DNA of 63,359 bases, filler included, from Squatina squatina (taxonomy: Eukaryota), in the NCBI GenBank assembly GCA_031763465.1. It is 4 parts of 4 records of this genome, joined end to end, with 100 filler letters (N's around TTAATTAATTAA, not from the genome) between each part and the next. Parts side by side here need not be neighbours in the genome. Positions count along the whole stretch, not along the records: positions 1 to 22,072 come from JARFOE010000115.1; 3 more parts are not named here. One strand, written 5' to 3'. A program made the translations under genes and the position numbers. Under the pieces are notes generated by a model. That model made no database searches. It was not told the origin of the DNA and saw nothing but the letters and a program-made list of their open reading frames with translations. Positions 1 through 63,359 of this stretch are shown in pieces. Position 1 is the stretch's first letter. Every line of letters begins with the position of its first letter.

Positions 1-43
1 GCCAAATGGCCTACTCCTGCTCCTATTTTCTATGTTTCTATGT
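1..43 (+). mobile_element. 3' end of CR1-type LINE or its partner SINE
   Basis: gccaaatggcctactcctgctcct followed by a TTCTATGT tandem tail. Confidence 0.7.
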
Positions 44-1116
44 GAGGGGTAAAGGCTGCTCACTCCTAGTTTGCTGTGTTTCGTTTGAAATGGTTTAGAG
101 ACCAATTGTAACCAACCTTTATGAATGGTCCAAAATTTTAATTATTATTTTTTAAAAGTTCTGTCCCTTACCCTCCGGATACAACGAGAGATTTTTTTTA
201 TTTTATGAGCAAGGACTCCAGCCACAAATCTTTCCCTAGAATTAAAATTATTTCTTAAAAGCCCACTTACCCAGGGATAAATCAACCAGTTCCAATCCCC
301 AGTCATCATTCAGTGAGTATTGTTACTATGTTCATGTGCCTGGACACTGGATGAGAACCCGGGGATTGGACTTGGCTGTGATGCCCTCCACTGTCAAATA
401 GACGGCCAATATTCACATCTAGCCTCGCACACAGAGAATGGTCACATGGATGTGGCACTGGAAAGCTGATAGCATCTGTACCCCAATAAAGGAAAAGAAG
501 ACGAGGCAGAAGTGATAAAAGATGATTTTGTAAATCATGCAGTTGGAATTCAAATTGTAATGCCCATTTTACAGGTTTTGTTTTAAATCTTGTTACAGGG
601 TGCAATGGCTGCCACCTATTTTGCTTTAAACCGTACACCTCAGGCACCAAGACTAGAACCTGTACTGGCATCAAACCTGGCTCAGCGAAGAGGAATGAAA
701 AGATTGACTTCTACAAGACTATAACAGCTATCGCACACCAACTCTAGGAAGTTTTCTTTTTGNNNNNNNNNNNNNNNNNNNNNNNNNNNNNNNNNNNNNN
801 NNNNNNNNNNNNNNNNNNNNNNNNNNNNNNNNNNNNNNNNNNNNNNNNNNNNNNNNNNNNNNGAGCTACTAAAATCTGTGCGAAGTGGTTTAAGTCACCC
901 ACCTAATTTTCACTATATATCTTTATATGGATACTAATGGTGATTCATAATGTCATGCAGTATTAATTAATAAATTAATATCAACATGAAAAAGTAATCA
1001 ATATTTAATTTTTTTTAAATGATTAATTTAACATTTTACATTGATAAAGATAGTTGCTATACAATATAAACTTTATTTCTCAAGAAATCTAGAAGTATAA
1101 TCAATGAAACACTCAC

Positions 1117-1296
1117 CAACGATGGACAGTATTGTTGCAATCATTAAAAAGGCATAAACGATGCTCATTACTGCAGCAATATTGATCTGGGTATCTGATT
1201 TGAGTTTGTAACAGATCAGTATGTAGATAGCAGGAGGAATGACTCCAAGAGCCAGAGCAACAGTTCCATTCCAGTTAAACACAAAGGTAAACGCTC
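1117..1296 (-). CDS. chs: Chitin synthase exon (C-terminal TM helices)
   Basis: aacttttacag|GAGCGTTT...ATCGTTG|gtgagt, 180 bp, phase 1-1. Encodes GAFTFVFNWNGTVALALGVIPPAIYILICYKLKSDTQINIAAVMSIVYAFLMIATILSIV and is in frame with the previous exon. Confidence 0.9.
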
Positions 1297-1523
1297 CTGT
1301 AAAAGTTATTGTATAGCAAAAATTAATCTACATTGTATTACAAAGAACATTTATGTTATTAAGATTGGAAAAAACAATGAAGAAATTTATCCTACAAGTT
1401 TCCATTACTAGCCTTCGGAATTTNNNNNNNNNNNNNNNNNNNNNNNNNNNNNNNNNNNNNNNNNNNNNNNNNNNNNNNNNNNNNNNNNNNNNNNNNNNNN
1501 NNNNNNNNNNNNNNNNNNNNNNN

Positions 1524-2080
1524 TCCTTCCTTAGGTAAGGAGACCAAAACTGTACACAATACTCCAGGTGCGGTCTCACCAAGGCCCTATATAATTGCAG
1601 CAAGACATCTTTACTCCTGTACTCAAATCCTCTTGTAATAAAGGCCAACATACCATTTGCCTTTCCAATTGTTTGCTGCACCTGCATGTTAGCTTTCAGT
1701 GATGCATATACAAAGACACCCAGATCCCTTTGAACATCAACATTTCCTAATCTCTCACTATTTAAAAAAAATAATTTGCATTTCTGTTTTTTGTACTAAA
1801 GTGGATAACTTCACATTTTTCCACATTATATCTATCTGCCATGTTCTCACCCACTCACTTAGTCTGTCTAAAACCCCCTGAAGCCTCTTTGCATCCTTGT
1901 CACAACTCACAATCCCACCTAGTTTTGTGTCATCAGCAAACTTGGAAATAGTACATTTGGTCCCTTCATCCAAATCATTGATATAGATTGTGAATAGTTG
2001 GGGCTCAAGCACCGATCCCTGCGGTATCTCACTAGTCACAGCCTGCCAACCTGAAAATGACCTGTTTATTCCTACTCTCT
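1524..2080 (-). mobile_element. CR1-clade LINE RT fragment (in chs intron)
   Basis: PQGSVLEPQLFTIYINDL...SKFADDTKLGG and LYRALVRPHLEYCVQFWSP, interrupted by frameshifts. Confidence 0.93.
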
Positions 2081-3966
2081 GGTTGATAGTAGACATAAGT
2101 GGTGAAGGTGACTCTTTTCATCTGAAAGTGTTTGGCAATTTTTTATTGTTGGTGGAGAGAAAAGATCCAATTATCATTTTTGTTGCAACAGTCTCATGCA
2201 TGAATGATGCAATAATGTGCTTCAACAAAAATTATACCATTGTTAATTCTGGTTCAGCACGAGGGAGGAGGTACATCTTAAGCGAACTTCCCTAATGAAG
2301 AAAACATCTAAAGACATCTAGGCATGAGGAACAAGGAATTTGATAGACTGACTCTGTCATTATTTTAGTTTGAATACAGATAACTATAAGGTACAAGATA
2401 TTGGCAGAGAAAAATGGTCAATAAATATAATCTATCAATGAACTAGTTCAGAAGGGAATTGACAAAATGATGACAGATCGATCCATCTAAAAGTCTTGTG
2501 TCTAGTGCACATCCATCACAAACCAGAGGTCATAAACTGAATATCACACTTCAAAGATGCAAAACACATTTTATAAATGGAGAAGGAAAGCCTGGAATTA
2601 TCTTGGAACTTACTGACTTATAATCAACCTCAGGTAAAATCAGTTACAATTACAAGAAGGTACAATTATTCCACAGGGAATACTTGAGCTGCGGCCTTAA
2701 AGAGACACATCAGGTTAGCTGCTAATCATTACAACTCTGCTCCAGACCATCTGTGAGCAACGCCGCAGGATGTCTGTTGGTGTTTCTAAATCAGTAGAGT
2801 ATAAATCAGAGGATATCATGCTGTAACTACAATATACAGTATTCTGGTCAGACTGCACCTTGTCCAGATTTGGTCAACAAGATAAAAGAGGAGTAGTGCA
2901 GAGAACCTGAAGCTGATCCCTAAGGGGAATTTTAACCGAGCACACTGGGCAGGAAATGGGTGGGTTCGGCTCAAACACCCATCTTTCACCCTGCCTGATT
3001 TTACTCTCCATCAGCATGCCCTCTGATCTTTAGGGCTGTCTTTCCAGTCGGGAATGTTCTGAGGTAAGGGTTGAGGTAAATTTTTAGTGTAATACAGTTT
3101 GATCTCTGAAATATGCCCACATTAGAAAGATTTACACCATCAATGGACTCGAACCTTAATATTCCCAGGATTCCTTCTCTCCTTGATGAGCACATATGCG
3201 AGATAGAATGAAAATAAGTTAGAAACTTACTTCAAACAAATTAGTTAGTATTTTACAATAAAATAGTGCCAATGTGGCCAGTACATGATTGATATAATGT
3301 ATCATATATTGTATCTCCATGATATTCAACATTCTTTGAAATATCACTCATTATATAACATATTGATTTTTGGTGTTGAAACACATTGTTTTATTACCCT
3401 TGAAGCAGCACCATTTTCATAAAAAGGTGCGTGTCAAAACCTCTGCTGTTCAGGAGGGGCCAGCAACCAGAGGAACCTTGAGGTATTTTCATTACATCGA
3501 TGTGACTTGTACTGGATATGCTTAGATGTGATATGTGTCATTTTGTTGTGTGTTTGTAAGCAAATGAAACAAAGTTTGCCACATACTATTTTTTTTAAAG
3601 AAAACTGTGACCTTTTCTTTGATTCTGAATGCTGGACAGTTTGATGTGTGCATCCCACTGTGAGGCTGGCATCTAAGATTCTTTATAATTATGTTGGCAG
3701 ATCCTGACGTGGCACATTAATGGATGGCTGTGTGCCAGCACACCCTTCATATTGATGCAGAAACCTGACTCTCACTAATAGTGACAAAAAAAAGCCTGTG
3801 TGTCCCTTCATTTGTGTGCAGCCAAATACAATCACTTCTGCATTTGTGGCACTGATATTATTTTATGATAAAGCTCTCGAAATGAAATAGTATTTATTGT
3901 CACAGTATATCGTCCCAAGTTATAGGTAAGAAAATATCACATCATGGTACGGAAAAGCACAGTCAC

Positions 3967-4251
3967 CTGATATCATCAAAACCACAGTGGCAGGACCCAG
4001 AATGGATGCTGCTGTTCCAATAATTTGGTACAAAATGTAGAGTTTTGAGATTGAAGGGTTTTTCCTGGAAGTTTGCGGTCCACTGTCTAGAAGGTCAATT
4101 GTATTTGCCAAAGTTGATGGCACCCCGCGACGTCGTTGATTGTAGAATTCCTTGAAATCCTCTGGTGCGTTTGTGTAGGCATCTGAAGCTGCATTGTATT
4201 CTACGCGCCAGCCCTGCTGTAGTAATAATGTACACATCCAACGGTCTTCTC
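3967..4251 (-). CDS. chs: Chitin synthase exon with GEDRW and a variant QRRR(G) motif
   Basis: ttccaacag|GAGAAGACCGTTGG...ATATCAG|gtgact, 285 bp, phase 1-1. Encodes GEDRWMCTLLLQQGWRVEYNAASDAYTNAPEDFKEFYNQRRRGVPSTLANTIDLL...ILGPATVVLMIS. Confidence 0.95.
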
Positions 4252-4610
4252 CTGTTGGAATTGATCGGTGAAATTTACTGTTAAAGGTGCTTACTCGCCC
4301 ATTGTACTAAGACCAATCAATTCAGTCAAAAATGTGAGATTCTCTTGGTACAAAGAACACCCCTGCCTTCAGTGATATATGTATCCAGGGTGACTCATGG
4401 TACTTGTACACACTAACATATGGTTATCGTTGGTCTCTTTTGACTGATTGTTCCTGACTGTAGCCTATGATTACTATGTAGCACTAAATGGTGGCTATGG
4501 AAACTTGTAGCCTCTCAGTTTACATTAGCTTTTCTTATTGAAGGAAGTTTACTGATTATTCTTTCCAAATAATGGTTTCCCTGTCACACTGAGACATTTC
4601 TTTTACACAT

Positions 4611-4748
4611 AGTGGGGTAGAATTACCGCAAGTGTTTGCCCAATCACCTACTGAACCTGTAAAACAGCCTTTTACGCTGTTCTCGCCAATCGCCTGCCAG
4701 AGATACGGCAGGAGATAGGGAGAATTTCTGTAGAAATTCCAGCCCACT
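4611..4748. mobile_element. Short MITE-like element with terminal inverted repeats
   Basis: Left end AGTGGGGTAGAATT; right end reverse complement AGTGGGCTGGAATT (12/14 match). Confidence 0.55.
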
Positions 4749-4769
4749 GTCAACAGGTTACCAAAAGGA

Positions 4770-4828
4770 ACAATAACAACAGCAACTTGCATTTATATAG
4801 CACCTCTAATGTAGTAAAACGCCCTAAG
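4770..4828 (-). mobile_element. SINE/L2-type 3' tail at gap edge
   Basis: aacaacagcaacttgcatttatatagcacc is the reverse complement of the ctatataaatgcaagttg(ttg)n tail. Confidence 0.65.
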
Positions 4829-5086
4829 NNNNNNNNNNNNNNNNNNNNNNNNNNNNNNNNNNNNNNNNNNNNNNNNNNNNNNNNNNNNNNNNNNNNNNNN
4901 NNNNNNNNNNNNNNNNNNNNNNNNNNNNTCAAATAAAATGCCTCCACCTCCACTACCATAAGGCAAGCTTATTGCCCCATTTGGAGAGGCTGAACCGACA
5001 GAATCCCTCAATAACTTGGTACAATCTCTGTCCATTTTTAACTGAGGAAACAATGAATGGTTTCACTTTCAATAATGCAAGCACTT

Positions 5087-5746
5087 TGGGGGCAAAATTC
5101 CACATTTATCTCACCTCTTTAGCACCTCCGAGGGGCGAGCTCACCTCCCGCGAAATTCCCTGGGAGGTCCCGGAGGCACAAGGGCCTTTCCGCCTCGCCC
5201 TACGGATTTTGTGGCGGGCCAGCGCAACACGTCATAATTGTGCGCCACCAGCAGTTTCTGCCCCGCGGTGATGCCTGTGGGGGAAACTGGCCCACGGGAC
5301 GCGAGGTCAACAGCCGGCGATGGCACCGACAGCTTCACGGGCTGCGAAGCTGTTGGTGCTGAGGCCCCTTAACGGAGAAGGCCTCTGCGCCGCTGGCCAC
5401 CAGCTTTTCCTGTTGGCCGACTCTTTGGTCACGGCCCTCACCTCGACCGGGCCGCCATCTGTTAGCCCGGGACACCGACTAACATGCTGGCCCAGTCGGC
5501 AGCGTCCCTGGAGGCCCAGTGGCGGCCATCGGAGTGCTGTTATTCTGCGTGGTGGCCCACCCCATTAACTGAAGGGGTGGCGCCTCGTGTGACATCAGCG
5601 CTCTGCAGAGCCTATGCGGGGCACTACCTTCCAGAGCACAGCGTTGACGTCATCAGCACCACACCACCACCCTGGAAGTGAGGCACACAGCACTCCACCT
5701 CATTTCCGGGGCAGTAATGCGGCGCGGCGGTGGGGAATTCCACCCT
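5087..5746. mobile_element. GC/CpG-rich non-autonomous DNA-transposon-like element
   Basis: Sharp GC-rich island bounded by ggggcaaaattcc and ggaattccaccct, imperfect TIRs of the same GGG-N-AATT type. Confidence 0.5.
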
Positions 5747-6813
5747 CTTTCAATTTCTGTCTTGCCGGTCTGAGCAATTTTTTTTTCCAATAATCTGACT
5801 ACAGATCTGGTCTTTGCCAATAAACTTTCTCTGCCAACATAATCCGTTCTACAGTATTTTACGGCGCTCTTGCTGCTATCTGATGATAGCCTACATATCA
5901 TCTTCTACAGTGAATAACTACGTTTCAATATCTAGCAGCCAAAAAATGCACAAAGTAAAAGATGAGGTTGAACATGTTAGAATTCTGCACCCCAATGTTG
6001 GGTTTCTGATGCTATCTTGGAGATTTCCAAAAATCTTCATGACCCTGACATTAGGGCCCCGTTTTTCTGAGCGGTAGTACAAGCAGAAGTTTTAGTCTGG
6101 GTTTCCTCGCCTGCTGCACAGTTGTGACTCCACAGCGTGCGTCTCTTTATTTTCGACATGATCCCCACCTGCTTGACAGACTTGGCTCCCAGTCAGGAAA
6201 GGGGGCAATCCGGAGCAGGCTTGAGGAGCAGGTAGTGGGAGCGTGAGGAGTGGAGTACGATCCCTGAGGGGGTCCAATCTCTGATCCCAGGGAATTCCAA
6301 TCCCTGACCCTCGAGGCTGTTTGGATCAAGGATGGCAGGGAAATAGGTAACTTGGTGGGCTGGGAGGAATGTAAAGGCACTTACATTCTCCCTGAAGCTG
6401 TCCTCAACTCCCTTGAGTTGTTGGGTTTACAGAGGCCTGGAACATCTGGCTGGCCAATTCTGAGGCTGCCAGCCTCATTAAAATATTTAAATTGCCCACC
6501 TGCACTGAGGGGTGGGCAGCTAAATCCTCGGAGTGGGTTTCCTGCCCGCCGCTTGTCCCACCTCCTTTAAACCCAGAAATGGATGGGCTAGAGGCGGGTT
6601 GGGTTTGAGATTTTAAAAATTTTAACATCTCACCTGATCGCAACCCAACCATTTTTGGGGGTTAAAATTCACCCCTAACTGATTAACACAAACAGGTTAA
6701 TACCTCAGTTAAAATGCCAAACAGAGTGCTGTTACATGAACACGTTAAGTGTCTGTACACTGCTATCATGCATCGTCATTTTTAGGCACTAGAAATCAAA
6801 ATACATTCCTTAC

Positions 6814-6915
6814 CTTTAAGGCATTTGCAGTATATGTGTCATCTTCAAATTTGCCTGATAAGGTATTGTACTTCCTGTTTAACTTCCATCCCAGCAGATA
6901 ATACATGTACATGAT
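6814..6915 (-). CDS. chs: Chitin synthase exon
   Basis: ctctcttttcag|ATCATG...TTAAAG|gtaagg, 102 bp, phase 0-0. IMYMYYLLGWKLNRKY... continues directly from KRWSQ, as in other CHS proteins. Confidence 0.92.
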
Positions 6916-7522
6916 CTGAAAAGAGAGAGGCAATATATAGAGAATGCTGGTGTACACACAGCTGGCCAAATAGTAGAATATTCCCCTATTGCTTCTGCCG
7001 TCTTGCAATGCAATCATGAAATGTTAATAAATTAGTCAGAGTGCTCAAAAGATGAATTGCATGCCTCCTATCCTGTTGATCATGGGCTCAGATCGCAAAT
7101 TCCCTCAAGCTCTTCTATTGGAAGCGATTTTTTCCAGTTCTCCGCCAAGTTACTAACAATGTTTAGGAGTCAGAAATATCTGGTTAGGTTTCAAATTTAG
7201 ATCTCCGGTACTTTTTGTGACCCAGACCTGAGAAGATTTCAAAAGAGCCTCACTGCTAGCATGAACTTTGACAGTCAAAGCTAACCTTGAACTCAGGTGC
7301 CAACAGTGAACCATTTGTAGACCACTAAAAAATATTGTTGCACCTTACCACTTGCCTACATTGGATCAGGCACAGACCATCTCCTCCGCATGCAGCTGCC
7401 CTAAACACCTTGAACCTCCCAAATCACCAAACAGCATGCCCAGTAAACCTCCTGGGAATCAGATCCCCTTCCCCAACTAAAGCAATGTTAATTGGATACT
7501 GTCCCACAAAATGGCCAGAATA

Positions 7523-7790
7523 ATAAAAGGCTAATTGGCAAAAGAACCAGAAGAGTGACGGTGAGAACTTTTTTTACACCGCAAGTTGTTGTGATCTGGA
7601 ATGCACTGCCTGCACAGGTGGTGTAAGCAGATTCAATAGTAACTTTCAAAGGAAGTGGATATATACTGGGAAAGAAAACATTTGCAAGGGCTATGGGGAA
7701 AGAGCAGGAAGTGGGGTAAATTGGATAGCTCTACCAAAGAGGTACGATAGGCCAAACAGCAACCTTCTGTGCTGTATAATTCTATATTAA
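7523..7790 (+). mobile_element. CR1 LINE 3' end, degenerate
   Basis: tggaatgcactgcctg...ttcaaagga...ctatggggaaagagcagg...ccttctgtgctgt...ttctat. Confidence 0.75.
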
Positions 7791-9106
7791 CTGAACATTA
7801 GTACACACCTATTTTTGCACAGAAAATATGAACATACGAAAGTGACAGACAGGAAAAGAGCAGCTAGCCTGTTAAGCCTGGATCATTCCATCTTGATGCA
7901 ACTCAACATCATAACTTCCATCTTCCACCCCTCACCAGCAGCCATGCAATCTCCTGTGGTAACATTGACACTAAGTGATGCTGTGACCATCCTGTAATGT
8001 GAACTCATATCTTATAAGATGAGATATAGAATTTAGTGCTTTTTCACCACATTTATTTTGTTCAGAATTTTCACACTTAGGAACTTTACTGAGTGCTTTA
8101 GAAAGAGGGTATCTCTTCAGACCTACTAACAATAGAATAACATGGTGAAAGACAACATGTATAATAAAGGGTAAGGTGAGCAATTCATGTTTTATGTTTC
8201 CCAGAGGAATGCCACCTGTTGGTCTAGATGAAAAAGGATGACATTCATCCTACAGCTGATGCCTGCAGCAATTTCTTGAATTTCACTGTTCAGGTCACTC
8301 AGGTTCAATGATTGATCGTTCAACCCAATAATAAATACACTTCAGACAAGTAGCTGCTGAACTGCAGGACACTTCTTCACTCTTTCCGCACTATTTAACT
8401 TAACTGAAGCATACACCTGGATCAGGGGTGGTGCTACTTTTTGCCTTCATGGGCCACATATGTGGCTGTTGCGGGCCACATATAAAATTTAAAACCATGC
8501 TTCCAGTAACTTGCATATGTCAAAGTTTGCTGACGCTAATAGATCTTGGTGCCCTGATTTATGATATCTTCTCTGTTTCTCTTTTTCCCTCCCGTTGAGC
8601 AGCTGCTAACTATTGTTTGGTTACAGCTCCACAACAAAAGCTGCCCATCAGCTGCGATTTCACCACCGGAGGCGCGTTGAGTACAGGCGGCAATGGTGGA
8701 CTGTGGGAAACGCGCTCCTGATTGCAGCCGCCCTCACAACACAATCTTACTATCAGTTGCCTTTTTAAGCCCGCCCTGTGGGCTTCCCTGCCAATTAACA
8801 GGAAGCCGGTCTGATGATGTCATCTGATGACACGTCATCAGCCAGTTTTCTTAAAGGGACCATGGGTAACTTTTTTTTGACAGTTCTTCTGTCAGTGTTC
8901 TACAGCATTGAGGTGCTGCAAACACTGACAGTGAGTGCACGGCTGCACCCAAGCTCTCCCATGACTCCCTCCAGATGCTTATTGAGGGAGTCACAGCACA
9001 GAGGGANNNNNNNNNNNNNNNNNNNNNNNNNNNNNNNNNNNNNNNNNNNNNNNNNNNNNNNNNNNNNNNNNNNNNNNNNNNNNNNNNNNNNNNNNNNNNN
9101 NNNNNN

Positions 9107-9162
<56 letters not shown>
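9107..9162. repeat. (GT)n microsatellite at gap edge
   Basis: Pure GT run, read directly. Confidence 0.97.
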
Positions 9163-9164
<2 letters not shown>

Positions 9165-10364
9165 AGAAAGAGGTAAGGATTAAATCCAATATTGACCCTG
9201 GTGCATTAGGATAGCAGGTATATCTTGTGACAACCCAGCAGAACAAAGTGACTTTCCACTTGGTTGGTCCCTCCATTCAGTAACTCTTGGCACAGCCACA
9301 AAGTGGAAGTACCAGAGAGAGTCACAAAGGAGTTCTAAGGCCATCTGTCCAACCTACCAACTGAAGGAATTATGCATGAAGGTGAGCAGCTATGATTGAG
9401 GAGAAACAATCCAAGAATAGGTAACAAACAATTCAATATAAAACTAAGAAACAAAACATAAAAACTGTTTCCTTTCCATGATTTAAAGTTCTGTTATGTA
9501 AAAATTTACATCTCATTTTCAACAGATGAGATACAATGCACAACTGATAATTATTAAACGCCACTGATCGTTTAAGTCGTATGAGACGGTACACGCATGT
9601 ACACAACATCCCCAGATATCAAGCTCAATGCACTTTACAAGGCTCCTTTTCATATTTACATCAATTGATCAAACTTCCACTGTTGGCATTTTACTGCAAC
9701 AAACAGAAACATTTAATACCAGAGGCTATTTTCTTAGTAGTTGCAGCACACTGATATATGAAAAGCTTTTTCTTTTACTTATAAAGTGACAATCACACCC
9801 TGAAATTCGAAACTGTCAAAAGCTCACCACAAAACTGTCATGGTATTGTAGTGTTATACTAAGGCCATGCTGAAGAGCAAATGGTTTGTCAATATAATTA
9901 TAAACAATGAGAATCAGACACTACCCATTATGTTATTAGGTTAGGTTGGGTTACAGGGGGAACGATATATATTAGATTTTGTGTTATGTTTATTTCTGTG
10001 TCAGTTATATTTCAATGAAGAACTTTCTTTATCACACCTCTCAGTTATATTAAAAAAGGGGTTTCATAAGATCTATAAGTTAACAAACTGCTTCAGGCTA
10101 CATTTCCTACACGAAGTAAACCTCATCCCTTTCTAAAGTAATAAAAAATGAGGTTCAATAATGTAAATAGGAAGACCTGGTGCACAGTCTCAAAGCACCA
10201 CTCGAAATTCTGCTTTAAAGCACTAATCATGTATTTAACACCTTCAGATTTCAGATAACACTATCAGCCTTCAGATTTTATATTGAGTAGGAATGATTTC
10301 TGCTTCCCATTTCTATTTGTATGGCCTACTTTGATTTAATGCTATGGTCACTAGTTAAACTTAC

Positions 10365-10487
10365 TTGAGACCATCTCTTCTTGTGCCGGATTTTCTGCTT
10401 GTCTTTCAAATGAACGTACAGAGTGTTTCCATATGGAAGGGTATAGCTGATTCTTCCACCATAAGGTGTCTCCATTATGGTTTGCTT
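10365..10487 (-). CDS. chs: Chitin synthase exon, 5' end lost in gap
   Basis: Encodes KQTIMETPYGGRISYTLPYGNTLYVHLKDKQKIRHKKRWSQ then gtaagt. TPYGGR and HLKDK..IRHKKRWSQ are CHS signatures. Confidence 0.93.
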
Positions 10488-11249
10488 NNNNNNNNNNNNN
10501 NNNNNNNNNNNNNNNNNNNNNNNNNNNNNNNNNNNNNNNNNNNNNNNNNNNNNNNNNNNNNNNNNNNNNNNNNNNNNNNNNNNNNNNGATGGGAATAACT
10601 TTCCATAGAAAAAATTAGCTGGGTCACTTGATTAATATTCTAATTTTATTTTGTTCCCCCACCATAAGTGATAGGCAATAAATTGAGGTGGGCTACCACC
10701 TCGCAGACAGTCTCCCCTCATTACCACTGTTAAGGAAGCTGCCAGATGTGCAAAAACCGCTCAAGTGCCTGGATGTTCTCTCCTTTTTTTCAGGGTGTAT
10801 TCCCCAACAGCACAGCCAAGATTGAGGGGAAAATATCATGGACAATGAACCCACATCCTATCATTAAATGGCACTGTAACACCAACACACTCCATATCAT
10901 TTGAACAAGCAGAAAAAAAAAATCATAGGCTGGGAATTTAAGCTTGCAAACAGAGTTGCCACTGCACTTCTGGTGAAGTTATGAAAGTGGAGCAGGGCAG
11001 CTACAAGGAAATTGGCAGAAAGCCTCGCAATGTGGTTAGATGAGGTGCAAACTATCATCACATTAGGTGAAAACATTTATAACATTTGATACATTCACAA
11101 CATCAGCATAAGATTTAATTGTTATTATTGCTTTGTTATACAGAATGCACAACATTCCAACAGCAATTAAATCTGTGTGGTTAAAACCCTGAAGGGAAAC
11201 TTCCATATTGGTCTTGATACACGTGAGGAGCTGGTTCCTCTGGATTTAC

Positions 11250-11339
11250 CTGAATATTGAGGTAAGGATCTTTGACATTTCATCCACTGTTTCATGCCAC
11301 ATTGTTGCACACAAATATATCATGACGTGGTCCGATTTC
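11250..11339 (-). CDS. chs: Chitin synthase exon (start of GT2 catalytic domain)
   Basis: tttatgaatag|G...TTCAG|gtaaat, 90 bp, phase 2-2. Encodes (R)KSDHVMIYLCATMWHETVDEMSKILTSIF(R), containing the CHS CATMWHE motif. Not in the ORF track. Confidence 0.93.
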
Positions 11340-12399
11340 CTATTCATAAAAATGTATTCATTTGTTACTATTATCAAACCACTTCTAAATAATGTATTAC
11401 TGGGAATTCATATTGAAGTATAATTGTGATTGTATAATTANNNNNNNNNNNNNNNNNNNNNNNNNNNNNNNNNNNNNNNNNNNNNNNNNNNNNNNNNNNN
11501 NNNNNNNNNNNNNNNNNNNNNNNNNNNNNNNNNNNNNNNNNNNNNNNNNNNNNNNNNNNNNNNNNNNNNNNNNNNNNNNNNNNNNNNNNNNNNNNNNNNN
11601 NNNNNNNNNNNNNNNNNNNNNNNNNNNNNNNNNNNNNNNNNNNNNNNNNNNNNNNNTGCACCGAGGCTGCTCAAACCTATATTGAATCAGGCCTAATAGG
11701 CAGCACAGAGGGGAGACTCTCAGCTCACCCGACTGGCTGAATTCGAATCCCGGCCTCAGTCTGCGACAACAGTGTGTCATTACTTCTCCAATCACTTTAC
11801 TGAGCCCTCTTGTGTGTGTGGCCATTTGCGGGTCAAATGGCCTCCTTCTGTGCGATAAGGGTCTACAATCCGAGTCGACACATGTTGAGTTTCAATATCC
11901 CTTTGAATGCACCTGGCAAGCCATTCCATCCCAGCTAGAACCCAGGGGAGTTCAATTCAGGTGCGATGTATACACCGTATCTTACGGCACATCCAGTGTG
12001 ACTTCGAGAGGGGGACCTTGGAGGCAATTCAGTCAGAGCCAATGTGAAGAATATTGCACTGGGAGAGCGGAGGAGAGACTCACAGCGACAGCTGTTCACA
12101 CCAGTGGCACAGGAGCAGTTGCGACTGCCTTCAGATAATTTACATTTATATAGCATTCTGCGCGTGTGTTGCCCCTCTCGAGAAATATCTGACTGGCTCA
12201 AACGCTTGGAACTAATGCGGCTGGAGTCACCACGCATCTATGCGGCGGTCACTGTGCGGCCCGTGTGCGCGATCCAGTGCCAGCTCCCACACGCGGGAGG
12301 GGCAACTTTCCGAGACCACCCCACCCCCCGTCCCCACCCCCTTTCCCCCCCACTGCCTGACATTGCACATCGCAAAACCGTTGGCACGGTGCCCGTGAG

Positions 12400-12760
12400 T
12401 TTCTGATGTGCGCCTGTGGTGGGCAAGGTATGAGGGGTTTTGATAGAATGAATAGGGAGAAACTGTTTCCACAGTAACCTTGGACACAGAGTTATGCTAA
12501 TCAGCACAAGAGCCGGGGAGGAGATGAGGAGATTTTGTTTTGTTTGAACAGCAAAATTTTATGATCCGGAATACACTGGAAGTGGAAGCAGATTCTAAAG
12601 GGAATTGCATATCTAGTTTAAAAGGAAAACTTTGCAGGGCTATGGGGAAAGAGCAGAGGGAACGGGACTAATTATAATGCTCTTTCAAAAAGCCACACAG
12701 GAATAATGATGGGCCGAAGGGCCTCCTTCTGTGCTATATCATCCTATTATTCTACATCTT
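12400..12760 (+). mobile_element. CR1 LINE 3' end, degenerate
   Basis: Same 3' motifs: gcagggctatggggaaagagc; gggccgaagggcctccttctgtgct. Confidence 0.72.
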
Positions 12761-13525
12761 GCATTTCAGAGCCCTCCCCACCCCCCGCAGCATGCACTGG
12801 GAGTGCGTACCAGGAAATTGGGCCCCTTATGTACGAATGAACTGGAACATTGTAGTCTACTAAGTTCCACTGGAAATTATGCGAATGCAAGATTTGTGCT
12901 ATTTAGCATCAGAAAAATCCATTTATCGGTGTTAATGCTCTACAGGATTGTCTGCCATTCATAGCTGCCTATTGCAATTAGGTGAAGCTATTCACCAGAG
13001 CTTCACACAATATCAAAGTATTTCATTGAGGAAGAGAGAAAAACTTGATATTGGAGATTGTTTTTATCTGACCAGCCCAGTACATCTCATAAACTCCCCA
13101 CCATCAGTGCTGATGGTGCCTTTGGAGGAATCTGCAAGGTGGGATGTGTTACCATCCCAACTAAGGCAGACCAGTTGAGGCAATAGACTTGGTGGGGAAC
13201 AGAAATGCGTCATTTCAAAAAACAAAGAAACTGTCATCCAGCACTACACTGCACTTTGAGCACTTCATTGCGCAGGGGATCTCTGCAGACTTGGCTGAGA
13301 ATTGTCTGAAGGAATTTCCCTCAGGGTAAGGGATAACAGGGCCAAGGAATGAGATGTTTTTTATCTACTTGACACCTACTGTAGTCATTCAATAAGGCAA
13401 CAAGCTACTGAATCTATCTCCACAGTAGAATGGTAATAGTGAAGTCAATTGTATTGTATGTGGGCCCTTGGAGAAAGATATCTTCCTATTAAATATCAGT
13501 GAGAAAGTATAACAGAGGGATGTAC

Positions 13526-14562
13526 CTTTTAATTTTCTCAACTTTCTTTTTCTGGACCCGTGTGTTGAGCAGCATTGACTGTTCCATGAAGGCTGCTTCG
13601 TATAGCCGTCGAACAAAGAGCTGGGATGTCCTTTCAATTCTTTGAATATGTTGGCCCCACACGTAGAATGTTGAGAAAAGCAGCCCTAGCCAAAAGCATA
13701 TAGCCAAAGAGCCAAGCAGTGCCAAGCCAACTCTGTTCGAATCTAATATTGCCTGCGCTCTGCAAAGGCTGCGAGGGATTTCTAAAAGCAGAATTTGCAT
13801 AGCGTCGCTATTGTTGACGGTTTTTAAAGTGTCGCAGAGGGCAGTCAGGTTAAAGGTGGCCTCTTCGCCATACTTGCTGGAACTGTCGTAAAGCACAATC
13901 AAAAAGACAAAAAGCACTATCGGAGTGGCTAATATGGAAGGCACGATGAAGCTGCGTCTGACAGCATGCATTTTACATGCCAGAACACCAAACCAGTGGC
14001 AAAGGACGGAAGAAACCCCCTGTATTCCAAAGAGACTCAAGATCATTTTTAAATCGAATTGCGAGACTGCTTTCACATCTTCCCAGTTATACTGCTTTAT
14101 TGGGATCCATGCTGCCACTACAGCACCAGTGACTAGAATTTTAACTGTACTGGTACAAAGATACGTGATGTTTCTAGTGTGTCGCAAGCTTTCCCTTATA
14201 TTTTCCATCCATCCAATTTTACAGTACAATGTAAAGTTTTCCCACCAATTGAAAGATACTAGTATTAAGGCAACTATTGCAAGGCCCACATATGGTTGAA
14301 TGTACTTAACCTCCTCTGAATGCTGCTGAGGGTTGTGCGCTAAAACGAAAAGCAATAGTCCCAGGAAAACAAAGCCAAAGCCTACCAGTGGGAGTAACAT
14401 AGAAGGTTTGAGGGGTTTCAGCTGAAACGCTACTTGCAGAAGTGAGGGAAAAAGGCAAACACCATTCAAAATGGACAGATTGGTTATAATGTCAAAGTGA
14501 GGCATGCAGACCAACACCAGGATTGAAGTGCCAAAAGCAACAACTGCTTCGATGGAGCAAAC
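13526..14562 (-). CDS. chs: Chitin synthase exon (large N-terminal multi-TM exon)
   Basis: Open 1037-bp exon inside ORF 13489-14613. Acceptor cacttctattgccag|GTTTGC, donor AAAAG|gtacat. Hydrophobic peptide with WWENF, LACKM and RIERTSQLFVRRLYEAAFMEQSMLLNTR, typical of metazoan CHS N-terminal region. Phase 0 to 2 matches the next exon. Confidence 0.92.
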
Positions 14563-16611
14563 CTGGCAATAGAAGTGGGGGGGGGAACAACCAGAAAGTA
14601 AAACAAAGCTCAATTATAATGTTGCAATACACTTAAACGATGTCACACTTGGAATAAAGTGTTGGACGGAAAAGGTTCTTTATTTGCGTTCAGTTAGTTT
14701 CATCCATTTTGATATGTTAGTTCCAAATTTTATTCCGTGGGGAAACTCCTCTCGCACTGGAATGGCTGGTTTGGCAAATTTTCAGGTCATGCCTTTTGAC
14801 GCTGAGGAAAGCACTAAGCTTCCAGTAATAAAGCTATTCAAACATCAGGAATAGCTTCAGTACTAAACTATGAACCCTAAGCTGTGAAAATAAATGTAAT
14901 AATCAACTCAATGTGACATGTAAGCATCTTGCCAGCATTGAACCTTTTTCTCCTATTTCCACCTTCTTCCTTGTTTTCTATGTCCTTTTTTAATTTTAAC
15001 ATTAATTTTACTCTTTGTTCTAATATACTCTATCCTAGTTTTTATTTTCTTTGTTTATATAACACTACCGATTCTCTCAAGGTGTTGCCCATGGAATGAT
15101 AGGATCAGGTACGTTTCTAAGTAATGCTGTAGATAGTGATCTGCAACTTCAGAAGTTTATGAAGCCCCACCTGGTAATAGGAATGTGCAGCTGCAGACAT
15201 GACTGTGTCACAGAATGGTGAGATCCAAGTAAGAAGTAAGAAGTGTGGGATGAACTGTCATATTTAATATATGATATTAAATATTCAACTTATATTTTTT
15301 CTTTCTGCCTTTTTGCTTCCACGGTGTGTTTTGAGAAATAACTTTGAAAAGTTAGCTAAGAACGGCTCCAAAGGGGGTTACTCCTATAACAACAGCACTG
15401 AAGATTAAAGTTGTCTCTTTCCAGGTTTTACTCATTTAGGCTCAGAAAAAGCAGATTTGCCAACAGTTACTATTTCCTCAAACCTCCTGCTTTGTGTCAG
15501 CTCTTTGTCAATACATCATCATAGGTACAAAAGTATTTGTATAATTTAAATGAAGATCTGTTTAAATTAGAAAAAAAAAGTGCAGAAGCACTTAGGGTGC
15601 CCAATTCGTGTTTTGGGCGTTTCTAGCGCTAAGCGCCGAATTTTGCGCTGGAAATGGGACTCTTTGAAAATTTGCCTTGAACCCTCCAATTAGCCACTTT
15701 AGATNNNNNNNNNNNNNNNNNNNNNNNNNNNNNNNNNNNNNNNNNNNNNNNNNNNNNNNNNNNNNNNNNNNNNNNNNNNNNNNNNNNNNNNNNNNNNNNN
15801 NNNNTGTGCTGCCATGACTTACCCTTTAATTAACTTAAATTAAATCAAATCAAAACCCATTAATTACACTACAATTAAATTATTTTAATTAGTTAATGTG
15901 TGCTCTTCTCAATATAACTTGGAGCAGTGACTGTGAATGCTGGTTAACTTGATGAGTAGTTGGGGTAAGCCCTTAAAGTACTTGGGGGCATAAAGTCGTC
16001 TGTTCAATCTTGTTCCTTACTTTTATTTGTAGCTCACAAAGTAGTTGAAGTTTAAGTGCTTTCAATTTGAAGTGTACTTTCTTAGATTAATTGTATGCAG
16101 TACAAATTTCAAGTTGTCACTATTGATGAGAATTTTCTCCAGGAGTGCTACAAAGCAGAATAAATTTAGTTTTGTGCTTCCTAGTTTCTTTACAGGTTCA
16201 ACATTTGTACTCTGTGGTACTTGTGAATAGCACTATGCAGTGCTTCTGCATAGGTTGGACAGAAACCAGCTCAAATGTTATGCATTAATTTAAAAAAATA
16301 GTGCAAGTGGAATTTACATTTTTTTGAGTTAACATTCCTGCCCCCCTCAAGGAAACTTTTATATTTTGGATCTGATCTCAATGCTGATCTTTAATATTTT
16401 GAAAAGTCAATTAACATAACTTCACAAAAATTGTAAAAAGCTGTCTGATTGTTTAATAATAAGTCAACTTATTTTTCTCTTCTGGTTTCTGATGAACCTT
16501 CCTTGCTATGCCCTCGCTCCATTTATTCTAGAGTTCTGACTCCAGATACTTTAAACAAACAAGAGCTTCAAACCTTTTGGATATCGCCAGTGCCCAAACA
16601 GACTCATTTAA

Positions 16612-16752
<141 letters not shown>

Positions 16753-16853
16753 TNNNNNNNNNNNNNNNNNNNNNNNNNNNNNNNNNNNNNNNNNNNNNNN
16801 NNNNNNNNNNNNNNNNNNNNNNNNNNNNNNNNNNNNNNNNNNNNNNNNNNNNN

Positions 16854-17904
16854 CTCCCAGAGTCACAATGCGGATTCCGCCCATCAAGAGGCACAATCGA
16901 CAAGTCTAAGCAAAGTGCAGGGAGCAGCATCAACCTCTGTACATGGCCTTTTTTCACCTTCGACTCTCAACCGGGAGGGACTATGGAGAGTTCTCTTCAA
17001 ATTTGTCTGCCCGCAAAAATTCATCACCATCCTCCGACTGCTTCACGATGACATGCAAGCCGTGATCCTCACCAATGGTTCAACCACAGACCCAATACAA
17101 GTGCAAACTGGGGTCAAACAAGGCTGTGTCATCGCACGAATGCTCTTCTCCATCTTTCTCGCCACAACACTCCATTCCATTTCCACGAAGCTCTCTGCTG
17201 GAGTGGAGCTAATCTACAGGACGAGCGGGAAACTGTTCAACCTCTGTTGTCTGCAGTCCAGAACCATGACCTCTGTCATCGAGCTGTAGTATGCAGACAG
17301 CGCTTACGTGTGTGCCCACTCAGAGACTGAGCTCCAAACCATCGTCGATTCATTCACTCAGGNNNNNNNNNNATCTGCAGGATGAGTGGGAAACTGTTCA
17401 ACCTCCACCCAGTCCAGAACCAAGACCACCCCAACCTCTATCATCAAACTGCAGTATGTAGACTACACTTGCATGTATGCACATTCGGAGGCTGAGCTCC
17501 AATCCATTGTCGATTTATTCACTGAGGCGTACGAGAGAATGGGCCTCACCTTAAACATCTGCAAGACAAAGGTCCTACACAAGTCTGCCCCAGCTGCACA
17601 ACATTTCCCCCCGACTATCAAGATCCACGGCGAGCCCCTGGACAATATGGATCACTTTCCATATTTTGGGAGCCGCCTCTCAGCGAGGACATAGGTGACG
17701 AAATCCAACACCGTCTCCAGTGTGCCAGCACAGCCTTCGGCCGCTTCGGGAAAAGTGTTGGAAGATAAAGACCTCAAACCCAGCACCAAGCTCATGGTCT
17801 ACAGGGCAGCAGTAATACCTGCCCTCCTGTATGCATCGGAGACATGGACAATATACAGTAAACACCTCAAAGCACTGGTGAAGTACCACCAACACTGCCT
17901 CCGC
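16854..17904 (+). mobile_element. RTE-clade LINE RT fragments
   Basis: LPESQCGFRP.RGT, TGVKQGCVIA..LFS.F, GL.LN..KTKVL and TKL.VY.A.V.P.LLY.SETW motifs, with stops and frameshifts. Confidence 0.92.
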
Positions 17905-18316
17905 NNNNNNNNNNNNNNNNNNNNNNNNNNNNNNNNNNNNNNNNNNNNNNNNNNNNNNNNNNNNNNNNNNNNNNNNNNNNNNNNNNNNNNNNNNNNNNNN
18001 NNNNAGAGTTTCCATCAGTTTTTTAATTATTAGATTTTTCCGAGCTGGTAGTTTGGCTAAAAACCTGAATTCTGACCTGCAGACAGAATTCTCCTCCGTG
18101 GTCTTAATGGATCCCAAGAAATATGCACATCATGTTAGTGACATCATCATGTGCATTGTGTGAAAACATCACTAACTGGATGCATGCGCGTCCTGGGACC
18201 CAACTTTCAGGGCCAAGTCTGGGAAGGGAGGCTAGTTTTGGATTAATTGCCATAAATGTGTTGAATTTGGGATATGTTCAGGCCTACTTGTAAATTGTAA
18301 GTTGGTCATTATTTAG

Positions 18317-18475
18317 CGCCATCTGGAGCTTTACAAGAACATGTACAGGCTGTTGAACGCTATGCGTTTACACTACATGGATCTACTGAGCAAGAAAGTT
18401 CAACAGCAGCGACTTGAAATCAAAGAGCGAGATCTTCAGTTCCAGCGTAACATTGAGGAGCAGGAGAAGAAGCAG
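18317..18475 (+). CDS. Candidate internal exon of an unidentified coiled-coil protein
   Basis: cattatttag|CGC...AAGCAG|gtaatg, 159 bp, open, phase 0-0. Encodes RHLELYKNMYRLLNAMRLHYMDLLSKKVQQQRLEIKERDLQFQRNIEEQEKKQ, a protein-like E/Q/K-rich helix. Confidence 0.6.
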
Positions 18476-19659
18476 GTAATGCATTAATGAAGAGCTCTGT
18501 ATAGGTGAGAACATTCTCACTTGTTGGAATGACATGTACACTTTGTTTGGGAGGCACATTTCAGTGTGTTGTGGGATTCTCAATAGGATTTAAGCAAAAG
18601 GTTATGTTTGTACTTGGGGAGCGAAGTACTTGACCTACCCTTTGCTACTTCCGTATAATAGCATAAATACAATTGGCGGCAAAATTCTACAATTAACATT
18701 TTGTTAGTCAGTGCACNNNNNNNNNNAACAAAGCTCAACAGATAACAGTTTATGATGTGAAAATTAATATGAAACATCACAAATTATTTTCAATAGAGGA
18801 AGGTACTGGAAATGTCACCACCTTGTCATCTTAAATAAAAAGCAATATGGAGTGAATTGATAAAATTTTGCAAATTACTCACTTGTCCTTCCATTATAAA
18901 ATAATAAACAGCAATCAATGCAACATCATCATAGAGGCAGGGATTAGTGTCCTATTACACAATGTAGATATCGATGAGGAAAGCCATTTAGCCCATATTG
19001 TGGAATCACTTCCAGCGATGTGCAGTGAGTTCAGAGCAATAATGGCTAAAGTATAAAATTTGTTCTGCAATATTTTCTTATTCAGGAGAGTTATGTGAAA
19101 CCTACAGTCAGTGCTGGTCTGTATAGTTAGACAGAGACAGCCCTTGCATCAATTTCTCTTTGCCACCTGTCTGCACAGGTAGGGAGCCACTGTGCTGGCA
19201 GTCTGTGTCTCCGCAGGCATGTGCTCTACTTCATTTATAATATGCTGCTGCCCCCAAAGATGGCGCTATCTCCGGAAGATAACAGTGTAATAAACAGAAT
19301 ATTAATTAATGCATTTGTGTCCCGGTCTTGTGGGCAACTATCCTTAGTAAACCTTGGCAAATTTACTTTCATGTTGTAGTTGGCTGCACAAGACTCTTGC
19401 ATTGTGAGGCGGCGTCACCAGCACAGGGCTTTTGCAATATAAAAGCAGCTTTTGTAAGGCAGTTTGTCCTTTCTGCATATTATTTTTAATTAACTTTGAA
19501 GAATTGAAAGCTAACAGACCAATTTATAAAAAAAGGTTTGAAAGTAGTTTGCTTGGTACAAATATGTTGTCTACTAAACAGATCATGTAAAATGTAAAAC
19601 TTCACAAAAGTTTTGTAGATATAGCCTGCTGAGTATTTCAGTTAAACCTATTCGATAGT

Positions 19660-19872
19660 GTTCGTGAGGTTGTGGCATTGGGTGATTCATGGAGCACGCA
19701 AGACCTTGCTCGGCCAAGACCGTGTGGTAGCCGGTGTGCAACGGCCAGCCCGCATTAAAAGAATTCACACACCGGCATCTTCCACCCCTTCAAAATGAAG
19801 TTTGGGACCTGGAACGTCAGGACCCTCATATTTTAAGTCATCCTCGACCTCGAGGGTCTGCCTAAGAGAGAG
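19660..19872 (+). mobile_element. Short RTE-derived element (5' leader plus MKFGTWNVRTL joined to a 3'-end-like sequence)
   Basis: ATG at 19795 encodes MKFGTWNVRTL (APE endonuclease motif I), followed by agtcatcctcgacctcgagggtctgcctaagagagaga. Confidence 0.6.
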
Positions 19873-22072
19873 AGGAGCTTGAGAGACCTGGTGAGGATGT
19901 GCCATGCCACCTGCCCAGCGGAGGCCGAGGAGAAGGCTGCCAATGGCTTCCGAGTCATGGGACCCAGAACTCTCCGGTTACTCTCCTAAAAAGAAGGATG
20001 TTGGAGGAACATTGTGCAGGCTCTGAGGTCACTCTTTGAGGATGTGAGGCAACTGACGGGGTGACTCTTGAGTCTACAGGTCTCATTTGTGGCAACATCG
20101 GGTAAGCTTTTCCTTCCTTGCGGGCACCAATGGCGCAGCTTCACTGTAATCTGCAGCAGATCCCCAGCTAAGAAGCGGCCAGGGATCCGTCACTGCCTCC
20201 ACCTTCATAGAAGTACAGACTGCAGCTCATGAGCAATATTTGATCATGGCTGAACATGATCTTGTTCTCAGTTACCATCAGTGGCAAAAACAGACGAGAA
20301 ACGTTTTTGGAGCAGTCTGCAGTGATCCCTTTAAAGATTGATGGGCCAGTCACTCAGTGCTCAGCTACACAGGGCAAGCAGTAGAAAACCAAAGTTGCAT
20401 CGGGGTCCTACATATCGCTTAGGTATCAATTTAAATATTTTAATAAGACTCCCGCCTATTTTAGGCAGGAGCGTTGGCCACCCATTTCAAGGATTGTTCA
20501 AAAATTGAGCTGGGCGAGAAGTCAACAATATGTTTTTAAAAGATTTTTGGCTTTGTACCGCCCCATTAACACTGAAAAATGGGGTAGTAGGCTGATGAAG
20601 ATCACCCACTTGGTCTGTTTCCCCAGGCTATGGAGCAGAAAAAAGATCAGCAAGACTTTCTGGGGCCCCAATTGGTCTGATTAGTGGGCGTGAAATCAGC
20701 GTAGAGGCCTAAATTTACAAAATGAGGCCTTGGGCCAGGCGCCCCGGCGGCATATAGGCCCCACCGCCGAGGATGCAGTTGGTGCCAGTGTTGGACATGC
20801 AACGTCATAATGTCACGCACCGACCCTTCAGTGCCTGCCTGCGACCCCACCGTGCGCCGCTGGGGCGCAGCCTCTGGANNNNNNNNNNGCTGTCGGCCGC
20901 CATCTTTAAACAGTATTGTCAGCCGATGTGTGGCGACCGTTCGCCCTCGAGGAGAGCACCCCCACACTCACCGGCATGCTCTCTGGCATACCGGCACCTT
21001 CCTCAAATTTTTGACTTACCTGGTGGCCCCTTGGGCCCTGGATCCTCTTTAGCCGCGTAAGACTTCGGCCCTTGCCTTTAAGGCAGGGGGCGGGGCCACG
21101 GCTCGCGCATGCGTGGTTGCACTGGCAGCGTGATGCTGGTCCGAAACACAGCCTAAGAGACCAAGGCCGCCTCACTGTGCATCGCTGGTGGTNNNNNNNN
21201 NNNNNNNNNNNNNNNNNNNNNNNNNNNNNNNNNNNNNNNNNNNNNNNNNNNNNNNNNNNNNNNNNNNNNNNNNNNNNNNNNNNNNNNNNNNNCTGTAATT
21301 ATTTATAATGGGGAAAATCCAGTATAATGCATTATTGACTGTGTGGAAAATTGTTCCTACTTAAATAAACATAGGCTGGAAGATTCAGAGCAGTGGAAAG
21401 TGGCTAAAAGCAACAGTTGCAGCCAAAGTACAATTTTCTACCTATCAGAAATTGGGCAGAAAATAAACAATGTTTTTGCTTTCCAAAAAAGGGGGGATAT
21501 GCACTTTGCATAAATAACTTCAGAGAAGTCCGAGAACATTACTGAATCTTCATTTCCCTTTTTCTTGTAAGAAGCAGAGTTGTTTTGCAGCCAGTAATTG
21601 CTGCTTATTATGGCACACAATGAAAAGAGGGCAGAGAAGGACTACAAACAGTTTTATAGGCTTGACAGCAGGGATCTTTTGGTACAAATTGCTGGATAAA
21701 TGAAACAGCCTGTTGTTTCCTCAGTTAAAACGGTGAGTTATGTCAAAGAAGGAGAGGTGGAGCAGCATCAGCAGGCAGTGTTAAGGTTACCTGCTGAGTC
21801 CTAATTGGTGGCCAGTGTTGTTAATGGCTTCCTGTGGCTGAGTGTTTACATGTCATTTGCTCGGTGCTTTGTATCTCAGCTACTAGAGCCACTGACTAGT
21901 TACTCTATCTTTTTTTTAGAATACCACAAGGCGGTTATTTGGTCAGTGGTCAGAATATTCCCAGCTCCATTATAATATCAGATATCTTCAGTCTATTCCA
22001 AAGTCACATTATTACATGGTATGTCTCATGAATCTTCTGTTTTGTAACCCCTTATCAAAAAAACCTTGAATC

Positions 22073-22172
22073 NNNNNNNNNNNNNNNNNNNNNNNNNNNN
22101 NNNNNNNNNNNNNNNNTTAATTAATTAANNNNNNNNNNNNNNNNNNNNNNNNNNNNNNNNNNNNNNNNNNNN
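22073..22172. other. Artificial scaffold-joining linker N44-TTAATTAATTAA-N44
   Basis: A 12-mer giving stops in all six frames, centred exactly in a 100-nt gap. Confidence 0.95.
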
Positions 22173-22892
22173 TCTGATGGTGAACTGAGAAAACACTTGG
22201 TAAAACAAGGTCAGGTACAAATCAACAAGCTGCTTTATTTCACAGCAAGTGAATGTGCAGACCACCACTTAATTCAATCAGTATTGTTCATCTTTGCATA
22301 ATAATATCAAATAATGAACATGCCATGCTTCCCCAAATCAGCAGGTTACTTGACTTAAATAACTTCTAACTACTCTCCTGCATGCTACCTCTGCATGTGT
22401 CCAAAGCTTGCCCTGGGAGCTTTCTGTTGAAGACATGACTAACTGCCCACTGTTTTTTTTCATCTTTCTCTAGTCATAGCCAGAAGGAACAGAGATTTCC
22501 CAACATAATGGGTGCAAGGTGCTTATCAATTGCTCAGTCAGGTTAACACATTATTTACTTTGTACAGTCTATTGCAAAACATAATCAATGCTTAGTTGTT
22601 TAGCATTATAAACAGCTATTGTCTCTGCCTTTTAAAAAAAAAAGAAATCCCAAAAAGTGACATAGATTAATGAAAAATTGAGCTATGGGGTAGCATTTTA
22701 TAACTGCTGGCCATGAAATGCTTCTAAATGTGGTGTTGTTATGACCAGCACAAAACATTTGGATTTGTGTGCAAACTTTAAGAAATATCCACTTTCTATA
22801 CTCAACTGTCTATTGGAAATACTCAGGTGTAATAAAGCTAATATTAGTGCTCCATCAATGAATGGTAATCATATCGCCGCCAAGCACAGAAA

Positions 22893-24688
22893 TCTAACTT
22901 TCTCCTACTCCTCAGTTTTGCACTCTAAATTTCCCCCAGTCCTCAGGGTTGCACTCTAAATTTCTCCCAGTCCTCAGGTATGCACAGTAAATTTCACCGA
23001 GTCCTCAGATATGGACTTTAAATTTCTCCTAGTCCTCAGTTTTGCACTCTAAATTTCTCCCAGTCCTCAGGGTTGCACTCTAAATTTCTCCCAGTCCTCA
23101 GGTATGCACTCTAAATTTCTCCCAGTCCCCAGGTATGCACTCTAAATTTCTCCCAGTCCTCAGCTATGCACACTAAATTTCTCCCAGTCCCAAGGAATGC
23201 ACTATAAATTTCTCAAAGTCCTCAGTTATGCACACTAAATTTCTCGCAGTCCTCAGGTGTGCACTCTAAATTTCTCCCAGTCCTCAGGTATGCACTCTAA
23301 ATTTCTCCCAGTCCCCAGGTATGCACTCTAACTTTCTCCCAGTCCTCAGGTTTGCACTCTAAATTTCTCCCAGTCCCCAGGTATGCACTCTAAATTTCTT
23401 CTGGTCCTCAGCTATGCACTCTAAATTTCTCCAAGTCCCCAGGTATGCAATCTAAATTTCTCCCAGTCCCCAGGTATGCACTCTAAATTTCTCGCAGTCT
23501 CCAGTTATGCACTCTAAATTTCTCACAGTCCTCAGGTTTGCACTCTAAATTTCTCGCAGTCTCCAGTTATGCACTCTAAATTTCTCCCAGTCCCCAGGTA
23601 TGCACTCTAAATTTCTCGCAGTCTCCAGTTATGCACTCTAACTTTCTCCCAGTCCTCAGGTTTGCACTCTAAATTTCTCCCAGTCCTCAGGTTTGCACTC
23701 TAACTTTCTCCCAGTCCTCAGGTTTGCACTCTAAATTTCTCCCAGTCCCCAGGTATGCACTCTAAACTTCTCCCAGTCCCCAGGTCTGCACTCTAAATTT
23801 CTCGCAGTCTCCAGTTTTGCACTCTAAATTTCTCCCAGTCCTCAGGTCTGCACTCTAAATTTCTCCTAGTCCTCAGTTATGCACTCTAAATTTCTCCCAG
23901 TCCTCAGGTATGCACTGTAAATTTCTCCCAGTCCCCAGGTATGCACTCTAAATTTCTCCCAGTCCTCAGGTATGCACACTAAATTTCTCCCAGTCCTCAG
24001 GTCTGCACTCTAAATTTCACCCAGTCCTCAGTTTTGCACACTAAATTTCTCCCAGTCCTCAGGTATGGACTCTAAATTTCACCCAGTCCTCAGTTTTGCA
24101 CTCTAAATTTCTCCCAGTCCTCAGGGTTGCACTCTAAATGTCTCCCAGTCCCCAGGTATGAACTCTAAATTTCTCCCCGTCCTCAGTTTTGCACACTAAA
24201 TTTCTCCCAGTCCCAAGGAATGCACTATAAATTTCTCACAGTACTCAGTTATGCACTCTAAATTTCTCGCAGTCCTCAGGTATGCACTCTAAATTTCTCC
24301 CAATCCTCAGGTATGCACTCTAAATTTCTCCCAGTCCCCAGGTATGCACTCTAAACTTCTCCCAGGCCTCAGGTATGCACTCTAAATTTCTCCCAGGCCC
24401 CAGGTATGCACTCCAAATTTCTCCCAGTCCTCAGGAACGCACTCTAAATTTCTCCCAGTCCTCAGGTATGCACTCTAAATTTCGAACAAGTCCTCAGGTA
24501 TGCACACTAAATTTCTCCCAGTCCTCAGATATGCAATCTAAATTTTTCCCAGTCCCCAGCTATGCACTCTAAATTTCTCCATCCTCAGGTATGCAATCTA
24601 AATTTTTGCCAGTCCTCAGGTGTGCACTCTAAATTTCTCCCGGTCCTCAGGTATGCACTCTAAATTTCTCCCAGTCCTCAGTTTTGCA
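22893..24688. repeat. 31-bp tandem satellite, about 58 copies
   Basis: Consensus TAAATTTCTCCCAGTCCTCAGGTATGCACTC, read directly. Copy number is span divided by 31. Confidence 0.97.
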
Positions 24689-27600
24689 GAATTATGTGAG
24701 TGCAGTCAAAGCACAGATTGAGGAGGGAGCACCAGTTGTGGAACTGGTGAGGGCACTCTCAGAAGGGAGTAAGGAGGGAGCAGCAGTAGTGTAATTATGT
24801 GAGTACACTCTGAGCAGGCACGACGACTGAGAACGATTAGTGGAATTAGGTGAATGCACTGAAGCAGGGAGTGAGTAGGGAGCACCAGTAGTGGAAGGAT
24901 GTGAGTGCACTCTCAGCAGGGAGTGAGGAGGGAGCACCAGTAGTGGAATTTGTCGAGTGCACTCTCAGCACGGAGTGAGGAGGGAGCACCAGGAGTGGAA
25001 TTAGTTGAGTGCACTCTAAGCAGAGATTGAGGATTAGTACCAGTAGTGGAATTAGCGGCGTGCACTCTCAGCAGGGAGTCAGGAGGGCGCACCAGTAGTG
25101 GAATTAGGTGAGTGCACTCTAAACAGGGAGTTAGGAGGTAGCACCAGTAGTGGAATGAGATGAATGCACTTCAGCAGGCAGTGAGGAGGGTGCACCAGTC
25201 GTGGAATTATGTGAATGCACTCTGAGCAGGGAGTGAGTAGCGAGCACCAATCGTGGAATTAGGTGAATGCACTCTAAGCAGGGAGTCAGAAGGGAGCACC
25301 AGTTGTCGAATTAGGTGAGTGCATTCTGAGCAGGGAGTCAGAAGGGAGCACCAGTTGTGGAATAATGAGAGTGCACTCTAAGCAGGGAGTGAGGAGGGAG
25401 CACTAGCAGTGGAATTAGCTAAGTGCACTCTAAGCAGGGAGAGAGGAGGGGGGAACCGTCATGGAATTTGGTGAGTGCCCTCTGAGCAGGAGTGAGGAGG
25501 GAGAAACATTCGTGGAATTAGGTGAGTGCATTCTCAGCAGGGAGTGAGGAGGGAGCAGCAGTAGTGGAATTATGAGAGTGCACTCCAAGCAGGGAGTGAG
25601 GAGGGAGCACCAGTCGTGAAATTAGATGAATGCACTCTGAGCAGGGATTGAAGAGGGAACACTTGCTGTGGAATTCCGTGAGTGCAGAGAAGCAGGGAGA
25701 AAGGAGGGAGCACCATTGGGGAATTTGGTGAGTGCACTACCAGCAGGGAGTACGGAGGAAGTAGCAGTCGAGGAATTAGGTGAGTCCACTCGAAGCAGGC
25801 AGTGAGGAGTGAGCACCAGCAGTGGAATTAGGTGAGTGCATTCTAAGCAGGGAGTGAGGAGGGAGCACCAGTAGTGGAATTAGGTGAATGCACTCTCCGC
25901 AGGGATTGAGGAGGGAGCATCAGTCGGGGAATTAGGTGAGTGCACTCGAAGCAAGGATTGAGGAGGGAGCACCAGTCGTGGAATTATGTGAGTGCACTCT
26001 CTGCAGTGAGTGAGGAGGGAGCACCAGTAGTGGAATTAGGTGAGTGCAATCTAAGCAGGGAGTGAGGAGCGAGAATCAGTCACGGAATTAGGTGCGTGCA
26101 CGCGATGCAGCGAGTAAGGAGGGAGCACCAGCAGTGGAATTAGGTGAGAGCATTCTAAACAGGGAGTAAGGGGTGAGAATCAGTAGCAGAATTAGGTGTG
26201 TGCACTCTAAGCATGGAATAATGAGGGAGCACCAGTATTGGAATTAGGTGTGTGCACTCTAAGCAGGGAGTAAGGAGGGAGCACCAGTAGTAGAATTAGG
26301 TGAGTGTACTCTAAGCACGGAGTAAGGAGGGAGCACCAGTAGTGGAATTAGGTGAGTGAACTCCAAGCAGGGAGGAAGGAGCGAGCATCAGTAGCGGAAA
26401 TAGGTGAATGCACTCTGAGAAGGGATTCAGAGGGGAGCACCACTAGTGGAATTAGCTGGGTGAACTCTGAGCAGAGAGTAAGGAATGAGCACCAGTACTG
26501 GAATTACGTGAGTGCACTTGAAGCAGGAAGTAAGGAGGAAACACCAGTAGTGGAATTAGATGAGAGCTCTCGAACCAGGGAGTGAGGGGGGAGCATCAGT
26601 AGGGGAATTAGGTGCGTGCACTCTAAGCATGGAGTAATGAGGGAGCACCATAAATGTGGCATTAGGTGAGTACACTGTAAGCAGTGAGTGAGGAGGGAGC
26701 AACAGAGGTGGAATTAGGTGAGTGCACTCTGAGCAGAGAGTAAGGAGGGAGAACCAGTCGTGGAATTAGGTGAGTGCACTCTCAGCAGGGAGTGAGGAGG
26801 GAGCACCAGTAGTGGAATTTGTTGAGTGCACTCTAAGCATGATGTGAGGAGGGAGCACCAGTAGTGGAATTAAGTTAGGGCACTCTAAGCAGCGAGTGAG
26901 GAGGGAGCACCAGTATTGGAATAAGGTGAATGCACTCTCAGCAGGGAGTGAGGAGGGAGCTGCAGTCGTGGCATTAGTTGAGTGCACTCTAAGCAGGGAG
27001 TGAGGAGGGAACACCAGTAGTGGAATTAGTTGAGTGCACTCTGAGCAGAGATTGATGTTTAGCAGCAGTAGTGGAATTAGCGGCGTGCACTCCATGCAGC
27101 GAGTAAGGAGGGCACACCAGTAGTGGAATTAGGTGAGCGCACTCTAAGCAGGGAGTAAGGAGGGAGCACCAGTAGTGGAATTAGGCGAATGCACTTCAGC
27201 AGGCAGCGAGGAGGGTGCACCAGTCGTGGAATTAGGTGAATGCACTCGAAGCAGGGAGTGAGGAGCGAGCACCAATCGCGGAATTGGTGAATGCACTCTA
27301 AGCAGGGAATGAGGAGCTAGCACCAGTTGTGGAATTAGGTGAGTGCACTCTAAGCAGTTAGTCAGAAGGGAGCACCAGTTGTCGAATTAGGTGAGTGCAT
27401 TCTGAGCAGGGAGTCAGAAGGGAGCACCAGTTGTGGAATTATGAGAGTGCACTCTCAGTAGGGACTGAGGTGGGAGCAACAGTCCTGGAATTAGCTGAGT
27501 GCACTCTAAGCAGGGAGTGAGGAGGGAGCACCAGTAGTGGAATTAGGTGAGTGCACTCTGAGCAGGGAGTAAGGAGAGTGCACCAGTAGTGGAATTAGGT

Positions 27601-30600
27601 GAGTGCACTCTGAGCAGGGATTAAGAGGGGAGCACCACTAGTGGAATTAGGTGAGTGCACTCCATGCAGGGCTTAAGAGGGGAGCACCACTAGTGGAATT
27701 AGGTGAGTGCACTCCCAGCAGAGATTGAGGAAGGAGCACCAGTCGTGGAATTTGCAGAGTGCTCTCTAAGCAGGGATTGATGATGGAGCGCCAATAGTGA
27801 AATTAGGTGACTGCACTCTCAGCAGGGAGTGAGGAGGGACAACTAGTCGTGGAATGAGCTGAGTGCACTTTTATCAGGAGTGAGGAGGGCGAAACAGTCG
27901 TGGATTAGGTGAGTGAACTCTAAGCAGGGAGTAAGGAGGGAGCACCAGTTGTAGAATTATGAGAGTGCACTCTAAGCAGTGAGTGAGGAGGGAGCACCAA
28001 TCGTGGAATTAGTTGAGTTCACTCTAAGCAGGGATTGAGGAGGGAGCACCAGTATTGGAATTAGGTGACTGCACTCAAAGCAGGGAGTAAGTAGATAGCA
28101 TCAGTCTTGGAATTAAGTGAGTGCAATCTGAGCAGTGAAAGTGGAGAGGGCACGAGTCGTGGAATTAGTTGAGTGCACTCTCAGCAGGGAGTGAGGACGG
28201 AGCACCAGTAGTGGAATTACGTGAGTGCACTCTGAGCAGGGAGTAAGGAGGGAGCACCAGTCGTGGAATTAGGTGAGTGCACTCGAAGCAGGGAATGCAG
28301 ATGGAGCAGCTGTAGGGGAATTACGTAGGTGCACTCTAAGCAGGAGGTGAGCAGGGAGCACCAGTTGTAGAATTATGAGTGTGCACTCTAAGCAGGGAGT
28401 CAGGAGGGAGCACCAGTCGTGAAATTAGGTGATTGCATTCTAAGAAGGGAGTGAGGAGGGGGCACCAGTAGTGGAATTAGGTGAGTGCATTCTAAGCAGG
28501 GAGTGAGGAGGGAGCAGCAGTTGTTGAATTAGGTGAGTGAACTCTGAGCAGGGATTGAGAGGAGAGCACCACTCGTGGAATTACCTGAGTGAACTCTGAG
28601 CAGAGACTAAGGAGGGAGCACCAGTAGAGGAATTAGATGAGTGCACTCCAAGCAGGGATTAAGGAGAGATAACCAGTAGTGGAATTAGGTGAGTGCACTC
28701 CAAGCAGGGATTAAGAGGGGAGCACCACTCGTGGAATGAGGTAATTGCACTCACAGCACAGTGTGAGGAGGGAGCACGAGTCATGGAATTTGGAGAATGC
28801 TCCCTAAGCAGGGATTGATGAGGGAGCGACAATAGTGGAATTAGGTGAGTGTACTCTAAGCAGGGAGTGAGGAGGGAACACGAGTCGTGGAATGAGCTGA
28901 GTGCACTTTTATCAGGAGTGAGGAGGGAGAAACAGTCGTGGAATTAGGTGAGTGAACTCAGCAGGGAGTAAGGAGGGAGCATCAGTAGTGGAAACAGGTG
29001 AGTGCTCACTAAACAGGGAGTAAGGGGGGAGTGCCAGTCCGGGAATGAGGTGAGTGCACTCGAAGCAGGGAGTGAGGAGGGATCAGCAGGAGTGGAATTT
29101 GGTGAGTGCACTCAAGACAGTGAGTGAGGAGGGAGCACCAGAAGTGGAAGTAGGTGAGTGCACTCTCAGCAATTAGTAAGGGGGGAGCACCAGTAGTGGA
29201 ATTAGATGAGTGCACTCTTAGCAGGAGTGAGGATGCAGAAACAGTCGTGGAACTAGGTGAGTGCAGTCTCAGCAGGGATTGAGGACGGAGCACTAGTAGT
29301 GGAATTAGGTGAGTGCACTCTACGCAGGGGGTGAGGAGGGACCACGAGTAGTGGAATTAGGTGAGTGCACGCGTTGCAGCGAGTAAGGGGGGAGCACCAG
29401 CTGCGGAGATAGCTGAGAGCACTCTAACCAGGGAGTGAGGGGTGAGAAGCAGTAGCGCAATTAGTTGCGTGCACTCTAAGCAATAAGAAATGAGAGAGCA
29501 GCATAAATGTGGCATTCGGTGAGTACACTGTAAGCAGTGAGTAAGGAGGGAGCAACAGAGGTGCAATTAGGTGAGGGCGCTCTCAGCAGGGAGTGAGGAG
29601 GAAGAACCAGCAGCGGAATTAGCTGAGTGCACTCGAAGCAGCGAGTGAGGAGGGAGCACCAGTAGTGGAATTAGTTGAGTGCCCTCTAACCTGGGAGTGA
29701 GGAGGGAGCACCAGTAGTGAAATTAGGTGAATGCACTCTAAGCAGGAATTGAGGAGGGAGCACCAGTAGTGTAATTAGGTGAGTGCATTCTAAGCAGTGA
29801 GTGAGGAGGGAGCACCATTAGTGGAATTTCGTGTGTGAACTCTAAGCAGGGATTGAGGAGGGGGAAACAGTAGTGGAATTAGGTGAGTGCACTCTCAGCA
29901 GTGAGTGAGAAGGGGGGACCAGTAGTGGAAATACGTGAGTGAACTCGAAGCAGGGAGTGAGGAGGGAGGACCAGTAGTCGAATTAGATGAGGGCACTTTT
30001 ATCAGGAGTGAGGAGGGAGAAACAGTATTGGAATGAGCTGAGTGCACTTCTATCAGCTGTGAGGAGGGAGAAACAGTGACGAAATTAGATTGGTGCACTT
30101 TGAGCAGGGATAGAGGAGGGAGCACTTGCTGTGGAATTGTGTGAGTGCACACAAGCAGGCAGTAAGGAGGGAGCACCAGTCGTGGAATTAGGTGAGTGCA
30201 CTTTAAGCAGGTATTGAGGAGGGAGCACCAGGAGTGGAATTAGGTGAGTGCACACTGAGCAGGGAGTGAGGAGGGAGCACCAGTACTGGGATTAGGTGAA
30301 TGCACCCCAAGCAGGGAGTGAGGAGGGAGCAACAGTCGTGGAATTAGCTGAGTGCACACTAAGCAGGGAGTGAGGAGGGAGCACCAGGAGTGGAATTAGG
30401 CGAGTGCACTCTAAGCAGGTATTGAGGAGGGAGCACCAGTACTGGGATTATGTGAGTGCACTCTAAGCAGGGAGGCAGGAGGGAGCACCAGTAGTGGAAT
30501 GAGGTGAGTGCACTCACAGCAGGGAGTAAGGAGGGAGCTCCAGTAGTGGAATTAGATGAGTGCATTCTAAGCAGGGAGGGAGGAGGGAGCACCAGTACTG

Positions 30601-33600
30601 GAATTAGGTGAGTGCACTCTAAGCAGGGAGTAAGGAGGCAGCACCAGTAGTGGAATAGGTGGGTGCACTCTATGCAGGCAGTGAGAAGGAATCAGCTGTA
30701 GTGGGATTAGGTGAGTGCACTCTGAGCATGGAGTGAGGAGGGAGCACCAGTAGTGGAATTATGAGAGTGCACTCGAAGCAGTGAGTGAGGAGGGAGCCCC
30801 AATCGTGCAATTAGATGAGTGCACTCCAAGCAGGGATTGATGAGGGAGAAGCAGTAGTGGAATTAGATGAGTGAACTCTCAGCAGGGATTAAGAGGAGAG
30901 CACCACTCGTGGAAATAGGTGAGTGCACTGTATAAGAGAGGGAGGAGGGAGCACCAGTTGTGGAATTATGAGAGTGCACTCACAGCAGGGATTGAGGAGG
31001 GAGAACCAATCTTGTAATTAGGTGAGTGACCTCTAAGCAGGGAGTGAGGAGGGAGCACCAGAAGTGGAAGTAGGTGACTGCACTCTCAGCAGTTAGTAGG
31101 TGGGGAGCACCAGTAGTGGAATTAGCTGGGTTCACTCTAAGCAGGGAGTGAGGAGGGAGCAACAGTCGTGGAATTAGCTGGGTTCACTCTAAGCAGGGAG
31201 TGAGGAGGGTTCACCAGGAGTGGAAATAGGTGAGTGCACTCTCAGCAGTTAGTAAGGGGGGAGCACCAGTAGTGGAATTAGCTGGGTTCACTCTAAGCAG
31301 GGAGTGAGGAGGGGGCAGCAGTAGTGGAATTAGGTGAGTGCACTCTAAGCAGGGAGTGAGGAGGGTTCACCAGGAGTGGAAATAGGTGAGTGCACTCTAA
31401 GCAGGGAGTGAGGAGGGATCAGCAGTAGTGGAATTTGGTGAGTGCACTCCAGGCAGTGAGTGAGGAGGGAGCAACAGAAGTGGAAGTAGGTGAGTGCACT
31501 CTCAGCAGTTAGTAAGGGGCGAGCACCAGTAGTGGAATTAGATGAGTGCAATCTAAGCAGGGGGTAAGGAGGGAGCACCAGTACTGGAATTACGTGAGTG
31601 CATTCTCAGCAGTGAGTGAGGAGGGAGCAACATTATTGGAATTACCTAAGTGAACTCTAAGCAGGGATTAAGGAGAGGGAACCAGTAGTGGAATTAGGTG
31701 AGTGCACGCTTAGCAGTGAGTGAGGAGGGTGCACCAGTTGTGGAATTACGTGAGTAAACTCGAAGCAGGGAGTGAGGAGGGAGGAACAGTAGTGGAATTA
31801 GATAAGTGCACTTTTATCAGGAGTGAGGAGGGAGAAACAGTAGTAGATGAGCTGAGGGCACATTTATCAGCTGTGAGGAGGGAGAAACAGTCACGAAATT
31901 AGATGAGTGCACTCTGAGCAGGGATAGAGGAGGGAGCACTTGCTGTGGAATTGTGTGAGTGCACTGTAAGCAGCGAGTAAGGAGGGAGCACCAGTAGTGG
32001 AATTAGGTGAGTGTACTCCAAGCAGGGAAAAAGGAGGGAGCACCAGTAGTGGAACTAGTTGAGTGACCTCTAAGCAGGGAGTGAGGAGGGAGCAGCAGTA
32101 TTGGAATTAGGTGAGTGCACTCTAAGCAGGGAGTGAGGCGGTAGCACCAGTAGTGGAATTAGGTGAGTGCACTCTGAGCAGGAATTAAGGAGGGAACACC
32201 AGTAGTGGAATTAGCTGAGAGCACTCGAACCAGGGAGTGAAGGGTGAGAATCAGTAGCGGAATTAGGTGAGTGCACTCGAAGCAGGGAGTGAGGAGGGAG
32301 AACAAGTCGTGGAATGAGGTATTTGCACTCAAAGCAGCGAGTGAGGAGGGAAAACCAGTGGTGGAATGAGGTGACTGCACTCTAAGCAGGGACTGAGGAG
32401 GGAGAACCAGTCGTGGAATGAGGTGAGTGCACTCTAAGCAGGGAGTACGGAGGGAGCAGCAGTCGTGGAATTAGGTGAGTGCAGTCTAAGCAGGGAGTGA
32501 GGAGAGAGCAGCAGTAGTGGAATTAGTTGAGTGCACTCTAACCTGGGAGTGAGGAGGGAGCACCAGTAGTGAATTATGTGAGTGCACTCTAAGCAGGGAG
32601 TGAGGAGCGAGCACCAGTAGTGGAGTTAGGTGAGTGCACTCTTAGCAGAGAGTGAGGAGGGAGCACCATTAGTGGAATTAGGTGAGTGCACTCTAAGAAG
32701 GGAGTGAGGAGGCAGCACCAATCGTGGAATTAGGTGAGTGCACTTTACCCAGGGAGTGAGGGTTGAGAATCAGTAGCGGAATTTGGTGAGTGCACTCTCA
32801 GCACGGAGTAATGAGGGAGCACCATAAATGTGGTATGAGGTGAGTGTGCTCTGAGCAATGAGTAACGAGGGAGCAGCAACAGTGGAATTAGGTGAGTGCA
32901 ATCGAAGCAGGGAGTAGGTGGGATCACCAGTCGTGGAATTAGGTGAGTGCCCTGTTAGCAGGGAGTAAGGAGGGAGCACCAGTTGTAGAATTATGAGAGT
33001 GCACTCTAAGCAGTGAGTGAGGAGGGAGCATCAATCGTGGAATTAGGTGAGTGCTCTCTTGGCAGGGATTGAGGAGGGAGCACCAGTTTTCAAATCTGGT
33101 GAATGCATTCTAAGCATGAGTGAGGAGAGAGCAGTTGTAGTGGAATTAGGTGAATGCACTGAAAGCAGGGAGTAAAGAGGGAGCACCAGTAGTGGAATTA
33201 GGTGAGTGCACTTAAAGCAGGGAGTAAGGAGGGAGCACCAGGAGTGGAATTAGGTGAGTGCACTTTAAGCAGTGTGTAAGGAGGGAACACCAGTAGTGGA
33301 ATTAGCTGAGAGCACTCTACCCACGGAGTGAGGGTTGAGAATCAGTCGCGGAATTTGGTGTGTGCCCTCGCAGCACGGAGTAATGAGGATCACCATAAAC
33401 GTGGCATTAGGTGAGTACACTCAATTCAGTGAGTGAGGAGGGAGCAAAAGTGGTGGAATTAGGTGAGAGCACTCTGCCCAGGGAGTGAGGGTTGAGAATC
33501 AGTACCGGAATTTGGTGAGTGCACTTCTAAGCAGAGAGTGAGGAGGGTGCACCAGGAGTGGAATTAGGTGACAGCACTCCAAGCAGTGACTGAGGAGGTA

Positions 33601-36600
33601 GCACCAATCGTGGAATTATTTGAGTGCACACTTGGCAGGGATTGAGGAGGGAGCACCCGGAATGGAATTAGATGAGTGCATTCTGAGCACGGAGTGAGGA
33701 GTGAGCACCACTAGTGGAATTACGTGTGTGCACTCTCAGCAGGGAGTGAGGAGGGAGCAGCAGTAGTGGAATTAGGTGAGTGCACTCGAAGCATGGAGTG
33801 GGGAGGGAGCACCAGTCGTGGAACTAGGTGAGTGCACCCTAAGCAGGGAGTAAGGAGGCAGCACCAGTAATGGAATTAGTTGAGTGCACTCTAAGCAGGG
33901 AGTGAGGAGGCAGCACCCATAGTGGAATTAGGTGAATGCAATCTAAGCAGGGATTAAGCAGTTCGCAACAGTCTTGGAAGTAAGTGAGTGCAATCTGGGC
34001 AGTGAAAGAGGAGAGACCACCAGTCACGGAATTAGGTGAGTGCACTCTCAGCAGGAATTGAGGACGGAGCACCAGTATTGGAATTAGGAGAGTTCATTCT
34101 ATGCAGGGAGGAACGAGGGAGCAGCAGTAGTGGAATTAAGTGAGTGCACTAAAAAAGCTGGGAGTAAGGAGGGATCACCAGCAGTGGAACTGGTGAGTGC
34201 ACTCTAAGCAGTGAGTAAGGAGGGAACACCAGTAGTGGAATTAGCTGAGAGCACTCGACCCAGGGAGTGAGGGTTGAGAACCAGTAGCGGAATTTGGTGA
34301 GTGCCCTCTCAGCACGGAGTAATGAGGGATCACCATAAACGTGGCATTAGCTGAATACACTCTAAGCAGTGAGTGAGGAGGGAGCAACAGTGGTGGAATT
34401 AGCTGAGTGCACTCCTGGCAGGGATTGAGGAGGGAGAACCAGAAGTGGAATTAGGTGAGTGCACTCTGAGCAGTGAGTAACGAGCGACACCAATAGTGGA
34501 ATTAGGTGAGTGCAATCGAAGCTGAGAGTAAGGACGGATCACCAGTCATGGAATTATGTGAGTGCACTGTTAGCAGCGATTAAGGAGGGAGCACCAGTAG
34601 TGGAATTCGGTGAGTGCACTCGAAGTAGAGAGTGAGGAAGTGCACCACGTGTGGAATTAAGTGAAAGCACTCCAAGCATTGAGTGTGGAGGGAGCACAAA
34701 TCGTGTAAATATTTGTGTGCACTCTTGGCAGGGATTGAGGAGTGAGCAACAGGAATAGAATTAGATGAGTGCATTCTAAGCACGGAGAGAGGAGGGAGCA
34801 TCAGGAGTGGAATTAGATGTGTGCACTCTAAGCAGGGAGTGAGGAGGGAGCAGCAGTAGTGGAATTAGGTGAATGCACTCTAAGCAGTAGAGTGGTGGTG
34901 GACCACCAGTCGTTCAACGAGGTGAGCGCACTCATGGCAGGGAATAGGAGGGAGCACCAGTAGTGGAATTAGGTGAGTGCACTCGAAGCAGGTAGTAAGG
35001 AGGGAGCATCAGTAGTTGAATTAGGTGAGTGCACTCAAAGCAGGGACTGAGGAGGGAGCAACAGTTGTGGAATTACTGGAGTGAACTCGAAGCAGGGATT
35101 AATAGGAGAGCACCACGAGTGGAATTAGGTGAGTGCACTCTCAGCTGGGACTGAGGATGGAAAACCAGTCGTGGAATTAGGTGAGTGCACTCTTAGTAGG
35201 GAGTGAGGAGGGAGCACCAGTAGTGGAATTAGGTGAGTGCACTCCACATAGGGATTGAGGAGGGAGAACCAGAAATGGAATTAGATGAGTGAACTCAAAG
35301 CAGGGAGTGGGGAGGGAGCACCACTCGTGGAATTAGGTGAGTGAACTCGAAGCAGCGAGTAAGGAGTGAGCACCAGTAGGGGTATTAGGTGAGTGCACTC
35401 TCAGCAGGGAGTAAGGATGGAGCACCAGTCGTGGAATGAGCTGAGTGCACTTTTATCAGGAGTGAGGAGGGAGAAACAGTGGTGGAATTAGGTGAGTGCA
35501 CTTTACCCAGGGAGTGAGGGTTGAGAATCAGGAGCGGAATTTGGTGAGTGCACTCTCAGCACGGAGTAATGCGGGAGCACCATAAATGTGGTATTAGGTG
35601 AGTGTGCTCTGAGCAGTGAGTAACGAGGGAGCAGCAATAGTGGAATTAGGCGAGTGCATTCTAAGCAGGGAGTAGGTGGGATCACCCGTCGTGGAATTAG
35701 GTGAGTGCCCTGTTAGCAGGGAGTAAGTAGGGAGCACCAGTTCTAGAATTATGAGAGTGCACTCTAAGCAGTGAGTGAGGAGGGAGCATGAATCGTGGAA
35801 TTAGGTGAGTGTTCTCTCGGCAGGGATTGAGGAGGGAGCACCAGTTTTGGAATCTGGTGAGTGCATTCTAAGCATGAGTGAGGGGGAAGCAGTTTTAGTG
35901 GAATTAGTTGAATGCACTCAAAGCAGGGAGTAAGGAGGGAGCACCAGTAGTGGAATTGGGTGAGTGCACTTAAAGCAGGGAGTAAGGAGGGAGCACCAGG
36001 AGTGGAATTAGGTGAGTGCACTCTAAGCAGTGAGTAAGGAGGGAACTCCAGTAGTGGAATTAGCTGAGAGCACTCTACCCACGGAGTGAGTGTTGAGAAA
36101 CAGTAGCGGAATTTGGTGTGTGCCCTCTCAGCACGGAGTAATGAGGATCACCATAAACGTCGCATTAGCTGAATACACTCTAAGCAGTGAATGAGGAGGG
36201 AGCAATATTGGTGGAATTAGGTGAGTTCACTCTGAGCAGTGAGTCACGAGGGAGCACCATAAAGGTGGCATTAGGTGAGTACACTCGAATCAGTGAGTGA
36301 GGAGGGAGCAACAGTGGTGGAATTAGGTGAGCGCACTCTACCCAGGGAGTGAGGGTTGAGAATCAGTAACGGAATTTGGTGAGTGCACTCTAAGCAGAGA
36401 GTGAGGAGGGTGCACCAGGAGTGGAATTAGGTGAGAGCACTCCAAGCAGTGACTGAGGAGGTTGCACCGATCGTGGAATTATTTGAGTACACTCTTGGCA
36501 GGGATTGAGGAGGGAGTACCAGCAATGGAATTCGATGAGTGCATTCTGAGCACAGAGTGAGGAGTGAGCACCAGTAGTGGAATTAGGTGAGTGCACTCGA

Positions 36601-37368
36601 AGCAGGGAGGGGGCAGGGAGCACCAGTCGTGGAAGTAGGTTGGTGCACTCATGGCAGGAAGTGAGGAGGGAGCAACAGTAGTGGAATTAGGTGAGTGCAC
36701 TCAAAGCAGGGAGTGAGGAGGCAGCACCCATAGTGGAATAAGGTGAGTGCAATCTAAGCAGGGAGTAAGCAGTTCGCAACAGTCTTGGAATTAAGTGAGT
36801 GCAATCTTCGCAGTGAAAGAGGAGAGAGCACCAGTCGCGGAATTCGGTGAGAGCACTCTCAGCAGGAATTGAGGATGGAGCAGCAGTAGTGGAATTAGGT
36901 GAGTGCACTCAAAGCAGGGAGTAAAGAGGGAGCAGCCGTAGTGGAACTGGTGACTGCACTCTAAGCAGTGAGTAAGGAGGGAACACCGGTAGTGGAATTA
37001 GCTGAGAGCACTCTACCCAGGGAGTGAGGGTTGAGAATCAGTAGCAGAATTTGGTGAGTGCCCTCTCAGCACGGAGTAATGAGGGATCACCATTAACGTG
37101 GCATGAGCTGAATACACTCTAAGCAGTGAGTGAGGAGGGAGCAACAGTGGTGGAATTAGGTTAGTGCACTCTGAGCAGTGAGTAACGAGGGACACCAAAT
37201 AGTGGAATTAGGTGAGTGCAATCTAAGCAGAGAGTAAGGAGGGATCACCAGTCGTGGAATTAGGTGAGTGGACTGTTAGCAGGGAGTAACAAGGGCGCAC
37301 CAGTAGTGGAATACGGTGAGTGCACTCGAAGAAGTGAGTGAGGAGGTGCACCAGGTGTGGAATGAGGT
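24689..37368. repeat. 52-bp tandem satellite, about 240 diverged copies
   Basis: Consensus GGAATTAGGTGAGTGCACTCTAAGCAGGGAGTGAGGAGGGAGCACCAGTAGT. Period of 52 checked at 24903/24955. Confidence 0.97.
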
Positions 37369-37389
37369 AACATAGAAAGATAGAAACAT

Positions 37390-37489
37390 NNNNNNNNNNN
37401 NNNNNNNNNNNNNNNNNNNNNNNNNNNNNNNNNTTAATTAATTAANNNNNNNNNNNNNNNNNNNNNNNNNNNNNNNNNNNNNNNNNNNN
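37390..37489. other. Artificial scaffold-joining linker
   Basis: Identical N44-TTAATTAATTAA-N44 structure. Confidence 0.95.
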
Positions 37490-38069
37490 CAGCTCCTCGG
37501 CAACTGAAAAGATAGTTTAACATTTTTCTTCCAATTTCCTGTTCTGATAGGGTTTACATGAACCGTTAACCTGTCTTTTTCCAGATTGTGGTTCTATTGG
37601 GTATTTCTACCATTTACTATTTCAGCACTCCGTTTAATAGTTACATATTACATGACTTATAAATGTGGAAACAGGTGGCAACATTGGGAATAATTAAATC
37701 AAATGCTACCAATCTGTGATTCAGAATTTGATCCCAACGGAGATTGTCCAGTGGGGGAATGGAAAATCAGGCTGCCTTGCAAACTTTCCCTTGTTCTGCT
37801 CCTTGACTTTCCTCCGCTCCTAGTTCCTGTGTAATGTTGCTGCACGCTGGAATACTGCTTACAGAGTACAGCAACGCTCAACTCACTGGAACAATAACAG
37901 ATAGGAGTCAGAAAGGTGCAGGGGAGATCTGGGAAGAGTGGCAGGGTGAGCTGGGGAGAGGAAGAGTGGCTATGGGAGGAGTGTGTTTGAATTGGGAAGG
38001 AAGGCAGATTAACAAATAATTTTAACATTCAGTTATACAATTTATTAATCCCATTCCTTTTTCAAATAA

Positions 38070-39050
38070 GATTGGCAAATGGTGGAAAGTGGTGTTCCGC
38101 AGGTATCTGTGCTGTTCACCATTTACATAAGCGATTGGACTTGGGAATCAGAAGTACAATTTGAAAATTTGCGAGTGACACCAAATTGTGGTTAATACAG
38201 AGGACTGCAACAAAATACAGGAAGACATTAATAAATGTGGAGAATGGGCGTGTAATTGACAAATGAACTCCAACATAGAGAAGTGTGAGGTGGTACATTT
38301 TGGGAGAAAGAATAAAGAGGCCACATACTCCTTGGAAAATAAGTGTTGAAATGGGGTAGAGAAACCTGGGGGTGCAGATGCACAAATCCCTCAAAGTGTT
38401 GACACAGATTAATAAGGCCATAAAAAAGGCAAACAAAACACTCAGGTAATTTCTCAAGAGATAAAATTGAATAGAACAGAAGTTATGTTACAAACTTGTA
38501 TGAAACCTTGGTTGGACCATACTTGGAGTACTGTGAACAGTTCTGGTCTCCATTTTATAAAAAGGATATAGAGGCACTGGAGGAGATGCAAAAAAGATTT
38601 ACTAGAATGATACCAGAACTGAGAGGTTATACCTCAGGAAACATTGAACAGGCTTGGGGCTCTTTTCTCTAGAAAAGAGGAGACTGACCTGATAGAGGAC
38701 TTCAAGATTATAAAGGGGTTTGATGGGATAGACGTAGAGAAGATGTTTCCATTTGTGGGGGGAGACCAGAACTAGGGGCCATAAATATAAGATAGTCACC
38801 AATAAATCCAATAGGGAATTCAGGAGAAACTTCTTTACCCGGAGAGTAGTTAGAATGTGGAACTTGCTGCCGCAAGGAGTGGTTGAAGCGAGAGGCATAG
38901 ATGCATTTAAGCTAGATAAGTACATGAGGGAGAAAGGAATAGAAGGATTCGTTGCAGGGATTAGATGGCGAAGGATGGGATAGGCTCGTGTGGACTCTGG
39001 CATTGACTTGTTGGGCTGAATGGCCTGTTTCTGTGCTGTAAATACTTGTA
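38070..39050 (+). mobile_element. CR1 LINE 3' portion (about 1 kb), decayed
   Basis: PYLEYCEQFWSP-like segment, then RTRGHKYKI...RRNFFTRRVVRMWNLLPQGVVEA, and 3' UTR gggctgaatggcctgtttctgtgctgta. Confidence 0.92.
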
Positions 39051-40340
39051 ATACTTGGTAATACTGTTTAACCTGTTTTTGTATCTCGCTTGAATGCTTA
39101 AAATTGTAATCTTGTTTTATTGACTTTTATTCAAGAAAAAACAAAAATATGTTTTTCTTTGTAAGCTTGTGTACTAGAGTGGGCAATCCAAAAGCTGCCT
39201 TAAGTGTAACAGGCCCAAGTAGTAATGAAGTACAGAGCAAGCTAATGAGTGTGCTGTTGACTAGTATGATGGTGCAAGATTACTGTACCTTTTTATGTCA
39301 AGTTTTGTGGTAAATTGAGAAATATTAGATGGTTTAGTAAAATTCTAGCAGGCTTCAATGTATTTTATTTGCTCTGTATTTTTTCTGAATGTGCCTTGTA
39401 ACTTATGCTTTGCATTTTTTTCAGGGCTGTCTAACAAGCTGAAGACTTGTGTTATGGGAAGTTTGATGTTTGTATAGAAATAAAAACTCAAGCAAAAACT
39501 CAATGGCCTTCAAGTTTGTTTTAAAACTGAGTGACAGGAGAAAAGAACATTCAATAGTGGCATACCAGTTGGCAGTTCTAGGAGGTGCATCACAACATTA
39601 TACACATCACAAAAAGGATTTCTTTAAAGTTGAAATGAACCATTTAGTTATTTAGCCCAAATTGTTTTCATACTTTTCTGTGGTTTAACATGCTGCTAGG
39701 TTGCCAAATATGGAGCATATATAGCATTCTCCAGGTACTGCGTATGCTGGCCCTTGGCAGATAAAATCTGATCTCGAGAACAATGTTGCCTTCAATTTTA
39801 TTTGGGTGCGCGGTCCATACAAAGTACCGACTATGACAGGTTTTCCTTTTAAAAACCAGTGAGCCGTCTACGCGGGAGCTGCAGAGCGCGCAGCTTAAAG
39901 GGAGCATTGCTCATGGACTTCAGATTAGCAACCTTTCTGTTGCTGTATCAAAACAAGGGTATTTCACTACTTGTGTTAGCTACAAGGGCTATCGCAGACT
40001 GAGGTACATTGAGGATTTTTCCTTGTTACTGTAGCCTAATGTTAGCTAATCTTCATCTGATGGGAGGGCTTCATTTTTTCATCAGACTTCGAAGAATCCT
40101 GATCTTGTGGCATAATCCTGTTGAACTGTATGAGAATTTTCAGAGGTTGCAAAATGTAGGTTAGATAAATGTCAGTTGGCTTAGGGTTCAGTTATAATAC
40201 CATTTTTGTATCAATGCGAACCAGCTTCAGGTGCTCATCAACACCAGAAGAGCTTCGATCTAATGCTCAAATGTAGTGAAACCAAGCAATGAGAGACCTT
40301 TTCCAAGGGGCCATGTCATGGTACTTGGAGCTTACACTAA

Positions 40341-40628
40341 AAGAAAGACTTGCATTTATATAGTGACTTTCATGGCCACTGGATGTCCCAAACCACTTTA
40401 GGGGAGTTATCCCCAGTGTCCTGGGCCAATGTTTATCCCTCAACATAACAAAAACAGATGATCTGGCCATTATCACATTGCTGTTTGTGGGAGCTTGTGT
40501 GCAAATCAGCTGCCACGTTTCCTACATTACAACAGTGACCACACTCCATAAGTACTTAATTGGCTGTAAAGTGTTTTGAGACATCCGGTGGTCGTGAAAG
40601 GTGCTACATCCAAGTCTGCCTTTCTTTA
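40341..40628. mobile_element. DeuSINE-like (SacSINE1/AmnSINE1-type) fragment preceded by an inverted copy of its tail
   Basis: Deu-domain-like gtcctgggccaatgtttatccctcaac...cacattgctgtttgtgggagcttg...cctacattacaacagtgac on +. Positions 40341-40400 are the reverse complement of the tail. Confidence 0.78.
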
Positions 40629-41489
40629 CAGCCAAAGAAGNNNNNNNNNNNNNNNNNNNNNNNNNNNNNNNNNNNNNNNNNNNNNNNNNNNNNNNNNNNN
40701 NNNNNNNNNNNNNNNNNNNNNNNNNNNNNNNNNNNNNNNNAGTGACCAAAAAATCATGACTGTATATACTGCCTGATATAAAACTCATACACTTTGCAAT
40801 CTGAAAAAGGTAACCAGTATTAACTTATTTAGAATTTCAGATATTGATCTATTTTTTGTACTTTTCCATTTTCGTGGGGAGCCTGAAGCTGATCCTAGAT
40901 CCTTACAAGTTCAGAAGACTTTGTCTGAAAACAAACGTATATCTGAAAATCAGACATGTCAACAATGACACTCTGTCTTAATGAATAGTGACAATATGAA
41001 GAAAAATGTCAACTTCTGCCTGTTTTTGGTTCTAATATCCGCCTGAAGTGCAAACGTATTCAGTACAAAGCCAATCAAAAAATCCACATCTGTCTTAACT
41101 TGTCTGAGACTGATTACACAAGACTTCACCACTATCTTCTTCTTTTGTTGAATATGTGTTCATTTGTCAAACCCTTTTACAATAAATCAAATCTTTCTGA
41201 CACTTTTGCCCTGAGTTCAAAGCTGTAGATTATCTTTTGTAGCAGAGATATAAACAGAAAAAATACTGTNNNNNNNNNNNNNNNNNNNNNNNNNNNNNNN
41301 NNNNNNNNNNNNNNNNNNNNNNNNNNNNNNNNNNNNNNNNNNNNNNNNNNNNNNNNNNNNNNNNNNNNNTTCCTCTTCATACACATCAAATGCTGTAGAT
41401 AAACATTGAAGTGAACCACAGGGAGCCAAGCAATTTTAAAGCTATACGTGGGTTCCTGGAATTAATATACCTTTGGATGTTTCTGGAAA

Positions 41490-41580
41490 AAAGAAAGACT
41501 ACAGAATGTCCCAAAGCGCTTTACAGCCAATGAAGCACTTTTGAAGTGTAGTCCCTGTTGTAATGTAGGAAACACAGCAT
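41490..41580 (-). mobile_element. DeuSINE-like 3' fragment
   Basis: Reverse complement of cctacattacaacag...cttcaaaagtgcttcattggctgtaaagcgctttgggac. Confidence 0.72.
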
Positions 41581-44201
41581 GCAACTTAGAAACTGGTCAA
41601 TTCAAGGCCTTCTATAAGCAACTATTTCATGTATTACAAGAATGTGCTATCTGGTTTGAAAGTCATTCACTTCTCTTCTGAATTAATTAGGTTCTCTTAA
41701 TTTTCATTTATTATTTTTTTGGGGAGGAGGGGAGGGACATAGTTAGATGCAGTCACAGGTTGAGAGCTGAGCTGTGTTTCTAACTTGGCAGAATACCTAG
41801 TTTGGTCCCCCCACCCACACATAATACATACCCCCACCACACTCCCTGCCACCACTCCTACCTCCCTCTTACTGGAAAGACTTGTTTGTACTTAAACTTC
41901 TCAAAGCATGACAGCATATGTTTAGGTACTTGTAGATAATGGTTCCTACCTCATTCTGGACTGCACATAATCACTGTAATTATGCCTTTTAGCCAAGATG
42001 TAACATCAGCAGTGAAGGATAATGCACAGGTCAAAGGAGAGGAGGGAAAGCAGGCTTCCACACATTGTAACAGATTAATGTTGATTTTGCTGTGCCAGAC
42101 AAAAAAGCAGGAACTCATAATGTCAATGCCCCATGCGATTCAACTCTTTTAAGAATCTAATAGTTCTGAAGAACGCTGTTAATAGAGGTAGAGTATTCAC
42201 AGGAGAACAATTAGCAGAAGTAGCCCATTGTTTCCGACAGGCTGCAGCAACTACTGATTGAAGGGCTAAAAGCTTTAAAGCCAGTCCTCATTTCCCTGTT
42301 CCTTTAGTCAATAATTTAGAAATGCTTGCTTTTTTCTCACCGTAGCAGGAATTAATTAGCCAGGCCACAAGAGNNNNNNNNNNNNNNNNNNNNNNNNNNN
42401 NNNNNNNNNNNNNNNNNNNNNNNNNNNNNNNNNNNNNNNNNNNNNNNNNNNNNNNNNNNNNNNNNNNNNNNNNTCTGCCGAATTCTCTCAGGAGGTGTAA
42501 AGCTATGTGAGCCTCTCTACCGGAAAATTAAAGGTGATTTTTTTGCTTTGGTGCATTAGGCGACTCTGTTCTGACATGAGGTGTGTTTCGAGCTGCATGT
42601 CAGTTATGTGTGCCTTATTATAGCATCCTCCTCAGGGAAAGCATCTTCTAGCACTCAGACCTTGAATTCACACTTTCTCTTCCCACATACATGGGGAAAT
42701 GATTACTTACAATTGAGAGAGCCATGCTAAGTGGCCTGGAAATGAATACAAAGATAAAATGCAGAGGGAGTGAAGAAAATGCCATAGGGCAACTAGAGTT
42801 TCCTAAAGGTTTTTAAATCGCTGCATTTCAAGACATACAGGGTGTTGCTGTTAAGCTAATTTATTGTAAAAAAAGTGAATTTTATTACCTACCCAGGATC
42901 AGTAGGAAATAGAGTTACTGATTCATTCATTGTATAAACAACAAATTAATTAATTAAAAACCACAATATCTGTCAAAGCACAGAATATTTGGAAACCCCC
43001 CCCCGAGTTATTTTTCAATATTTNNNNNNNNNNNNNNNNNNNNNNNNNNNNNNNNNNNNNNNNNNNNNNNNNNNNNNNNNNNNNNNNNNNNNNNNNNNNN
43101 NNNNNNNNNNNNNNNNNNNNNNNGTACTCCTGGTTGTCCTGTCTTCCATTTTGTGTTACTGGCCTGCCCAACATTCTCCATTTTGTACTGAATTCTACAT
43201 TAGGATGGGTCAAAGTACAGGAGGGGTGCATTAGTTCAGTGGTGCAGCTCTGTCTATAATACATTCTGTGAGCTCCTCAAGTTCTCTGTTCACAAAATGA
43301 TCCACAGACATAATGGTCAAATGAAATTCAAACCTTTTGCTCATGCTGAGTGTCAGCCTACATTTTGAAGTTGAACCTATGACCATGAAATTAATTAAAG
43401 GTATGAAATTAATATCTATCCTACAGTATTTTCTTTCTTTTAAATGTAATATATTGTCCCTGAAATTAACAAACTTCAAGTGCATCCAAGCAATATGTAG
43501 GATACTGAAAGAAATCCCTGGCCTCCAAGGCTGCCTGTTTAATGTTATAATGCTTCAACACTGAGCTACTGGTTCACAGTTCTGACAAACTCATCTCACA
43601 CATGACTGCATGTCAGACCCAATGTCTGATAGGCTGAGTGTCAGGGGAATGTACCGAGGATATCGAGGAACTCTTATTACTACAGAATGACATTTATAAC
43701 AAAATCGGCATATATTTCTCCCTCCTCCTTCCACTGTCAGCTCTCATAATACAGGGAATTTCACACATGTTCATGCTATATAGTCCGAACAAAGGAAAGT
43801 GGGAATATTAGCCGATTTTCTTTGGTCTCACACCAGAGGGAGAAATTACTCAGATAGTAAGCAATTTATAGAACGGAGTGACTCCTGCCAACGAACCGGA
43901 AGCTACGCAGAAGCATTCTGTACATGACCGTCAGGTCCCAAATTTTAAAAATAACGGGCCTAAAATTGCGATGTTCCCACGCACCCGGGAGACATCACAA
44001 AAGCCGGTTATGGGGCTGTTCATTGAAAGCCCGCATAACCGGCATTTGCGATCTGTCCAGAAACTTCTGGACAGATCCAACGCTGAGGCTGCGGAGCCCA
44101 TNNNNNNNNNNNNNNNNNNNNNNNNNNNNNNNNNNNNNNNNNNNNNNNNNNNNNNNNNNNNNNNNNNNNNNNNNNNNNNNNNNNNNNNNNNNNNNNNNNN
44201 N

Positions 44202-44353
44202 CAGACCTGCCATAAATGTGCAGCCGGCAGTTACTCACTCGGAAGTGGGATTCGGTTTGATGAATGGGATACTTTGCCAGTGGGATTTTCTACTGTGGCA
44301 AGGTTTGTAGAAGATGCAGAAGGCAGTGACAGCAGCAGCGAGAACTGCAATTC
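44202..44353 (+). CDS. ELAPOR2: ELAPOR2/KIAA1324L-like exon, 5' end lost in gap
   Basis: QTCHKCAAGSYSLGSGIRFDEWDTLPVGFSTVARF...SSENCN then |gtaagt. Matches the recalled ELAPOR family C..C..G.YSLGSGI.FDEWD.LP.GF segment. ELAPOR1 cannot be fully excluded. Confidence 0.8.
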
Positions 44354-47300
44354 GTAAGTAAACAAATGACAGATTCTTGTTACTTGCCATCTGCTTATCA
44401 AGTGCATACAAGTGCATGTCTTTGTAATCAGTTGGATTTCTGCATTTTGTTATTCACTTAGTAACCAACATTGTAGTTGTGATTGGTGCAGGAGATAATT
44501 AATGTTCCAGCACTGCTAATTTGCTTTTCTCTGGAGCCCATTTTACATTTTTAAAGCAGTTCACTGGCACAAGGGGAAGAGTGGCAGCCCTGGAACAACC
44601 AGCTTTTGTCTGTGATTCTGATGTCTTCAGTAGGGCCCGCCTCAGATGCGTCGCCACATTGCCAAAGGTTTTTTCACGATTCCCCTTACTCTGACCCTCT
44701 GGGGTAAGTGGTGGGGACCTTCCTAATGTCGCTGTCAGAATCACGTCCTCTTGGATTTTTGGGTTCACAATATTTTATTATTATGGCTTTACCAATATAA
44801 TGTAAATAACTATTATAACACTTAATATTACACAAGTAAAACCTGTCTTTGACATATCTCCCAAATGCATTTTTTAAGTTTCTGCCTGCACTGAGTTTAT
44901 AGGTTTCTGCCTTCCAGACAAGCTTCAGCCACCATTCTGTGGAAGCACATGGCTGCAGGCTGCAGCAGAATTATTTTTTACATGCCGGAGTAACAATTTT
45001 TCAGATAAAAATCTCTAGTAGGACAGCAGAAATGATTTTAGTACAATAGGCCTAAGAGATTTAATAGATATAAACAACACAAATCCCTAAAAATCATACT
45101 GAAACAAATAGCCTCCAGCTAGACGATAGATTTATTTTAAAGACAAGCCAGAGAAAAGCTCCAATAGGTCAACATCAATATTCCAGTCAAACAGGACAGC
45201 AAATGAGTTGAGAATCAAAACCACAAGCAGTTCAGTGATAGCAGCACTGATAGAGCAAACCTCAGGGGACAATAGCTCCTGTTGTCTGACACAGAGGAAG
45301 CTGCAGTTGAAGAGATTTACAAGTATCAGGATGGCGCATCTGACTCCACTAGTTCTGGCCTATGTTAAATATTCCTGCGTGTTCAGCACTTTACAGCTAC
45401 AGGGCTTACCTATACTCATTCAATGTATGGTAATATGGTGTGGAAGCTGGTGAGGAAACTCCGAATGAAAAATGTTGAATAGATCTTTCAGCTATCTTAT
45501 TCTCTAGATTACCTCCCAAAATATGTCCAAATGAGTTCGTGAAGTAGTGTAGAGAAAGAATCTTGTACAGCCTTGTACTGATACCTTCCCCTCCCATCAA
45601 AGGAAAGTGAAAATGGGAAATGTCTATTTAAGAAAGGTTTTTATTGCATCATCAATTTACGATATCACCATCACTCATTGGTCCTTGTANNNNNNNNNNN
45701 NNNNNNNNNNNNNNNNNNNNNNNNNNNNNNNNNNNNNNNNNNNNNNNNNNNNNNNNNNNNNNNNNNNNNNNNNNNNNNNNNNNNNNNNNCTTACTGTCCA
45801 TGAAATAAATCAGCCTAACGATTTGTATCCAGCCTTATTTCACCAAGCGTTTCTCAATCGGCATTCAAAAACATTATGAGGGCATGTGCCAAACATATGA
45901 TATCCAGTTCAGATCACAAGGGGCCTCTGTAACACTAATTTTTGCTTCTGCTTTGAATCTACGCCTTTTTTCAAGGTGTGGAGTAATACCCATGTTTTAT
46001 TCTGGAAGAATAATTACCACTTTGTATCATCACTACCAAATATAGTCATTAAAAATATTAATTATGCTAACTTTACATATAAACTAGATAAGAGTTTATT
46101 AATTTTAAAATTCCTTGCTATAATTTTACAAGGTATAATTATTTTTCACATTAAAAAGTGCTTCATCAAAATTAATGTACCTTTCAGTTTTTAAATAATT
46201 GAATGATGAAAAAATATGCACTTTTAAATTAAATTCTCTGTCGGATTATAATTGGAAAAACTGTAAACCATATATAACTATGATAAAAAATGGTATATTA
46301 ATGTGTAAAAGTGGCACCACGAGGCCTTTTGGATGACATGCATATGCTCTTCTGTAACGTTTAACTGCTTGTTCAATTTATATCCCAATCATTGTTCCCT
46401 TCATGCCATGTTGCATCTAGGTTCACTCAGTTTCAGGTGACCGTGTATTATCAGCTACAGCAGTGGACTATGCACAACCTGCACACATGTGGTTGTGAGA
46501 CTGGTTTAGGGGCCATTAAGAGAAGTCAAGAATTGAGGGATATAAGCAAAATGTTTTGTACATTGTGTTTAGCGACTCTCTGTCAAACTATAGGAAAGAA
46601 AAAGTTGGAGATCTGAGGCATGAGACCACCTTGAACTTAAAGTAATTTTGTTACTTCTTTGAAACAAACCACGTCATTTATATGGAATAGATAAACATAA
46701 ATTGGCACATGTTTACTCTGCATCTAGTTTAGTCCTTAGTGTTTACACTGCCAGTTGTTTCACATGTTAATTAAAATCACCACTGAAGATGAACGAGCNN
46801 NNNNNNNNNNNNNNNNNNNNNNNNNNNNNNNNNNNNNNNNNNNNNNNNNNNNNNNNNNNNNNNNNNNNNNNNNNNNNNNNNNNNNNNNNNNNNNNNNNGA
46901 CTGCTGCTTGAAGTTTACCTGGAACATATTCTGTGCTAAACAAACTTTTCAGACCAAATCTGGGGAAAGAATAATTGCCATTTCAGGTTTAACTGATAAT
47001 ATAATGCCTCTTCAGAATCTATGCTCTACATATATAACAGTGCAGTTGTTTTTTCCAAAATAACATTTTCCTCAGCAGAGGAAATTGTCTTTAATCTATT
47101 TACAGCTATACAAATACATACTCTATAGATTCCCAAAAAGAAAAAGAAACAGAAATACTTTCCAACGAGTGCAATTTATTCCTTTCATAAATCTCTGTTG
47201 AAAAGCCTGCCTTGTAGTGAAGATGGCTTGTACCTGCTGACTCTTTCCAATTTTTTGAATCATGGGTAGGTTACAGCACCAGATATTCATCTGTTGACAG

Positions 47301-49906
47301 CCATTGCACAGAATTTATATAAACAATGATTCTTACTAGTTGTTACTGCCATTAATCAAAATGAGCCTTCTATAAAACAAAATTACATCTCATGCAAATT
47401 CATGATCACTTCTACCACAGATGTCTCGTGCAGCTGCTGATGTGCAGATGATGAGAATGCAAAAGAAAATTCTCCTTTGTGTTGTGTAACAAAATGAGCA
47501 CTCAGCAGACCAGTAACCTTTGCTTAACTCCTGGACTGTGAAGTGTAAAAAGTCTTTTCAAGGAAGGATAAATGACTGTTGAGGGCCTTTAGCAGTCCAT
47601 GAAGATATTAAGGAAAGCACAAATGTTTCCCCTGAACAACAGATTATGGGAACATTAAGCAACAATTACTGTAATGAGAATTATTCAAGCAGCAAGGTAG
47701 CAGACATGCTGTGTACAGCTGGCAGATTCATCTGGTTATTGAGAAGACAGCATGTCAGAGACAGAAGTTGTAGCACAATTTATGTACACTTGTATTACCA
47801 CGCTGCTGGGAAAGTATCAGTATTTTGGGAGTGCGGATATTGTTTTTCAGCCAATTGTTTTCCAAATTTTTGTAACCTAAAAACATGCTTCTTTAGGTAT
47901 TCTCAGACTACTTTAATAATTGGACATTATTATCTTCACAAGTAATCAAAAGTAGTTTTATTGTGAAAGTTATCTTGCCAGTGAAGTGATATATCCATTC
48001 AACATGAACATGCGTTCTCGGATCTGGGAGATGCATGTTGATGTATATCCCAGCAAAAGCCTCTGTTCTGTTACTTCCTCCATCATGTTTGTATTGCTTT
48101 GTGGATTGCTTGAGATTAGGATAAGACAAGGAGTGCTGCTCATTTTCTAAACAGCTAGACATATGGAATAATTTGAACACTGCTTCCCCATGGCTTATTG
48201 GGCTCGCATAAAGCTGCAATATTCTGGCAATGCTGCAGTGTCCGGAGAAGAGGCATGACATTTAAAGGGAATGGAAGAGGAAAGGTACAATTTACTTTCA
48301 GACCTCGGCTGGGATAGAGACTTAAAAGGCAAATGTATTGGGCCCATAGGGAGTGAGGGAAAATCATTCCTAGGCCATCGCCTTCATTTTGCAGGTTAGA
48401 GTGCTTACCACCACACCCAAGGGACCACTGCCACATTTTTGCCTGGTAGTTGTTGGAATTGGCAGAGGAAGTGGTAGTGAGCAAAGAAATGCGTTGGCTT
48501 GTGGGTTCTGTCTCCATGATGGCATTTACATTTGACAGGCAGGGAAAGGATGGAGACCAGCTATCCCTGTGGAGTTGGGGTGGGGTGAGGGCAGGGGGAA
48601 AGAAATTGACGTAAGGAAGGAAATGTTACTAATAGGGTCTTAACACCCTATTTTTGACCAACTTTCTGCCACTGCCGATTTTGGATGGGTCATTGAAGGA
48701 AAATAGGGACGACACTATCTTTTNNNNNNNNNNGGGGGCCCAGTGAAATGTAGGAATACAAAGTTATAGAGGATTCAGGGGAACATACAGGCGTTTCAGC
48801 AACCATGAGTCCCACGTGGTGTGTTGCCACGGTAAAGGACATCACTGAGATGGTGCACAACATTTAGAGGGGGTCGATGTGGGAAACAATGACAAAAGAA
48901 GGAATAGGGTTGACATCCTGCAGCCAGTGATTCAGGAGCTCAAAAAGCAGGACTTCAAAGATAGTAATCTCTGGATTACTCCCAGTGCCACGTTGCTAGT
49001 GAGTACAGCAACTGCAGNNNNNNNNNNNNNNNNNNNNNNNNNNNNNNNNNNNNNNNNNNNNNNNNNNNNNNNNNNNNNNNNNNNNNNNNNNNNNNNNNNN
49101 NNNNNNNNNNNNNNNNNTTTCTCTGCCTTCCACTTTTGCTTTTCTCCTTCCTGTCTTTTGTTGCTATCTTTGTTTCCCCTTCTTCTGTCTCCCTGCATAG
49201 TTTCCTATCCCCCTGCCATTTTAGTTTTCTGTAGTGGTTTTCAAGGAAGGGGGAGAGGTAGAACAGGTGGAAGTATGATCCCTTCTTTATTCCAGTGTCA
49301 GATCTATACCATGATGATTAGTGCCCACTAATCACTTTTCTTAAGTACGCCAGTGAGTGGGCAACTGAAACTTGGCATGCAAGTGTTGTGTTATATATTC
49401 ATTTTCATCAGGGAGGCTAACAAGCTGAATATACAATTTAGGAGGGAGGGCTAAGTTTAATCCCTTGTGGTATAGATGTGTTTAATAATTGGAGATAGAT
49501 GGTGCAAGGACCTCAGTGACACAAGAAAGATGACTGAGTCAGCCATTTGAGCTGTATTAACATAATTATATTTTTAAGCAACAAAAAGATTAGGTGCAGG
49601 TATCAGAAATGTTAATAGTCCTACAGCAAAGACTTACAATTTTTCTTTAAAACAAAGTCTATCTCAACCTCAATTAACATCAGTTGAAAAATATATGCTT
49701 TGAAATTATCTTTGTGAAAAAAGCATTGTGTGATAAAAATGAATAACAGATTTAAATCCACTTTAAAATTCATCCAATGTATTTGCAACTGTAACTTATG
49801 CATCAGATTTGCTTAAAATCCACAGAATTTTCATTTCCGGGATGGTAGACATATTTAGAGACTTTAATGTACACTTGAATTGAGGAGCCAGCACTGACAA
49901 TAACCA

Positions 49907-50006
49907 NNNNNNNNNNNNNNNNNNNNNNNNNNNNNNNNNNNNNNNNNNNNTTAATTAATTAANNNNNNNNNNNNNNNNNNNNNNNNNNNNNNNNNNNNNN
50001 NNNNNN
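49907..50006. other. Artificial scaffold-joining linker
   Basis: Identical N44-TTAATTAATTAA-N44 structure. Confidence 0.95.
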
Positions 50007-50009
50007 ATT

Positions 50010-50240
50010 TTTTTTTTTTAACACAGCAAGTGGCAAGGATCTGGAATGCGCTGCCTGAAAAGGTGGTGGAAGCAGACTCAATTAAGACTTTCAAAAGGGA
50101 GTTTGACAAGTACCCCAACAAAACAATTTGCAGAACTACGAGAAAGGACGGGGGAGTGGGACTGCTGGGGTGCTCTTGCAGAGAACTGGCACAGGCTCAA
50201 TGGGCCAAATGCTTCCGTGCTGTAACCATTCTATGATTCC
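50010..50240 (+). mobile_element. CR1 LINE 3' end
   Basis: RIWNALPEKVVEADSIKTFKREFDKY followed by 3' UTR and ttctatgattc tail. Confidence 0.85.
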
Positions 50241-52313
50241 ATGAAGTGCTAAAGCAACACAGTTTACAGTGAACGAACAACCGAGATAAAAATGAATAGT
50301 GAGGCATACATGCTTCAATGCAGAAAGAGTTTTGGGCCAATCTTTCCTGCATGGTGTCATGTACAATATTGGTAACTGTCTGGTGAGGGTGTCTGGCGCG
50401 AGGAAGCCAGACATCCTGCCGAATGGATTTTGGAAGAGTTCCACCCTCACTAAAATTTCCTGTATCCCCAGGCAGTCCAGAAACTGTCTAAGAATCACAA
50501 TATTCTCTTCTGTTCCTTCAATGTAGGTTCACCTGCATGATGACCAAGTATTGTCTATTGTTGATGGCATCCTGCTAATCCTCATACACACTACAGGAAG
50601 GCCATCGATGAGAAGTATGATCCAACTTAACTAGAGAGTGTACCTTATGCACTCCGACTGGACTATTTTGCTGGGCTCCTGCATTTCATCAGCCCATGGG
50701 GACAGCACAGCTTGGCTTCAGCTAACCAGAATGAGAAAATCAGAAGAAGTGTCAAACAAGCAGCTTGAATCTCTTGTTAAGACCTTTACCACCCAAACCA
50801 GTCCCCAAACCTTAAAAGGTATATCCAAAAATAGCCACAACAAAAAAAGAAATTTGCCTGTAATCTCAACTATGCTTTTCCAATTAAATAAATAATTTCC
50901 TTTCTGGAATCTGGGATACTTGTTGCATTCCGGCAGAGTCGAATGCCAGATTCGCACACGTTGGTCAGTGCACCGGTTCAGGACCGGAGGTGGGAAAACT
51001 ACAACAAAAAAAATTCTCAGTCTCTAAGAGCTTCAACAGCAAGGGCTAATCTGTGGCAAAGAGAATGCAGCCGGTGATTAACATTTCTTTCATCCATCGA
51101 GGGGTGGGAGACGAGAAGAACTGCCTCTCCAACTCAGCTGTTTGAAAGAAAGGATAATTTACCACCAAATGGCCTCAACAGATGCTCCCTCCACTCATCT
51201 CATTTCCCTCATATGCTAAATTGACAACCCTCTCCTTCATGATCTCAAAACATTTTCTGCACAAGTCTGGAGTCACGGGGAGGGAGCAGAAACAATACGA
51301 ACATTCAGATTTGTTTAAATTTACAATAATCAACAAATTACAGAAATATTTTCAAATAAATAAAAATAGCAAAGGCACAGAGAAAGAAATGTGCAGTGTA
51401 TACATATCAAAAATTGTTTAAAACTTAAATTGCGAAACTATGTCATTTATTAAATGTTTAGCAATATTTTTTGCTCTGTGCTTCAGCTGTGATAAGGCAC
51501 ACAATTGTTAAGCAGTTTGGAAATCACATCTTTCAAGGCAAGTGGTTAAAATTAAATTTACAGACAGTTTGTCAGAACTGCATTATCTGTGATTCGAGTC
51601 TGTGCACTGGTAATTGTTTTAGACCCATTCAACAAGACCGAGAAAGTAGCCCTGCGACTGTAAAGTGTAAAACAAAACCCTCCAGTACATGTTAATTTAA
51701 TTTAAAATGGAGCTCTGTACACTCGCTGTTTCTGTAAGAGTGGCAATGTATGTGGCGTCATGGTTAGCTAAAGTAACAAGTCATCCAAACAGTTTTGGGA
51801 AGAAGTCAAGTGCTCCATCATGCTGTACCACAGAGCAGCTGGACGTGAGTGTGCAACTGTGTTTCCAGACACTGTTGATTCCTGATATCAGCTATGCAAT
51901 CAAATAGACTGCACTTGCTAAGCACTTTCTTACAGGGAGGGAGAAAAAAATTGCTAGGAAGAGGTCAGTCAAAAGATTCAGACCATCCAAATAGCCACAG
52001 CATCAGAGAACTGGACGCCCATCTTCGTTTCTAAAGAATTATATACGGTGTAGAGAAACTTATGCATAGTAACTTAAAAATAGAGGCAAAATTGCTTCCT
52101 CGTTGGCTCAGCAAATTTAGCTAGTGAGATGCTGAGCAAGATCCCGGTTACCATTCCCAGCCTGTGCTACTTGATCTCAGTTGGTATGCTGGAAGCAGTG
52201 CTGTTGGGTGGTTNNNNNNNNNNNNNNNNNNNNNNNNNNNNNNNNNNNNNNNNNNNNNNNNNNNNNNNNNNNNNNNNNNNNNNNNNNNNNNNNNNNNNNN
52301 NNNNNNNNNNNNN

Positions 52314-52970
52314 GCTTCTTAGGTCTCTTTCAACTTCCTCTTTAGTTATTTCAATACCATTCATGAAGTACATGTGCTACCCATTTTTCTTTCCAATGTT
52401 CTGTTCACTTGTACACTACCGATTTCACTGCACAATTTTGAGCTGCCTCTTCAGATTAGATTGTCTGAGTTTAGTTTTAATTTGCAAATTTAATGAACTT
52501 CTGAGATCAAGGCATTGATTTAAATTAGAAACAGTAGTTCCAACTCTACCCTGATGTAACTCCTTGAACAAATACCCATTATTTTATAAACTGCAGCCAA
52601 TTTCTTATCCATATCCAAGATTTGGCTTTTAGACCCATAGTTTTGAGCCTAATAGCCTTGTGTGGAACATAGTTATATCTCGACTTCCAGAAGACTTAAC
52701 ATGTCATCAGGTTTACCAGAGTCAATTTGGGATATCACTTACTCGATAGAAATCAAGATTGGTTAAGTAGGATCTTTCCTTTATAAATCCATGTTGGCAG
52801 TTTACTAAATTATATGTAAAAGCCGATCAAGTTTATACTTAATTGTTGATCATAATATTACACTGGATTGAAGAAAGATAAATTGATCTGTCGCTGTTAC
52901 TTTATGATTTGTCACCTTTTTGACTGTAGGTCTGCCTCCAATCTGTTGATACTTCCCCAGTGTCAGTGAT
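52314..52970 (-). mobile_element. Old, highly decayed CR1-like RT fragment
   Basis: Reverse-strand remnants of ccaacatggatttataaaggaaagatc (QHGF.K.RS), DF.K and V.SG motifs. Confidence 0.55.
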
Positions 52971-55900
52971 TCCCACACGTAGAGTGGGCTATCACAGCCA
53001 ACTTAAATTCTGCCTTTGCTGTGTTCACACACAACCACTTTCCAGAAGTCAGTGGATAAAATTCAAGAGTGGGAATCCTGGTTTTCCCCCTCTCTAGTCA
53101 CACTATTAACTCAGGATAACTTTGCAGACAAAAGATCAAATATGGATCTCCGAGTTTTCTACAGTTCAGTACCACACCAACAGTGTATTTAACTACTAAA
53201 TCACTGTGACACCCTGAATTCTTTTTATAAGCACAAATCAGTTCCGGAATATTTTCAGTCCATACATCCCAATTTAAAGAGGATTATTTTCAAACTAAAA
53301 GCATGAACATCAAATTTTGAATCAGTTGTAAATCTCAAAACAAACACACCAAGCTAAACTGCGAAAATTAACAGACACATCCTACATAAATCAGACTTTT
53401 CATTTCATAAATATTCTATGGCACAAAAACTGACCGCACAAAAGTGGACAGTCAACTTTACTGTAGTACTGGTTCATGTATTTTGGCTTTACTGATTATG
53501 GATAGGTCTGTACAGCACATAATAGATTGAGAGAACTATTTCCACCCATTGTACATAGCTCTGAAAAGGAACAGTCTATATTTTGCCCAAATTACATAAA
53601 GGCTGCAACTAAGTGGTCATGAATTTTAAATTTAAGTTCTTGCAATTTGAGGATTAATGGGAAAAAATTTTTTTTTTTAATTAAAAAAAGGAGTGCACTT
53701 TAGAAGAGTGATTTTCCCCAATGTTTTATATTGATTAAATTTTGTCTGCAGCATTTAAAATTATTTTAACAGTTTTAAAGCTAAACCATTGTTTCCATCT
53801 CAATTGATTTAACACTTGATTGTTTGGGAGTACACCCCAGTCCAATTGCAATGTCTTTCCATTGTAAACTCGTGCACAACTTCAATGCGTTTCTACTCCA
53901 TGATGCAATCTCTCTCACTCTCACTTTTGGACTCCAGTCAGGTCAACAGATTATAAACACTGTTGACATTGAAAAAAAGTGACTTACAGCATTTAGGCCT
54001 TTAGGCTGAATCTAGCTAGGAATTACAAATCAATGACAGTTACCACAGCATATTTTTACCCATCCTATTTAAATGAAATGGCACTGTTCTTTCTTCCACA
54101 ATTCTGTATGAGCATTAAAACAAAACACCCTCAGCAATCAACAATCAATGGATGGGTTGTGAATTTTGCCTACAGTCAAGTATCTAATCAATTTGAAATT
54201 ACTGTTTTTAACTTTTTAAACAGAGATTTTAATTATATACACATGCATATCATTAATCATCTTTAAGCAGTAGAGGAAAGAGAAATCAAACTGCTTAAAG
54301 TCAGATCGCAAGATTTTTGAACAGAAAATACATGCCAGTAATTTTGATTTTGCTTTAATTCCCTTTATCCTCACATATTTTTCAAAAATATTACTACTCC
54401 TTTTTGTTTCTCCCCTGACACATACACCATACATGGCTCTAGGAGGGTTGACAAGAATATTCTACAGTATTTAGTCACTTATGTTCTTCATCTTTCTTCA
54501 GGAGTTATCCAGACCATGCTTAGGACCATCTCCTCCATAAAATTCCTAAAGTAAGGGTGAGTATTATACATAAAAACCATTTGCAAGAGACTCAGGAATA
54601 ATGGAACCAAATGTTATTGAACTGCTTAAAATTAAACATGGATTAAACCAGCATAACTAGAATAAGGAATACTGAAAAAAGTCATGGTTGATACTTTTAG
54701 TAACAAATTCAAAACAAGCATGCAAGACAGCATAGTCCAAGTCATGCTGAAAGTGCACATTTTTAAAAAGCAAACCCCAGTGGATTTTGCAAAATCTCCT
54801 AGTTTCCAGAATTTCTTTACACTCCTTTCATGGATTGGCCAAGGTGTAGGCAGCATATCAATGAAACATCCGCTACGAAGGGGCTGCTGCTTGAGTTTAA
54901 CCAGCTAGAACAATATAGTTTATCATCACTGATCACAGGTAAGCTACTCACTGCTGGTCTAGTGAGGACCATGCTGTCTAAGTGAAGGAAGTAAGACATG
55001 ATCATTTCCATAATAATACTTTCCTCAGTGAGTAATTCAGGGCATTTACAGCTTTTTGATGATACAACACATTGTGGCTCCTATAATCTGCTCTGCTTCA
55101 TTAAACAACATTAAACATGTGGGATTCCCTACAATTTGGTTTTCATTAAACATAGCAATAAATAAATCATTAATAAATACTTTCCATTCAACAAAGCCAA
55201 AGTGATTTCAGAAATAAAATTAAATAACAAAACTGATGTATAAAAACAAATAATTGCTATAAGTGAAATTATTTTGTGCAAATAAAACCAAACAGATAAG
55301 TTCCTGATCGCAGCTGTGTATGAAGAGGTGATGTTGAATGTTTAATTTTCCCATGCAGGTAGTGAGCTGAGAATTAGCACATGAGTCACGTAGAACACTC
55401 TCTGGTAGCTCCTAGTATCTGAGTCAAGAATAGAAATGAAAAAAGAGGGAGACAATAAAAATAGCTATTTTGCATTACAGTAGTCACCAGTGAAGAGGAA
55501 GAGTTTAGAAGTACTCTTGTTTGTTGTCATTCTCTGGTCAATATTAGACATTACTATAAATGTCCTGAATATAACTGTAATTACAGTGAAGTCAACAAGG
55601 GGAGGAGGAGAACTCCAGGTGAAAAGAAATTTAAAAAAAAGAACAAGAAACAACAAGGGAATAAGACAGTCGGAAATATTTCAAATAAGTTTAAATAAAA
55701 ATAACAGAATTAAGATTAAAAGAGGTAAAAAAAAGAAAATCCATATTACTTTTTAGGTCTGCAGTCCCCATCAAGCTACTCATGTTTAAAAGAAATAGTC
55801 TCTCTTATCCATACTTATCATTCCAGCATGAACCCTGACATTTACAAATGTTGTAATTGATGCAAAAGCCTTGAATTTTACTCGCAACCGTCCCCCCACC

Positions 55901-55979
55901 CCAAAAAAAACTCTTCACATCCAAAATCTCCAATAGAGCCTGTAAGCCAATGAATTTATGCATTTAAAAATACAAAGAA

Positions 55980-56055
55980 ACAAAAAAAGAGAAACGATTT
56001 TGCCAATTCTGTCATTTACAAAAAAAGAGAAATGATTTTGCCAATTCTGTCATTT
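55980..56055. repeat. 38-bp tandem duplication
   Basis: ACAAAAAAAGAGAAAYGATTTTGCCAATTCTGTCATTT twice, one mismatch. Confidence 0.85.
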
Positions 56056-59009
56056 TCTATCTGAAAGGAGGAGTCATTCATCAGTTTTGGCTTGATTGAT
56101 GAGCAACACTGCCTGACACACAAATGGACTGAGCCCACTGCCACATTGACATGAGGTGTATGTCAAACTGTAGCATTTCACACACAACTTGACACCAGAT
56201 AAGTTCAGATTGTCATTGCGTCTGACTTCCAATTATTTCCGATGTGACCAGCAGGAATCTGCATTTCTAATTAATTATGTTTTCCAAATTAAATTAGTCA
56301 AAGTGTATCAGTTCACGAGTGGGAAGGGAAAGAATTCTGTTTGTATTAATAGAAACCAAACTGACAACACTAATAAAGACCGAAAAAGAAATAATTTGCT
56401 CTTATTCTCATTGAGATCAGAGCTATCGAATTAGGAAAATAATAGACACGAAATCCAATTGCAGATGCCTCAGGCCATGTCACTGATTATTCACACGTAT
56501 ATGTTGAGCCTATTTGCCACCCTCTTCCCATTAGCCTAAAACACTCCCTCTACCTCCCATCAATCCAAATCACTGTTTCAACAATCAACTCATATGGGTT
56601 TACTGCACATCTTTACATTTTGGAGCAAATTCATTGACAAATATTTTATTTTTGCCGAATTCCAAAGGCTAAATTAATGAAGGTGTTAAAATTATAAATA
56701 TATGGGACAGAGTAGATAGAAATAGGCTTATTGAGGGGTCTGGAATGAGGGCACAGAGAAGATTAAATGTAGGAGATTTAAGGCAGGCAGCGAGAGAGGA
56801 TTTTTTATACACAGAGTGTTGTGAGGCAGCAGAATGTACTATCAGAGTTAGTGATTGAAACAGAGACATGTTGACATTTATGACACAAATACACTATGTA
56901 CTGAGCATTTTGTGAGAAAGTCCCACATGTTATCCAGAGTCGGTGTGAAATGAGCTGATGTTAGTTAGGGCCACAACGGAGTGCTCTTAGTTGGGGGTGG
57001 GGGGTGGAGGAAAAGAGACAGGGATTTGGCCAGGGTTCTCACTCCTGATTTCTATCTGGTGACCTCTGCTTGAAAGAGTGCATGCGTGGGTTTTGGATGG
57101 AGACAACATTAGGCTCAGCTGCAATGGCTCCCCGTGATTGTCTAGGCTCATACATGAAGAAATACTATTTGGGTGAAGTTCCAGTGAGCTACAGAAAGGA
57201 GATTGGAATTTTATAATATATCACGCAGGGATACAAAAACTAACATTGTCAGATGACGGCTGCCTGAAACCAATCAAAGGAAATGCAGCAAACATTATCC
57301 TCGATAGTCTGCGTGTTCAGCAACAAGCTCTTGCAANNNNNNNNNNNNNNNNNNNNNNNNNNNNNNNNNNNNNNNNNNNNNNNNNNNNNNNNNNNNNNNN
57401 NNNNNNNNNNNNNNNNNNNNNNNNNNNNNNNNNNNNNNNNNNNNNNNNNNNNNNNNNNNNNNNNNNNNNNNNNNNNNNNNNNNNNNNNNNNNNNNNNNNN
57501 NNNNNNNNNNNNNNNNNAACACTGAAATCAGAATATATTGGCAGTGAAAGTGGTTAGAACACAGACAATTCTTGACAAGCATGCAAAGCACTTTTACAAA
57601 GAAAAGTCAATCATTCTCAATCATGGTAAGGAAAGAAAACCTTATTGATTATCTCAGATGTGGCCATTACAACGGTTTAGCCGTAATAAAATTTTAAAAC
57701 AAACTCTTTGGATTGTTCCAATTCTATAATCCTCTACCATACCGCTCTTCTGACAAAGCCTCAACTTAAATTCAATAAATTTGAAATATATAGTCTTTAG
57801 CTGCAGAACGATAGGAGCACTGGTCTTTGAGCTCTAGTGGTTCTACACTGATTCTTGGCTATATCAAAAGTACTTTTAAAATGCAAACACACTCAAAATT
57901 ACACTCAATGCTACTGTAAATAGGAACAGCTATAGATTACTGCAGGTAATTTTGCACAAACAGTTTGACTTTTTCTGGCTGTGCCGTTGATCTATGTTGA
58001 GAAAGGATTGACCATAAATAATATCAAAGAACACACACTTACATATGTGTTACATATCTCTGTTTACACACACACACACACACACCTCACTCTTTCGGCT
58101 CAATAAACTTTTTGCTTTGGTGCTCATTTTTCTTCAGTGGGGACAGAGAGATGCAGAAGAGAAAGATGAGGGGGTAGACTGCACAGGTAGATCAAGGGAG
58201 AGCAAGAAAGAGGTAGATCAATATTGGGAACAGGGAAAAAAATGGGGTGACAGAAAAGTAGAATGAGAGAGCATAGCATGAGAATCTCAATGGAAGATGT
58301 ACTTGTACAGGCAAACCGTGCACCACAAAAAAATAAGCTCTGACCCATTTAAACAACGTACTTTACAGCCGGAAGTTTTCAGACATTTCTGGATGGCCCC
58401 AGTAAGTGCTGATTTTGTTGCTATAATTAGACCATGTGTCTCCATCACACACCCAACCACGAAGAGAAGCTATTTCAATTACACACCCAGTGTTCACAGG
58501 ATGTGCCTTACACAGGATGCCAAAACATAGCATAGAAATCCTCCAAAAAAATGCTAGGCTGCATTGTTCCTTCGACCAACAGTATTCGACTAAAATATAC
58601 ATTGTTATAGATGCAAATTGTTATTGACGTCTGGAAGTGACTGAGGGATATGATGCTTCCAAGCCACCTCAACACATCATTTCTATGCAAGTCCTCAGGG
58701 AACTTGGAGGAGCCTTGCAAATTTCAGAATACTTGGTCACAGATTTGTTGTCAAAAGCAAGCTTCTATAAATATCCAACATGGATTATTGTAGGAGTGGG
58801 ATTTAAAAAATGCAAGGAACAAAAGAACATTCTTTCAGGCGCAAATAACAATGTTGTCGTTAAATATTTTTAGCATACTGATATAGAAACATAGAAAATA
58901 GGAGAAGTANNNNNNNNNNNNNNNNNNNNNNNNNNNNNNNNNNNNNNNNNNNNNNNNNNNNNNNNNNNNNNNNNNNNNNNNNNNNNNNNNNNNNNNNNNN
59001 NNNNNNNNN

Positions 59010-59250
59010 CAGGGAGGGACTGACCAGAGCCGGACCCAGTGCCCAGGGAGGGACTGACCAGAGCCGGACCCAGTGCTCAGGACGGGACTGACCAGAGCCG
59101 GACCCAGTGCTCAGGACGGGACTGACCAGAGCCGGACACAGTGCTCAGGGCGGGACTGACCAGAGCCGGACACAGTGCCGAGGACAGGACTGACCAGAGC
59201 CGGACCCAGTGCTCAGGGTGGGACTGACCATAGCCGGACAAAGTGCCCAG
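59010..59250. repeat. 34-bp GC-rich minisatellite, about 7 copies, bounded by gaps
   Basis: Unit CAGGGAGGGACTGACCAGAGCCGGACCCAGTGCY; starts at 59010 and 59044. Confidence 0.92.
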
Positions 59251-59814
59251 NNNNNNNNNNACGAGTCCTGCAATCTGCCCCAGTAAAATACCAATATAGC
59301 CATTGGTTTCTGAGTTGTGTGAAAATCTTTTAATCACTGAAAACAAAATCTCTGTAAAACCCATAGGGCCTGAGCAGTGGCACAGCAGTGAGGGGGAGAT
59401 TGGGTTACAGTCCTGGAATGGGCAAAGCACCTTTGAACACACCTCTCTTGTGAGACTCGCCTCTCAGTTGTGTGAGGAATGTCTGTTTCTGGCACTCGCT
59501 GGTGCTCAGAGTGTACAAAGGGGCCTGTGTCTCCAGGCGGGTGATCACATATGGCAAGGAGCTGTCAACATGGGCCCAGAAACCAGCGGCCTTCACTGAG
59601 GGCGTCTCTGTCCCTCCGAGAATGGGATCCAGGCTCCCCCTGGTGGTGACAGCTATTTTACTTTATTCGTTCNNNNNNNNNNNNNNNNNNNNNNNNNNNN
59701 NNNNNNNNNNNNNNNNNNNNNNNNNNNNNNNNNNNNNNNNNNNNNNNNNNNNNNNNNNNNNNNNNNNNNNNNTCCATACTGTGTGCAAAAAAAATGTGAA
59801 TTCTTGCCTGAATT

Positions 59815-60245
59815 CTAATTACCTCCAGATTTGAATATTCCACTGCTCTCCTGGCCAGCCTGCCACCTTCCACCTTCTGTAAATTTGAGGTCATTCAAAA
59901 CTTGTCTGCCCCATTTATAATTCGCACCAAGTCTCATTCTACCATCACCCCTGTGCTCGCTGACCTACATTGGCTCCTGGTCTGGCAACGCCTCAAATTT
60001 AAAATTCTCGTCCTTATGCCCAAATCCCTCCATGGCCTAGCCCCTTCCTCTCTCTGTAACCTCCTCTAGCCCTACAACCCTCCAAGATCTGTGCGTTCCT
60101 CTAATTCTGGCACCTTTTGCATTCCCGATTTCCTTCGCCCCACCATTGGCGGCTATGCCTTCAGTGCTCTAGGCCCAAGCACTGGAATTGCCTCCCTAAA
60201 TATTTCTGCCCCTCAACTTCTCTCTTCTGTTTTAAGGCTTTCGAT
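59815..60245 (+). mobile_element. L2 LINE ORF2 C-terminal fragment
   Basis: ITPVLADLHWLLV.QRLKFKILVL..KSLHGLAP segment typical of L2. Confidence 0.85.
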
Positions 60246-60595
60246 TTTTCTTCCTTCCTTCCTGTTCGACGAACTGAGCTGATTATTTCCAGGCAGCGGG
60301 GGAATAAAAATCCTTCATTTCCTACCTCCAGAGGCCTGAGTTTTAATGCTGCTTTCTCCTGAGGTGAATCTCTGTGTGACTGACATTTGCCCTGAATCAA
60401 CCTGTGTGTAAACTCTTCCCCTCCCGTGTTTACACTGTCTCCGATAGCTCACGTGTGCTTTCACTAGTGTAAGGAATTATTTTGAGGTGTGAAGCCCGTT
60501 CAGCTTCTTGTTTAAAACGGCCCGGGGGTTTTGAGCGGTAGCGGGTGCTTGTTCTTCAAAGGTTTTTTTTGTGATGGGCGTGTTGGTGATTTCAG

Positions 60596-60739
60596 ATTAT
60601 TGGGAACCTGCTGTACTATCGCTACATGAACCCCGCCATCGTGGCTCCAGACGCTTTCGACATCATCGACATCTCGGCTGGCGGAGGAGGCCTGACCACC
60701 GATCAGAGGAGGAACCTGGGCTCCATCGCCAAAGTCTTG
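60596..60739 (+). CDS. IQGAP1: IQGAP1 RasGAP-related domain exon, 3' end lost in gap
   Basis: gatttcag|ATTATTGGG. Encodes IIGNLLYYRYMNPAIVAPDAFDIIDISAGGGGLTTDQRRNLGSIAKVL, containing the IQGAP YYRYMNPAIVAPD signature. Confidence 0.9.
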
Positions 60740-60839
60740 NNNNNNNNNNNNNNNNNNNNNNNNNNNNNNNNNNNNNNNNNNNNNNNNNNNNNNNNNNNNN
60801 NNNNNNNNNNNNNNNNNNNNNNNNNNNNNNNNNNNNNNN

Positions 60840-60969
60840 CGGCTCCAGCGGCGGCACGGCCGCCTCCAACCCCCGCAAGTTCAGCGAGAAGATCGCGCTG
60901 CACAACCAGAAGCAGGCCGAGGAGACGGCCGCCTTCGAGGAGGTGATGAAGGATCTCAGCGTGTCCCGG
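60840..60969 (+). CDS. CRTC3: CRTC first coding exon (TORC_N, CREB-binding domain); start codon in gap
   Basis: [43 protein letters not shown]|gtgagt, CpG-rich. Paralogue assigned from the position after IQGAP1 and from the 63068 exon. Confidence 0.82.
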
Positions 60970-61099
60970 GTGAGTGGCTCAACCCCCCCCGGGGCCCGCA
61001 ATCACGCGAGCCCCAGGCTTTGGGGCCTAGAGGGGCTGAGCCCCAAACACTGAATACAGTGAAATATAAATACAATTAAACCTCTACACTGTCATATTC

Positions 61100-61397
61100 A
61101 ATGCTGGGCATTTTATTAAATACTTTAAAATACATTAAAAAATACAACTAAATAGATTTTAAGATTGTTTGAAATATATTTAAACAATTCAATATTTTAC
61201 AGTAATTTTTATTTAATTCAATCGTTTAAACCTTAATTTTTATTTAAACAATTCAATATTTTAAACATTAATTTTGATTAAATTCAATTTTAAACTTATT
61301 TAAACAATTCAATATTTTACAGTAATTTTTATTTAATTCAATATTTTAAACATTAATTTTTATTTCAATAAATATTTTAAACATTAAATATATTTAA
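61100..61397. repeat. AT-rich low-complexity repeat in CRTC3 intron 1
   Basis: Recurring TTTAAACAATTCAATATTTTA motif; a block of about 40 bp is identical at 61181 and 61301. Confidence 0.8.
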
Positions 61398-61499
61398 NNN
61401 NNNNNNNNNNNNNNNNNNNNNNNNNNNNNNNNNNNNNNNNNNNNNNNNNNNNNNNNNNNNNNNNNNNNNNNNNNNNNNNNNNNNNNNNNNNNNNNNNAA

Positions 61500-61605
61500 G
61501 TCGGCGATAGACAAAGTGTCCAGAATTGGAGAAACACAGAGTTCCCGGAGGGTTGTAAGCACTGGAGGAGGCTACAGAGATAGGGGGGGAACGAGGCCAT
61601 GACTG
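61500..61605 (-). mobile_element. L2 fragment
   Basis: Reverse complement resembles 60030-60120 (catggcct...tacaaccctcc...ctctgtg...ctccaattctgg). Confidence 0.65.
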
Positions 61606-62074
61606 AAGAGGACAGCCCTGATCGTCATTCAGCATCTTTAGACATGGCTCTGAGTCATGTGGGCCATATGGGTAGGAAGGATCCAGTCACAAACAAATTC
61701 AAAGCAGTGGTTGCCTGGACTGGGCCAGCTAGCAAGTGCCAGCTGTTGCTCAGTAGTAACAATCTTACCCCTGAATCAGAAGGTTGTGGATTCAAGTCCC
61801 ACTCCATAGACTGCAGATCTCTAGCCAACAGTTGACATATCTCCTTAATGACCTCCAGAAGGGAGCACAAACTACTGAGGCATTGTTGGTCAGAAAAGTT
61901 TAACTTTAAATCTTTTGGTCTGTATATTCTGATGAGTGGGTATAAGCATGTAAGGTAGAAATGAATTGTGGTGCCTTACACTAAGATTCTCCAATCTAGT
62001 TCCTTCCATATCCTCCTCTTCTTCACAGAAAAGGCCTTTCCTGCTCTATACTGCACACTACATTTATTTACCCA

Positions 62075-62890
62075 CTAAGCCATCAAGAATACAGTTTCGA
62101 AATTTGCAGATGACACCAAATTCAGGGATATCGTTAATACAGAGGAAAAAACTGCGACAAAGTACTGGAAGCCAGTAATAAACGTGCAGAATGGGCATGT
62201 AGTTTGCAAATAAGCTTCAAAATAGATAAGTGTGAGGTGGTACATTTTGGTCGGAAGATTGAGGAAAAAGGTGTCTAAGTGGGGTAGAGGAGCAGAGGAA
62301 TATGCGGGTACAGAAACACAAGTCACTAAAAGTGATGACACAGGTTAACAAGGCCATTCCAAAAAAAACAAGCACTGAGGTTCATTTCTAGAGGGATGGA
62401 ATTGAAAAGCAGAGAAGTTATGTTAAACTTGTATAGAACCTTGGTTAGACCATGGTCTAATGGTCTAGATTCACATATGAATGGTTTTGGTCTCCATATT
62501 ATAAAAAATGATACAGAGGCACTGGAGAAGACGCAAAAAAGATTTACAAAGATGACATCTGAACTGAGAGATTATACCTATCAGAAAAGATTGAACAGGC
62601 GGGGTCTCTTCTCTCGAGAAAAGGGAAGGCTTAGGGGTGACCTGATAGAGGTCTTCAAGGTTATGAAACAGTTTGACAGGGTAGACGTAGAGAAAATTTA
62701 GGGTTCCAAATACAGAAAACACTAAAATCTAATGGACAGGTACAAGAAAATAATTTAAAAAGCTACTAGAATGTTGGTTTTTATCTCAAGGGGGGAGAGA
62801 ATACAAAAGGGTGGAAGTTATGTTACAGTTATACAAAGCTCTGGTTAGATCCCATTTCGAGTACTGCGTTCAGTTCAGGGCACCGCACCT
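62075..62890 (+). mobile_element. Two adjacent CR1 fragments in a CRTC3 intron
   Basis: SKFADDTK, LYRTLVRP and RLRGDLIEVFK, then a second LYKALVRSHFEYCVQF. Confidence 0.88.
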
Positions 62891-63067
62891 CTCCCAGGAG
62901 ATCATATGGTTTTGGGTGGAGTGGGGGTGTGTATATATTGTGATGCACAAGATGTCACAAATTGTGTGGGACAGGCTGGATGGTCCAGTGGGTCTTTTCC
63001 TGCCCATTGAACCTCATCAGGTTCATCCTCTGTACATGCCTCGATTAGATTACTGCTTTTTATTCAG

Positions 63068-63153
63068 TCTTTTCATTCCCGGTCCTGACAAGTGAAGACA
63101 GTCTCTTAAAGCTGAACAAACCTTTACCAAAACAGCTGTGGGAAGCCAAGAAG
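63068..63153 (+). CDS. CRTC3: CRTC3 internal exon
   Basis: tgctttttattcag|TC...AAGAAG|gtgagt, 86 bp. Encodes FSFPVLTSEDSLLKLNKPLPKQLWEAKK, resembling the recalled CRTC3 KPLPKQLWE.K segment. Not in the ORF track. Confidence 0.8.
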
Positions 63154-63359
63154 GTGAGTGGCAGATTGCAGCAATAACCGGTTTTAGCAAACAACGCCGC
63201 TGCTTCTAGTATCTGCACCTTTCTGTTGGAATTCACAATCCCATGCTTCTTTTCTGTAGCTTCCTCATGTCATTCCCACTCGGCGCTGGCTCCTCCTCTG
63301 TGACAGGGCTTGAATTTTACACACATTTAACTTGCAAAATCAGTTGTGTATTGCGAGTG

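Follow-up and report, generated by a model that had tools for sequence, protein, structure and literature searches.

Chitin synthases end their QRRRW motif in a tryptophan, and in the draft genome of Squatina squatina one chitin synthase (CHS) locus reads QRRRG instead. The question raised by this locus is whether the glycine is an error of the assembly, a mark of a copy that has lost its function, or the sign of an enzyme kept for another role. The window, that is, the whole stretch of DNA that was analysed, has a length of 63,359 nucleotides with filler included.

The chitin synthase gene in the window

Using six chondrichthyan CHS proteins as tblastn queries, six exons of a CHS gene were identified on the minus strand of the window. 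The catalytic exon alone matched the Pfam family Chitin_synth_2 (PF03142) with 28.3 bits, against a curated cut-off of 27, and was 86-91% identical to 14 chondrichthyan CHS proteins, which were the best full-length single-domain matches. Features of a metazoan-type CHS are present, namely the CATMWH motif and the N-terminal membrane domain (exons A and B). The features of the locus and of its assembly are as follows.

13526..14562, minus strand: CHS exon A, N-terminal membrane region, 345 codons and 2 bases, open, with AG/GT splice sites; 88% identical to Pristiophorus CHS (tblastn)
11250..11339, minus strand: CHS exon B, carrying CATMWHE (tblastn, splice sites)
10488..10587, no strand: N gap that truncates exon D and likely conceals ~77 residues
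10365..10487, minus strand: 3' part of CHS exon D that is visible, with KKRWSQ (tblastn, splice sites)
6814..6915, minus strand: CHS exon E, 34 codons (tblastn, splice sites)
4829..4928, no strand: N gap that likely conceals the DGDTDF, QKFEY and CSPGCF exons (~112 residues)
3967..4251, minus strand: CHS catalytic exon G, from EDR to QRRRG, 285 bases, AG/GT, phase 1 to phase 1, with the Pfam match
4241..4249, minus strand: EDR motif, intact, aligning to E716-D717-R718 of yeast Chs1
4235..4237, minus strand: Met codon ATG at the Leu position of EDRxL, where organism A (a related shark, see below) has CTG
4124..4138, minus strand: QRRRG motif, its last position aligned with W760 of yeast Chs1; organism A has TGG at 4126-4124
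1117..1296, minus strand: CHS exon H, membrane helices, 60 codons, AG/GT (tblastn)
22073-22172, 37390-37489 and 49907-50006: artificial joins, which guarantee neither the order nor the origin of the pieces they connect

The earlier note, which was made from the sequence of this window, had described the gene as otherwise intact, citing CATMWHE, KKRWSQ, GEDRW and the visible splice sites and frames. All of these were recovered: 11/11 visible splice sites are canonical (AG or GT), the phases of neighbouring visible exons are compatible and in frame, and the frames are open. The description had overlooked a change of EDRWL to EDRWM, and because just 604 of the ~1,220 residues of a full CHS are visible, intactness can be claimed for half of the gene only. 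The parts that are absent from the window are ~115 N-terminal residues, ~77 residues after exon B, ~112 catalytic residues and ~290 C-terminal residues, and sensitive tblastn searches of the window for these four parts gave chance matches only. The exons for the DxD (DGDTDF), QKFEY, CSPGCF and SWGT motifs likely lie inside N gaps or outside the window. The contigs of organism A stop near the same position as the N gap at 4829..4928.

The assembly is a gappy draft of 36 pieces, with a median of 901 bases and a piece N50 of 3.3 kb. In each of the three artificial joins, a 12-base linker with stops in all six frames is flanked on either side by 44 N; a literature search on the linker at the level of titles returned nothing relevant, and the pieces so joined need not derive from one gene copy. 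No second CHS copy was found within the window by tblastn. Elsewhere in the window, a CRTC/TORC gene has its first coding exon at 60841-60969 on the plus strand (Pfam TORC_N, E=5e-20), pointing away from the CHS gene and adjoined by a 34-bp tandem repeat at 59010-59250. At 22893-37368, a satellite array of 31 bp x 58 adjoins one of 52 bp x 244, and the strand skew there is strong. Decayed fragments of LINE-type reverse transcriptases were seen at 1524-2117, 16855-17904 and 62339-62698; part of the second (16855-17286) matches RVT_1 weakly, and the first and third are presumably CR1-like.

Conservation and role of the motif tryptophan

Read on the minus strand from position 4138 downwards, the codons are CAA CGA CGT CGC GGG GTG CCA TCA, giving QRRRG, as the earlier note had it, with GGG at 4126-4124 where organism A carries TGG; the plus-strand base at 4126 is C in the assembly. 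The QRRRW of an active processive chitin synthase is thereby replaced by QRRRG in the sequence as assembled. As regards a different genetic code or RNA editing, the remaining Trp codons are normal, and G-to-U editing is not known.

Tryptophan was found at the motif position in 120/120 vertebrate homologues, in 150/150 representatives from a 50% library and in 383 of the 386 proteins fetched, the other three being unaligned there; glycine was not found in any homologue aligned at this position among the 386. The comparison with orthologues from related species that the earlier note had proposed gave tryptophan throughout, with QRRRW in all 25 chondrichthyan proteins that cover the motif (from a set of 27 proteins representing 22 named species and two unnamed fragments, four isoform entries being excluded) and TGG in organism A. 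A search of sequencing runs gave five DNA runs of this related shark, sharing 0.07 of the window's words, and neither RNA runs nor runs of the window's own species. Three of the five, from two samples and two studies, were compared with 3700-4600; all three have A at 4126, and each yielded a single contig across this stretch with ~94% identity, introns included. Because organism A is ~94% identical here and carries TGG, the G is private to the assembly, the animal or the lineage, and the locus is an ordinary shark CHS locus. PMC10234404 likewise reports EDR and QRRRW for every teleost CHS protein in its set. A whole-word search of the literature did not find the strings QRRRG, QxxRG or QRKRG.

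The nearest relative of the window protein is that of Pristiophorus japonicus (UPI00398F8D4F), which is 90% identical over the 604 visible residues and sister to the window in a tree of 25 rows (bootstrap 73), a position that loosely suggests a squalomorph shark. CATMWHE, KKRWSQ and EDR are common to the window protein and to the chs-2-like proteins of Pristiophorus and other chondrichthyans, whereas the window has QRRRG in place of QRRRW and EDRWM in place of EDRWL. LeCHS of the little skate, as described in 10.1101/687301, is the same gene as the window CHS. In protein searches for close relatives, no match exceeded 86% identity when the catalytic exon was treated as a short ORF, and none of near length exceeded 43% for exon A. 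A goldfish entry labelled 'LOW QUALITY PROTEIN' (P0160) lacks QRRRW among homologues that are intact and is likely a decayed CHS copy; in this short, low-quality model the whole motif is absent, whereas the window has a single substitution and open frames.

Two CHS proteins were found in three of the 22 chondrichthyan species, the other 19 having one in the fetched sets. The members of these pairs, which are known as proteins, are 93% identical in S. canicula (P0008/P0247), 96% in S. torazame (P0005/P0246) and 97% in Heterodontus francisci (P0015/P0255), and tryptophan is kept in both copies of each; the pairs probably stem from recent duplications, each confined to its own lineage. In Mustelus asterias, the CHS model (P0011, 1538 aa) is unusually long and without an exact DGDTDF, and may be fused or divergent.

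The earlier note had assigned the tryptophan a role at the acceptor site, in agreement with the mutants reported for two other enzymes. With the Pristiophorus protein as query, EDR mapped to residues 716-718 and QRRRW to Q756-W760 of yeast Chs1 (PDB 7xs6), a distant match (E=4e-16) to a fungal division 1 enzyme; exon G as a direct query gave no match in the PDB. In Chs1, the acceptor GlcNAc is reported to be held between W760 and P675, and W760A is reported not to rescue a deletion strain (PMC10409773) and to have markedly lower activity in vitro (PMC9726829). The same GT2 motif is found in NodC of Sinorhizobium meliloti, a bacterial enzyme that makes short oligomers only, and here W281A is reported to abolish activity (PMC4132801). 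A review names EDRXL and QRRRW as CHS signature motifs and gives the tryptophan the same role (PMC12653383). The residue tested in Chs1 was alanine and that in the window is glycine, which is assumed here to act likewise. By analogy with these mutants, the copy with G is predicted to be null and not to be a maker of oligomers or a non-processive enzyme: because NodC, itself an oligomer-maker, also needs its tryptophan, loss of this residue should not yield a non-processive synthase, and NodC, which makes its short oligomers with the tryptophan present, offers no precedent for an oligomer synthase without it.

Selection, age and further changes in the catalytic exon

Between the window and organism A, 28 non-synonymous differences over 723 sites and 27 synonymous differences over 219 sites were counted, which gives a dN/dS of 0.29 (p=2e-5), a pairwise value that covers mostly the time before the change. 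The comparison covers 314 codons, made up of exon G and of exon A from 13526 to 14188, the ranges being the stretches covered by the first 40 of 50 and the first 40 of 60 differences in order of place. This ratio indicates that purifying selection has acted on the CHS gene over its longer past, as judged from the codons compared; since it reflects a long history as a normal enzyme, it gives no evidence of selection since the change.

No stop, frameshift or splice lesion was found in the 1,812 visible coding bases (604 codons, 11 splice sites), and the visible half of the gene thus has neither the lesions nor the dN/dS near 1 of a decayed pseudogene. Because the visible exons are without lesions, any death of the gene would be recent. 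For all 1,812 bases to have escaped lesions, the chance was put at 0.34, 0.12 and 0.013 for neutral divergences of 0.25%, 0.5% and 1%, respectively, using a rough frameshift rate of 6 per 34 substitutions from the neighbouring introns. These introns are ~5.6% different from those of organism A, and the branch lengths in the protein tree are 0.057 for the window and 0.048 for Pristiophorus; arguments on the lineage were made from leaf-only counts and branch lengths. Around exon A (13526-14590), 33 of the 60 differences from organism A have A/T in the window and G/C in organism A, with 10 transitions in the reverse direction; this skew is not seen around exon G (13 vs 14).

Exon G holds a second departure, since EDRWL reads EDRWM (ATG, 4237-4235) at a distance of 111 bases from the Trp-to-Gly change. 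Leucine was found at this position in 379/379 informative homologues, including all 25 chondrichthyan proteins that cover the region, and two homologues with an apparent Met proved to be start-codon artefacts. Long vertebrate proteins (116 of 137 used) define 77 invariant columns; at two of these columns, which are both in exon G, the window differs. When each homologue was left out in turn, at least one departure was seen in 21/116 homologues, at least two in 3/116 and at least two in 0/27 chondrichthyan entries. The ratio of divergence in exon G to that in exon A is 0.75 for the window, compared to a median of 0.37 and a maximum of 0.64 among other sharks (52 pairs). Private changes at columns invariant in chondrichthyans number 4/72 in exon G and 1/190 elsewhere (p=0.02), with 0 in the 104 such columns of exon A.

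Three other changes in exon G might be read as decay, but this reading was rejected for each. Q30E is the state seen most often (202/386) and the majority state outside sharks, E31D also occurs in organism A, and A58P falls at a variable position with P in 6/120. From these comparisons of sequence, EDRWM mildly favours real decay over a lone slip, and exon G as a whole weakly suggests that the copy is real and under slightly relaxed constraint. Support for relaxation is thin, because a departure at an invariant column is also seen in 21 of 116 normal homologues, because the excess in exon G has p=0.18 when W42G and E31D, the latter shared with organism A, are dropped, and because Q30E is the majority state outside sharks.

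Explanations for the glycine and their meaning

The explanation tentatively preferred here, with a probability of about 0.45, is that the change is real and represents a recent one-base null, either in a spare young copy of the gene or in a single allele of the animal that was sequenced. An ordinary shark CHS gene would have taken a private one-base change in its QRRRW motif; the tryptophan ring, which would hold the acceptor GlcNAc at the mouth of the channel, would be lost, and synthesis would stop, as the published mutants suggest; and the altered copy would then drift, not selected, with a working copy or allele presumably existing in the species. A null in a spare copy is plausible because two CHS proteins that are 93-97% identical occur in some sharks, and, given young duplicates in 3 of 22 species, a decaying copy in sharks would be ordinary. 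Against a spare copy are the lack of a second CHS in the window, the one contig per run in organism A and the tryptophan in both members of all three duplicate pairs, and against a real base is that the G comes from a gappy draft assembly.

A base-call or consensus error in the short-read draft, with a normal CHS in the animal, is a possibility to be taken seriously, at distinctly less than an even chance. One base would suffice, the assembly is fragmented, T-to-G miscalls are common in short-read chemistry, and the site lies next to a homopolymer (GGGG with the change); moreover, everything else that is visible looks functional and every relative has the tryptophan. This explanation has to contend with the position of the site ~700 bases within a 3.3 kb piece, with the absence of private changes at the 104 invariant columns of exon A, which suggests that errors are not rife, and with the Leu-to-Met change in the same exon, which a single slip would leave unexplained. 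The shortlist given in the earlier note, namely a null allele, a very young pseudogene or a base-call error, is judged to be right.

A loss throughout the species, in which the only working CHS has just been lost, with the change now fixed and the gene entering decay, is improbable. It would fit the 19 of 22 chondrichthyan species with one CHS, the one contig per run in organism A and the two departures at invariant sites. Yet all 22 species examined keep a copy with QRRRW, and with no lesion in 1,812 visible bases such a loss would have been caught very early. The expression of CHS in the electroreceptor canals of skates, reported in 10.1101/687301 along with chitin and CHS expression in the ampullae of Lorenzini of cartilaginous fishes, suggests a conserved use of the gene. 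A literature search at the level of titles found nothing relevant on loss of CHS in chondrichthyans.

The idea advanced in the earlier note that a catalytically dead or non-processive paralogue is kept by selection for another role is very improbable and found no support here, since the open frames, the dN/dS below 1 and the intact EDR and QRRR, which would suit it, have to be set against a low dN/dS that is expected from a long past as a normal enzyme, a locus that is not an old paralogue, a glycine shared neither by organism A nor by the 22 chondrichthyan species, all with W, the reported inactivity of NodC without this tryptophan (PMC4132801) and the absence of the three motif strings from the whole-word literature search.

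Over all these readings, the variant most probably represents damage or noise and not a new kind of enzyme. Were it an error or a private null, little would follow from it, as annotations of shark CHS exist for at least 22 species. Fixation in a single-copy gene, in contrast, would matter: a loss throughout the species, if true, would be a natural CHS knockout at its first step, with an electroreceptor gel without chitin in the first cartilaginous fish to lack working chitin synthesis, and would provide a direct test of the role of chitin in electroreception.
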